From assembly GCA_963514005.1 (NCBI GenBank), contig OY740810.1:12834001-12898000 (forward strand): DNA of 64,000 bases, given 5' to 3'. The notes under the pieces were generated by a model. It did no database searches, had not been told where the DNA came from, and worked only from the letters and a program-made list of their open reading frames with translations. The position numbers and the translations under genes are program-made. This document shows positions 1 to 64,000 of this stretch, one piece after another. The number at the start of each line of letters is the position of its first letter. The stretch's first letter is position 1. The stretch is from Raja brachyura (lineage: Eukaryota).

Positions 1-404
1 TATGATTAATCCTATTGATGGCAGTCGGTGGGTGCTTGATGGGAGAGGTAAAATTACAATAGGAATATAGGTTTGTAAAACTGGGTTATGTTAACTTGGC
101 AATAAAGTTGCAATACAACAAACTCAAGCTATTTATAAACAAATGATTATGTTTAGGCATTGGCTTGGGATTCCAAAATAATTTGGAACCCATCAACCAT
201 CTTGCATTTCCCTGTTCTAATCTCTTGCTCATTTCCCCAGTTAATGCAGCCTCCCAATGCTCTCCTGATAAACCCCAGTGTCCACAACATCTTCATTACT
301 TAGCTGAAGAATAAAAAGGATTGGGCAGGGATGAGTCATGACAGAGAGATGGGCTGGTGGGAGGATGGCACAGTGCAGATAAGAGGGGAAGATAAAACTG
401 CTGA

Positions 405-708
405 GTGTTTAGTTTAGAGGTACAGCGTGGAAACAGGCCCTTCGGCTCGCCGAGTCTGCACCGACCAGCGATCCCCACACACAAAGACTATCCTATTAGG
501 GACAATTTACATTTATGCCAAGCCAATTAACCTACAAACCTGTACGTCTTTGGAGTGTGGGAGGAAACCGAAGATCTCGGAGAAAACCCACGTGGTCAAG
601 GGGAGAATTTACAAACTCCGTACAGACAACACCCGTTGTCGGGATCAAACCAACGTCCTCGGCGCAGCAAGCGCTGTAAGGCAGCACGTCTACCGCTGTG
701 CCACCATG
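405..708 (-). mobile_element. HE1/V-SINE-like tRNA-derived SINE
   Basis: V-domain (TGTGGGAGGAAACCG...AAACCCACG) plus CR1-like tail (GGAAACAGGCCCTTCGG, TTTAG repeats). Confidence 0.8.
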
Positions 709-1275
709 CTACTCCCGGTCTAATAGATCGAATCAACCAGTGCTTAATTAGAATTCTGTGACATCCGTTCTATGGATGACACGGATGACCTTCCCATTAA
801 AACTGATCGCAGCATCTGCAATTCCTTGTATCTCCACAAAACTAATTGATCTCTATAATCATTGGGGTGCGATTTGCAGGCATTGTTGATTACCTAGTGA
901 CCATATAATTTTCCAGTTTTAATCACATTAATGTCGTAGTCCTTGTATGCTTTTGTGAATATGGCTTGATGAATATCTAACCTACAACTTTACCATGTTG
1001 ATAACTCTATCCTAACTAACAATTACTTTCCATTAACTGCATTTGAGAAATGCTCTTAATTAGCAAATATTTTGGATTAATATTCAAAGATTAAGACTTG
1101 GTGAGATTACTCGTTTAATGTATTGTAGTTCTTTCAGAAGTGAGACATGTTTTTGCATTTCTTGATCAATAATTTACTATTTGTATTATGATACTCATAG
1201 TTAAATAATCTGAGATTTTTTCTGTGAAAAGTAAGTTCCTATACAAACTATGACAATAGCCTTATTCCCCATTAG

Positions 1276-1520
1276 ACGCTATAGATACAGGGTGGAAGCA
1301 GGCCCATTGAGCCCCCCACACATACCAGCAATCACCCCGTACACTACCACTATCCTACACATAAGGAAGAATTTGCAGAAGCTAATTGATCTTCAAAGTA
1401 TAGGTCTTTAGATTGTGGGAGGAAATCTGGAGAAACCCCATGTGGTCACAGGGAGAATGTACAAAATCTAAAAGCAGCACCTGTGGTCGGGATTGAATCT
1501 GGGTCTCGGATTCCACTGTT
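1276..1520 (-). mobile_element. HE1/V-SINE-like copy
   Basis: Same V-domain and tail motifs, degenerate. Confidence 0.7.
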
Positions 1521-2345
1521 CTACCCATACTTTTTCGAAAGAAAAATTGAACTTGGAAGATGGAGGACTGATTTAAGATTTGAAGATGCAATTTTTATAA
1601 CTAAGTGTCTTTGTTTATAATCTGATTCCAAAACAATGAGGCTAAGCTTCAGCAAACTAATTACATTGTTAAACAAAACAAAGCTAATAATTCTTGGTAT
1701 GTTAATTGTTTCTATATATTTGCCTAGTTTAGCATTGGGATTTGCCAACTAATCTAAGGCATTGGGATTTGCCAATAATGAAGATATGGTTATATTAAAT
1801 GTTTTTAAAATCAGGCTGATCAAGAATGAACATGATAAATGTATATTTCTGGAAAAATTATTTTTTAAAAAAGCTAAAAAGTATGAAGCAACTGGGCTGT
1901 TGCATCTTCTAGTGTCCAGGACCTTGTCCTATAAAAAGTGAGTTTAAGCTGAGATGCACTGGAAATTACAAGAGTGCAAAATAAATTTACCGAGATGTGG
2001 AGGAGAACTGACGGGATAGATGTTGAGATTTAATTCTGTCTAAAACTTTAGCGTATAATTTCAGGATAATTAGGAAAAGAAGATTTTCTCTCTTCCCCAT
2101 ACATACACACACAGATGGTTGTAAGCCTGTGCATTCATTCATTATATTCAGGGCCGAGATCAAAAGTTGCACAGGTATTCCAAAGATGTGGGTATTGGGT
2201 GGCAATGTATGCGTTAAGGCATAGGATCCATCAGTGGTGGGACAGTCTCGAGGGACGATGTGGCCAAGTCCTGCTTCTGTTTCTCGCATTATTATGATGA
2301 ATGTATCTGTTGAGAAAACCTATAATTGTTTTTGAAGTGGAGATC

Positions 2346-2628
2346 ATGGTCGCATAGCAGTAGAGTTGCTGCTCGAACTCCTGCTACAGCACCAGAAACC
2401 CGGATGCGATCCTGACCACGGGTGCAGTCTGTACGCAGTTTGTACGTTCTCCTCATGACCGTGTGGGTTTTCTCCCACATTCTAAAGATGCACAGGTTTG
2501 TAGGTTGATTGGCTTTGGTTAAATTATCCCTGGTATGTGCAGAATAGTGTTAATGTGCGGGGATCGCTGGTCGACGTGGACTCAGTGGGCCGAAGGGCCT
2601 GAATCTGCACCGTGTCTCTAAACTAAAC
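2346..2628 (+). mobile_element. HE1/V-SINE-like copy
   Basis: tRNA-like head, GTTTGTACGTTCTCC..GTGGGTTTTCTCC, GGGCCGAAGGGCCTG..TCTCTAAACTAAAC tail. Confidence 0.8.
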
Positions 2629-2729
2629 AATGCCAAAATGCTAGGATATGGATCATGTTCATGGACTGTTGGCAGACCAATTTCCCTCTGGGGATAAATA
2701 ATGTTCTATCGTATTGTATTGCAACCAAC

Positions 2730-2822
2730 CTTTCACTGTGATTTTGTGCTCTCCAGTTCCTGGATGAGTGAAAAGTTCAACGTGGATAGATACTTCTCCC
2801 ACCGGATCATCCACACCAGATC
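2730..2822 (-). CDS. unc13a: unc13a exon, start of C2C ([31 protein letters not shown]), 93 nt
   Basis: ttatag acceptor, GTTGGT donor, phase 1 to 1. Confidence 0.94.
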
Positions 2823-3565
2823 CTATAAAATTGTAAAGAAATATGAAAGGCCCTTTTAATTATGATTATTAACTGTGTGTGAAGCATTCAGTGCAAAACT
2901 CACTGTATGCGAAGTGAGCCCCAGTGAACGACTAATTTATTAAGTGGGGTAGCCATGAGTGACATGCATAAATCTAACCAGTTAATATTTCCTCTCCCTC
3001 CAACCCAGTGCAAGCAATGTTTCAGCCACCATAATGCCACTGGTTCTGTTCTGGTGAGTTTGATGCAATTAAAAAATAACAGACACCAGTCTACATTCGA
3101 ATCTGCATGACAAATGCTTTAATTCAGTTTGTTGGGAGTTTAAATCCAATTGGTGTGACTTCAAAAATTAGACTATGTAGCCAAGCAGTGCTATTATCAA
3201 AAACAATAGATTTTGTAAATCTTCTAAAAGCTTCTATTCCTCAAAAGATATTCAAACTTTGTTTTCTCTCCTTACAAACTGAATATTATTTCAGAGGAAA
3301 TTCCATTTCAGGGTCTTGCAAAGACCTTTTCTTTAACCCAAATGAAAAAATCCTCCCTAATTATAATTGTAACAAGCAAATCACTACTTTGTGTGTTGAT
3401 TATCTGTAGAAAGGTGCTTGCTGCAAAAACATGCACAAGGACTGCTCAGTTTGGGTTGCTTAGTATTAGATTCTTTTATGCCCCACTTAGGTATCAACTG
3501 AACAGTTGTTTCAAGCCCAGACATTCTAATGCTGCCATTAATGGCAACATTAAGCTCAGACATAC

Positions 3566-3622
3566 CCTTTTCAGGATAAACCTCCTCGCTATGGGTAAAC
3601 CTAATACCCTTCCCACCATGCA
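3566..3622 (-). CDS. unc13a: unc13a 57-nt cassette exon in the MUN-C2C linker (VHGGKGIRFTHSEEVYPEKG)
   Basis: ctcag acceptor, GTATGT donor, symmetric phase 1 to 1; resembles rodent VHGGKGTRFTLSEDVCPEMG as recalled. Confidence 0.9.
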
Positions 3623-5149
3623 CTGAGTTGTGATATCAAAGCCAGACGGCAGGCGACAATGTAAAGAAAAAGAAATTGGAGTGAGAATATGCACAGAAGA
3701 CAGACATATCAGTTGTCCTAAGAAACAGATTTAGACACAAGATTATTGGAAAAAAGTTCCAGACATTAACCTTTGAGCTAAGAGCTTGTAGAAATCAAAA
3801 ACAAATAAACTGAAAGTTCCGTTACCTTTCATAAAATTCATGTTAAGGAATTGTTCATGTAGTTGTGTCAGATGAAGTAATATTTGAAAATGCTAATTCA
3901 GTATATTTAGCGTACAAAAAATGAGGCACCTGTTTTCTGGATTTATTCAATTAAATAGTATCCTGAATGACCCCAGGAGCCAGATGTTCCAAGTCTTACC
4001 ACTATCCAACACAGTTAGCATTAGTCTGAGAAAATAATGCAGATAATCCAATATACATACTGATATTTCAGATTATATCTCAATTAAGATATGCAAAAGT
4101 AGTATACAATAATTTTCATCCACATCTTTAAGAACATTAACTGGTATAGAAAATCAAATTCACTATTTTAGATGGGTTTAAAATCTTACATTTTAATTAA
4201 GATTAATCTTAATAATCGTTGGATGTAAGCATGACAGGTGACTAGTGTTTATTATCCTCGTTGCCAGGCTTGCTGTGTTACTTCAGAAGGATGGTAAAAT
4301 GTAACCATTTTATTGCAGATCAGGACTCTGTTGTAGGTCAAGTGCGAATAAAAATAGCACGTCCTTTTACTTAATTACCAGACTGTGATTTTCCTAGCTT
4401 CCCAAATGAACTGTTAATTAACCAGAGTAACCGCAAAGCTACCACATTCTTGATTCTTCTTTTACTTGGTAAATTTGGGATGATTGTGAAAATGTAGAAG
4501 GGAGAACTTATTACTAAATTGGATTTTTTAAAAAATAATTTGAATTAATTGCTAACTGAAATATTGATTTATTGCAAAAGTTCCACCAGTTTTCATCTAC
4601 ATAAATTCTGTTTTGTCCATTTATCCCCTATTTTGAAACAGTTTGTTTCAAGTTCTTGCTTTTAAAATAAAGTAGATTGAAAGTGGGGAAACTACAAAAC
4701 CTTCATTCATAACAGCATAGGACAGGTGAAAACATTTAGACACTAAGACATTCCAATTGTGTTTTTACCACAGTCATGGGATGCAAACACTTTAATGCCA
4801 GTTAAGACAGAATGGTTTGTGCTTATAAATTAAAACATACAGTGATTACCCAACCCCACTTCATATTTGAATCCAAGAAAGAAAATTTATCCAGAGGCAG
4901 ATTGTTGTTACAAATGATATTTAAATAATCTTGCCATTGTAAACTGGTTTCTAATTATTTCTTAGAATAATTTGACATAATTTGAGGAAGTTTCAACACT
5001 TCTGTTATCCAGCAACATAGGATTGCATTCTCATTTATCTGCAATAATCAAAGAATCATCTGCAAATATTTTTTTCCTGTTCCTGCACTGGTAACTCTGA
5101 TGTTTTCTGGAAACTAAACTTTTGCCCTTTTTTACAATCCAGTTGCTAC

Positions 5150-5540
5150 CACTAACATCATCCAAACACACATCAGATTCATACACATGGTGATGGCATC
5201 AAGCCTCAACTCAAGCTTATCCCTCTCAAACTCTCCAGTGCCTAATTTATCACTTTGTTTGCCTGACATTCGTTCCTGGAAGAACTGAAAATTCTTTCAA
5301 TTATTTCCTGGCACGACAAAATCCCAGGCCATGTCACGAGCACACTCCCACTCCTTGGCAGCTGTCCAAGGCTGAGATGGCCATTCACAACCGTATCTTA
5401 TGAACCTGCCATGAATGCCAAACTACAATCTCTAACATCGCCTACTTACACCTCTAAATCATTGTCCAATGCTGCTCCACCTTCACTCATCTTTAACTGA
5501 AACTCTCCTCCATGATTTTACACCCATTTAACTTGTCTAA
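5150..5540 (+). mobile_element. Highly decayed L2-type LINE RT fragment; similar remnant near 56620-57010
   Basis: Remnants resembling L.DI.SW...N.LQL and AY.HL..I..., ETL.H.F. Confidence 0.45.
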
Positions 5541-5574
5541 AATTCTGTAACAAGTTCCTTGGATGTATTGTTAA

Positions 5575-6370
5575 AGGACAAAGGACATTTATTGTCACAT
5601 ACACCAATTGGTGTAGTGAAATTTGACTTGCCATGCAGCACACAGATAAAGATAAGTCCCAACACTAAAGAATTAACAATAAACATAAAAACGTCCCCCC
5701 ACAATGGGGGAAGGCTCAAAGTCCAGTCCCATCCCCAAGTCCACCCATAGTCGGGCCTATTGAGGCCTCTGCAGTCGGCGCTACGGCGGGCCGATGTTTT
5801 AGGCCTTCTCGCCGGGTGTTGGAGCTCCGGTGTCGGGAGAGTCCTCATAGCTGCTTGGGACACCTGGAACGGCCGCTTCCCTACCGGAGTCCGTGGCTTC
5901 CGAAGCCGACAAGCCCGCGCTGGATGGAGTTCCACAACTGGTGATCTCGCCGAGAGATCCCAAGTTCCCGATATTAAAGTTCAGCGCTGCCGCCCGCTCC
6001 ACAGTCCCGCAGCTCCGCGATGTTCACCAGCATTCTGGAGCTCCAGCGCGGCGACCCAGGCAAGGTATCACCCGCTCCGCTGCCCGATCGTGCTCCAGCT
6101 CTGAGCCGAAGCCGATGTTCTGGGCGGTCCCCTCGGGAGCTCCAGACCCGCTGGTAGGCTGCAAGGACGGGTCGAAGTTGCAGCCCGGAGAAAAACCGCC
6201 TCTCTGACCAGGTAGGGACCCTGAAAAGTAGTTTCCCCCGTCCCCCCCACCACCCCCCACATAAAAACGACTAGAACTCCAAAACAAAACACTAAAACTC
6301 ACTAAAAATAATAGAAAGAAGTTAAAAAACAGACAGCTGCAGGCTGGGCAGCCATACCAACTGGACGGCT
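5575..6370 (-). mobile_element. GC/CpG-rich non-autonomous retroelement with a Rex1/Babar-like 3' tail
   Basis: Minus strand ends AATTTCACTACACC..GTGACAATAAA(TGTCCTT)2; CpG-rich non-coding body with a sharp compositional boundary. Family call is from recall. Confidence 0.55.
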
Positions 6371-6854
6371 CCGACCAATACTCATTATTTGATCATCCTT
6401 CTAATTCTAGATTCTGACCTCCTGATTTTGAACTGTCAGGTCATTAGTCTTTCAGGTTAGACTGCCTCTTTGCTTGCTGCCAATTATTTTTGATAAAAGG
6501 TGCTCAAACTGCAAATTGTCTTTCTTCAAAATTGAGCAGGGTCTTACTGCAACTCATTAAATCACCCAGTACCATACCTTTATTAATTTAACTGACTAGC
6601 TTCTAATTAGATTTCTATTTTATTTCACGAGTCTTTGAAGCTGCATGGTAGATGTTCATGGAGTCTGAAGAGTACCATGCAGTTGTTTAAAGCTATGTTC
6701 TTAATCAGTTTCAATTTGAAGCTGTTCAGTAACTGAAGCTTTATTCTCCTCAATCACGTTTTGTTACTGGTTTTGTTTTTACAGGGAAATTTAAAAAAAA
6801 AACTCAATTCAAAGCTGGAGCTGGATAAAATATCTTAATATCAGGCCTAACCAA

Positions 6855-7270
6855 TCTTATAGTTGATTGTATTATAGGAAGGATGTGGGGTTTAGGGAGG
6901 GTGCAAAAGAGGTTCACCAGAATGCTACTTGGATTAAGGAGAGGTCGAACCAATATCAATTGTGTTTCACTGGGCCATCAGAGACTGAGGGGAGACCCTC
7001 TTCCCTCAGATAGAAGTATACAATTATGAGGTGTAGATAACCAGAATCTTTTTCCCCTGAGGTGGAAATGTCAAATACCAGAGAGCATCAGATTAAGGTG
7101 AGATGGGGGAAAGTTTAAAGGAAATGCATGAGGCAGGTATTTTCTTGCATAGTAGTAGGTGCCTTGTATGTGTTGCCAGATGAGGTTATAGAAGCAGAGA
7201 GAATAGCAACATTTAACAGGCATTTGCACAGGCACATAAACAAGGAAATGGATAATATGCAGACAAATGG
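6855..7270 (+). mobile_element. Decayed CR1 LINE 3' fragment
   Basis: AGGAAGGATGTG...GGGTGCAAAAGAGGTTCACCAGAATG...GACTGAGGGGAGACC resembles the CR1 copies elsewhere in the window. Confidence 0.7.
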
Positions 7271-7879
7271 GATTAATTAGACTGGTATTGTGGTTGTGAC
7301 AGGAAGTGGAGTGTTGTACCTTTCTGTGGTCTTTGTTTCTATATAAGGCGAGGGAAACAGGGAAGCATTGAGTCAAGGGTACACAAAATGCTGGAGAAAC
7401 TCAGCGAGTGCAGCAGCATCTACGAAGCCCTTCCAGATGGTAAGGATTGCTGTGTGCTCTGAAGGAATCCCCATTAAATCAATGTTAGCAGCATTGAGTC
7501 AATGTTAGCTGGCTCAGGGCTGATACAGCCCTAATTAACACGACCAAGAGACTCTACCAATGGTTAACAATGAACAGACTACCTCTGGAACTGTGACAAG
7601 AAAAAACATAGTAAGGGCTGAAGCCACAGTGTGTATTCTTGGGGAAAGATTAAATGCATTAATGTCAAGCATGATGTTGCAAGCCTTGAATATGAAATCT
7701 TTGCCCATGGACAATGCAATCAATATCAAATACATAATGAAATTACAAAGGGCTTGCCCACAATGAATGCCATTACAAATAACCATTTTTACTAACAAGC
7801 AAATTGTCTTCTAATCTGTCAATGGATGAAATGTAGAAACGACAAGTGAACCTATGCTAGGACCAATTTTCATAGCCCT

Positions 7880-8600
7880 TCTGCAGTGCTCATCTTGTTC
7901 TTCGCCCCGTGCCACATTCTCGTGCATTGTGCAGCAGATCACCATCATTCTGGAGACCTACTGCTGTGTAATAAAGAGCACCTTCCGATTGCTCAAGGCA
8001 TCTAAAGCTGATGGTTTGCCATGTTCAAAATGGCTATCACTCTTATTTAAGAAAACAGCTGCTAACACTGTTTGAAGACGACGCAGATGGAAGGAGAACT
8101 GCCACAGGCATCATGGCAGCAATCGAAATGTTGTGCATCCGTGCAGAAAGGTCTACTTGCCCTATGAAACCAGTGCCATTTGGTGGATTGGCAGCCCTTC
8201 CAGATGATAAGGATTGTTGTGTGCTCTGAAGGGATCCCCATTACACTGCATAAGCAGTCAATAAGCACATACACTTGCACCGATCAAGCCAGAGCTTCAA
8301 CTCTAAATGGCCACTCACTTCAACTGCAAACAGTCAAATCAATTGGCAATGCTAGGGCAGAAAATGGCAATGGTCACTTGTCTGATGCAAAGGTGCACCA
8401 CTGCCTAAGAGGTGACGTATATTCTCTGTTGGTGCCCCAAAAGGTTCCAGGGGCAAAATAGTTAGGAGTAGCATGATGCTCACCGAATGCTTCATTAGGG
8501 AGATCACCCAAGCTCCATATAGCAGAGGGAAAGACGACATCCATTTTAACTCCAGTCCAGACGATACACAGAGCACTCACGGGAATTTGCTAGTACTGCA
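7880..8600 (-). pseudogene. Fossil PIF/Harbinger (HARBI1-like) DDE transposase
   Basis: Frame-broken motifs in the expected order: NYFAPGTF, VQ..IDC, KG.QS, CHDA, FRCLEQSEGALYY, VSRMMVICCTMH. Boundaries approximate. Confidence 0.7.
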
Positions 8601-8629
8601 AGCTTCCTCAAAAGGTAAACACTCATAAA

Positions 8630-9290
8630 TTGCAAGAACTCTGGAGTAGCTCTGCACAGGCAGCACCTCTAGAGAGCATCGGGTCGGGATCCTTCTTCAG
8701 ACCAAATGTGGGGAAGGGGTGGAAAGAAAGCTGAAAGAGAAGGGCAGTTCGAAGCCTGGTACCTAACGGGTTGATACAGGCGAGGGTTTTCTTTAATAGG
8801 CAGATGGTAGACAAAAGCCAAAGATGAAAAGAGAAATGGTTTGAGACAAAAGGATTTAAGAGTTAAGAATTCTAATGCTAGAGAAAGATATGCAACTGGA
8901 AGGGGAGAAATCGACTAGTATGTCCAGATGGGGGAGAAGTAGTGAGAGGGGGAAGGGTTTGTAGTTACCAAAAATTGGAGAATTCATTGTACATACCATT
9001 GGGTTGTAAGCCACCCAAGCGGTATATGAGGTTTAGTTTCTCCAGTTTGTATGTGGCCTTACTCTGGCATTGGAGGAGGCTCAGATCATAAAAGCCAGTA
9101 TGGGACCGGGAAGCGCAGTAAAAATGGTTAGCAACTGGGATATCCAGTAAATCTTTGCAGACAAGTGTGTTGGACAAAACAGTCTACGCTTGGTCTCGCT
9201 GATGTAAAGAAGGGATCAACTAGATGGAGGTGAGGGAGGAGGTATAGGGATAAGTGTTACAACTCCTGCAATGGCAGGAGAATTAATAAA
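8630..9290 (-). mobile_element. Penelope-like element 3' fragment (GIY-YIG endonuclease C-terminus plus pLTR-like tail)
   Basis: PVANHF...H......LLQCQSKATYKLE..LIYRLGGLQPNGM.NEFSNF in ORF 8965..9177, followed by a CTGAAGAAGG..CCGACCCG tail. Confidence 0.8.
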
Positions 9291-10269
9291 TTGTACTAAT
9301 TTCAGAGAATCAGAAATGTACACCACATAGAAACAGTCTCTTTGGCCCACCTCAACCTAGAAACTGTGATGTATATGTACATTAAAACCATTAGCTTACG
9401 TTAACACTGTTTCCCTCTGTGCTCTTTCTAGCCAAGTACCTGCCAAAAGCTGATTATATTAATTCTGAAGAAAGGTTTCGGCCCGAAACGTTGCCTATTT
9501 CCTTCACTCCATAGATGCTGCTGCACCCGCTGAGTTTCTCCAGCACTTTTGTCTACCTTGTATTAATTACAACCCTGGCTAGCTACCCACTTTTACAAGT
9601 GCCTGGCTGTCTGAAGTCCTTGAGGATCTGTGTTCCTTTGTACAAAGAACACACCTCCTATGGGTAATGTCTCAAGGTCCTTCCACGCACTCTTCCCTTC
9701 TCTCCTCACTTCAGTTTTTGAAGAACCCAATACTCTCCTATTTGTGGAAGTGCTGCTTATATTGTTTAGTTCCCTTTACAGGCTGCTTCCTGTGCTGCAA
9801 AGCTATGTGCCAGTATCTAAGTAATCTTGCAATAGGTCAAAATGATACCACATTCTGAAACTGATACATCGCGGTAATGTAAAAGAAAGTCCGATAAGAG
9901 TGTTCTTGGAACTTAGAAAATGTTGATTTGAATTGTCACAACACTTTTAGAACATGATTAAGGCAAAACAAAATGCTGTTTTTATGCCATTAGATAATAG
10001 GAAAGGAGTTACTCGACAGCTATTTATTTTCAGATTTGTACACCTCTGGCATTTTCCAGCTACCCAGGAAACCAGTTAATATTGGTGTTGATAAGTGCAA
10101 TTGCTCCAACCTTCCCTCCCTTGTGTTGTATAGCACCAAAACAGGCCCTTTGACAACTTGTATTTGCACCTACCACTACCACAATTTCTGACGGATCTTT
10201 CCATATACGTACCACCCTCTGTGTGGAAAAATGTCACTGTCTATACATCGCGTTTCCCATTCCCCCGAT

Positions 10270-10365
10270 TCCAGTCTGAAGAAGGGTCTCGACCCGAAAC
10301 GTCACCCATGGCTTCAGAGATGACGCCTGTTCCGCTGAGTTTTTTCAGCATTTTGCGTCTATCTC
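10270..10365 (+). repeat. Penelope-derived short repeat with a minimal hammerhead-like motif. Related copies near 9465(+), 12454(+), 23825(+), 29560-29652(-), 54721(+); tail-only copies near 7377, 19890, 23530-23710, 47670 and 53260.
   Basis: CTGAAGA-A-GGGTC-TC-GACCC-GAAAC-GTC followed by the shared GATGCTGCCTGACCCGCTGAGTTACTCCAGCA-type tail. Confidence 0.75.
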
Positions 10366-10483
10366 CAGCCTAACCAATCTCTCCTCATTACTCAACCCCT
10401 CCGGTCCAGGGAACATTCCTGTGAATCATTTCCGCAGCATCTCGAGCTTAATCACGTCCTTCAAGTACCTTGTAAGTTCACAA

Positions 10484-10690
10484 GACATAGGAGCAGAATT
10501 AGGCCATTCGGCCCATTGAGTCTGCTCCATAATTCAATCGTGACTGATCTATATTTCCCCCTCAATCCCATTCTCCTGTCTTCTTCCTGTAACCTTTGAC
10601 ACCTCTTACTAATCAAGAACCTATCAATCTCTGCTTTAAAAATAACAAACACTCTGACCACCGTCTGTGGCAATGAAATCCAGATTCACC
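10484..10690 (-). mobile_element. CR1 3' tail fragment
   Basis: CATAGGAGCAGAATTAGGCCATTCGGCCC...TCTCCTGTC...AACCTATCAATCTCTGCTTTAAA. Confidence 0.7.
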
Positions 10691-12783
10691 AGCATTGATT
10701 TATCATTGCTGTCCTTTCAAAACAAGGTCAGAGGTAGGATTTTGCACTGTGTTGCAATGCCTTCAGCACTCAGATCATCCTTGCATGCAGCTAGAAACAT
10801 TCAACATGGGGTGAAAAGTGGGAAATAACACTGGCACTAGACATGTCTAACCATCTTCTCCTGACATTCAACAATATTTTGAATGCACCTGGATCAAGTT
10901 AAAACCTGGGTACCCCGAGGCACAAATTGCTACTAACAACTAAAGTCATTCCATCATCTATAATGCACAAGTGCAGTGGAATATTTCCAAGTTGATCAAA
11001 TGAGTGCAGCACCATCTCAAACAACCAACAGAGAGGGCACCAAACTAATACTGCTAATCATTCATTTCCTCCACCACTGCAACTACAGGCTGCAGCTTGC
11101 ACTTTCTACAAAGTGCACTGCAACAATTTGGTAAGACTTCAAAAGTAGCGACCTATGATCGCCTTGAAGTAGAAGTCCAGTAGCCATGTGAAAATGCCCC
11201 CACTTGGAAAATGAATTACAAATCATTCAGTGTTGCTGGATCTAGATACAGGAACTGCCCTACAAAGCCTTTCTCTTGCTCTTGTATCCACAATTTAAGT
11301 GGCAAATGACTGTGCAAATCAATAGATTTTACACGTTGCTCTGTTTCTCTCTTAATCAATCAGTGTCTGATGTGCTGAGTATTTTGCAACTTTTTGCTAT
11401 TTCTATTTCCAATCTGTGCAGTATTTGTGCTCTAGCATTGTGGAGTAATTGTTTCTAGGTTAGATCGAACTGCTTCCATTGATTCTTCATCAAACCTAGA
11501 CAAAGAATTATTCTCCTATTAGCACTGTTGATTTCACATTGGTTAAAATAAAGTAGAGGATACAAAAGGAAGATACAAGCAAATTATGTAAAAATGTTGT
11601 TAGCAAGTTAGATTTTTGTCAAAAACTGATGAGCACAGTATAATTAAGATAAGAACATCCAGATGAATAGATATTGTATTAAATTGACATACTGTGTAAA
11701 ATAAATCTGACAGCATCTTAAAATCTCTAAAATATAATTATTGCAGCCTTCGCAAGGGCACAATGACTTAGATACACTGGGACCTCGATGATCATAATGT
11801 TGGCACCATGTCAAATATCAGGTTTGGATTATCAATCGGTAACATTATCTAAGTTTTCCTCACTCTCGAGGGCATGCTCAACATTTCCAGCATTTTCTTT
11901 TTAGATTTCCGGTTTCAATAACAGTTCTGACGTGCATTTCAGAACTTTAATAGGTCCCTTTGTTTTCTGTCTCTCTCTTATTGCACTAATTAATTTATTC
12001 ACTAGATAGTTCCTTAAACATTGGGATCTCCTGATTTCATCTCATCAATGATAATCTCTGTGACTATGCAACCCCATCTCATCTGCCAAGTGACCCTCTC
12101 TGTAACCCAAAGCTAATGTGTTTTCTCAGATTCCTAGTTTTGATGAAGGAGTCACAAACTGAAAAGCTTATTGTGCTTACTGGGTTTCTCCTTCCACGGA
12201 TGTTACCAGACATGCTGAGCAATTTCCGATTTTTTATTCATATTCCCTGCACTTGCAACTTTAATTTTCTATTACTGTCGACATCCAGTGGTTTTCCTAA
12301 TGAAACTAAGCTTTCTCATCTTCCATAAAGGTGTAGATTAGTTGGAAATACATTTACTCCACCATCTGCCATCTCCACCCTGTATCCATTTAACACTTGC
12401 CACACTTTGCCCCCACTTCTCTTTTCCAGGTTTCTCCCACTACTCTAATCAGTCTGAAGAATAGTCCTGACCCGAAATGTCGTTTGTTCCAATTCCCTCT
12501 ACAGATGCTGCCTGACCCACTTAAATCCTGCAGCACTTTGTGTTTCAGTCAAGATTCTGGCCTGTGCAGTTTCACGTGTGTCCATATTTATTCATATGTT
12601 TTGTTTTAACTTTACTTTTGTACACATTTTGCTGGTAAAGTAATAATGAATACACCAGTACAATGTTGTTATATTTTCAAACAGGAACAATGATAAACAA
12701 TGGGATTTCAACTATTTATGTTATGCAATCAGTTATATAGATCAAAACAATAACTACATTAATCTGAAAATATCCATATGTTA

Positions 12784-13026
<243 letters not shown>

Positions 13027-13182
13027 CTAAATCATGAGAGATTCTCAATCAGCTCCACAAGACATCAGAACTAAAATGTCTTCCAAGATACAATGCCACG
13101 TTAAGTCAATCGCAAGATCGCCGTGTGAATTAGATAAATGTATGGAAAAAATATTAATAATGCGCAAGAAAATGAAATGACG

Positions 13183-14280
13183 GTATAGAGTTATACAGTC
13201 TGGAAACAGCCCCTTCCACCCAGCTTGTCTATTCTGATCAATGTGCTCTATCGACACTAGTCTGTATTTGGCCCATATCCCCCTAGACCTTTTCTATCCA
13301 TGTAGCTGTCTAAATGTCTTTTAAATGTCATTATAGTTTCTGCCTCAACTAACTCCTCCAGCGGATTATTCCATATACCGTCCATTTAATAGATTCCTAT
13401 TAAATCTTTCTCGTCCAATCTCTGGTTCTTGATTCCCCTACTCTGGGTAAAAGACCCTATCTATTCCCCTCATGATCTGAAACACCTCTATAAGATCACC
13501 TCTCATCCTCCAATGCTGCAAGGAATACAGTCCTAGCCTGCCCAACCTCTCTCTTTAAGTTCAGGCCCTCAAGTCCTGGCAACACCCTCGTAAATCTTCT
13601 CTGCACTCCTTCCATCTTAACAACATCTTTCCTATAGCAAGGTGACCAAAACTGAACATGATACTCCAACTGTGGCCTCACCATGCTTTGTACAGCCGTA
13701 AGTTAACATCCCAACTTCTATACTCAATATCCTGACTGATGAAGGCCAATGTGCTAAAGCCTTCTTGACCACTTTATCGATCTGTGATGCCACTTTCAAG
13801 GAACTATGTACCTGTACTCCTAGATCCCTCCGTTCTACCACTTCCCAGAGCACTGCTATTCACTGTCAAGGTCTTGCCCTCGCAAAATGCAACAGCTCAC
13901 CTTTATGTGCATTAAACTCCATTAACCATTCCTCTGCCCACTTGGTCGAGATCCTGATGTAAAGTTTGATAACTACGTTCGCAATCTACATACCACTTTT
14001 GTGTCATCTGCAAACGTACTAATCGTGCCTTGTATGTTCTCATCCAAATTGTTGATAAACAAACAGCAATGGGACCAGCACTGATCCTTACGGCATAACA
14101 TTAATAACAGTCCAGTCTGAAAAACAACCTTCCACCATCACCTACTGCTTCCTTTCATGAAGCCAATTTTCTATCCATTTTCGATCCCATGCGATCTAAC
14201 CTTCCAGAGCAGCCTACCATGCCGAACCTTGTCAAATGCCCTGCTGACATCCATATAGACAATGTCTAATGCTCTGCTCT
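13183..14280 (-). mobile_element. CR1-type LINE 3' fragment (RT C-terminus plus 3' tail), decayed
   Basis: VRPQLEYHVQFWSPCYRKDV..MEGVQRRFTR.LPGL and RDLGVQVHSSLKVASQ.DKVVKKA. Confidence 0.9.
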
Positions 14281-14763
14281 TATCAAAATTCAAAATAAAT
14301 GTACAAAAATGTAAACAAAAACAGTTTACAGTTTATAGTTACTTTATTTATAGTGCTTATTTTATTGTACCACATAATTGTAGGCTGCATTTGAATTTTA
14401 TTGTGCTGAATAAAAATCAATTATTAAATTAGCAAAGATAACTGAAGAAAAAAAATACACAGGCCTATGTTAACAGTTGAACAATTTCAAGATAGTAAAG
14501 ATCATCCAATGTTCAAGTTGACAAACATTGTATCAGTGAAGACTGAAAAACTGAAACTAGTCTGAATGTATTAGATTGCAACACATTTCATTTCGGAGTC
14601 ACGTGAGTGACTTCGTGAAGAGCCCGCCGGTGCGCATGCTCGACATATCGTCGTACCGCGTTGCTGAGACGGCTGGCGGTGGAGCGCGCTCCTCGCCAGC
14701 CCTTCATAAGGGGCCACGGAGGTAAGTATTCTACCTTTAGTTGGTGGTCCTTGTTGTCTGATT

Positions 14764-15564
14764 ATGTCTTGCAGCAAGGACATGGATGGGAGTTTCAAGG
14801 GCCGGAGGATGTCTGGACGAATTCGACGGCCAACAGTTCCGCCTGCAGCGCAGGCCGGGACTCAGGCGGAGATGTGGGTAAGCCCTGTGTTTACAGGTCC
14901 AAATCCGCCAGCACACCACAGCTCGGAGGAGTTCGACGAGGAGGAGTGTGGAGTGCCGCCAGAGCAGGGGGACCCTGCCATGGCAGTCAGGTCGTCAGCG
15001 GGCTCGCTGGCGACCTCGAGCAGGGCACGTGCCGTTGCACGGCCTGTTCCACTCATCCCTCCGAGAAGGGGGAGGGCAGGAGCCCAGAAGCCTAACCCTG
15101 TTAGGGCTAAGGCATTGCCTGCCGCGGAGGAGCGGTCAGGTTCCAGGGCGAGACCCGGGGCGGCTGTGAGGTCTAGCCGGCACACCCCGACTCTCGACAC
15201 CGGGACGGGCCGGTTGAGTCGGGTCTCGTCACGGTCGCCGAGCCCCCCATGGATGGGTGGGCGAGACCATGCGTCGGCAAGGTCCTTAGTCCAAGGTCAT
15301 GGCCCCAGGCAGCCATGCTTCGGCTGGTGGCGACACCACGCCGCAAGTGTCCTTAGTGGCAGCGGCTTCAGCTCCCGCTAAACGGAGGCGGTTGAACACG
15401 CCCGCGCAGGAATCGCGCAGTTTCGCCTCGGCGGCTGTCAGCGACAACTACCGGCACCGGCAGGGCCTCGACGAGGTGCGGGCGATGACAGGAGCCCGGT
15501 TTTCTTTTCAGAGCCGGAGGACTCCGACCACCTGAGTGTTCAGGGTGAAGGGCGTATTGACCGT
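14764..15564 (+). pseudogene. DIRS gag N-terminal low-complexity region, interrupted or intronic
   Basis: ORF 14764..15381 is in the same frame as 15565..16479 but is separated by TAA at 15379-15381. An overlapping frame (15299..15535) carries PAKRRR. Confidence 0.5.
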
Positions 15565-16479
15565 ATGGAGCGGCTGCTGGAGCTCCTGCTTCAACGTCAA
15601 CAACAGCAGGGCAGCAACAGGCACAGGGCGTCTTCACCAACATCTACTATCAGCCTGGAGCAGCAGGAGGAGGAGGTTCTGGTGGATCCCGTACCACCTC
15701 CGTTGGAGGTGCCAGCGGAGGAACTCTTGGATGTGGCGACCAAATTCGCGGCCCCACATTCATCTGGTCTTCCTCTAAATACAAAGCTGGCAGCCACAGT
15801 GGACTTTCTTAATAATCAGGTGCTGCAGGAAGAAGTCCTCATCCAGGCTATGAGGCGTCACAAGGCTCCATCAAACTGCAACTCCCTCAACGTGCCTGTG
15901 GTCAATACGCCAATATGGGGCAACATCAGTGCGGCTATCCGTCAACAGGAGCTAAAATTGCAGCGGATCCTGAAACTCCTCACGGCCGGTATTACCGCCT
16001 TTGCGCGGTCGGTGGACGGGGACGAACTGAATTTGGACCAGGAAGATGCTCTGGCCCTATTGTGCGCGACCCAGCATGAAATCAACGGGTTTCGCAAAAA
16101 CAGCATCCGCCAAGCACTCAACCCGAAGTTTGCAGGATTGTGCAAACCACCGCCGCCGCCCCGTCAGCTCTTTGGTGAGGACCTCTCGAAGAGAGTCAAA
16201 GAGCTTGACGAACAAGCCAAAACGGTGGGGAGCATGCGCTCTCAGAGTGCCCCCACACCGTCAGGCTCAAAAGCTCCATACATTCGCTCACGAGGGTCGG
16301 CCAGTGCCTCGACGAGGACTCACCCTCTAGCTCCACAACGACAACAGCACCAGAACCAGCACCAAGGGTCTTTTTTAGGACAGGGTCGGCAGAGACCTTG
16401 GTGGAAATCGAAGACGCCGCGCCCTCAAGCCAACCCAGCACCTCCATGGCCACCCACACGTGTCAAGGACCGCCGGTAA
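15565..16479 (+). CDS. DIRS gag-like protein, 304 aa
   Basis: Lies upstream of pol; carries DIRS-gag-type motifs VNTPIW, DALALL...RKNSIR.ALNPKF.GLC and LFGEDL. Confidence 0.8.
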   Translation: MERLLELLLQRQQQQGSNRHRASSPTSTISLEQQEEEVLVDPVPPPLEVPAEELLDVATKFAAPHSSGLPLNTKLAATVDFLNNQVLQEEVLIQAMRRHKAPSNCNSLNVPVVNTPIWGNISAAIRQQELKLQRILKLLTAGITAFARSVDGDELNLDQEDALALLCATQHEINGFRKNSIRQALNPKFAGLCKPPPPPRQLFGEDLSKRVKELDEQAKTVGSMRSQSAPTPSGSKAPYIRSRGSASASTRTHPLAPQRQQHQNQHQGSFLGQGRQRPWWKSKTPRPQANPAPPWPPTRVKDRR

Positions 16480-16481
16480 CC

Positions 16482-18410
16482 ATGGAGGTGAGGGGGTCTG
16501 GTTCTCTTTTTTCTCTCTGTTTAACTTCCCATGTTGGTGGTCGTTTACGGTTGTTTTTGGGTGCATGGGGTAATTTTACTGGTGATGAGTATGTGTTGCG
16601 GAATATTCAGGGGCATAAAATTGAGTTTATTAATGGCGACATTCCTCCATCCCAGCACATGCCTGGTCGTACGTTTAAATTGTCTGCTGCAGAACAGGCA
16701 GCAGGTTATAAGGAAATTTTAAGTCTGGAACAGAAGGGTGTGATTGAGAAAACGGTGCATGAGCCAATTGAATTTGTTTCGAACATATTTACTAGACCTA
16801 AGAAGGATGGAGGCTGTCGTGTCATTATTGATCTAACCCGTTTGAATACGTTTGTAACATATACTCATTTTAAAATGGATACGTTTGAAACAGCCAAATC
16901 ATTGATTTCTCATGGTTGCTTTATGGCATGCATCGATTTGAGGGATGCATATTATTCAGTATCCATCCAGAAATATGATAGAAGGTTTTTGAAATTTATC
17001 TGGATGGGGCAACGTTGGCAGTATAAGGCTTTGCCTAATGGGCTCACTACAGCCCCTAGATTGTTCACTAAATTGGTGAAGCCAATCATGGCTTATTTGA
17101 GACAACGACATCATATAGTTATGGCCTATTTAGATGATGTCTTTATTGTGGGCCACACCCTGCAATTGGCTGAACAGGGTGTTGCAGCTGCTGTCAATAT
17201 ATTTCAACAATTAGGATTCATTGTCCATCCAGAGAAATCGAAGTTCTGCCCTGCCCAGGTAATTAATTACCTAGGGTTCACGGTGAACTCAATGAGCATG
17301 AGGATAACTATACCAATTAACAAAATTGAGGAAGTCACTCAGGTGTGCAGAGATTCAATTGGCACCAATATACCATCGATTCGGCATACAGCCACAGTAA
17401 TTGGCAAGCTAGTGGCTTTGTTTCCGGCAGCACGATATGGACCTTTGCATTATCAGAATTTGCAAAGAGCTAAAATTACTGCGTTAAAACGGAACGCTGG
17501 TCATTATGATCGATCAATGCAGCTGCCGTCCGAAGCGATAACTGAGTTGCAATGGTGGGTGTGTCACATTAGCAACTCATTCAAGCCTGTTAGGGAGGCT
17601 AATCCGGTGGTATATTTACAGACTGATGCAAGCTCCAATGGCTGGGGAGCTACTGATAATTGCTCTAGTTGTGGGGGCAGATGGGACACCCTTGAGTCAT
17701 CGATGTTGTTGACTCAAGGGATTAACTATTTGGAGTTGCTGGCAGCATTCCACGGACTTCGTGCATATTGTTCCAAGCTTGTTGGAGCACACGTCCGTCT
17801 CCAAATAGACAACACCACAGCTGTGGCATATTTAAACCATATGGGTGGTACCAGGTCAGTTTCATGTGACAAATTGGCTAACTCAATTTGGCTCTGGTGT
17901 GTTCAAAGAGACATTTGGATTTCAGCTACCTATTTGCCAGGTGAGCTTAATACTGTGGCGGACACCAGGTCACGCAAATTTAATGACAATATTGAATGGA
18001 TGTTGCATCCTGAGATTTTTTCTAAAGTCACAGCCAAATTTGGTAAACCGGACATTGACCTTTTTGCGTCACGGTTAAACCATCAGGTACCAGCCTACGT
18101 TTCATGGGAACCAGATCCTGGGGCAATAGCGCTAGATGCATTCTCGCTGGACTGGGGGAATTGGTTTTTCTATGCCTTCCCCCCGTTTTGCCTCATCAGT
18201 CGGGTATTGCGAAAGATTCAGGCAGATGCTGCCAAGGGCATCCTTATTATACCCGACTGGCCCACACAGCCTAGGTATCCGGTGGTCTTTGACATGCTCA
18301 ACGAACCTTGGGTCCTTTTGAAGGGTTGCCCACAATTGGTTACTCACCCTGTCTCAGGGGAGCCACATCCCTGCCATGGCTATTTAAATTTGTTGGCTTG
18401 CAGATTCTGA
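16482..18410 (+). CDS. DIRS pol: reverse transcriptase + RNase H + Dam-like adenine methyltransferase domain, uninterrupted
   Basis: RT: VGGRL, IDLRDAYYSV, LPNGL..APRLFTK, YLDD. RNase H: TDAS..GWGA, INYLELLA, DNTTAVAY, N..AD..SR. MT: DLFAS, DAFSLDW, FPPF. The ATG at 16482 follows the gag stop by 2 nt. Confidence 0.95.
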   Translation: MEVRGSGSLFSLCLTSHVGGRLRLFLGAWGNFTGDEYVLRNIQGHKIEFINGDIPPSQHMPGRTFKLSAAEQAAGYKEILSLEQKGVIEKTVHEPIEFVSNIFTRPKKDGGCRVIIDLTRLNTFVTYTHFKMDTFETAKSLISHGCFMACIDLRDAYYSVSIQKYDRRFLKFIWMGQRWQYKALPNGLTTAPRLFTKLVKPIMAYLRQRHHIVMAYLDDVFIVGHTLQLAEQGVAAAVNIFQQLGFIVHPEKSKFCPAQVINYLGFTVNSMSMRITIPINKIEEVTQVCRDSIGTNIPSIRHTATVIGKLVALFPAARYGPLHYQNLQRAKITALKRNAGHYDRSMQLPSEAITELQWWVCHISNSFKPVREANPVVYLQTDASSNGWGATDNCSSCGGRWDTLESSMLLTQGINYLELLAAFHGLRAYCSKLVGAHVRLQIDNTTAVAYLNHMGGTRSVSCDKLANSIWLWCVQRDIWISATYLPGELNTVADTRSRKFNDNIEWMLHPEIFSKVTAKFGKPDIDLFASRLNHQVPAYVSWEPDPGAIALDAFSLDWGNWFFYAFPPFCLISRVLRKIQADAAKGILIIPDWPTQPRYPVVFDMLNEPWVLLKGCPQLVTHPVSGEPHPCHGYLNLLACRF

Positions 18411-19388
18411 ACAGACCGTTAGTCCAATACGGCCTCTCGGCGCGGACCATGGATACCATTGGGGCGTCGTGTCGAGAGTCCACAAGGCGAAGATACCGCT
18501 CGCATATTAAGAAGTGGGAAGCCTACTGCAGCCGCTCTCGCATCACGTATGATGACGTGACAATAACCGATGTCCTGGAATTCCTCGTGGGGTTGCACCA
18601 TGATGAACACTTAAGTTACAGTGCCATCAACAGCGCCAGAAGTGCGTTATCATTCTACCTCAATATTGAGGTAGGATCCAACAGGCTAGTGTCCAGACTC
18701 ATGCGGGGTATATTCAATATGAATCCGCCTACACCACGCTATAGTATCACCTGGGATGTCAGGGACGTATTAACCCTGCTCAGGACGTGGTCTCCCATGG
18801 AAGGGCTCCAACTGGACCAACTCACCATGAAGCTGGTGATGTTACTAGCGCTGACTTCAGCTCAGAGGGTACAGACACTACACAAACTTCGTGTCGACAG
18901 AATGATTTCTACCCCTACAGAAGTAGTCTTTTTTTATTGACGAGCTATTAAAGCAGCTTAGACCTGGGTGCACAGGGCTGCAGCTGAAGTTCCCGGCATA
19001 CCCCGCAGATGCTAGGCTATGTTTAGCCTCACATATCCGCCACTATGTCAAGGTGACGGCACGCATCAGAGGAATGGAGAGATACCTGCTTGTCACTCAT
19101 AAGAGACCTCATCATCGAGTGACAGTCCAGACGATATCCAGGTGGCTGCGAGTCGTCTTGGGTAAGTCAGGTATCGACACTAATGTGTTCAAGTCTCATT
19201 CCACCAGGGCTGCATCGACGTCAGCGGCGAGGAATATGGAGGTGCCTATGGACCAAATTCTCGCTACAGCAGGATGGGCTAATGAAGCTGTGTTCCAGCG
19301 TTTTTATAACAAGCCTGTTGCTGCTCCTCTACAGTTCGCAGAAGCCGTGCTGAATGCAGGTTCAGAACGTGGAGATGTCCCCGCATGA
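18404..19388 (+). pseudogene. DIRS tyrosine recombinase with a single +1 frameshift at a T7 run (18929-18935)
   Basis: Removing one T joins ORFs 18308..18940 and 19053..19388 (..VVFFIDELLKQLRPG..). Catalytic R (SAQRVQ), HxxR (HSTR), W (AGW) and Y (FYNK) are all present. Confidence 0.92.
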
Positions 19389-19529
19389 GGGGTTTTGATT
19401 TGTTATTAATAAATATGCTCTTGTTTTGCAGTAAGAACTATTGAGCAAGTTTGTTCCTCCCATCCATCCCTGGTAGTGGTGTGTCAGCATGGACGTGGTC
19501 CAGGGCGTGTAATCACAGAAGCTTTGAAG

Positions 19530-19642
19530 TCTTCACGAAGTCACTCACGTGACTCCGAAATGAAATAGTAAGATTGAACGAGAACTTACCAGTTCGAAGG
19601 TTGATCTTTATTTTATGAGGAGTCGAAGTGAGGGATTTCGTG
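19530..19642 (+). repeat. DIRS internal complementary region (ICR)
   Basis: Exact reverse complement of the right-end/left-end circle junction (...AATCTTACTA|TTTCATTTCGG...). Confidence 0.95.
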
Positions 19643-20178
19643 CCCTCCTCGCCCAACCCTCAATCACCTTCATCTGGTAATCTTAGTCACTTCAATCTTA
19701 CTATGCGAAGTCATTTCTATTGTTGGGTTCTGTGATTCCACGCCGCTACTTTGAAGTATGTCGAGCATGCGCGCCGGCGGGCTCTTCACGAAATCCCTCA
19801 CTTCGACTCCTCATAAAATAAAGATCAACCTTCGAACTGGTAAGTTCTCGTTCAATCTTACTAATCTCAATACATGCCCTTGTCCCAAATAGTGCCCCGA
19901 CCCACTGAGTTCCTCCAGCACTTTATGTTTTGTTCAAGATTCCAGCATTTGCAATTTATTATGTCTGCAATATAATCTCATCCATTTACCACTCCAACTA
20001 AATGATATGTAATGATGCAGTCATCTGATAATAGATATTTCGCCAATATCTCATGTTCCTGAACATCTATTGTTAATTTTACTTATCTCTGTAAAATTTC
20101 TATATTGAATTGTGCTGCTTCGAAAAACTTGTAGTGTAAGAATGCCTACACATAGAAACTATAAGGACAAAATGTTTA

Positions 20179-20352
<174 letters not shown>

Positions 20353-20662
20353 TCATAAAGCTAATGGAATTTCTCATTAATTTATGCTATTTCCTTATTT
20401 TTTACAATAATTTTCCTATCACATTAAAATGAATAAAGGAACTTGAATTAAAGTAACCACATTTCTTGCCCTCCGGTCACAAAGTACTTCATCTGCAGCT
20501 AGTAAAATGCTAAAAATCTATCGTGGCTTCACCAGTCCCTTCTCTTGTCTCCCATATCAGCAGGTCAATACATCTCATCCGGCACTAGGGATTCTCGAAC
20601 TATTTCCTTCTCCTATCGATCCTTCTCCTCACTGAATAAAGATGAGAAGTATTAATTTAAGA

Positions 20663-20962
20663 CGATGGCGCAGCAGGTACAGTTGCTGCCTCACACGGCA
20701 GAGACCGGGTTCAATTTGACCTCGGGTGCTTACTGTGTGAAGTTTTCATGTTCGCTATGTGACCGCGTAGGCTTCCTCCGGGTTCTCCAATTCTTCCCAA
20801 AGACATGCAGGTTTGTAGGTTAAATGGGTTCTCTAAATTGCCCCTAATGTGTTGAGAGTTTATGAGAAAGTGGAATAATATAGAACGTGTGAATGGGTGA
20901 TTGTTGGTCAGCATGGACTCGGTGGGCCAAAGGGCCCGTTTCCATGCTGTATCTCTAAACTA
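20663..20962 (+). mobile_element. HE1/V-SINE-like copy
   Basis: GGCGCAGCAGGTACAGTTGCTGCCTCAC head, V-domain, TCTCTAAACTAAA tail. Confidence 0.8.
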
Positions 20963-21399
20963 AAGCTCACTTACGTCCTCTACCTGCGCACACATAATAC
21001 TTTGATCCCAAATGGGCCTTATTCTATCGAATACCACCACAAAACCCTCTATGAGCTTTTAGGAGATTCTTATAATTGAATGATCAAAAACAAGTTAGCA
21101 GAATGTGTATTAAAATAGACTAATTGGATAATCTTGGCAAAGTCAGCAGCTGCAAAGAAAATTAAGACATGGTAGCACTTCATTCTTACATTTAGTTTTC
21201 AGTCTCGAAAACAACTAAATCTTTGGAAGTTTAGACTTACAACAAAATTGTGCGATAAACTACACTTGTACTTAATATAATTTAAAGTACTGGTTGGAAT
21301 CGCATTCACTGAGCAATAGAAATATTAGAATTTATTTCATCTGATGGATGCTTGCCTGTTACACTGGCAAAGATAGATTAAGATGCACTGTACTCCTAC

Positions 21400-21456
21400 C
21401 TTTAGTTTTGAAAGTTGCCCGAGTTCTTTTGCAGCGTTGAAAATAAGTTGCGTTCC
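21400..21456 (-). CDS. unc13a: unc13a exon (GTQLIFNAAKELGQLSKLK), 57 nt
   Basis: ttttcaaag acceptor, GTAGGA donor. Confidence 0.94.
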
Positions 21457-21596
21457 CTTTGAAAAAGAAACATAAACAATGAATGCCAAAACTCAGCTTA
21501 AATAATAGTATTAAAAAAGCTGTAACAATCTTGCACTTCACAAAACTTTTTCAAAATACAGTCACAGACACATTCAACACCAAATTATTTTCTTAC

Positions 21597-21626
21597 ATCG
21601 CTGTGACAGACAAGCTTCACCCTTCC
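21597..21626 (-). CDS. unc13a: unc13a 30-nt cassette exon (GRVKLVCHSD)
   Basis: tctcttttcag|GGAAGGGTG...AGCGAT|gtaag, phase 0 to 0; resembles GRVKLPSHSD of the mammalian Munc13-1 MUN loop insert. Confidence 0.82.
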
Positions 21627-24600
21627 CTGAAAAGAGAATATTTATTACCTTTTCACACATTGCTCAACTATTTATTGCAGAATGTTATTGACAAAAAAAA
21701 TCATAATAGTAACCACTTATATATAGGGAGAGAAGTATTTTAAATTAAAACATGAAACGGCTGTGAAATCCATCTTAAATATCTAATAAAGATACACGGT
21801 ATTATTATATTCAAACTGGAGTTGAGGTGCTACAATACAAATGTTTAAAACAGCAGCTGATAAGATTGACAGGCATAAAACTAGGCAGGAAATTCAGGCA
21901 AAACTATGCTTAGGTTGACTTCAATAAAATAGAACAATATGCATATTGAGAATCTCAAAAACATGATGTAGCAATACCGTACTACATGAATCAACTGAAG
22001 AACAGTGACCTGCATTTATATAGCATCTTTAACATAATAAAATATCTCAAGGTACTTCACAAAAGGACTAGTAACCAAAATTTGATACAGAATCTTACAC
22101 AGAAGTAATGTGCTGAATTGTGCTGACTGATATTTCCAAAGGAAAGGAAACTGCTGATTATCCATCATTTTGAATTTCTGCGCATGTGTTAGTCATATGC
22201 AGAACTCTGGTGTGTGCTGAAAGTCATGGGCCAGCACATCAGACTGTCTACTATTTGGCTGCAATCAGCATTTTGCCCCTGTGCAAAATAAAAGTGCAGA
22301 TAAAGGCTTTATTTATTCATTTTGATTTCAATGTTTTAATTACGTATTGATGTTTTAATTACATTTTGATCATTATAATTCTTTTAAAAACTATTAATAA
22401 TTAAAATGTCTCTATTAGTTGTGATTAAAAATAATTAAAAGCCTTTGCCGGCTGGTGAACTGCATGGGGTCTGAACATGGTGTCTGAGATATAATCACTG
22501 CTTCAAGCCTGCTGCCTCACTGGACGTTTAATGGGTGCAGGGGCTCGCAATCAGTATATGAACAGGCATATGGGTCCGCAGGCAGACGGTCCAGTCAGGC
22601 CTGGTCTAGCCTGATCTGACACATTAGAGCAGGTGAGGAAAAGCTTCAGCAAAATTGCATTTGAAAAGATGGTGCAAAGTACAGAGGTGAAGAAACAGGA
22701 AAGGAATTAATGGGTAGCCATCTTGAGAGCATGAATTCACAGCTGTCCATAATGGAACAATTTAAAATCGGAGCTGTGCTAGAAATCAGGAGAGGCATAA
22801 ATGTCTCAGGGAGGAGACTGGAGAAACTAGCAGAGGTTTGAAAAGACAAAGAACACAAATTTTAAAATCATAGCAGTCCTTAACCAGGAATGAGTGTAAG
22901 TTCGGAAGATAAGAATGATGGATAAACACAATTTGAATGAACAATTGCCCAAATTATCCTCATTTAACACACAAGACCAATTAGATGCAAATTTTAGACA
23001 GAGTGGCTCATCTCTGCCTGATGACAGAAATGTAATGGCACTGTTGTTTAGATTCCATGCCAATCTAAACCAATTTATCCTCTGTTCTGTCAGAGAATCT
23101 TCATTTACATCACAAATATATTTTTGGCTTGCCGACTTAAATAATTGAGAACTGAGAAGAGACTCTGTGCTTTAAAATGTTAATGAACATATAATTGTAC
23201 CTGCTATATATTCTGTGATCTGACAAGGAAACTTTATCATGTTGTGAATTTAGTGGTAACTGGTAATTTGTGTAAACATTGGAAACAAAATAAATGTTTT
23301 GTGGGAGAAATGTGTTGCTGGGTACTCACACAAGCATATCTATTTTCACCACATAATTGTAGAAGGCATTTGTATTTTTTTGGAATAAATCTGTATTAAA
23401 TGCTCTGTGTGCTCAGGATGGTCGTGACTATCTTCCACACTGTTTATTTCATCTCCAGGATTTCGCTTGTCAGGAAAAGTAGACAATGGAGATAACACCT
23501 AAATTACTGGCTGTTATTATTCTACAGTAAAACACGAAGTGCAGGATTAACTCAGCAGGTCAAGCAATATCTGTGGAGGGAATGGATAGAAGACATTTTG
23601 GTTTGAGACATTTCGGGTTCAGATTCAGACCGATTTGGATCTGGACCCTAAATGTCACCTGTTCATTCCCTCCATGTATGCTGCCTGACCCGCTACGTTT
23701 CTCCAGCACTTTTGCTGAAATGTTATGGTGCCTCGGTTTAACACTACAAATAAACAAAGGGAAGTACAAACAAGGAACTATAGTTGACAGACGTCTGGGT
23801 GAGAACATCGGTAGCAAACCTGGGTCTGAGGAAGGGTCCCAGCCCAAAATGTCACCTATCTAGGGATGCTCCAGAGATGCTGCCTGACCTGCTGAGTTAC
23901 TCCAGCACTTTGTGTTCTAAACATAGGGAAGTTATTGATCATAAGATCCAAGTTATACCAATTCAGAAGTACATGAACTGCAATGATACTAATGGCAGCA
24001 GGTGTATGGGAAGACGTTCCCTTTGTTCCCGATGCTCCCTTTCCTTTTTTGCTATATGATCATCACTGGGTCTAGATCGTAGAACTCCTTATCCAACAGA
24101 ACAGTGAATGTCCCTTCACCAGAAGGACTGCAGTGGTTCAAGTCAGTGGCTTGACCCTCTCTACATGGCAGAGGGATGAGCAATAAATGCTGACCTTCCT
24201 AGTGCTGCCCAGATCCCAGAAAACAATTTAAAAGTTCAGATTATCTCAATTAGAAATTAGATGGAATACCTAACATTTTATTTCTTTCATTCTGCAACAT
24301 CTATCTATCTGTGTTTAATTGTGCATGTGTGTTCTATAGATAATGACAGATTGCATCCATTTTAATGAAAAGGTCTGCTTTCTCACAGTAATTATTCATT
24401 ACAAATTGCAGACCATAGTTTCAGTAGGACAAAATTATGTTCGGTATGTGGTTCAGCCCTCTGGACTAATCTCAATCAAAATTAACATGTCTAGAAACAT
24501 TCTATCACCCGGGTCTGACAACTAGTCTCAAGGAAGATTATGCTTAAGGCTAATTTTGCAATATCCTTTCATTCAGTCCATGAATATTAATAAAGATAAT

Positions 24601-25903
24601 AGAATGCTGTAACATTTTCTGAAGTTAGCTGTTCTTAGAGAAAATTAGTTTAAAATAATACATCTCTTCTTTGCGCTTAGCCACTACTTACGATCCTTCA
24701 GATGATGCTATTTTAGATGCATTTCTATTGTGTTGAACAGGAGCTGGCAAAGCAGCTCAACATTCTTTTGGTTTAAGTGTCACATAGAACTCAATTTATC
24801 TTACATTCTGGATCAGAAATGTTAGTATTTTCCTAATTTATTTAAAGTCAAAAGAAGCGCTGCTAAAGATCCCATGCACACCAGAATACAACATTTAATG
24901 TACAAAAATAAAATTATTTTGCATTGTGACCAAATATCAAAACTATTGCTTGTAAGAGGACATTTTCTTCCTAAGCATTTATATTTGGTTTAGTTTAGAG
25001 ATGCAGCATGAAAACAGGCCCTTTGGCCCACTGAATCCAAGCTGATACATCAAAAATACGCTGATACAACAAAAAACACACTTTAACAAAAAGTTATCAA
25101 ACCATGGTTGAAAATATCCAAGGAAAATCTGATTTCACATTTGCAATTTGTACCCAAATTGGGCTGTACACACGCGTTGTACTCCAACGCAATTTTTTTC
25201 CCGAATTCTTTTGTCAAATTTGCTTGCTTGAAGTAACTTCTTACAAAATTCAAAATTACTCGGTGTTTGTGAGCATCAGTTGTAAAAGGATCCTTTAATC
25301 ATAAATAGCCTGCATATGTTCCCTGCCTATCACCTAATCTTGCACTTCCTCAATGATCAAAGCAAATAAGAGGTAAACGGTTGTATTCCGACTATACTTA
25401 GAAAACAATTTTAGATTAAGATTGCAGTATTTTTCATTGTTGCCAGCTCTTATTGCAAATAATGAATGAAACATAATTGCAGATACATTTCAGACAGGGC
25501 ATCTCTTGCAGAAAAAGAATCAGCCAGCAGTTTAAAACACATATACCGCAGCTATTAATTAAATAGTGGTAGCAAATGATACACAAAATACCATTTCAAC
25601 AAATACAAGCAGTTAGCTTTTACAAAGATAGACATTTCCTTGATGTACACATCCAGAATTGAGCTGTAAACATACAACAGACTTTTGACAGATTTAAAAA
25701 AAAATCCAAAAGAGCAAACATTTAAGTGACAAAACAAGGGGAAATTTCAGGTATGGGAACCCAGCAGAGGTTGTTATTATTAACCAGAGTCAGCCATGTG
25801 CACCAGCTTGTGGCAGCATACACTAACGAGCGCAGCCACACACATTACTGACTAATTCTATGAAACGTACAGCAGACAGACAGACACATAGTGCTGTACT
25901 TAC

Positions 25904-25909
25904 AATCAT
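25904..25909 (-). CDS. unc13a: unc13a 6-nt microexon ATGATT (Met-Ile)
   Basis: Sense strand reads ttgttctgctctctgataatggcag|ATGATT|gtaagtac, phase 0 to 0. It supplies the MI that follows LTDQT in mammalian Munc13-1 as recalled. Confidence 0.85.
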
Positions 25910-26742
25910 CTGCCATTATCAGAGAGCAGAACAATTAAAGAAAATGATAATCAGACCAATGTACTAAAATTACTTTTCTAGTTTTATGCAACTTTTCAAA
26001 TTAGTTGATTTTATAAACTTTTTAAAAAAGTTATTAGATTCTGTGGCGCTTTGGTAAATTGCCAAAATTTAATTATTAATTTAAAAAAATCAATAAAGGC
26101 ACTGTCAATAAAGATCAGAGATGTAAATATTTGAATTACTTAAAATATATTCTTTCACATGGATCTTGATTACGCTGCTTTAAAATACATTTACATGGTA
26201 AAGAATGTAAAATTCATCTGTGCACATAATGCTTTTGTAACAACATTTTATATTTTAAGATCCTGAAAGAATTAAGCAATTACAACAATGATTCACATAA
26301 CGCTTTTTTTCTATCAGTTTTCAAAGCTAGCAAGATATCTAGAGCAAATTAATTTTATTATTTTTCTCCAGCTCAGGCCTTAAGGAACTTATATAATGTA
26401 AGGAACAGTCAGTTTTTTGTTTTTTTTCCCATCATAATTGTGGCATTACTAAGTAAGAATAGTGTTTGGAAGAGTATTTTAATTTTACATTTATCAATTC
26501 TTTAACTGAGATAATGCATTAAGAACTATCAAGTTGGCAACACAATCCATGTGGAAGATTTTTCTCCTATGATGCATCTAAATCATGATGTAATAAAAAG
26601 TATTAACAATACATTTGACATGAACACTTGCACAGTCATTGCAGATCAATCCTGCAATTGACTAAATTGGCCCCTGCATGAATTTGTTGCGATATCCCAC
26701 TAAATCAGAAACAATGATTGAAATGTAGAAATTGCTGCTTAC

Positions 26743-26866
26743 CGTTTGATCGGTTAAAGGTGGCAGGACAATAGTTTTCTCCATTGTGTTCATTACAATC
26801 TTCCACAATTCTTTCAGAACACGCTTCAACACTGTTTTCTCGCAGATCTTTGCGAACAGGGTCAAA
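26743..26866 (-). CDS. unc13a: unc13a exon ([41 protein letters not shown]), 124 nt
   Basis: ccag acceptor, GTAAGC donor; within ORF 26662..26892. Confidence 0.96.
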
Positions 26867-28039
26867 CTGGAAGAGGAAGCATGTGTGTGCACCAGTATTC
26901 AAACTAACACCGAGTCAATGACTTATTTTTACGTAGCACCTTCAACTCACCCACAGTATAGGTAGTCTGCTATTATGCATTAGCTGTGTTTCTAAGTAAC
27001 CTCGTGTTATAGAAAATGGCGTTTTAAAAATCATGTCAATCGTTGGAGGGGGGGGAGGGGGGGGCGCCTAGAAAGGGGTTAGAGCCTAGAGTTTCAGACT
27101 TGCCATAACAAGATTCGTTTTTTGATGCAGGATTCTCAAAAATGGTCTTTTCAATATCAATAAATTAATTTTTGTTATTGTAAGCTAAAAATACTAAAGG
27201 CTGAATGTTATATTGTTTAATAGAGAAATTGCCCCTGTCAATTCTGTGGCGATTTTAATGGGCAACCACGGTGAAACTAACAAACAGTGTTCTAAAGAGA
27301 TAATGGTGGGTAGTTACTGCGGGGAGGTTACAGGAAACGTTTTTCACCTCCTATACTGTTTAGGGGTGCAGAACTTCTAAAATGAAACTTGAAACCACCG
27401 GTCTGAGGCAGATGAAAGTGCAAAGATGTAGTGAAGCAATCAGAATCGTGCAAAGCCACACTTGGAGACGTACAAAGAACACAGAGAATTGGTGCGTAGA
27501 TAAAGTTAGACGGACAAAGACAGGAGAGACAATGGAAATATTTGAACACAAGAATTAGTTTTAAAATTTGAGAAAATGAAAGCCTGAGAGCTGCTGAATG
27601 AGAGAATGCATTCTGAAATAAATAATTTTGGATGAGATAATGAAGATTGCTCAAGAAACATTCACCCTATATTAGAATAATTGAATCTAGAGGTAATACT
27701 GTTATTTTTCAGCAAACAGTTGACTGAGCTGGGCAACATCTGGAAGGTAGATAAAGCTAGTCCCAGTGAAGGGATCAGAAAGCCTTTGAACAACAGTTTC
27801 TGCCACTAAAATATATAACTAATTGATGCTGTTTATGCCTTTCATTGCCATAAAGAAGTTAAGCAACACATTTATACACTGATTTTCTTGATTTCAGAAA
27901 AGCCCTTCATGAATGGCTTTTTTCCTGAAATATAATCACAGTTATAATCCAGGAAACAAGCCAGATCAGTAAAAACTTATTAAACAATGGAGCAGGCTTG
28001 AGAAATTGAGTGGCCAACTCAAGCTCATAATTCATATGC

Positions 28040-28312
28040 TTATAATAGCAATGTGATCATCTGGCTATTATGATTTTAGTTGAGGAATAAATATTGGATT
28101 AATTATTGAGGAGCATATCCATGATCCGTGCAAATAATGATCACCTCAGGGACAGATGCAACTTTGGTTTAACATCTCATCCAAAAATTAGCATCAGCAA
28201 TGCCACATTTCTTCAGAACTCTATTAGTGTCAACTTAAATTTTCTGCTCAAATCTTTTGAGTGGGAGTCCACAATCTTCTCAGTGGGAGGTGTCTACCGC
28301 TGAGACACAGCT
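28040..28312 (-). mobile_element. Decayed Deu-domain SINE (SacSINE1/AmnSINE-like)
   Basis: GGTTTAACATCTCATCC core, AGGAATAAATATTGG, tRNA-like end CTACCGCTGAGACACAGCT; recalled similarity only. Confidence 0.5.
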
Positions 28313-28713
28313 TAAACCTATCAGAGTATATGCATGATACATTGCTTATATTTAAATATAATTTAGAGACTTCCCTTTTGCACTATTTCATGCATTATTC
28401 TTCCTGTGACTATATTGTGAAAGTTTCAAAAGGATAAAATCAAAGTAGATTTCATGGTTTTTAATTTCATTTTAGGACAACTAACATGTGAAAGTAACCA
28501 CTTGGGTCCTTTGGATTTTAACTACATTTAGTTCATTCAGTTTTGAAATGCAGATGGTATGTGGTGTAATGCCTTTCTTCCCCAAGATCGCCATGGTAAT
28601 TTTAACCTTTGGTAACAGTAAATAAAAATGACAATGTCAATTTTGCTCGCTATGTCAATACATCACTAGATTTTTATTTCCATCATTGACATCAAGAAAG
28701 CAAAGATTGCTTT

Positions 28714-28962
28714 TGATTGATTGATTGGAAGATACAGAATGGAAACGGGCTCTTTGGCTCACATGCTTACCATTGATCACCCTTTCACATTCGTTCTACG
28801 TTATCCCACTTTCACATGTTACCCCAATCCCTACACCCTAGGGTCAATTTTACAGAGGACAATTAACTTACAAACCCACGTCTTTGGAATGTGGGAAGAA
28901 ACTTTAGCACCCAGAAGAAACCCACGCGGTAACAGAGAGAATGTGCAAACTCCACACAGATA
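28714..28962 (-). mobile_element. HE1/V-SINE-like copy, 5'-truncated, about 100 nt from an unc13a donor
   Basis: V-domain and tail motifs. Confidence 0.75.
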
Positions 28963-29061
28963 GCTTCTTTTACATGTTAGCTTTGAAGGAGGAGAGTGCA
29001 TTGCAGGTTCAGTGTGCATGATGAACTCAGCAAACATGCTAATTTAAAAATGTTGACTAAC

Positions 29062-29214
29062 TTGCTATCTAGTAAGTCCATGAGTGGCTGGAGAACATTG
29101 TCAGCATCCTGGGCCACACTGTTGCAAGTACTGGCAGGCACATTTCCAGTTCCTTTCACCTGGCTGAGAATATCTCCCATCTGCTTTACACATTCCTCAA
29201 TATGAGGCTGAAAA
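29062..29214 (-). CDS. unc13a: unc13a exon ([51 protein letters not shown]), 153 nt
   Basis: ttag acceptor, GTTAGT donor; within ORF 28977..29282. Confidence 0.95.
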
Positions 29215-30552
29215 CTAAATATAAGCAAGGATGTTAAATACAGCATTAAAAATAAATCATTCTTTAAGAAAAACAAAGGCATAAAATGTTACACATTTGA
29301 CCTTTTTGATATACTATTGCCTTTGTAACTGTTAAAGTAAAAGTTAAATACCAAGAAAATAATATGAAATAAATGACCAGAAGCTCTTATTGAAATATCA
29401 TTGATTGACTGAATGGACTAGTCTAAACTGAGTTACATCCCATCCACTACACACTCCTGCCCACACTTGCCTGACTAAAATGCAAAGACCAATCAGGCTG
29501 ACGTATCTAGCTTGGGAGGTGTGTAGGAAGGAACTGCAGATGGTAGTTTATACCTAAGACAGACACAACATTGGGGAGTAACTCGGCAGGACAGGCAGCA
29601 TCTGTAGAGAGAAGGAATGGGTGACGTTTCGAGTTGAGACCCTTCTTCAGACTTGGCTTGGGAAGTGTCCTGTTCCATGCAGTAAAACCTCAACAATGGT
29701 TTATCCAAACATCTTGTTCCTGGAACCACTGGTTGCTGGATCATCCTGACAGAAGGCAAAGCTGTGAATACAGCTTTTTCTGCTGTCAAAGCCTAGACTG
29801 TAATTTAAGTGTTTTAACATCTCACTGATATTCAGAGACATTTAAAACGCATTACAACGGTTGTAAATAATTTTAATCTTTTAAAATAAAATATAAAAAG
29901 TGCAATATGAACAAAAAGTACAATGAGATTAAGAAATAATTAGAAGTTGTTTAAAGCAAAGAAATAGTAAGTAAATATATTGCATTTTTCCTTCTTATGT
30001 TCATGCTTAGCATCTCCTATCAAGACAGATTTCGACAATGGGCTCAAGGTAAAGTCTACCATTGAGTGGAATTATTGGCACAGTGTGTTGCATCAGTTTG
30101 CACCCAAGTTTGTATGTGTTAAAGTCTGATGCTTACATGGCTGAAATGGCTTCCTTCAGATATGCTGCTTGACGCAATTCAGTATATCACCCATTATTTA
30201 CTATAATAAAATGAGTGTTTCCAAAACAGTGAATTTCCAAGACATTTCTCCAATGTGATTAGTATCAAAATTATCTCTGCATATTGCATTGTCACTCTTT
30301 ATTGCAATTATTCCAGGTTTTTAACAGTTAGGTTCTTCATGTTATAACACCAGACTAAAAATCAAATCAAATATACATTAGTGGGGTTGATATCAAACTT
30401 TGACTTTCAAATTACTGATTGCCTAAAACATCCAGTTTAGTTCAGATAGTTTAGAGATACAGCATGGAAATAGGCCCTTCAGCGCACCAAGTCCACGCCA
30501 ACCTGTTCACACTTGTCCTATATGATCCCACTTTCTCATCCATTCCCTGCAT

Positions 30553-31451
30553 GGGTGTTTCCGTAAATATAGCACTCAGTAGTGAAACTGAAAGTCTCCA
30601 AACTTCCAGGTTATTTTCCTGTTTTTTAATGTAATATTCCCATTGTTTCATGTTCTGTATTTTAAGTAGTATAGATCATGGTGTATAGCCAAAATAATGA
30701 GATGAAGCAAAAATAAATAAATCTGATTTTACGAAGATATCAGATATGTCCCTGTGTTTCCTTGCCTTTTTGTTTGTGACATTTTTCAAGCAGGATTTCA
30801 TTAAATCCTTATGCTAATTTATACCGGAAAGATTACATTAATTTTGCAATTAAATAACTATACAAGCCAAATTCTGATGCTTATGATTTATCATTTATCA
30901 CCCGATTAGATGGTTTTCTGATGTCCCAAGTTTTTGCAGCAGCCTCTTTGGTCACGTGTGAAATGTGTCGTGTATGAACAGTTTTTATATTTATTGTTTC
31001 TTTTTTTATTGTTTATATTTTGTGTTTCAGCTTTCCATTAAAATACTGAATAATGAATAATGAATAGAACTTAAAATCCTGAAATAAAAATCTAGTTTGC
31101 TCACCTATTTTAGCAATGTCTCATTCTGTAGTTCCTCCCATTGTCAATGCTATTCATAGCGCTATAACAGGTTTATTTTGCACTCGTCGCGATTTATTTT
31201 TAAAATTCAAACAATGCGATTATACTGACCCGGACATGAACTAGGGGCCATGTGGTGGGTTAGGTGCCGACATTTTGTAAGGAAGCTTCAAAATCAGTAA
31301 GTGTCCCATGTCTTGTATGTTTTATAAATTAAAAAAACTTTTTTTTTTCTCATATTTTGAAAATATTAAATTTTGGTCAATTTTGATCACAAATTAGTTC
31401 AAATTTGGCCACGCATGTCACAGATTGGTACCCTTATTTACAGAAACACCC
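30553..31451. mobile_element. Non-autonomous TIR DNA element, ISL2EU-like
   Basis: 17-bp TIR GGGTGTTTCCGTAAATA / TATTTACAGAAACACCC (16/17) with AT on both flanks; no ORF. Confidence 0.7.
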
Positions 31452-31545
31452 ATATCTTAAATATCTTAGCCTAAGTTTCTTTATATACCTGATCATGATT
31501 AATTGCACGTGTACCTTAAATCCTATAAGATTTTGATATCCCTAC

Positions 31546-31634
31546 CTTAATGCAAACACTCTGCTGAGATCATCCAGCACATTGTTGAGTTTTATCTGCA
31601 GCTCTTTTAAAATGTCACTGGCTTCTGAATTCAG
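31546..31634 (-). CDS. unc13a: unc13a exon ([30 protein letters not shown]), 89 nt
   Basis: acag acceptor, GTAGG donor; within ORF 31542..31724. Confidence 0.95.
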
Positions 31635-32582
31635 CTGTAAATACAGACATGCATTTACAGTACACATAACAATCATTCTGAAACACAGGCATGCATTCTG
31701 AAAACCATTAGCCATGCTGAACATAGTGATTCAGAGCACTGAACTAAAATAAAGAATGAAGTTGAATGTCAAAAGCAACTATCATAATGAGCTTAACCAC
31801 CTTTAGTATACTACTTTTGTAGTGTTTTACCTTCTTCATAAATGTACAAGCCTATCAGGACAATGCATCCATGCATGGACTTGTATCTGAAGCACTGTTC
31901 TGGAATGAGCAATGTGCATTATTTATAGCGATTACTGGTGTGAGACCAATTAGAAATCACATATCAATCCAAGGAAAATGACAATAGTACAGTAAAATTA
32001 AAACAAATTATACCATACTAATGGTATCAACACTAACAGTTGGCCTCCAGTTTAATCTAGGTCAGTTATATTTTGATAGTTGGGAACACTCCAGCTGAGT
32101 GCGTGTTCATGTTTTTGTAACATTAAAAATAATGTACATAGGAGACAATATTTTCTTTCTATGGACCAAATGTACCAAAAGGGACCCGAAGGACAACTTG
32201 TTCACATAGAGGCAGCACGTACGGTACTATTATAACATTTAAAAGACACTTGGCCAGGTAAGTGTATTGGAAAGATTTGGCGGAATATTGGCATGGGCCA
32301 GGCAATTGGGACTAGCTCAGTTAGAGAGCTTGGCCAGCATGGATAAATTGGGCCGAACCACCTGTTTAGACAATGAATGCTTAATTTATCGATCAATACC
32401 ACAGACGGTAGAATTTGCATGGTAACGCCATTATGACACTCGCAATCTTTGGATTTCTTTTGACACGTGAACTATTGTGGAACATTATAGGAGATTAAAG
32501 GTTGATAAGAAATGTAATTCTTTAAATTAGAAACCATAAAAGATTTAAAACTAAAAATAAATTAAGAATTTCATAATCTTAC

Positions 32583-32660
32583 ATCTTTTCCTCCCATTGC
32601 TTCAAACATCTTCTCCAGTTGCACTCGTAGCTGCTGAATGTTGTTCATCAGGATACATGG
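32583..32660 (-). CDS. unc13a: unc13a exon (PCILMNNIQQLRVQLEKMFEAMGGKD), 78 nt
   Basis: atag acceptor, GTAAG donor. Confidence 0.95.
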
Positions 32661-33427
32661 CTATAACATGTTATTGTATCAGTAATTATTTCCATGGTTA
32701 TAGGCTTTTAGCTTTACATAAAATGCTAAATATTTGCATACAAGTACAATCAATGTTGGCCTGCCCCGAACAAATAACAACAATGTCTAAAAAGTTCTAT
32801 TGAATGTGTAAAAGGATTATAAAATTCATGTGCATTTCTTAAGGATTGAGAAATAACTTAAAACATGAAATGGCAGAACACTAGCAAGGTGTTGGAGACT
32901 TTATTGGAATATTAGAGTCTACCTTACTGGTGTCCCCATGATAATTTTTAGGGGCATAAAGAGGTGGAACTATACCAAGATACCAATGATCGAATGATGG
33001 ATTTATAATCGTTCTACATTTTCCATTGCTGAGACAATACTTTTAAAGATAACATTTGTTGAAACGTCTACTATATTTATTTCCTGGCCCAAAGTGAGTC
33101 CCAAGAGAACTTTCAGCCAATTTTTGCTGTTGAATTTTGTAAACGTTCAAAGAAGAACAGAGGGATGACTTTTTGTCTTTAAAGGTCTGGTATTAAGATA
33201 CAACAGTGCCATTTTATTAAATATTAGTATCATTGGCACAATATTTTAATACTATAGTGGAAAATATTAAACCAAACATTCAAAGAGGAGAAACAGGTAA
33301 GAAATGGGAGAAATAATAAAAAGGAAATAATTTCTTCTCATAGATGCTCAGACAAGTGCAGTGTTTACCAATATTCCGACTTCAATACTATAGTGTTGAT
33401 AGGTTACAGAATATTAGAATAGATTAC

Positions 33428-33505
33428 CACTTTCTCCTTTGAACAATACGATGCGTAATCCTTCGCTATTATCTCAGAATACTGCAATAGCACATTGCTA
33501 ATTGT
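33428..33505 (-). CDS. unc13a: unc13a exon ([26 protein letters not shown]), 78 nt
   Basis: ttttcag acceptor, GTAATC donor. Confidence 0.93.
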
Positions 33506-33876
33506 CTGAAAAAGAAAATTATTTCAATTTTTATTTATATATATTATATTTATATATATTTTAACATTTGTTATCTTTGCAAAAAACCGATAAAAATACT
33601 TTAAAAAGGAGATAAATGTTGATATTGGAATACTGAACCAGAGTGCGATTTGGTTATCATATTCTTCAATTAATATCATGCCACCTAACATGTTTGGATG
33701 CACAGATATTTAAAAGGAATCATCAGTATTCGTACCAGGCATCTATCATTTCTAAGAGCAAAGAGAAGAGATGGGCATGGATGAAATTTAAAAGAATATT
33801 AATGCTTATTGCTGGGACATTAATTATATGGTGATCATTTCCATTAAGCCAGGCTTATTATTTAAGAAATAATTTT

Positions 33877-34187
33877 TAGTTTAATTTAAAGATACAGTAT
33901 GGAAACAGGCCCTTCGGACCACCGAGTCCACGCCAACCATTAACTGTACACTGGTTGTATGTTATCCCACATTCGCTAGGGTCAATTTACACTAGGGTCA
34001 ATTTACAGACGGCATTTACCCTATAAACCTGCATGCGTTGGAATGTGGAAGGAAACTGAAGCACCCAGAGAAAACCCACGCTGTCACAGGTTGAACAAAC
34101 AAGCTCTGCATAGGCAGCACCCATAGTCAGGATCAATCCCAAGTTGCTGGTGCTGTGAGGCAGCAGCTCTACCACTGCATCACTGTG
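33877..34187 (-). mobile_element. HE1/V-SINE-like copy
   Basis: Full head, V-domain and tail layout. Confidence 0.8.
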
Positions 34188-34562
34188 TCTTATTATTGTA
34201 GCTCCAGAAATTAAAGAGTCGAAGTGTCAGACACAAAGAACCTTTCTTACTCTTCTATACCCCAATCAGAAGCAGTTTGCATAATGGCACCAGTATAAAA
34301 TCCGGAGCTTGCATTAACAAGGTGACAAGCTTAAACTAAGATCCATGGGGTGAATCTTCTGAGAGACAAGCAGATGTATCATGCTCTCCAATTAGGCAGC
34401 AATGCTAGTAAAAAAAAAAAAATTCTGGCCAATAGATATCGATGATATACATAAATACTATTGTAGGAAGAATGTAAGTCCTTGTATTTGATAAGGAAAG
34501 CCTCGATAGCAGTGAGGCTGAAATTTGAATATAGCTTGATGTCTTTTCACCTAATTTGTTCA

Positions 34563-34730
<168 letters not shown>

Positions 34731-35816
34731 TTAAAAATAAGGAAATTAATTTCAATTTTCATCTGATCATTTGATAATAAATCTATTTATACAGCCTGCT
34801 TTCATCTTGAATGGAAAATTGGCTAAGTAACTTGAAACAAATAATAGAATTGAACAATTGTTCTCAGAATGAAGGAAAGTATACATTCTGGTCTCCAGGA
34901 GTTGGTACAAGTACCTCTGCTTTTGTTAACTATTGACTTTACTTTAGAGTTGGGACTACAGAAAGCAATTTCTAAATTTGAGGATGACTTAAAACTTGTA
35001 TACATGGTGAACTATGAAGAAGAATGTGATAAATATCAAAGAGATATACAAGATGGTGAAATGGGAGTTGGAGAGAAGGGAAGATATGAGAAATCCAGAC
35101 TATTACATTTTGGTGGGAACAATGAGAAGAGGGAATATAAACAGGTGGATGTAAGTTTATAAGAGGCACAAGAGAGAAATTTGAAGGTACAGTTTGTACA
35201 CTGTTTATTGAAAATGGAATTGCAAATTAAGATAGTGCTTAAAAAAGCTTACACGAACAATTGGACAACAATGGAGATTTTAATAATGAAGGTTAAAAAT
35301 GGACAACAAGTAGAAGGTAGGACACAATAATGGTGTCCTATGTGTTGGCTCTATATAATTCTGCGAACGTACATTTCTGGATTTCTGGAACAATTACAGC
35401 AAAAGAGTGGACATTTGGCCCTACACATCCATGCTGGCTCTCTACCAGAGCAATTCACCAGACCCACCCCACCTGTCCTTTCTCAGTAACCGTACAATTA
35501 TTTTTCCACCATTTCCATTTTAATTGAACCTGCTTCTATTACATCTATAGGCAGTGTGTTCCTGATTCTAACTTCACTTGATAATTTAATTGAAAATAAA
35601 GTTAGGTTATTTTTTAATCTGCTCACTTCTTTGTGGGCATTACAGAAAGCAGTCCTGTCAATATTCATAGAAACATAGAAAGTAGGTGCAGGAGTAGGCC
35701 ATTCGGTCCTTCGAGTTGGCACCACCATTCAATATGATCATGGCTGATCATTCAGAATCAGTACCCTGTTCCTGCTATTTCCCCATATCCTTTGATTCCA
35801 TTAGCCTTAAGAGCTA

Positions 35817-37366
35817 CAGTGGCTTGCAAAAGTTTTCATACCCCTTGAACTCTTCCACATTTTGTCACGTTTACAACCACAAACGTAAATGTATTTTATT
35901 GGGATTTTATGTGATAGACCAACACAAAGTGGTGCATAATTGTGAAGTGGAAGGAAAATGATACATGGTTTCCAAATGTTATTACAAATAAAAAACTGAA
36001 AAGTGTGGCGTGCAAAAGTATTCAGCCCCCCGAGTCAATACTTTGTAGAACCACCTTTCGCTGCAATTACAGCTGCAAGTCTTTTGGGGTATGTCTCTAC
36101 CAGCTTTGCACATCTAGAGTCTGAAATTTTTGCCCATTCTTCTTTGCAAAATAGCTCAAGCTCAGTCAGATTGGATGGAGAGCGTCTGTGAACAGCAATT
36201 TTCAAGTCTTGCCAGAGATTCTCAATTGGATTTAGGTCTGGACTTTAACTGGGCCATTCTAACACATGAATATGCTTTGATCTAAACCATTCCATTGTAG
36301 CTCTGGCTGTATGTTTAGGGTCGTTGTCCTGCTGGAAGGTGAACCTCCGCCTCAGTCTCAAGTCTTTTGCAGACTCTAACAGGTTTTCTTCCAAGATTGC
36401 CCTGTATTTGGCTCCATCCATCTTCCCATCAACTCTGACTAGCTTCCCTGACCCTGCTGAAGAAAAGCATCCCCACAGCATGTGCAGTGTTAGTTTTCCA
36501 CCACACATAGCGTTTTGCATTTAGGCCAAAAACTTCCATTTTGGTCTCATCAGACCAGAGCACCATCCTCCACATGTTTGCTGTGTCCCCCACATGGCTT
36601 GTGGCAAACTGCAAACGGGACTTCTGATGGCTTTGTTTCAACAATGGCTTTCTTCTTGCCACTCTTCCATAAAGGCCCGATTTGTGGAGTGCACGACTAA
36701 TAGTTGTCCTGTGGACAGATTCTCCCACCTGAGCTGTGGATCTCTGCAGCTCCTCCAGAGTTACCATGGGCCTCTTGGCTGCTTCTCTGATCAATGCTCT
36801 CCTTGCCCGGCCTGTCAGTTTAGGTGGGCGGCCATGTCTTGGTAGGTTTGCAGTTGTGCCATTTTCGGATGATGGATTGAACAGTGCTCCGTGAGATGTT
36901 CAAAGCCTGGGATATTTTTTTATAACCTAACCCTGCTTTAAACTTCTCCACAACTTTATTCGTGACTTGTCTGGTGTTGTCCTTGGGCTTCATGATGCTG
37001 TTTGTTCACTAATGTTCTCTAACAAACCTCTGAGGCCTACACAGAACAGCTGTATTTATACTGAGATTAGATTACACACAAGTGGACTCTATTTACTAAT
37101 TAGGTGACTTCTGAAGGCAATTGGTTGCACTGGATTTTATTTAGGGGTATCAGAGTAAAGGGGGCTGAATGCTTTTGCACGCCACACTTTTTTATTTGTA
37201 AAAAAAATTTGAAAACCATGTATCATTTTCCTTCCACTTCACAATTATGCGCCACTTTGTGTTGGTCTATCACATAAAATCCCAATAAAATACATTTATG
37301 TTTGTGGTTGTAACGTGACAAAATGTGGAAAAGTTCAAGGGGTATGAAAACTTTTGCAAGCCACTG
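35817..37366 (-). mobile_element. Tc1-family DNA transposon with TIRs of about 210 bp, decayed
   Basis: CAGTGGCTTGCAAAAG...CTTTTGCAAGCCACTG termini. TA on the left, CA (mutated TA) on the right. Inner TIR ends near 36030 and 37160. Confidence 0.95.
36035..36993 (-). pseudogene. Tc1 DD34E-type transposase pseudogene
   Basis: MKPK..start, [21 protein letters not shown] and SPDLNPIE motifs; two internal deletions with frameshifts and a premature TAA in WPS*SPDL. Confidence 0.93.
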
Positions 37367-38041
37367 CATATCTAACTCTCTCTTGAATACATTTTAATGG
37401 ATTCTTTCCAGTTTTACACACCATACCCACATAGCTGAGTAAACTCGCATCTGACAGTTGTAATGATATTGACTGAAACGAGGCCCATTGTTTTGACCAT
37501 TAGTATGTCCATGGCGATTGGTTGCTGTTAACAAAATTAATAGTAAAAAAAAATCGAAATTCTTTGAGGGATCTCAGATGGCAGCGAGAGTTGGTCTACT
37601 TACATTGAGGTAAGGTGCCACAATGATACCCCCTCTCTCAGCACACCTCTGTAATGCTAAAAATGGGTGGTGGGTTCTCACTAAAGCCATTTCAAGCCGC
37701 TTCAGATAACATGAAGAGCTAATGTTGTTGTTTTGATGTTGATGTTTTGCCTCTTGTCAGATCACATATCACAATCACAGCAATTTTTAGGTTACGATGT
37801 GAGCAAATATTGGTGATGACTACATTTTCATATATTTAAATTGATATCTGGATTATTTTTATTTGAAAAGCAGATTCAATAATAACTTACGAATGGACAT
37901 TACATAAAAATTATGAAGAGGAAGAAGCTTTAGAACAGTGGTTCTAAATAGCAGGTGAGTGGGACCTCCTGGATTGCTCTTTCAACAGGCAAGAGCAGAA
38001 AGGCAGTTTCTGACCCGTATGTTTTTGCTGCTAAATCATTA

Positions 38042-38230
<189 letters not shown>

Positions 38231-38391
38231 NNNNNNNNNNNNNNNNNNNNNNNNNNNNNNNNNNNNNNNNNNNNNNNNNNNNNNNNNNNNNNNNNNNNNN
38301 NNNNNNNNNNNNNNNNNNNNNNNNNNNNNNNNNNNNNNNNNNNNNNNNNNNNNNNNNNNNNNNNNNNNNNNNNNNNNNNNNNNNNNNNNNN
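38231..38391. other. Assembly gap (161 N)
   Basis: Run of N starting 15 nt into the intron upstream of the exon ending at 38216. Confidence 1.
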
Positions 38392-39563
38392 ATTGATAAG
38401 CTTTCTTCCTTAAGAGTAAGGACCCAATTATTTTCTAGATATAAATTAATGATAAGTTAATAAAAGTAATTTATGTTCAGCATAAAAATATCAAACTACG
38501 TAGCTTATATCAGTTCAATTATTTAAAGAGAAAATTATGTCAATTTCAATGTTTAACTATTTCAATTAAGAGACTTCCTAATGAGTACATGAGTGGGTGA
38601 ATATTAAGCAAAGAAAAAAGCATATTGCAAATATATAGTGGGTCAGATAGTATCACAAAAACGGAACAAAATATTTAATGAAATAATTGAATAGAACAGC
38701 AAAACCATTGCAATAATAATGCTTTGCATCTAACATATAATAGCAAAAGAAATAATGAACAAACAGCTTGGATTTTTCCACCGGCCAGCAAATCTGCTGA
38801 TTTTGCAACCAATTTGTGGGTTTTTTTAAGCTAATGTCGAGGAGCACCTATCGCTGAACCTTGGGTTGACATAATTCTGCAGACATTTCGGCAGATATAG
38901 ATCTCTTGAATCAATTAAATCGTGTCTGCCTATGTGGCCATGGCCATGAAAAATCACCAACCTCAAATCTTAACTTTTTCTCTCTACAGATGGAACCCAC
39001 TAGGCTGATCATTGCCAGTATTTAGCTTCTATTCCATATGCCCAGCACCCAAAGTTATTTTGCTTTCACACATTTATTTGGACATAGATTGGATTAGTTG
39101 TATGATGCCATAGGTATATCATCATTTCCCCCCACAAGGACAGAGATTTTTGTATGGACTTTCAAACATGTGCATGCACACTTTCATATAAGAGCACCAC
39201 CTTGAAAAGATGCACCTTTGAGGGCTCTGTTTTGCAACAGTGGGCTTACTGTTTCAGGGAATAGTAGGTAATTGAAAAAAAATGTCAGGGACAGTGGGTT
39301 TCTAAGTGCAGGATATGGTCAAAGTAGGTTCATTTCTCACCTACTGCAATTCGTATGCATGTGCTGCCTTGTTTTGAGATGGTAGTCTCAGCGCAGATGC
39401 AGATGGAGTGGTCTATGGCAGGGTACGTATCAGCAAAGCCTAAATTATATTGTTGCCCGTGGGTATTTCAGCAGTCAAAGCAAGAATGTAAATAGTTGGC
39501 TCAATCTCTGCTAAAACTACACAGATTGGATCACATAGTAGTGCCAGAAAGTGAAATAAGAAG

Positions 39564-39697
39564 GGGTGGGAGATTGCAACCTTCACGTGGTCCACCCTGT
39601 TTCAACTAATGCAATCAACCCGGCGTGCACAATCAAATAAGATCAAATAGAACAAGTTGTCCTCCAACTTTACGCTGTGCATGCCATATGCAAGAAG
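39564..39697 (+). mobile_element. Short retroposed insertion with an (AAG)n tail and a 15-bp TSD
   Basis: AAGTGAAATAAGAAG at 39549-39563 and 39698-39712. Confidence 0.75.
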
Positions 39698-41511
39698 AAG
39701 TGAAATAAGAAGAATTAGCAAAAGGAGAAATAGCATGCATGAGTGTTCTTACAGAGTATTTAGTATATATTTTGACTGGCATCATACCTTTTTTTGTGAC
39801 TTGTTTACTTTTTAATGTGTAGTCAATGTTGCAATTTGGTACGGTAACAGCATTTACCATACAGGACAGGGACATGGATAGGAAAGGTTGAGAGTGATAT
39901 GGTCAGATGCAGACTAACGCACGTCGTAGTCCTCCTGGATAAATTGTGCTGAACGGCCTGTATGACTATGTAAGTCTATGAATGGTCTTGGGATCAATTT
40001 GTTTGGGAAAGGGGCTAGGGTCTGAGGTTTTGACACAAACCTACAGACTTATGTAGAAAAATAATTTAATTTGACCATTTAACACAATAAAATTGCCAAC
40101 CATGCAAGTTCCTTGCATGACTCATACATTCAGATTGTGAAGTCGGTGGAATGGAGAAAGCTTCCAGATATGTAGTCACTTTCATTGCAATTAGAATTCA
40201 GCCTTAAGTTTAATGGTGTACAAGTTTAACACTGCCCCAGTATGCTTGTGCATTTAAATGAGCTCTGATAGTAGTTTGATACTTCATAGCTTCATCAACT
40301 TTTATTACTACATTTAATTATTTATATGCTTACATTTTCATTTGTCTTTACTGTTCTACCTTAACTCTTAAATAAATGGTTGTAATTCCCCCACAAAATG
40401 AACCATTTCAATATAATGAAGTAATTTGTCTTCTATCCACCAATCTTTCTGTACTTTATTGCACTCCTCAACCTTATGTGCACTGTTCTGTCATTTGGCA
40501 ACAACTGTCTTCAGATCCCATTTTCTATTGTCCTGTGAACTTAGGGCAGTTATAAAACAACTGTTGAAAGGAGTTTACAGTATTTTTGATATTAATAGTC
40601 TAACTTCGGGAATGCTTATTCACTAAAATCTGCTGATGCATAGAAGGCATGTGGTTTATTTTGTGATTCTATGACAGTTAACTTATTATATGTGTACTGA
40701 TTATTTTCAAGTGTGATATTAAACGTCAGTCCTAAGATTGGCAGGGTAAATATAAATTTTGGTTAGAGATACTAAACAGGTTAATAAATAGGTTTTAATT
40801 TTTGGCATAATTCATCAGGAGTAAAATGCATTTGAATCCACAATGTATCTCCATTCTGACAAGGAAATGTCAAATGTTGGCAAAATTAAAGAAACATTTG
40901 AGTAAATTGTTATTGAGAAATAAAAACTGAATGAAAACTAAATTCTATCATTACTTAATAAACACTATTGTTCCAAAAGTAAATTGTGAATACCTATTAT
41001 ATTACTCATTTGCAACATGATTGTAGGATTTGATATTACTGAATAATTGTGAATGAGTGAATGTGTGAATGAGAGAAATTAGCAATTTCTAAATGCCATT
41101 TGGAGATATTCGGATCATTGTTAAAAGACACTATTTCAGGGTGCTAAATTTCTTGGTGCTCTTTAATCCTGCGCTAATCCCATTTATTGTCCCCATATTC
41201 CAATCAGCTCCCCGCAAATGTTACCATTGGCCTACATTCTAGGGGCAATTTAAAGTTAATTCATCAACCTGCATGTCTTTGGGATGCAGGAGGAAACCCA
41301 GAGGAAATTGGTGTGATCCAGGGAGAATATGCAAACTTCACAAACAGCATCATCAGCAGGATTGAACCTAGGTTCCTGAGCAGAGGAAGCAGCTCAATTA
41401 GCTATACCACTATGCTGCCCTAGCCAAAGAGAAGTACCAAAGAGAAAGTTGTGCACTTCCACTAGAGATCAGTCCTGCTGAAGATAAAGCACCACGCAAG
41501 AGAGTCTTAAG

Positions 41512-42190
41512 TAGAAACATAGAAAAAATAGGTGCAGGAGTAGGCCATTCAACACTTTAAGTCAGCACCGGCATTCAATATGATCATGGCTGATCATCCA
41601 AAATCAGTACCCCGTTCATGCTTTCTACCCATATCCCTATTCCGTTAGCCCTAGGAGCTATATCTAACTCTCTTGAATATATCCAGTGAATTGGCCTTCA
41701 CTGCCTTCTGTGGTAAAGAAATCCACAGATTCACAACACTCTGGGTGAAAAGGTGTTCCCTCATCTCAGTCCTAAATGGCCTACCCCATATTCTTAAACT
41801 GTAACCCCTGGTTCTGGACTCCCTCAAATTTTTTCCTGCATCGAGCCTGTCCAATCCCTAAAGATTTTTTTAATGTTTCTATAAGATTTCCTCTCATCCT
41901 TCTAAATTCCAGTGAATATAAGCCCAGTCGATCCATTCTTTCATCATATGTCAGTCCCGCCATCCCAGGACTTAACCTAGTGAACCTTTGCTGCACTCCC
42001 TCAATAGCAATAATGTCCTTCCTCAAAATAAGAGACTAAAACTGTACACAGTACTCCAGGTATGGGCTCACCAGGGCCATGTACATCTGCAGTAAGACCT
42101 ACTTGCTCCTATACTCTAATCCTCTCACTACAAGGGCCAACATGCCATTTGCTTTCTTCATTGACTGCTGTACCTGCATGCTTACTTTTG
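41512..42190 (-). mobile_element. CR1-type LINE 3' fragment with (TTTCTATG)n-type tail
   Basis: RKDIIAIEGVQQRFTRL.PGMAGLTYDERM.RLGLYSLEFRRMRG; KKANGMLA. Confidence 0.9.
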
Positions 42191-42255
42191 CTGAAATACT
42201 TTTACTGAAGTACTGAAACTTTAGTAGTACTGAAACTTTAGAAGTACTGAAACTG

Positions 42256-42403
42256 GCCCTTGTGGCTAAAGGGATCAGGGGGTATGGAGAAAAGGCAGGT
42301 ACAGGATACTGAGTTGGATGATCAGCCATGATCATATTGAATGGCAGTGCAGGCTCAAAGGGCCGAATGGCCTATTCCTGCACCTATTTTCTATGTTTCT
42401 ATG
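42256..42403 (+). mobile_element. CR1 3' tail fragment, inverted relative to 41512-41650
   Basis: GATGATCAGCCATGATCATATTGAATGG...GGCCGAATGGCCTATTCCTGCACCTATTTTCTATGTTTCTATG. Confidence 0.85.
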
Positions 42404-42495
42404 TTTAGTGTCAACTAAGTGAGTGTTTCTTAAAAATAGCAATTTTACCCAAATACTGACCACACTAGGAGATCAATTATTAAAGGAACACTTAC

Positions 42496-42622
42496 GCTGG
42501 GTACTCTGGGACAGAATTCTTGAAAGCTGGGAGGTCTTTTACATATTCATTATACAGCCACTTGACTTTGAAGTGTAAATTCATATAATCTGCACTTTTG
42601 CAAAGTCTTTGTTTCTCATGTT
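42496..42622 (-). CDS. unc13a: unc13a exon ([43 protein letters not shown]), 127 nt
   Basis: ttcag acceptor, GTAAG donor. Confidence 0.95.
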
Positions 42623-43390
42623 CTGAAAGACAACAAATGATCGTAATGTTTGTCATGCTTTTGTCATAAGAAAATGAAAATGTTGTACATAATTAATATA
42701 GTTTTTCTCCAAAACTAGAAGTGTGTGATGCCTTACATATACAAGTCATATTTTAATGTGCAACAATGATTATGTAGGCAACAATCACATCTTGCAAGTG
42801 CTATATATATTCAGATGCAATAGATAATACATGAAAAAAAATTATTAATCAAAAATAGGTCATTTAAGACTTACTGCATCGTTTTTAGTGTCCATTTAAA
42901 GTCCAGTTAGTATATAAACAAATTAACAATATTTTTTTAGCACTGAATGCATTTGGTTTTGAAAATAATCAAAAGGTATCAAATCCTTAGCCAACCATAA
43001 TTATATTTTGTATGTTTTTTATGAAATCCCTAATACTTTGGTTTCTCTCTTTGGTAAATTTGCAACCAAGAGATATTATTTTTCATTGTGATGATTCTGA
43101 AGTATCAACTAATTCAATATGAAGTACAGATATTGATTGCTCCCACTTTGATATTTGTCTGATATGTAATACATTTTTTGAGAAGCCACAATTTACATAT
43201 GGAAGTTACTGAACAAAGATCTCAGAATTAAATACAATATTGACATTGAGTATTTAGACATTAAACAAATTATTTCCCCAAACTAAATGAGGAATAAAAT
43301 AATATTGTGGCTTGTATGCAGACAGAAGTTTTTCATAAAATAAAAGAACAACTTGCACATTGCCATCTTGTAAGCCATAAATATTAATCA

Positions 43391-43516
<126 letters not shown>

Positions 43517-43899
43517 TTAAATGATAAAGGGTGATACTGTATTAGATATAGTTTTGTATCTTTGTGTTTGCCAATTTAAGATCAATTTTTCATTGTATAT
43601 TTCTACACTTGTAGCATAATTTAACTTTATACAAATACTACAAGAGTTAATCAGCACTTCTTCTAAATTGAATTGGCCTACAAAAACATAAACACCTTTC
43701 ATCCCCTAAATGTTCTTTCTTTCAGCTGCAGCCATGAACGTGATGGGAATCACCAGCAGATCATTCACTGGTAACTTCACCAGGTTCCCATCAGACAATA
43801 AGGAAGACCCATCTACATGACTGCTGCTGGATAAATTACCCTTCAAATCTCACAATATTCCACCTTGTAAATATGTGGCTAATTCTATATTGGATTAAA

Positions 43900-44700
43900 A
43901 ATCAAGTCAGGAGTGTTTATTTGTCATATATATAGACAAGGAACAACGTAATTCTTACTTGCAGCAGCCTAACGGGCCTGTAACACAATACACATAGATA
44001 ATATACAATAAATTAATAACCCGAATACTAGTGCTAAAAAAAAGCCCAAAGTCCTTTGTGCGACCCAAGACAGTCCATAGATCATTGGTTAGTGTCATGT
44101 CGTCTTCAGGAGCCTTTGGTTGTTGGGAAGAAACAATTCTCAAACCTCGTGGTCCAGGTTATAATACTCCTTTACCTGCCAATGGTTGGTATGAAATGGG
44201 AGCGTGGCCAGGGTGGTGTGTGTCCTGGAACATTCTACCCAATGGCACTGTGGGGGTACATTCACCTCAAGGGCTGCAACTGGTCTAGAATCAGCTCATT
44301 TCACCATTTTTCACCACTTAAGAGATTTGCAATAAATGTTGGTCTTGTCAGTCAAACCTCTGAAACATAGCCAACATTTTTCTGCAATCATGCCTCTTAA
44401 GAAACTTGTGGCAATTATTTTTATATGCAGATGAATACTTTATTGTCACATGCGACAAGTCACAGTGAAAATCGTTGCTTGCATACCCAAGGTATGCAAA
44501 TAGTTGCCCATAAAGGGCTCTTTCAAAGTTACAAAGAAATCCCGCGCCAAGTCCCCCTTTGTTCTCCTCCCGCCTCACGGACGTCCCCCCACACCGGGTC
44601 TTCCATTGTCCTTCTCTCCCCTTAAGATGGTCCCCCCACGCTGGACCCATTGTTCTTCCCCCTCCCTCACGGCGGTACTCCCACGCCGGGTCCTCCTTCG
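43900..44700 (-). mobile_element. Cluster of Rex1/Babar-like 3' fragments (about 43900-44180 and 44435-44700) interleaved with an older + strand LINE tail
   Basis: TTTAT(T)TGTCA tail motifs on the + strand, ATTCTTACTTGCAGCAG; the older tail resembles 24050-24220 and 11070-11270. Confidence 0.5.
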
Positions 44701-45061
44701 TTCCTTCCTATACATAGTAAGGATATTATTTAAATGTGTGCTGCCTATGCCAATAAGTATATAAAGTGTAGATAAAGTAATTGAGCAATTAAACATAGAG
44801 GGTTTTCTGTTATCTCTTAATTTAAATATTGCTGCAGCTGAATAGCAAAGATGTTTAGCCCACATTGCACCATCAATATCTTATAGACAAAAATCACATT
44901 TATCACTTCCTGCTGATTTTTATTATGGCAGATGGCTAACTAGCAAAAGCTACCATCTGAGGCTAGCAGGCAATTCAACACCTGCTTTAAGATCCATACA
45001 TATTAAATATTTTATAAACAGCACTTATTTTATCTGTAAACTAACAAAAATATGAACTTAC

Positions 45062-45195
45062 TGATTGAGGCAGTGAGTGTATGAATTCTTGTCCTCTTCT
45101 ATGATTGAAACAATCAGTGTGATAAGTTTGGACCAAAAGTCCAAATTTCTGGTGCTAGGCCCTTGCTCTTCTGGGGGAACCTCTGCCTTTTTATT
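45062..45195 (-). CDS. unc13a: unc13a exon ([45 protein letters not shown]), 134 nt
   Basis: ttcag acceptor, GTAAG donor, phase 0 to 2. Confidence 0.95.
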
Positions 45196-45654
45196 CTGAA
45201 GAATCAAACAGATTCAGGTGGGTATAAAAATACCTTTTTTACAAGCATGATAGATTACCAATCTAAATACACCCATGAATTAAAACTTCCAATGTGGTGA
45301 ATATCATGTTGTAATGCGAGTCTTACATCTTTCTACTCTTTCAATGATGTGGAATTCTAATTTTAAAGTTGCCATAGTAACTCAAAGATTGGATTATTCT
45401 ATTCCCACTAAGTATCAGAATGTATTGGAATAGAACATGAATAACACAGATGGCTTTTAATTAACACTTGCACTAAAATCTTTGCAAATTTATTTTTATT
45501 AGATGCAATACTTCTGCAAGGACTCACGGTTATTCATTAGTATAGCTACACTTTAGTTATATTATATTGCCTAATAAAGAAATCCATTTCCAGATTCTTG
45601 CCCAGAAAAGCAAAAAAATATTCATATTAAAATGCTATATAAATCTTTTCGTCA

Positions 45655-45938
45655 TTTAGTTTAGAGATACAGCATGGAAACAGGCTCTTCAGCCCAGCGA
45701 GTCGACCATTGATCACCTCTTCACACTAGTTTCCATGTTATCCCACTTTCTACGCACTAGCGACAATTCACAGAAGCCAATTAACCTACAAACCTGAACA
45801 TCATTGGGATGTGGGAGGAAACCGAACTACCCGGAGTAAAGCCACACGGTCATTGGGAGAACGTGCAAATTCACACCCGACGTCAAGATTGAACCCAGGT
45901 TTGGTACTGTCAGGCAGCAGCTCCACCACTGCGCCACC
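45655..45938 (-). mobile_element. HE1/V-SINE-like copy
   Basis: Full head, V-domain and tail layout. Confidence 0.8.
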
Positions 45939-47138
45939 CCTTCTTGCATTAATTCAATAGATATTTGACACCCATATCTGAACTAATAAGTATAAGCTTA
46001 AGGATTGGCAGAGGCATGGAAAACGCAGAATTCTATTCAGTTATGTCATGCAAAGATCCTAGTACCCAAGAGAAATGCTAAACTTATGCAACAACAAAAG
46101 ATTAAATTTTATGCAAATTGTACATTAAATCAATAAGCAATAATCAAAAAGATAATTGACTGTGAATGACTAGCCCCTTACTCCAATTTGGTCGACTTGA
46201 ACAAGGTGGGCCGAAGGGCCTATTTCTGTGCTACATAGCTCTATGATTCTGTGACATTCTATAAATAACCAAGAGAAAATAGATGTTAAGTTTGGTTTAT
46301 TATTTTAGCCAATATTACCACAAGATATTCGGGATTCTCTTGTATTCTACATTCCCTTTCCTTTTCATTTTCTTGATGCTGCTGAATTCTTAAATATTCC
46401 AAAATTCTTAGCTTTACTGCACATGCCTCATACCTTTATCATTTGCTTTGTTCAGATTTAAGACCCTAGTTTCAGATTGAACCAAGTCACTTTGAATCTT
46501 TATATACATCTGACATTTTAATCATTGTTTGCTAAATGCCACACATTATTAGATTATTAATTAGGAAATCTGTACTCACAATGGCTTATCAACTAACACT
46601 GCGATCTTCCAATACTTCTTACTGATGCTGTGCATTAAATAGATGGTATTTGGCACATTTCATGTGATAAATGTTCTGGCATGCACACTGTACTAAAGCT
46701 GTATGCTCTGAAATTGAATTTTAGGCCCAGGTGCATTGGACTATTATTGATGTATTATATGCAGGTTCAAAGTCTAAGGTTATAAAGGTAGCCTTAAGGG
46801 AACTTCAAACATTATAAAGAAACCATCTAATTATTTTTAATGTAATGGGGCCAAACCACCACATTCCTTGAAAGTAAATGGCCACTGCTGCTAATGAGGT
46901 ATCATTTTATTATTATACAGAGCCTTCCAAAATATCAGTGTATTTTAATAAGAATACTGCAGTAAATTAATTTTATCCAAGTTCTTCCATAGTTAAAAAT
47001 ACAAGTATGGGCTGAACGGATATGCTCCTCTCAGTATAATAAAACCTAATTGCATTCTAAAGTGTGTACCTCTTGAAAAGTGTGCAGTTAAAGCTAAAGT
47101 GGTGTGTCAAATTACACAAATGCTGATAGAATTTCTTA

Positions 47139-47303
<165 letters not shown>

Positions 47304-48253
47304 CTATGAGAATGAAATATGTTTGAAGATTTCTAAGATTGCTTTTTGTCCTTTTAAATACCTTCATCAAACAGTACTCTGATGGTGTTGCCCTGTAGAT
47401 ATTCCATATGTATAAGAATCATTTTACAAAGCTGTAAACCTTACTCAGCGGCATTTTATTTGTTTTAATGAAAACCTTTTTTTCTTACATTGAAAAACAG
47501 ATATAATTCAAATCTATGTTCTCAGTGGGCAGCTATGATCTATTTTAAGTGTATAATTAAGAAAACACAGCATACTAATATTGTGAAATAGCTATTCATA
47601 CAAAATGGAGCTGATTTACCAACTTTCATTTGATTTTCTGGTCCTATCCAACATGAAATTTGCTTAAGATAAACACAAAATGCTGAAATAACACAGCGGG
47701 ACAGACAGCATCTCTGGAGAAAATGGATCAGGTTTTCAGACTGCAATCTGCTTAATCATCCAAAACTGAATTCTCTTAAATACCCTTCGTTTTGCAATTC
47801 ACATCGGATCGTCATTATATAAATATGTCCTGAATGATTCAAATATTTTATCCTCCCCACTTATAACAATATCTTTACAATTTAAAAACAAGAACTTTCC
47901 AAAGATTCCTATTTGCTTTCTTGTGATTAATTTTAAGAGCATCTGTTCAACATCCTATAATTGGACAGGATTGCAATGTTGATTGATTCAGTTAAGGGAT
48001 CAGGCTAGTTGTTGGGCAGATGATATTCCAACAAAAGGTTTTTAAACTAGTTTAAAAGATCACATAAACATTGTTTAGAAGTTATTTATGCTTGAAATTC
48101 CTATCCTTTGTGTTAATTGGTCAACGTAGGGTAACCAGCCTCTAATCAGCAATAACTCCAGATGATAAGTCTTAATCTTTAGGAATGCATTTTGGTCGAC
48201 TTTCCCTAGTTTCAAACTACAAAATCTGTATTCATTAAATATTAATTCTATTA

Positions 48254-48481
<228 letters not shown>

Positions 48482-49269
48482 TTATGGTAGACATGTATTC
48501 TCAGTCATTGAATGCATGCATGCAAGGAATCATATGCTCATTGTACTCCATTCTTAAACTTCGACTCCAGATGGAACTAACATGTACGCTCAGGAAGCAT
48601 TATTAGAACATCCACTTAATGGACTCAGCTGAGGATGAATTTCACTAAAATATTCAAACTAGGAAATTATTTTAATGTTATTGTTAAAAAGGTAATTCTT
48701 ATTAGTTATTGAACTCGTCTCAGCATTTTGCTCTCTCCAATGTGTTGTAATACATGCACATAAGGAAGTTATGCAAAATATGAAAATAATAATTTACTTT
48801 CAAATTTCGAACTTAGCTTTACCAGCCAATTATATTTCATTCCTACCACTAATGCATGGAACAGGTGACATTAAATTATATGGCAATATTATAAATGTAT
48901 CAGAAACCGTGCTTCTGTGCAGACATCATTGTTTATCAATATTCTATGGTTCAGTAGATTCAGTCATAGCACAAAAAAAAAAATCAACTTTTATAGTGGC
49001 CTCTGGTAGAAGGAAAAAGATTCAACAAGGCAGTAGGACGGGAAATTGATCTCTGCTGTGACCCTTATTAATCAGCAAAACCGAGGAGGATTGAAATACA
49101 ATCAATAGACAGTTCCTTGTTAAATGTTAAACTTGTTTCAAGACAAGTTCATAAAATAAGTTACAACCAAGGATCGACTCTCTAGATTTTTACTTTTGGT
49201 GTTTCAGCAGCAAAACCCAAGGGTTTCCTGCACTTATTGGAAACACTGGGGCAATCAACAAAACCGATT

Positions 49270-49522
49270 GATTGAATTGAGTGAAAGATAAAGCAGAGAA
49301 AGACCCTTCAACCCACCGAATCCACACTGACTATTGATCACCTATTTGCACTATTCCCACTTTCTCATCCACTCCCTACACACTAAGGACAATTTACAGA
49401 GGTCAAATCCACATGGCCATAGGGAGAATGTGCAAACTCCACACAGACAGCACCCAAGTCAGGATTGACCCAGGGTCTATGGTTCTGGGTGAGGGCAGAA
49501 CTACCAGCTGGTGCCACTGTGC
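49270..49522 (-). mobile_element. HE1/V-SINE-like copy with an internal deletion
   Basis: Head and tail motifs present; V-domain partly missing. Confidence 0.7.
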
Positions 49523-50418
49523 TACTATTAAAAAAAACGATTATGTGGAGCTAGAATGAGAGTTCCCCTGCTTCTAATGCGAGTGTTAACAACTGCAGTG
49601 AGCTGTTGCATTAGTTCTCCTCTTCCTGCACTTATCGATAACACCAACACTCACCTCACCACAAAAGTCTAAACAGTCACTGAAAGCACCTGTCGCAACT
49701 TATAGAAACCCAGGCTGGCAAGTTTTTGACTTCATGACTGTATAATCAAAAACGTGGATTTCAAGTTTAATTTGAGAACTTCAAAGTAATAGATCTACCT
49801 CATGGGACAATTGATAGATAAACAACTGAACAAAAATACTAATAATGTACTGCATTGCTAACTTAAAATGGAAGTGCGACATTAATTTTGACTCACACAT
49901 TGTTTTCTGCCTGCTATGTTAAATGGAACGTGCAATATGGATAAATAATTCTTGCCACTGACGTTTTTTGTTATAAAATACTTCCAGTTGCCATTTTCCG
50001 CTTATTGACAAAGAAGATTTTTAATGGCTCTTTTCATTAATGATAGTCGTAAAGATTAGCTGAGGGGTGAGTAATATTAGCCTTTTGCACTGCCACCAAA
50101 ATGTTGCAATTCAGTGAATAGGTGGAAAGTTTAGATGCAAAGTACAAGCTGGACAACTTGCTCAGTACTTGAGAATTCTGTGTCTGTTTAGTGATTGCAG
50201 TGGTTAATTCTGTAATTAAGAGAAAATTGCACCAATAGAAGCCTAATGTGCAAATGAGCATCCCATTTTGTAGGCCAAACTCAAGCTCAAATACTAATTT
50301 AGTCTTTGCAATTATGCTTTTCTTTATTACAGCCTTCACCTTATTATGAATCAATTAAAACATTAGGTGGCTTCAAATTTGAGTACGTTCAACAAGGATT
50401 TCCATATTATTGTATTAA

Positions 50419-50999
50419 AGGCAGTTCTGCTATAATTCAATCATTATGGTCTGAAGAAATTTGTGTTATAGAAAGTCGCATTATAAAAACTATTGCGAAG
50501 TGGGGAGAGAGGGGTTAGGGGATACAGCGTTTCAGACTCCAATAACAAAGATTATTTCGAAGGATTTTCAAAAATAAAGATCTTTGCAATAGCAATAAGT
50601 TTATTTTTAATTATTGCCTACTAAAAGTACTAAAGGGTGGATATTACATCATTTAATAGAGTTCATTGCACGATTGACAACGGTCGTAATTGGTCGACAA
50701 TTTAAATGACCAAATTTATAGTTTGTGATACTATAAGTATCAACTGTGTTCTTAAGAGACAATTGTATCTGATTATTATGACAACACTATCAGAAACTGT
50801 GTTTTCACACATACTATTATTTTCACAAGGCAGCTTTTTTTCCACTTGCCAAATTCAAAGTAATTTTGAAATGGTTCTCTCATTCCCAACTGAAATTGTG
50901 TTACATCCTATTCGGCTTGGCAATCCAAATACTGTTCCCTAATTCATCAGTCTTTATATTCAATTTGCGCTATGGAAATGCATTATAGCAGAACAACCT
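50419..50999. mobile_element. Old MITE-like TIR element; partial related copy near 26960-27300
   Basis: TIR AGGCAGTTCTGCTATAAT / ATTATAGCAGAACAACCT (16/18). Collinear similarity with the second copy (GTGTTATAGAAA, GGGGTTAG, GTTTCAGACT, TACTAAAGG, TTTAATAGAG). Confidence 0.6.
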
Positions 51000-51073
51000 A
51001 ACATCTAAGCAGGCCTTTAATTCAAACTTATATTTACGACTTCATTTCCACAGGCTTCAATGAGAAGACATTA

Positions 51074-51250
<177 letters not shown>

Positions 51251-51654
51251 TCACAAAAATACTATAACAAATTATTCTGAACTGAATATGAATTCTATTT
51301 AATTCCTCTATGGCATTCGTCACAATAAAACAATTAAATAATTAGAATCACAACTATTACAAATGTTTGCCACACCAGCACTGTGGCATTGGCATGTTTA
51401 CAGTTTCCTTAAATGTGTCACACCCGAGTCTATTAGGAATAGCTGAACATTAATCATTATCTTCTGCATCAAAATGTACCATTTTCTTTTAGAAGCATTT
51501 CAACATATATCATTTATTATGTCTCAGAATTTTAAATATAGATTTATCAGTTTCAACGCATAATTAAACTATGCATATTCGTTACATATTGTAGCTTTAG
51601 AGTAAAAAAAATCACAAATCATCCAATTTGCCTAACGGCATTCACTGACAATTG

Positions 51655-51932
51655 ATGGATTGAATTGAAGCATTCAGTGTGGAAACAGCCCAACAAGTTC
51701 ACCCTGGTCATCGAACACTAGTTATCACATTTTCTCATGCACTCCTGACAATTTAAGCTCAATTGTCAGACGCTAATTATCCTACCAACCCACATGTCTT
51801 TGGGATGTGGGACGAAACCAAGCGCCCGGTAGAACCGCACACAGTCATCAAGAGCATGCATAGACCACACAGACAGCATTCAAAGTCAGGATTGAACCCT
51901 GGTCTTCTGGTGCTATGAGGCAGCAGCTCTAC
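51655..51932 (-). mobile_element. HE1/V-SINE-like copy; further decayed copies near 30436-30550, 41170-41420 and 62436-62710
   Basis: V-domain and head motifs. Confidence 0.7.
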
Positions 51933-52784
51933 AAGCTTTGTAACAAGATAACATAATTTATCTTACCTGGCGTCAAATATTTCAAATTGAAACCCTGATT
52001 TAACTAATTTCTGATCAAACATGTTTAAACAGGCAATAATCAATTAGCCCATGAAAGCACATTTACACAAGTAAAAATAATGTACTGAGAAAAAAACAAA
52101 CTACACACCTCCCAAGTACATGAATATGCATAGTTTAATTGTTTTGTAATTGATAAATCTATACTTAAAATTCTGAGACACAATAAATGATATATGTTGA
52201 AACGCTTCTAAATACTCCAGCAAAGCTCAATAGCCAATAATGGGATAACATCTCATGTTAATTACATGGATTCAAAATAATTTACATTGACGAACCCATT
52301 GAGGAAGCTATATTTAATGACAAGCTTTCTAAATTGTTTAGCTTTGTGTAAGAGATTGGTGCCAAGGTACTATAAGACTTGACACATTTCACATAATCAG
52401 TAAGAGTGCTGCATTCATCTACATGACAAACATGTTCTTCTATTACAACTTACTTCAGCTACCATAAATGCCTATATATTCATTTTGTCATCCTCAGTAC
52501 AAATGAGCGCTAAAATATTCATGCGGCAAAACTAAAGTATTATTAAAGGCAGCTCTACCATTTTTAGCCAGCACAACTAGCAATGCAGAAAGATTCCGAT
52601 CCATGGAAGAATCAAAATTACATCAGTAAAAGGACAGGGCATATTGACTGTCTTAAGTAGCAACAACAATGGATTCTTTTTTTTACATGAAATTATGTAT
52701 ATATTCTCCCAAAGCTTTTTCTGCATATTTTGCAAATGTATTAATTAAGGCTTTATATTTTTCACAATTGTAGCTCAAATTTCA

Positions 52785-53126
<342 letters not shown>

Positions 53127-54988
53127 CTAGCTGAGACGCCAAAAACTGCAAATGTTGAAAATCTGAAAGAAAGATGGAAAGTGTTGGAAAAAGAGATGCT
53201 GGTTTGCAGAAAAACACTCAGCAGGTTAGTCATCTGTGGAGGAGATGGTAAAATTGCCTAACATCACCTATCCATGTCATCCAGATATGCAGCCTGACCC
53301 ACTGAGTCACTCCAGCACTGTGCTGGAAATAATCAGGTGGTCAAGCAGTACTACAAAGAGAGAAATCAAGCTTTCAGGTCAATGACACTTCAGCACAATT
53401 GGAATATAGAGGAAATAAGCATTTGTGGGGACATTGTGCATATGAAGCACCAATTCATATCCATTTCTTTAAATCTAGTGTATCACATTTGGCATTCAGA
53501 ATGTTGTTTACCGAATGTAAATCAGGTGACTACAAGAGTTACTATCACAAGGTGCCTCATCTTCCTTATCAGGAGTTACTGCCTCATCTTTTATCTCGTT
53601 GCAGCCTTTGGACCTAATATTGAAGTTGACAATCTTTGCCATATAACCTTTCCTATTTGGGTGAGATATGCCTGATTCTGATATCTACCTCAGTTTTTCT
53701 CCACATAGATGCTACTTGAACTGCAAGTATTCCTAACATTCTCATTTGTTTCAGATTTCGATCAACTGCCATGCTCTGCATTTCTTGGTTATAGTGTGTT
53801 CATTTGGTTATTTTCCCCTCTATGTACCCAGTCATCTAATAACCAGACAGCACCAAAAATATTGTCACCTGCATCCAGACCCGATTCCCACTCTATGTAC
53901 TACCAAAGATATTTCTTTAAGTTCTCTATACTGGTTCTCCTCTCTGTGCAACATAAAATATACCTGAATTTTCGTATTTTCAGTTCTGAAGAAGCGTATT
54001 GACTGAAATTTTAATGCTCTTTTACCCCTCCAGAGATTTTGTTTTACCCAACTTTCTGCATAGTTATACCATTGCTTTAATTTTAAATAAATGACCTACA
54101 TAATAGTCCTAACAGGTCCCACTTATTAAAAATGTTTTAAAATAATATCATTGGTGTCTGCGACAGATGGTTCCACATGTGGCCTCCTTGCTTTTGGTTG
54201 GAGTACAGTGATAACTACGCATTCAAATCTGTTGCACCGGGCGGGAGAAAGAAAAAGTTCAACTATATTCCACGGTTCGCCCAAACTTTTCCCATCCATT
54301 GTCCCTGATTTATCTCCACTCTACTGATACCCACTATCACAATAACAATGATGGCTAATTCGGCAAGAAACCCGAGAGTAGCTTGCGCACAATTCTCCAA
54401 GTACCTCCTTCAAAACAATTGTGCAGTAGAGCTTAGATGCCAGGGAATGTTAAAATTAAAATATAACCTTAATTGAGAGATGGCAACCAATGCCAAGTAG
54501 TTGAATGTTCAATTACTACGATATGAAACCAAGGTCTTATTTAAAGCACATACATTGGCTGTATCATTTCCATTATTTCAAAAATTCACATGACAAAGAA
54601 TAAACATCCCCATAGCGCCATTCTATAGAAAATGACAGTCACATCCTTGCCAGCCAATTAATTTATTGTTTGTGATTTTAAGTGATGTTGCAGGTTACTG
54701 TCCTTTTACTGGAGAACTTAGTCTGAAGAAGAGTCCAGACCTGAAACCTCACTTATCCATGCTCTCCAGAGATCTGCCTGACCTGCTGAATTACTCCAGC
54801 ACTTTGTCTTTTTTTAAAATATAGAATGCAATATTTATGACACTACTGGCCAGAAGTACCAGTTTAAAATAAATGCTGCTCTTCCTTATATTAACAAAAA
54901 TAATAAAATAATATTTGTGAAAACGCTAACGTATTTTACAATACTTACGGTATTCTACAATTCATATTAAAACAGCTGCATGAACTTA

Positions 54989-55153
<165 letters not shown>

Positions 55154-57051
55154 CTAATACATAAGTACACAAAATCAGAACATTTTAGCAAAGAGTCACA
55201 ATCAAAATGCAAACATTTTACTGTAATTAATGCAATGACTATTATTGGATCTTGGTAATATATTGTACGTGCATAATTTAAATAGCTACCAAATGTCTGT
55301 AAGGCAGGTCAAAGTATTTGAGGAAGAGCATGAGAAAACAGGCTTTTTTGTTCCTACCAGCCTGTGAAACACTCCACAGAATATAAAATGGAATACAAAG
55401 GCAGTTTGATGATAGGTTACAACCGTAAATTGCTAACTCTGTTTTCATCTACATGAAAGCTAACTGGCCAGAGAAGAATCTTCACCATTTTCTATCGTTA
55501 CGCAAGTCGAAGATAATATTCACCAATGACATTTTTAACACTGTCATTAATTGGCTGTGATATTGCTTGTACTCATAGAGAGTCACAGTCATATAGCATG
55601 GAAACGGGCTCTTCAGCCCAACTATTCCACGCTGACCAAATTGCCCCATCTAAACAACTTCCATCTGCTTGCGCTTGGTCCATATCCCTCTTATATCCAT
55701 CTGCTCTTTGTTAATTCAAAAATGAAATGCACTTAAAAAAAAACACAATTTTGTTGCTAAAGAAAATGGAGGTTAAACTTTTCCAAGAAAAGCCAAGTTT
55801 CAACAGCATTAAAGTTAGAATGGCCTAGAGCATTACTGTCAGCCAAAAACAATTACTGTACTGAATAATGTCAACAAATAGAGAACAATCCAAGCAATAC
55901 ATACCACCATATCTATTTATTACATTATAGTTTATGAATCCTTCCTCAAATACCAGAACTCTTCCAAGTAACTACTTGGAATTTATGGTCATTCACTGTA
56001 ATGTAACCATTTTAACTTTACCTGGATACAGCGAATTGTAATTAAAAATAAACATGTAATACAATTACAATTATATAAACAAACATTTCAATATCATGCC
56101 TGTTTAAAAAAAATAGATATGCGTAATTATTCCCTTTCATCAAAGTATGTTCAAGGTTGCTGATAATGCGAGTTTCAAATGAATCAATCCACATTACCTT
56201 TGGAATTTAATAAAAACCTTGTATGCAAGAAATGAGACTTGCAGAAAATATGCCATCTTAAACAATGCTATATATCCAGAATATTACACACACAGACACA
56301 GGTAGAAACACTAAAACACAAGGCATTAATCCTGGATTTTTGTTTCCGTGTGCCATTGACAGATACTTTCAAAGCAGGTGGAATGTGGAGATGTAGGTGA
56401 CTGTCGAGGTGGTTAAGATGGAGGTTAATTGGCAAAAAATATAAAACTGGAAAATATAATTTGTATGGAACCCATTATTTCCTGGTTTCAAAGGAGGTGA
56501 CCAATTTTCCTCCAATTTAAATATTGGTAATATTAAACATTATAATTATATAAATATATTATAATTATATGAACATTATACATATATAAACATTACAATA
56601 GTAAATATTAACAATATTAAATATTAAATAAAGCCATCCAATCAGAAACCCAGGATCATCAGTTAACCTTACATGATCACCAGCTTCTCCCAAGCCATCA
56701 GTGGACCAAACCTTTCTCCTCACCAACCACTGGATTCCCACATCTAACATTTGCTCACCCACTACTTCAAATGGGACTGCCCAACATTTGCAGCGTCAAC
56801 AACACACCCTTCCTCATTATATCTCGAATACAACCCTATGTCTCAATGATCAGTCCCACTCCTACTTACTTGCTCTACTCGTCATCAGCCTCAGGAAACA
56901 CGTCCCATTCATTTAGACTTCCCGTGCAGATTGAATCCATCTGCAAAGCCCTTCCCTCCCAAAGGCCCCTTACGCTTAACTATGGTTGGAATTGTAAGAA
57001 ACCATTCAACCAAGCTGGATGATCACAGCAGCCCACACACAGTTCATGTCA

Positions 57052-57246
<195 letters not shown>

Positions 57247-60200
57247 TTATTATCAGAGAAAAGGTAGTTAAACATTGCATTTACATGGTCTTCAGGCATT
57301 TATTTGAAAAAAAACACTAAATAATATTTTTTATCTCTCAACTAGACTATGAATTTATAATTTCACACTGAAAATTATTGGAATAATATTGGGAAATTCA
57401 TCCATTTTCAATACTTTCATATTTTTCTGGAGAACTGTTTTTAGTCTTTTATTATGCTAATATGTTGGTACATTTTTTTGTTTTACATGTGCATCCTTGA
57501 AATAAAGACACATAAGAGAAATCGAACAAATTTAAATAATGGAAAAATATCATTGTAAACTTATAGCAAGGTCCAGATGCATGACGATTCATGGTCAAAG
57601 ACAATGCGATCCTTGCCCTTCTCCAAGCTTGTAGATGTGGCTGCTGTACATAGAAACTTCAGTAAGGATGCCATTATTGAAGCACAATCATCTTGTCCAT
57701 TGCTTCTTGCTGACGTTGAAGCACTTCCTGGTCACATATGGCTCCCGCTGACTGTCAACTCTACCACTCAATCCCACCCCTCAACCCCATTTCCCATCTT
57801 GCAGCTTGTTCGACTTGCCCAAACCCTGCTCATTCTTCCATTTTTACTCTTTCTTATGCATCATTGTATTCCCACCATTGGTTGCAAACTATTTTTATAG
57901 TTGAATTGACATCGGAAATCTTTCAAAACCTGTTATATCCTGACTTCTTTACCTTGAAACAACCATAGCAAACACCTAAGGCATGTAGAACTGTAGCAGC
58001 TATCAGCCAACCAGCCTATAATTAGTATGATCCATTTAGATAGTGTTACTGCACACAAGTTCAGCAATGCAAGATTGAAAGGGTGCTTGCTGGAGGTGTT
58101 AGCTACAAAATGGCATTGCTAGCATTACATCAATGTATATATTATTCAATGGGCAGGGAAAATATGGTCCCCTTCAGTTTAAAAGATGTCTAACATTTTG
58201 ATCTTTAGTAAAATTACGTGGAAAATAACATAATAGATTGAATTTAATATTCCCTATGATACAGACAGATATCATCATTAACATTGCTCTTGGATAACTT
58301 CAGGAAGATGTTTATCGTGACAATTTAGTACTCAGATATCGTCTAGTTCATTACCAATTTCTAGTGTTTACATTTTCCTTTAGCTGTAGAAAGAAAAGCC
58401 CTATCCATTTCAAGTGCTAATTATTGACTTTCTGATACAATTCAAAGCTGCAAAACTGATTCTAAGATTTAGTGCACTGAATTATGGAAAGCGACGGATT
58501 TAATTATTTCCACATGAAACCCTGAGTGGACAGGTAATCTGGGTTTACATAAAATTCTAGAAATGTAGATAAAAGTTAATGTCAAGGTAAATAATATCAA
58601 ATTAACAAATGTATCAAGTGCATTTGTGTACTGTATTTGCTGAAACATAAATGATTGTTTACAGTTGTTATTCCTTCTACTGGTAGATATTTTAAACCTT
58701 TTACTTCAGGAACCTCCCAAACATTTCTATCATGGATCAACAAAAGCTATACAATATCAAGTACAATGCTATCAGATACTTATTTCCACAATGGCTCAAC
58801 TATGCTCAATTAGCATACTGGTACTTCTGTTTAAATATTAAACAAAAAATGATTTTAGGACACAGTATGAGCTGTGAAAGACAGTAGGCAAAATGCACTT
58901 AAGCAATGAAAGAGTAAGTAATTAATGGAGCCATAATTATGCGCTAAATGTTTAAAAAAGTAAACAGCAGCTCCATTTAAGCATGAACACTGAGCAACAC
59001 CACACCTAATTAAAGATCATATTTGCTGATAATAACATATTGACTATTTTGGTATTCATTAAATGTTATTTAAAAGCATCTGTTTGAACAGTTACAAAAG
59101 GGAGGCAACCTTAATTATTTGGTTGGCTACCTTCCTAATATGCCATTGTATCATATTTTCCAAGTGTGTGGTATGCAGATGCCAAAAAAGAATAAGTTAC
59201 CCCAGATTCATAACAAAACTTGTAACTAGACTCTAAAACTGATTTATAACATCAGAAAAATGTGATTAAATGTCATAAAATCAGCCACAGAATTTAAAAG
59301 AAAAAAATGTCAGAACCTCTTTCTATTAAGGGTCCGCTAGATAATTTGATATCAGATTTTTCGTGCTGTACAATTTCCCATCAATTCAGCAAATCACATA
59401 CCAAATTTGGTTTAATAACATGGTAATCTTTTGCAACACAGTACAACTGTGTGGTAGAAAATATTGTTAATACTGAGGAGTGAAAAAAAATTTGATTCAC
59501 CAAACATGACTAATGCTATCAACATAATCAATTAATGGAATCATTAACAAAATATACAACATGAGATGGTAATTTGACCCACCGTGTCTGTGCAAATTTG
59601 GAAATAAAACTATATGACCTAATTCCATCTTTCAGCCTTGGCCCCATATCCCTAGAGATCATGTCTCTTTAATAATACATGCAGGTACTTTTCAAATGTA
59701 ATGAGAATTTCTGTACCTATCACCTTTTCAGTATGCAAGTTCCAAATCCTTACCATCGCTTAAGTGAAAAAAAAGCTGTTCCCCTCAAATCAGTCTTCCA
59801 TGTCCCCTAGTTTTTGATCCATCTTCCTATTAGTCTACCAGAGTCGTTCAATGTCATACACCTTAACTATCTCACGAGGATATTAAGTAATGGTACAATA
59901 AAATATAATAATGGAAAATCAATGTAATAAAAATATAATGAGCAAAAAAACAAATTAGCTCCTAATTGTTATTCCCTAACAATTTAACATATATAAATAA
60001 AATGCACTACACAGTAGTGCCAGTTTCACCATAAGATTGTGAAGCAACTAATCAGTATCTAAAATCTATTTAAGGCACTTCATTTTCCGTATGCCCAATA
60101 TGATTACAGAGGCTATTTTACAAGCTATCAATGCCAACCAAACATTCGCAAAAACAACCCAGTGCCTATGCCATCAACCAGTATGACATAACATGGTTAT

Positions 60201-63137
60201 AAAACACACTGGATTTTTTGACCAGTTATGGCAACAATTCTTTGGTAACGGCATAAAGCTTATCACTCTGCTCACAGCATTGACAATACATTTCAGTCTT
60301 CACTGAACCTTCTATAGCTTCCATCCTAGAAATCCTTGCACTCCAGAGGTCGATCCAATGTTTGGCCTTCTTAATTTTTATTCTTCTGCTTAAATGCTGC
60401 AAGGCTCACCTCGGGGTCCATGGTTTTCTGCTTCCAATGGCCAGGTAAGGGAAAAGTGACCCCTTTTACACCTACTGTCCAGAGGGCTTTAATTTTGTTC
60501 AAATTCCCAGATCTGTACAACTATTCCACAACCCCCTTCTGCATTGGGAAATGTCTGTTGCTATTCAGTGCTTTCCTCAAGCAAACTATTGTGAATCAAA
60601 AACTCTCAATTGGAGAAATTCAACGATACTCCTACGCAGCACAATGCGTGAATAGACAAATATGCTACCTACAAAAACTAACCCCGTGACCTAAAAGCGC
60701 TGACTTTATTAGTTTGATTATTTAATATAACTTGCATTTTATTTATAGTTACCTCTCTGCTCTTATTATTTTTCTGTTTTTCAAGGATATAGATTATATT
60801 TTTCATAAGAGATTTATTAACACAGATGCTTTTGTTCATAACTAAAAAGATAAATAAAATTATTACAATTCTATGTCAATAAAACTTAAGATATTTTTGA
60901 TGATTTTTATGTTAGCCAGAAGCTGTTGAATGTTTAGGAAATACAGACAAGCATATGATCTTTAATTTCTCTAAGCTTCTACGCTACAGACACACTGTTT
61001 AAAATAATAAAAACCTGTATGGTAATGTATCTCAGGTCTTGTAGCATTTTCTTTTGACTGCCTTCACACCAACATTCAGACTCTTAAAAACAGTAACTGA
61101 AAAAGGAAATGAAAACAAAAAGAAAGATTCAACAAACTTTTTCAACTGCTCAACTCTGAAATGTGTAAGATGCATTGTGCACAATTGGTTTTGTTTTTTT
61201 TTTAATTGGTTTCTATGGAGAATTTCCTTACAATTTTTACACTTTCATCTGAGATGTTCCCCATTCTTAGCCATCTCAACTTTTGTTCTAATCCACTGGA
61301 AGGAGCAGATATTTAGTTTTCACTGGTCACCATCACATTCCTTGGTATGGGGGTAATAATATGCAATTATCATGATCGGATTTATTGGGGTAAAACTAAA
61401 CTTAAGTGACAATAATTTTCTGGGATGTTCCGGAGTACACTTTTCATACAATTAGTTTTAATCTAATAAATAATAATGATGTGATTAATCAAATTCTATG
61501 AAATCAAGTGGGACCATCAGCAAATTATAGTGCAGGAGAACAATTAAGAAACATCAGCATAAAATAATTAAGTTCAAGATAAAAAAATATTAAGAAGTAA
61601 TCAATGATAAATATATCCTAGTTGGAAAAATAAAATATTTCAACAAGATTAAAAAAGGGAGAAAATCCAAATGTATTGGGAAGTATACAGAAGACAGTGG
61701 AAAATCAGGAGACACAACTGAATTTATTCATAAGAGAGAGAGGGATGCAGCAAAATTGTTCAAATTACTAAAACATTCATGATAGAGAAGTGATGGAATT
61801 TTAACAAGATTGTGTGGGTGTGTCTGTTCGTAGGATTAAACTAAAAAATATAAAAAGTTAGTCATTAAGATCTGTTGCACAATCTTAATCAAAACCCACC
61901 CGGAGAACATCTTTGAGCATTGCACCCGAGCTCATAGGCTCACAGAAGATAGACTGGTATTTTTCATCTCCTTGGCAGATTATTGGCCTGACCCTGGTCT
62001 CCTTTCCTCCTTGGTTAATCTGTTAGAAGCAATCCCTCTTTAGTTACTATCCCTAACCCAATCCCACACCCATGCCTAGATCCTGCCTCCAATCTCAAAT
62101 GCAGCACAGGGGCTGATCCAGCCTATGGTTACTGGCCACTCTGCACCTCTGAACCCAACTTCACTCCTGACAGCATATTAAAACTTTTACAGGTTTCTGA
62201 AGTCTTGCAACAAATGCTTGTAACAGTGGACACGGGGGTCTACTGGCAGTTGAGATTCAATTACAATGCCCAATTGGATACACTAATATATCTAGACCAC
62301 AAGGTGCTCAAAGTTCAAATGGCAGGTTCACAATTTCACTTCATATTAGCTTGAAAAATGTTGCAACTTACACATTTCTGAGAATGATTACTGCAGCAAT
62401 AAATTAAAATAAAGCCTAAAGCAGTTCCGCAGCATAATGGCACTGTTGATTGACCTCCTCTGTCACAGCTCAATTTTGACCTTAAATGTTATATGGAGTT
62501 CTTACTCTGACCACATGGGTCTCTCCCGGGGGCTTCAGATGTGCTGGTTAAAAGGTTAATTGGCCACTGTAAATTGTCCTGCGTTTGCAGATGAGCAGCA
62601 GAATCTGGAGAGAGTTGAGTGGGAATGTGAGGGGAATAAAATGGAATTAGCATAAATGGGCCTGTGATATTCAGTACAGGCAGGCCAAAGACCCTGTTTT
62701 CTTGCTGTTTCATTGATGTGTGTTTAAATATAAATATGTAGTGGGTACGCAGATAGCAGCAGAGGAGGCTATATTCTTACTGATGATAGATGTTGGATGG
62801 ATATTTAGTGATATGAGAGCAGGGATGGTAAGAGAGGAATAACAGATAGCATTTTCTAAACTACAGGAAAAGCTCAATTAACTGTGGCTGTCTTTTCTGG
62901 TTATGCAAATATTTGTCATTTATTACCCTGTGTATTTCTGCTTACATTCACAAAAAAGACATAGGATACATTTAAAATATAATCTCAAAGCTGTGAAAAC
63001 AAGTTCTAAATACAGCTGGGTACAAGTTATTTTTGAGAATGTTAGATGATGTCATTGCTATAAGATATTCAGAAATGTGGATAGAAGTATTGGAGATGTG
63101 ACTGCTTTGTCCTTATTGTAGCATTACTAAACGTCTA

Positions 63138-63371
<234 letters not shown>

Positions 63372-64000
63372 TTATTTTTGGAATCAATATAGTTCTGTTT
63401 CATTTTTAACCTTTGCTAACTGATGGAACCATATTTTAATGTACTCATAATTGAAGAAAAGGTACACACTTTCTGCTCTGTTCTCTGGGGGATGAAGCAA
63501 TTTAGATGCACACACCACTTTTTAGATTTTTGTTTTCGTTTCACAGGCAATGAACTAGTTCTGAAGCAGTATTACTCCTTCAATGTTGCAAAATAGGCAT
63601 TGTGTTCCACCAAACAATCCCACAATGGTTAACATATCAGGAAGACAAGGTTTATAGCCACAGAGTGATACAGCATGGGTGACCTGATGAAACAAAAAGT
63701 AGCATTATATGCATGCTATGGAAATACCAAAGGATGAATTTAGAAAGGAGAAATTGGGTAGATGATGTGGTCAAACGCTTTAAATACTGACAAATACTTT
63801 GGTCTGGGATGCACAAAAGGTTTTGAAAAGAGGACTGGGGATTTGTTCTGCAAATCGATACGAATGACTCATCGAACATTTTTGCCTTTTCCTGAAAATT
63901 TCTACATTCTGTTATAAGTGCTTGGGGATAAATGCTTAGATCAACTACAACAAATTTGAAAGTAAAATGTACAGTATGTATGAAATTCAGAATTACTTAC

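Follow-up and report, generated by a model that had tools for sequence, protein, structure and literature searches.

How a tyrosine recombinase (YR) without a start codon of its own comes to be translated is a question raised by DIRS retrotransposons, which are widespread in animals and in which this is often the case: in 18 of the 48 families analysed here, the YR frame holds no Met up to 12 codons into its conserved part. One such element lies in the window, the 64,000-nt stretch of Raja brachyura DNA analysed here. The original prediction for this locus was that pol doubles as an intron, its removal joining the pol ATG and one further codon in frame to YR, with a single start codon serving both proteins. 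We now offer a route with exact coordinates: it is likely that pol is spliced out as an intron and that the frame common to pol and YR is entered by a -1 shift near the end of gag, which would give Gag, Gag-Pol and Gag-YR. Taken singly, removal of the pol segment by splicing is very probable, and it is quite likely that a conserved -1 slippery site explains entry to the pol/YR frame.

The element and its parts

The element at 14585–19863 of the window is a DIRS1-type retrotransposon belonging to a young and large family. The best 40 matches to its pol region are 99% identical, and the pattern at the start of pol has 4,179 matches in the genome; among named proteins, the nearest to its products come from skates. 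A reverse transcriptase (RT) in ORF2, a YR ORF, inverted termini and an internal complementary region (ICR) matching both ends are all present, and no long direct repeat, as in the split direct repeats of Ngaro and PAT, was found within the window element. Copies end in ATT with unrelated flanks (those of the left terminus vary from copy to copy) and the right end in the window reads AAT, consistent with trinucleotide ends without target-site duplication. The features discussed below are as follows.

14585–14647, + strand: left terminus, an inverted terminal repeat, inverted to 19530–19566 and 19757–19801
14722–14727, + strand: candidate splice-donor-like site in the 5' leader, its position kept across subfamilies
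14764–16479, + strand: gag (ORF1), assigned by its place in the element; split at 15381 in the window copy
16371–16377, + strand: predicted -1 slippery heptamer T TTT TTA in gag phase, in 30/30 copies
16378–16487, + strand: transframe segment in the -1 frame, common to the predicted Gag-Pol and Gag-YR and overlapping the gag tail
16482–16484, + strand: ATG of the original prediction, ACG in most family copies
16488–18403, + strand: predicted GT-AG intron of 1,916 nt, holding the RT-RNase H-methyltransferase coding region
16488–18410, + strand: pol body (RT, RNase H-like, methyltransferase (MT)-like), open in the window copy; RVT_1, E 6.5e-20
18404–19388, + strand: YR exon; Phage_int_SAM_4, E 1.7e-06, and Phage_integrase, E 4.5e-05
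18449–18451, + strand: internal ATG in the YR frame, in strong context, in 30/30 copies
19530–19642, + strand: ICR, complementary to both element ends
19757–19863, + strand: right terminus, an inverted terminal repeat pairing with the left end

ORF1, which had no Pfam match, was named gag by its position, after the available portion of PMC3266345; in many other copies it is a single ORF of about 600 codons. The window copy is damaged, with gag split at 15381 and a break in the YR frame near 18930 that occurs in one of the 29 copies covering the site. Within pol, the MT part matched Dam at E 0.0039, under the Pfam cut-off, and RNase H gave no Pfam match at E 0.1; acidic motifs and an FPPF motif are visible in the translation. 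For YR, the Phage_int_SAM_4 match is over the cut-off and the Phage_integrase match under it. The element is flanked by a 77%-identical 62-nt pair (12511–12572 and 19896–19957), probably a fragment of a host SINE or LINE. A strong acceptor-like pyrimidine tract with AG also lies within gag at 15500–15511; the corresponding site of the pol-less family described below looks different.

Candidate splice sites, start codons and a predicted slippery heptamer

Comparisons beyond the window family were made on 85 loci (the window's own, 18 from same-genome sister families and 66 metagenome contigs at 35–52% pol identity), which fell into 52 families at 80% nucleotide identity; 11 of these have no 5' region and 4 no 3' region, leaving 41 and 48 usable families, respectively.

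The letters of the original prediction stand where it placed them (ATG at 16482–84, GAG at 16485–87, GTGAGG from 16488, CAG at 18401–03 and the pol stop at 18408–10). Its phase 0 to phase 0 join also held, with a codon of the YR frame (ORF 18293–18940) beginning at 18404, and that frame has no ATG from its upstream stop to the GLS motif. Both the GT at 16488 and the AG at 18402–3 are kept, joined in frame, in 30/30 copies. The start codon fared differently when copies and relatives were aligned: splice dinucleotides and phase are kept and the ATG is not. The codon at 16482 is ACG in 28/30 copies (the best 30 of 40 scored from 3,844 candidates, counting the window copy) and in 98 of the 100 copies listed among the 4,179 pattern matches; the ATG of the window copy would have arisen by CpG decay of an ACG. 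The spliced reading M-E-I is thus right as an in-frame join and wrong in its residues, since the family reads T-E-V, with G as the first base of exon 2 in 29/30 copies.

As a general route, one ATG starting both Pol and YR is not supported, with ACG in the window family and ATG at this position in 1 of 41 families; an ATG anywhere between the gag stop and the donor is found in 8/36. Within subfamilies of this genome the ATG start appears to keep some standing locally, the equivalent codon being ATG in 18/30 and TTG in 12/30 of sister subfamily sequences, and ATG, directly behind the gag stop, in 30/30 copies of another subfamily. The pol frame of the window copy is open from 16209 and has an earlier ATG at 16446. 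Among 20 sampled copies, 13 have a 733-codon pol frame in which the first Met is codon 151; because this Met sits inside the conserved region, pol would need another entry. The ATG at 18449, 15 codons into the YR exon and unmentioned in the original prediction, is not conserved outside the window family, sister families having no Met at that part of YR.

Donors were scored against the splice-donor consensus with a simple score of our own, the threshold being 5 matches among the 7 consensus positions other than GT. A phase-0 donor reaching this score lies within 150 nt upstream of the conserved pol start in 40/41 families, compared with 34/475 control windows from the pol body; one family of the 41 has no donor in the tested window. 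By column, the donors have G in 36/41 at -1, R in 39/41 at +3, G in 38/41 at +5 and T in 30/41 at +6. In the frameshifting families the donor is placed just 3' of the gag stop, in a stretch of little protein conservation. The GT..AG ends and the donor consensus are those of a U2-type intron.

At the other end of pol, the predicted acceptor shifts place between lineages while staying in the YR phase. The acceptor of the window, at the Cys-Arg codons of the pol end, is confined to one clade of 8 families; in most other families an AG in phase follows the FPPF motif some 70 codons further upstream, and in five the candidate acceptor is 15–27 codons upstream, while in one of the 48 (L111) none of the main acceptor kinds has an open frame. 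An open YR frame of at least 66 codons occurs in 29/30 families with the AG after FPPF and in 5/18 without it, against a background of 18/306 windows. In 43/48 families the best-scoring AG within 370 nt is in YR phase 0. By a simple score of our own, the window family's acceptor is weak, its polypyrimidine tract scoring 11, under an out-of-phase AG 46 nt upstream; most relatives have strong tracts (14–16). On a quick tree of 45 of the 48 rows (3 short rows left out) the acceptor label changes about 5 times. Throughout these comparisons p-values overstate the evidence because families are not independent, the Cys-Arg acceptor group and the fused gag-pol group each being one clade.

In the 36 families with separate gag and pol frames, a heptamer T TTT TTA/G or A AAA AAC occurs in gag phase in 34; the same heptamers in the two other phases number 2 and 1. 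The arrangement is that of a -1 frameshift site, with an X XXY YYZ heptamer read in frame 0 and an open -1 frame downstream. From the heptamer onwards the pol frame stays open in 33 of the 34 families, with one stop in 967 codons past the heptamer compared with 244 in 3,400 before it. The exceptions are two families without a core heptamer and one with a stop after it. Predicted pseudoknot-free structure downstream is modest, with a mean z of -1.15 (-0.27 upstream; 13/34 below -1) and a z of -1.32 in the window family. A reading of the T run as a splice acceptor was ruled out: several families have TTTTTTG, no AG after the run, or A AAA AAC.

We propose that ribosomes shift frame at the heptamer and that the recombinase would act as a fusion to Gag. 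Unspliced RNA would give Gag and, by the -1 shift, Gag-Pol, and would double as the genome; spliced RNA would give Gag and Gag-YR and could be copied in trans. The same shift at 16371–77 would thus lead to pol where the intron is kept and to the recombinase where it is spliced, and the RT:recombinase ratio would be set by the splicing rate multiplied by the shift rate. A Pfam search of the element detected no protease domain.

The heptamer is missing from all five families in which gag and pol share a frame, and these five form one clade (L132, L136, L143, L148 and L149). Each of them (5/5) has two donors 5–8 nt apart, in phase 1 and then phase 0, and alternative splicing may have replaced the frameshift in this clade. 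A version in which the phase-1 donor gives Gag alone was dropped: the stop that comes 0–1 codon later in 5/5 is also found in 15/29 of the other families, and so does not discriminate.

Genomic copies without pol

Precise removal of the predicted intron was seen in the genome itself, which is DNA evidence. The exact predicted-junction pattern had 5 matches, 3 of them DIRS copies without pol. A wider junction pattern had 90 (0 for the reversed-pattern control), made up of 87 from one amplified family, 2 mosaics and a single copy, L197; L195, L198, L311 and L312 were chance pattern matches. L197, the same element as L231, has both termini and is 96–99% identical to 8/8 full-length copies tested, and the only part it is missing is the 1,915–1,916-nt GT..AG segment of full-length copies. 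The junction has at least two independent origins, because L231 is only 69–95% identical to the amplified family. The two mosaics (L291 and L292) were not counted as a third origin; they have ends from the pol-less family and a gag core from a full-length subfamily, which suggests template switching between co-packaged RNAs.

A search for a purine-AG joined to the YR exon start had 109 matches. The 100 listed comprise 85 with this junction, 13 with mutated acceptors and 2 non-DIRS chance matches, and no other join to the YR exon was found among them, despite 18 upstream AGGT sites. No sequencing run recorded as RNA was found to carry this stretch, and one presumed to be RNA, in contigs of another organism, was neutral, with the donor–acceptor joint in 0 of the 15 joints listed of 34 and in 0/8 joints. 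The junction copies would be reverse-transcribed spliced RNAs copied in trans. For DIRS-1, the portion of PMC7192593 available has the RT acting in trans. The core of the original prediction, pol as a retained intron whose removal leads to YR, is supported by these exact-junction copies together with the phase-locked sites of 41–48 families.

The amplified pol-less family appears to have the frameshift fixed in its DNA. In 20/20 sampled copies, 2 nt are lost from the T run of the heptamer, which brings gag into the frame of the transframe segment and YR. In nine of the 20 an ORF running from gag still spans the junction, and in one of the 20 it is open from codon -403 to the YR end, as a gag-YR ORF of 730 codons. 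Most copies are decayed, and in several the fusion is broken once more by loss of another nucleotide. Polarised changes on the pol-less branch number 16 silent and 17 replacement in gag (dN/dS about 0.34, p 0.002; parent branch 0.06) and 4 silent and 0 replacement in YR, although recombination with full-length copies blurs the dN/dS of this branch. Since the fixed 2-nt loss retraces nearly the same protein path as a -1 shift, it favours a Gag-YR fusion over initiation at an ATG.

Members of the pol-less family (L293–L302) have about 1.5 kb of extra 5' sequence with repeats. Although 1.9 kb has been lost, seven of these copies are thus 4.8–5.0 kb long, where four full-length parents measure 5.3 kb; this may hint at a length constraint. 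Separately, one of 16 matches in a search for fusion proteins, a sea-urchin RefSeq gene model (P0121, XP_071502116.1), has similarity to gag, the transframe segment and YR and none to pol; we take it as a lead only.

Competing routes and known systems

Other routes to Pol and YR were weighed against this reading. In one, the splice is real and both proteins start by reinitiation just behind the gag stop, at ATG or the near-cognates ACG and TTG, giving free Pol and free YR. The codon lies 2 nt past the gag stop in good context, is ATG, ACG or TTG in all same-genome subfamilies seen, and is retained as ATG in the pol-less family. Most one-letter changes of ATG yield near-cognate codons, so ACG and TTG say little. 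The scarcity of ATG across families noted above tells against reinitiation, as does its frequency from heptamer to donor (11/34, with 7.3 expected), and reinitiation leaves the stop-free transframe segment, the heptamer and the fixed 2-nt loss unexplained; we regard it as unlikely. More improbable is a route with no functional splice, in which deletion at the DNA or RT level between AGGT microhomologies made the pol-less copies, and a second -1 shift at the pol/YR overlap, or initiation at internal ATGs, gives YR. Both intron ends do share AGGT in the window family, and a template jump or repair deletion could yield the same junction; yet one element holds 48,059 pairs of four-letter microhomologies at least 500 nt apart, and two independent events hit the predicted pair, with the search of YR-exon joins above pointing the same way. 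The donor consensus, moreover, sits in a poorly conserved part of the protein. In nearly all loci the YR frame is offset by -1 from that of pol, the window family carries T TTA AAT, in pol phase, immediately ahead of its acceptor, and frameshifting has been proposed for the YR of Ngaro (Poulter and Butler 2015, as quoted in part of PMC13003380), but the pol-end heptamer is missing in sister families, and a second frameshift at this place was rejected as not conserved. Internal initiation could draw on the ATG at 18449, against which stand the 18 of 48 families without a suitable Met.

Least probable, and in our judgement very much so, is YR translation from a subgenomic RNA in which the leader donor at 14722 is joined to the YR acceptor, gag and pol being removed and the internal ATG serving as start. 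The leader donor is strong and keeps its place, roughly 135 nt into the element (+131 to +139 from its 5' end), in the window family, three other subfamilies and 8/10 sister loci with a 5' end, although the flanking sequence differs between subfamilies, and the ATG at 18449 is at hand. Nevertheless, a pattern search with the window family's leader found 0 genomic copies in which this donor runs straight into the YR exon or the slippery site, L231 retains the donor unspliced, and many families have no suitable ATG. A 10-mer common to the leader and pol donors in the window family is not kept in other subfamilies and was treated as chance.

The reading we prefer, pol splicing combined with a gag frameshift, was set beside systems already described. 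With DIRS1-like elements, as far as the available portions of PMC3266345, PMC9210276 and PMC7192593 go, the element shares gag, RT/RNase H/MT and YR ORFs, inverted terminal repeats, an ICR and a short pol/YR overlap. Those portions do not address the expression route of pol and YR, for which splicing and frameshifting are here supported from DNA sequence, and splicing goes unmentioned in those of PMC3266345 and PMC9210276. The design was not found described in the literature searched, again in partial texts (PMC7192593, PMC3266345, PMC9341512, PMC13003380, PMC3783388, PMC9210276, PMC6681497 and PMC4157794 among them); three primary papers outside that search, Poulter and Butler 2015, Goodwin and Poulter 2001 and Poulter and Goodwin 2005, may already mention splicing or frameshifting. 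The programmed frameshift for Ngaro YR was the sole expression proposal found in these texts. As excerpted there, Ngaro is alike in that YR overlaps the RT/RNase H end in the -1 frame with no clear start of its own; it differs in that the conserved slippery site here is at gag/pol, with none conserved at pol/YR, and YR would be reached by splicing.

Two wider classes of retroelement offer parallels. Gag-pol -1 frameshifting is established in retroviruses and Ty3/gypsy elements, with U UUU UUA in HIV-1 and A AAA AAC in MMTV and HTLV. The same two heptamer types, a pol in the -1 frame and a transframe peptide recur here, the difference being that a single frameshift would serve two alternative enzymes, with intron retention deciding between them. 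Spliced subgenomic RNAs are known for retroviral and gypsy env, Drosophila copia gag and foamy-virus pol. As in those cases, removal of pol (or gag) would set protein ratios, with the unspliced RNA as the genome; here, however, splicing would yield the integration enzyme, fused to Gag, and the spliced RNA, in which both ends and the ICR are still present, would have founded a mobile pol-less family.

We lean slightly towards a broader reading, in which animal DIRS1 elements share this switch: a gag frameshift would feed RT or YR according to pol splicing, YR would be loaded into particles as a Gag fusion, and the switch would have been rewired in evolution, with the acceptor moved, one clade turned to an in-frame gag-pol with tandem donors, and a spliced RNA founding a pol-less family with the frameshift fixed. 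Such a reading predicts a Gag-recombinase fusion and would make frameshifting and intron retention parts of a single switch governing three proteins. It would also explain a pol-less non-autonomous class of DIRS as retrotransposed spliced RNAs, and suggests that genomic junction copies can replace missing RNA data. DIRS ORF2 and ORF3 annotated from the first ATG would then have a wrong N-terminus. In the window copy, 16446 and 16482 are two ACG-to-ATG changes producing start codons that are missing from most copies, a trap when single methylated copies are read.
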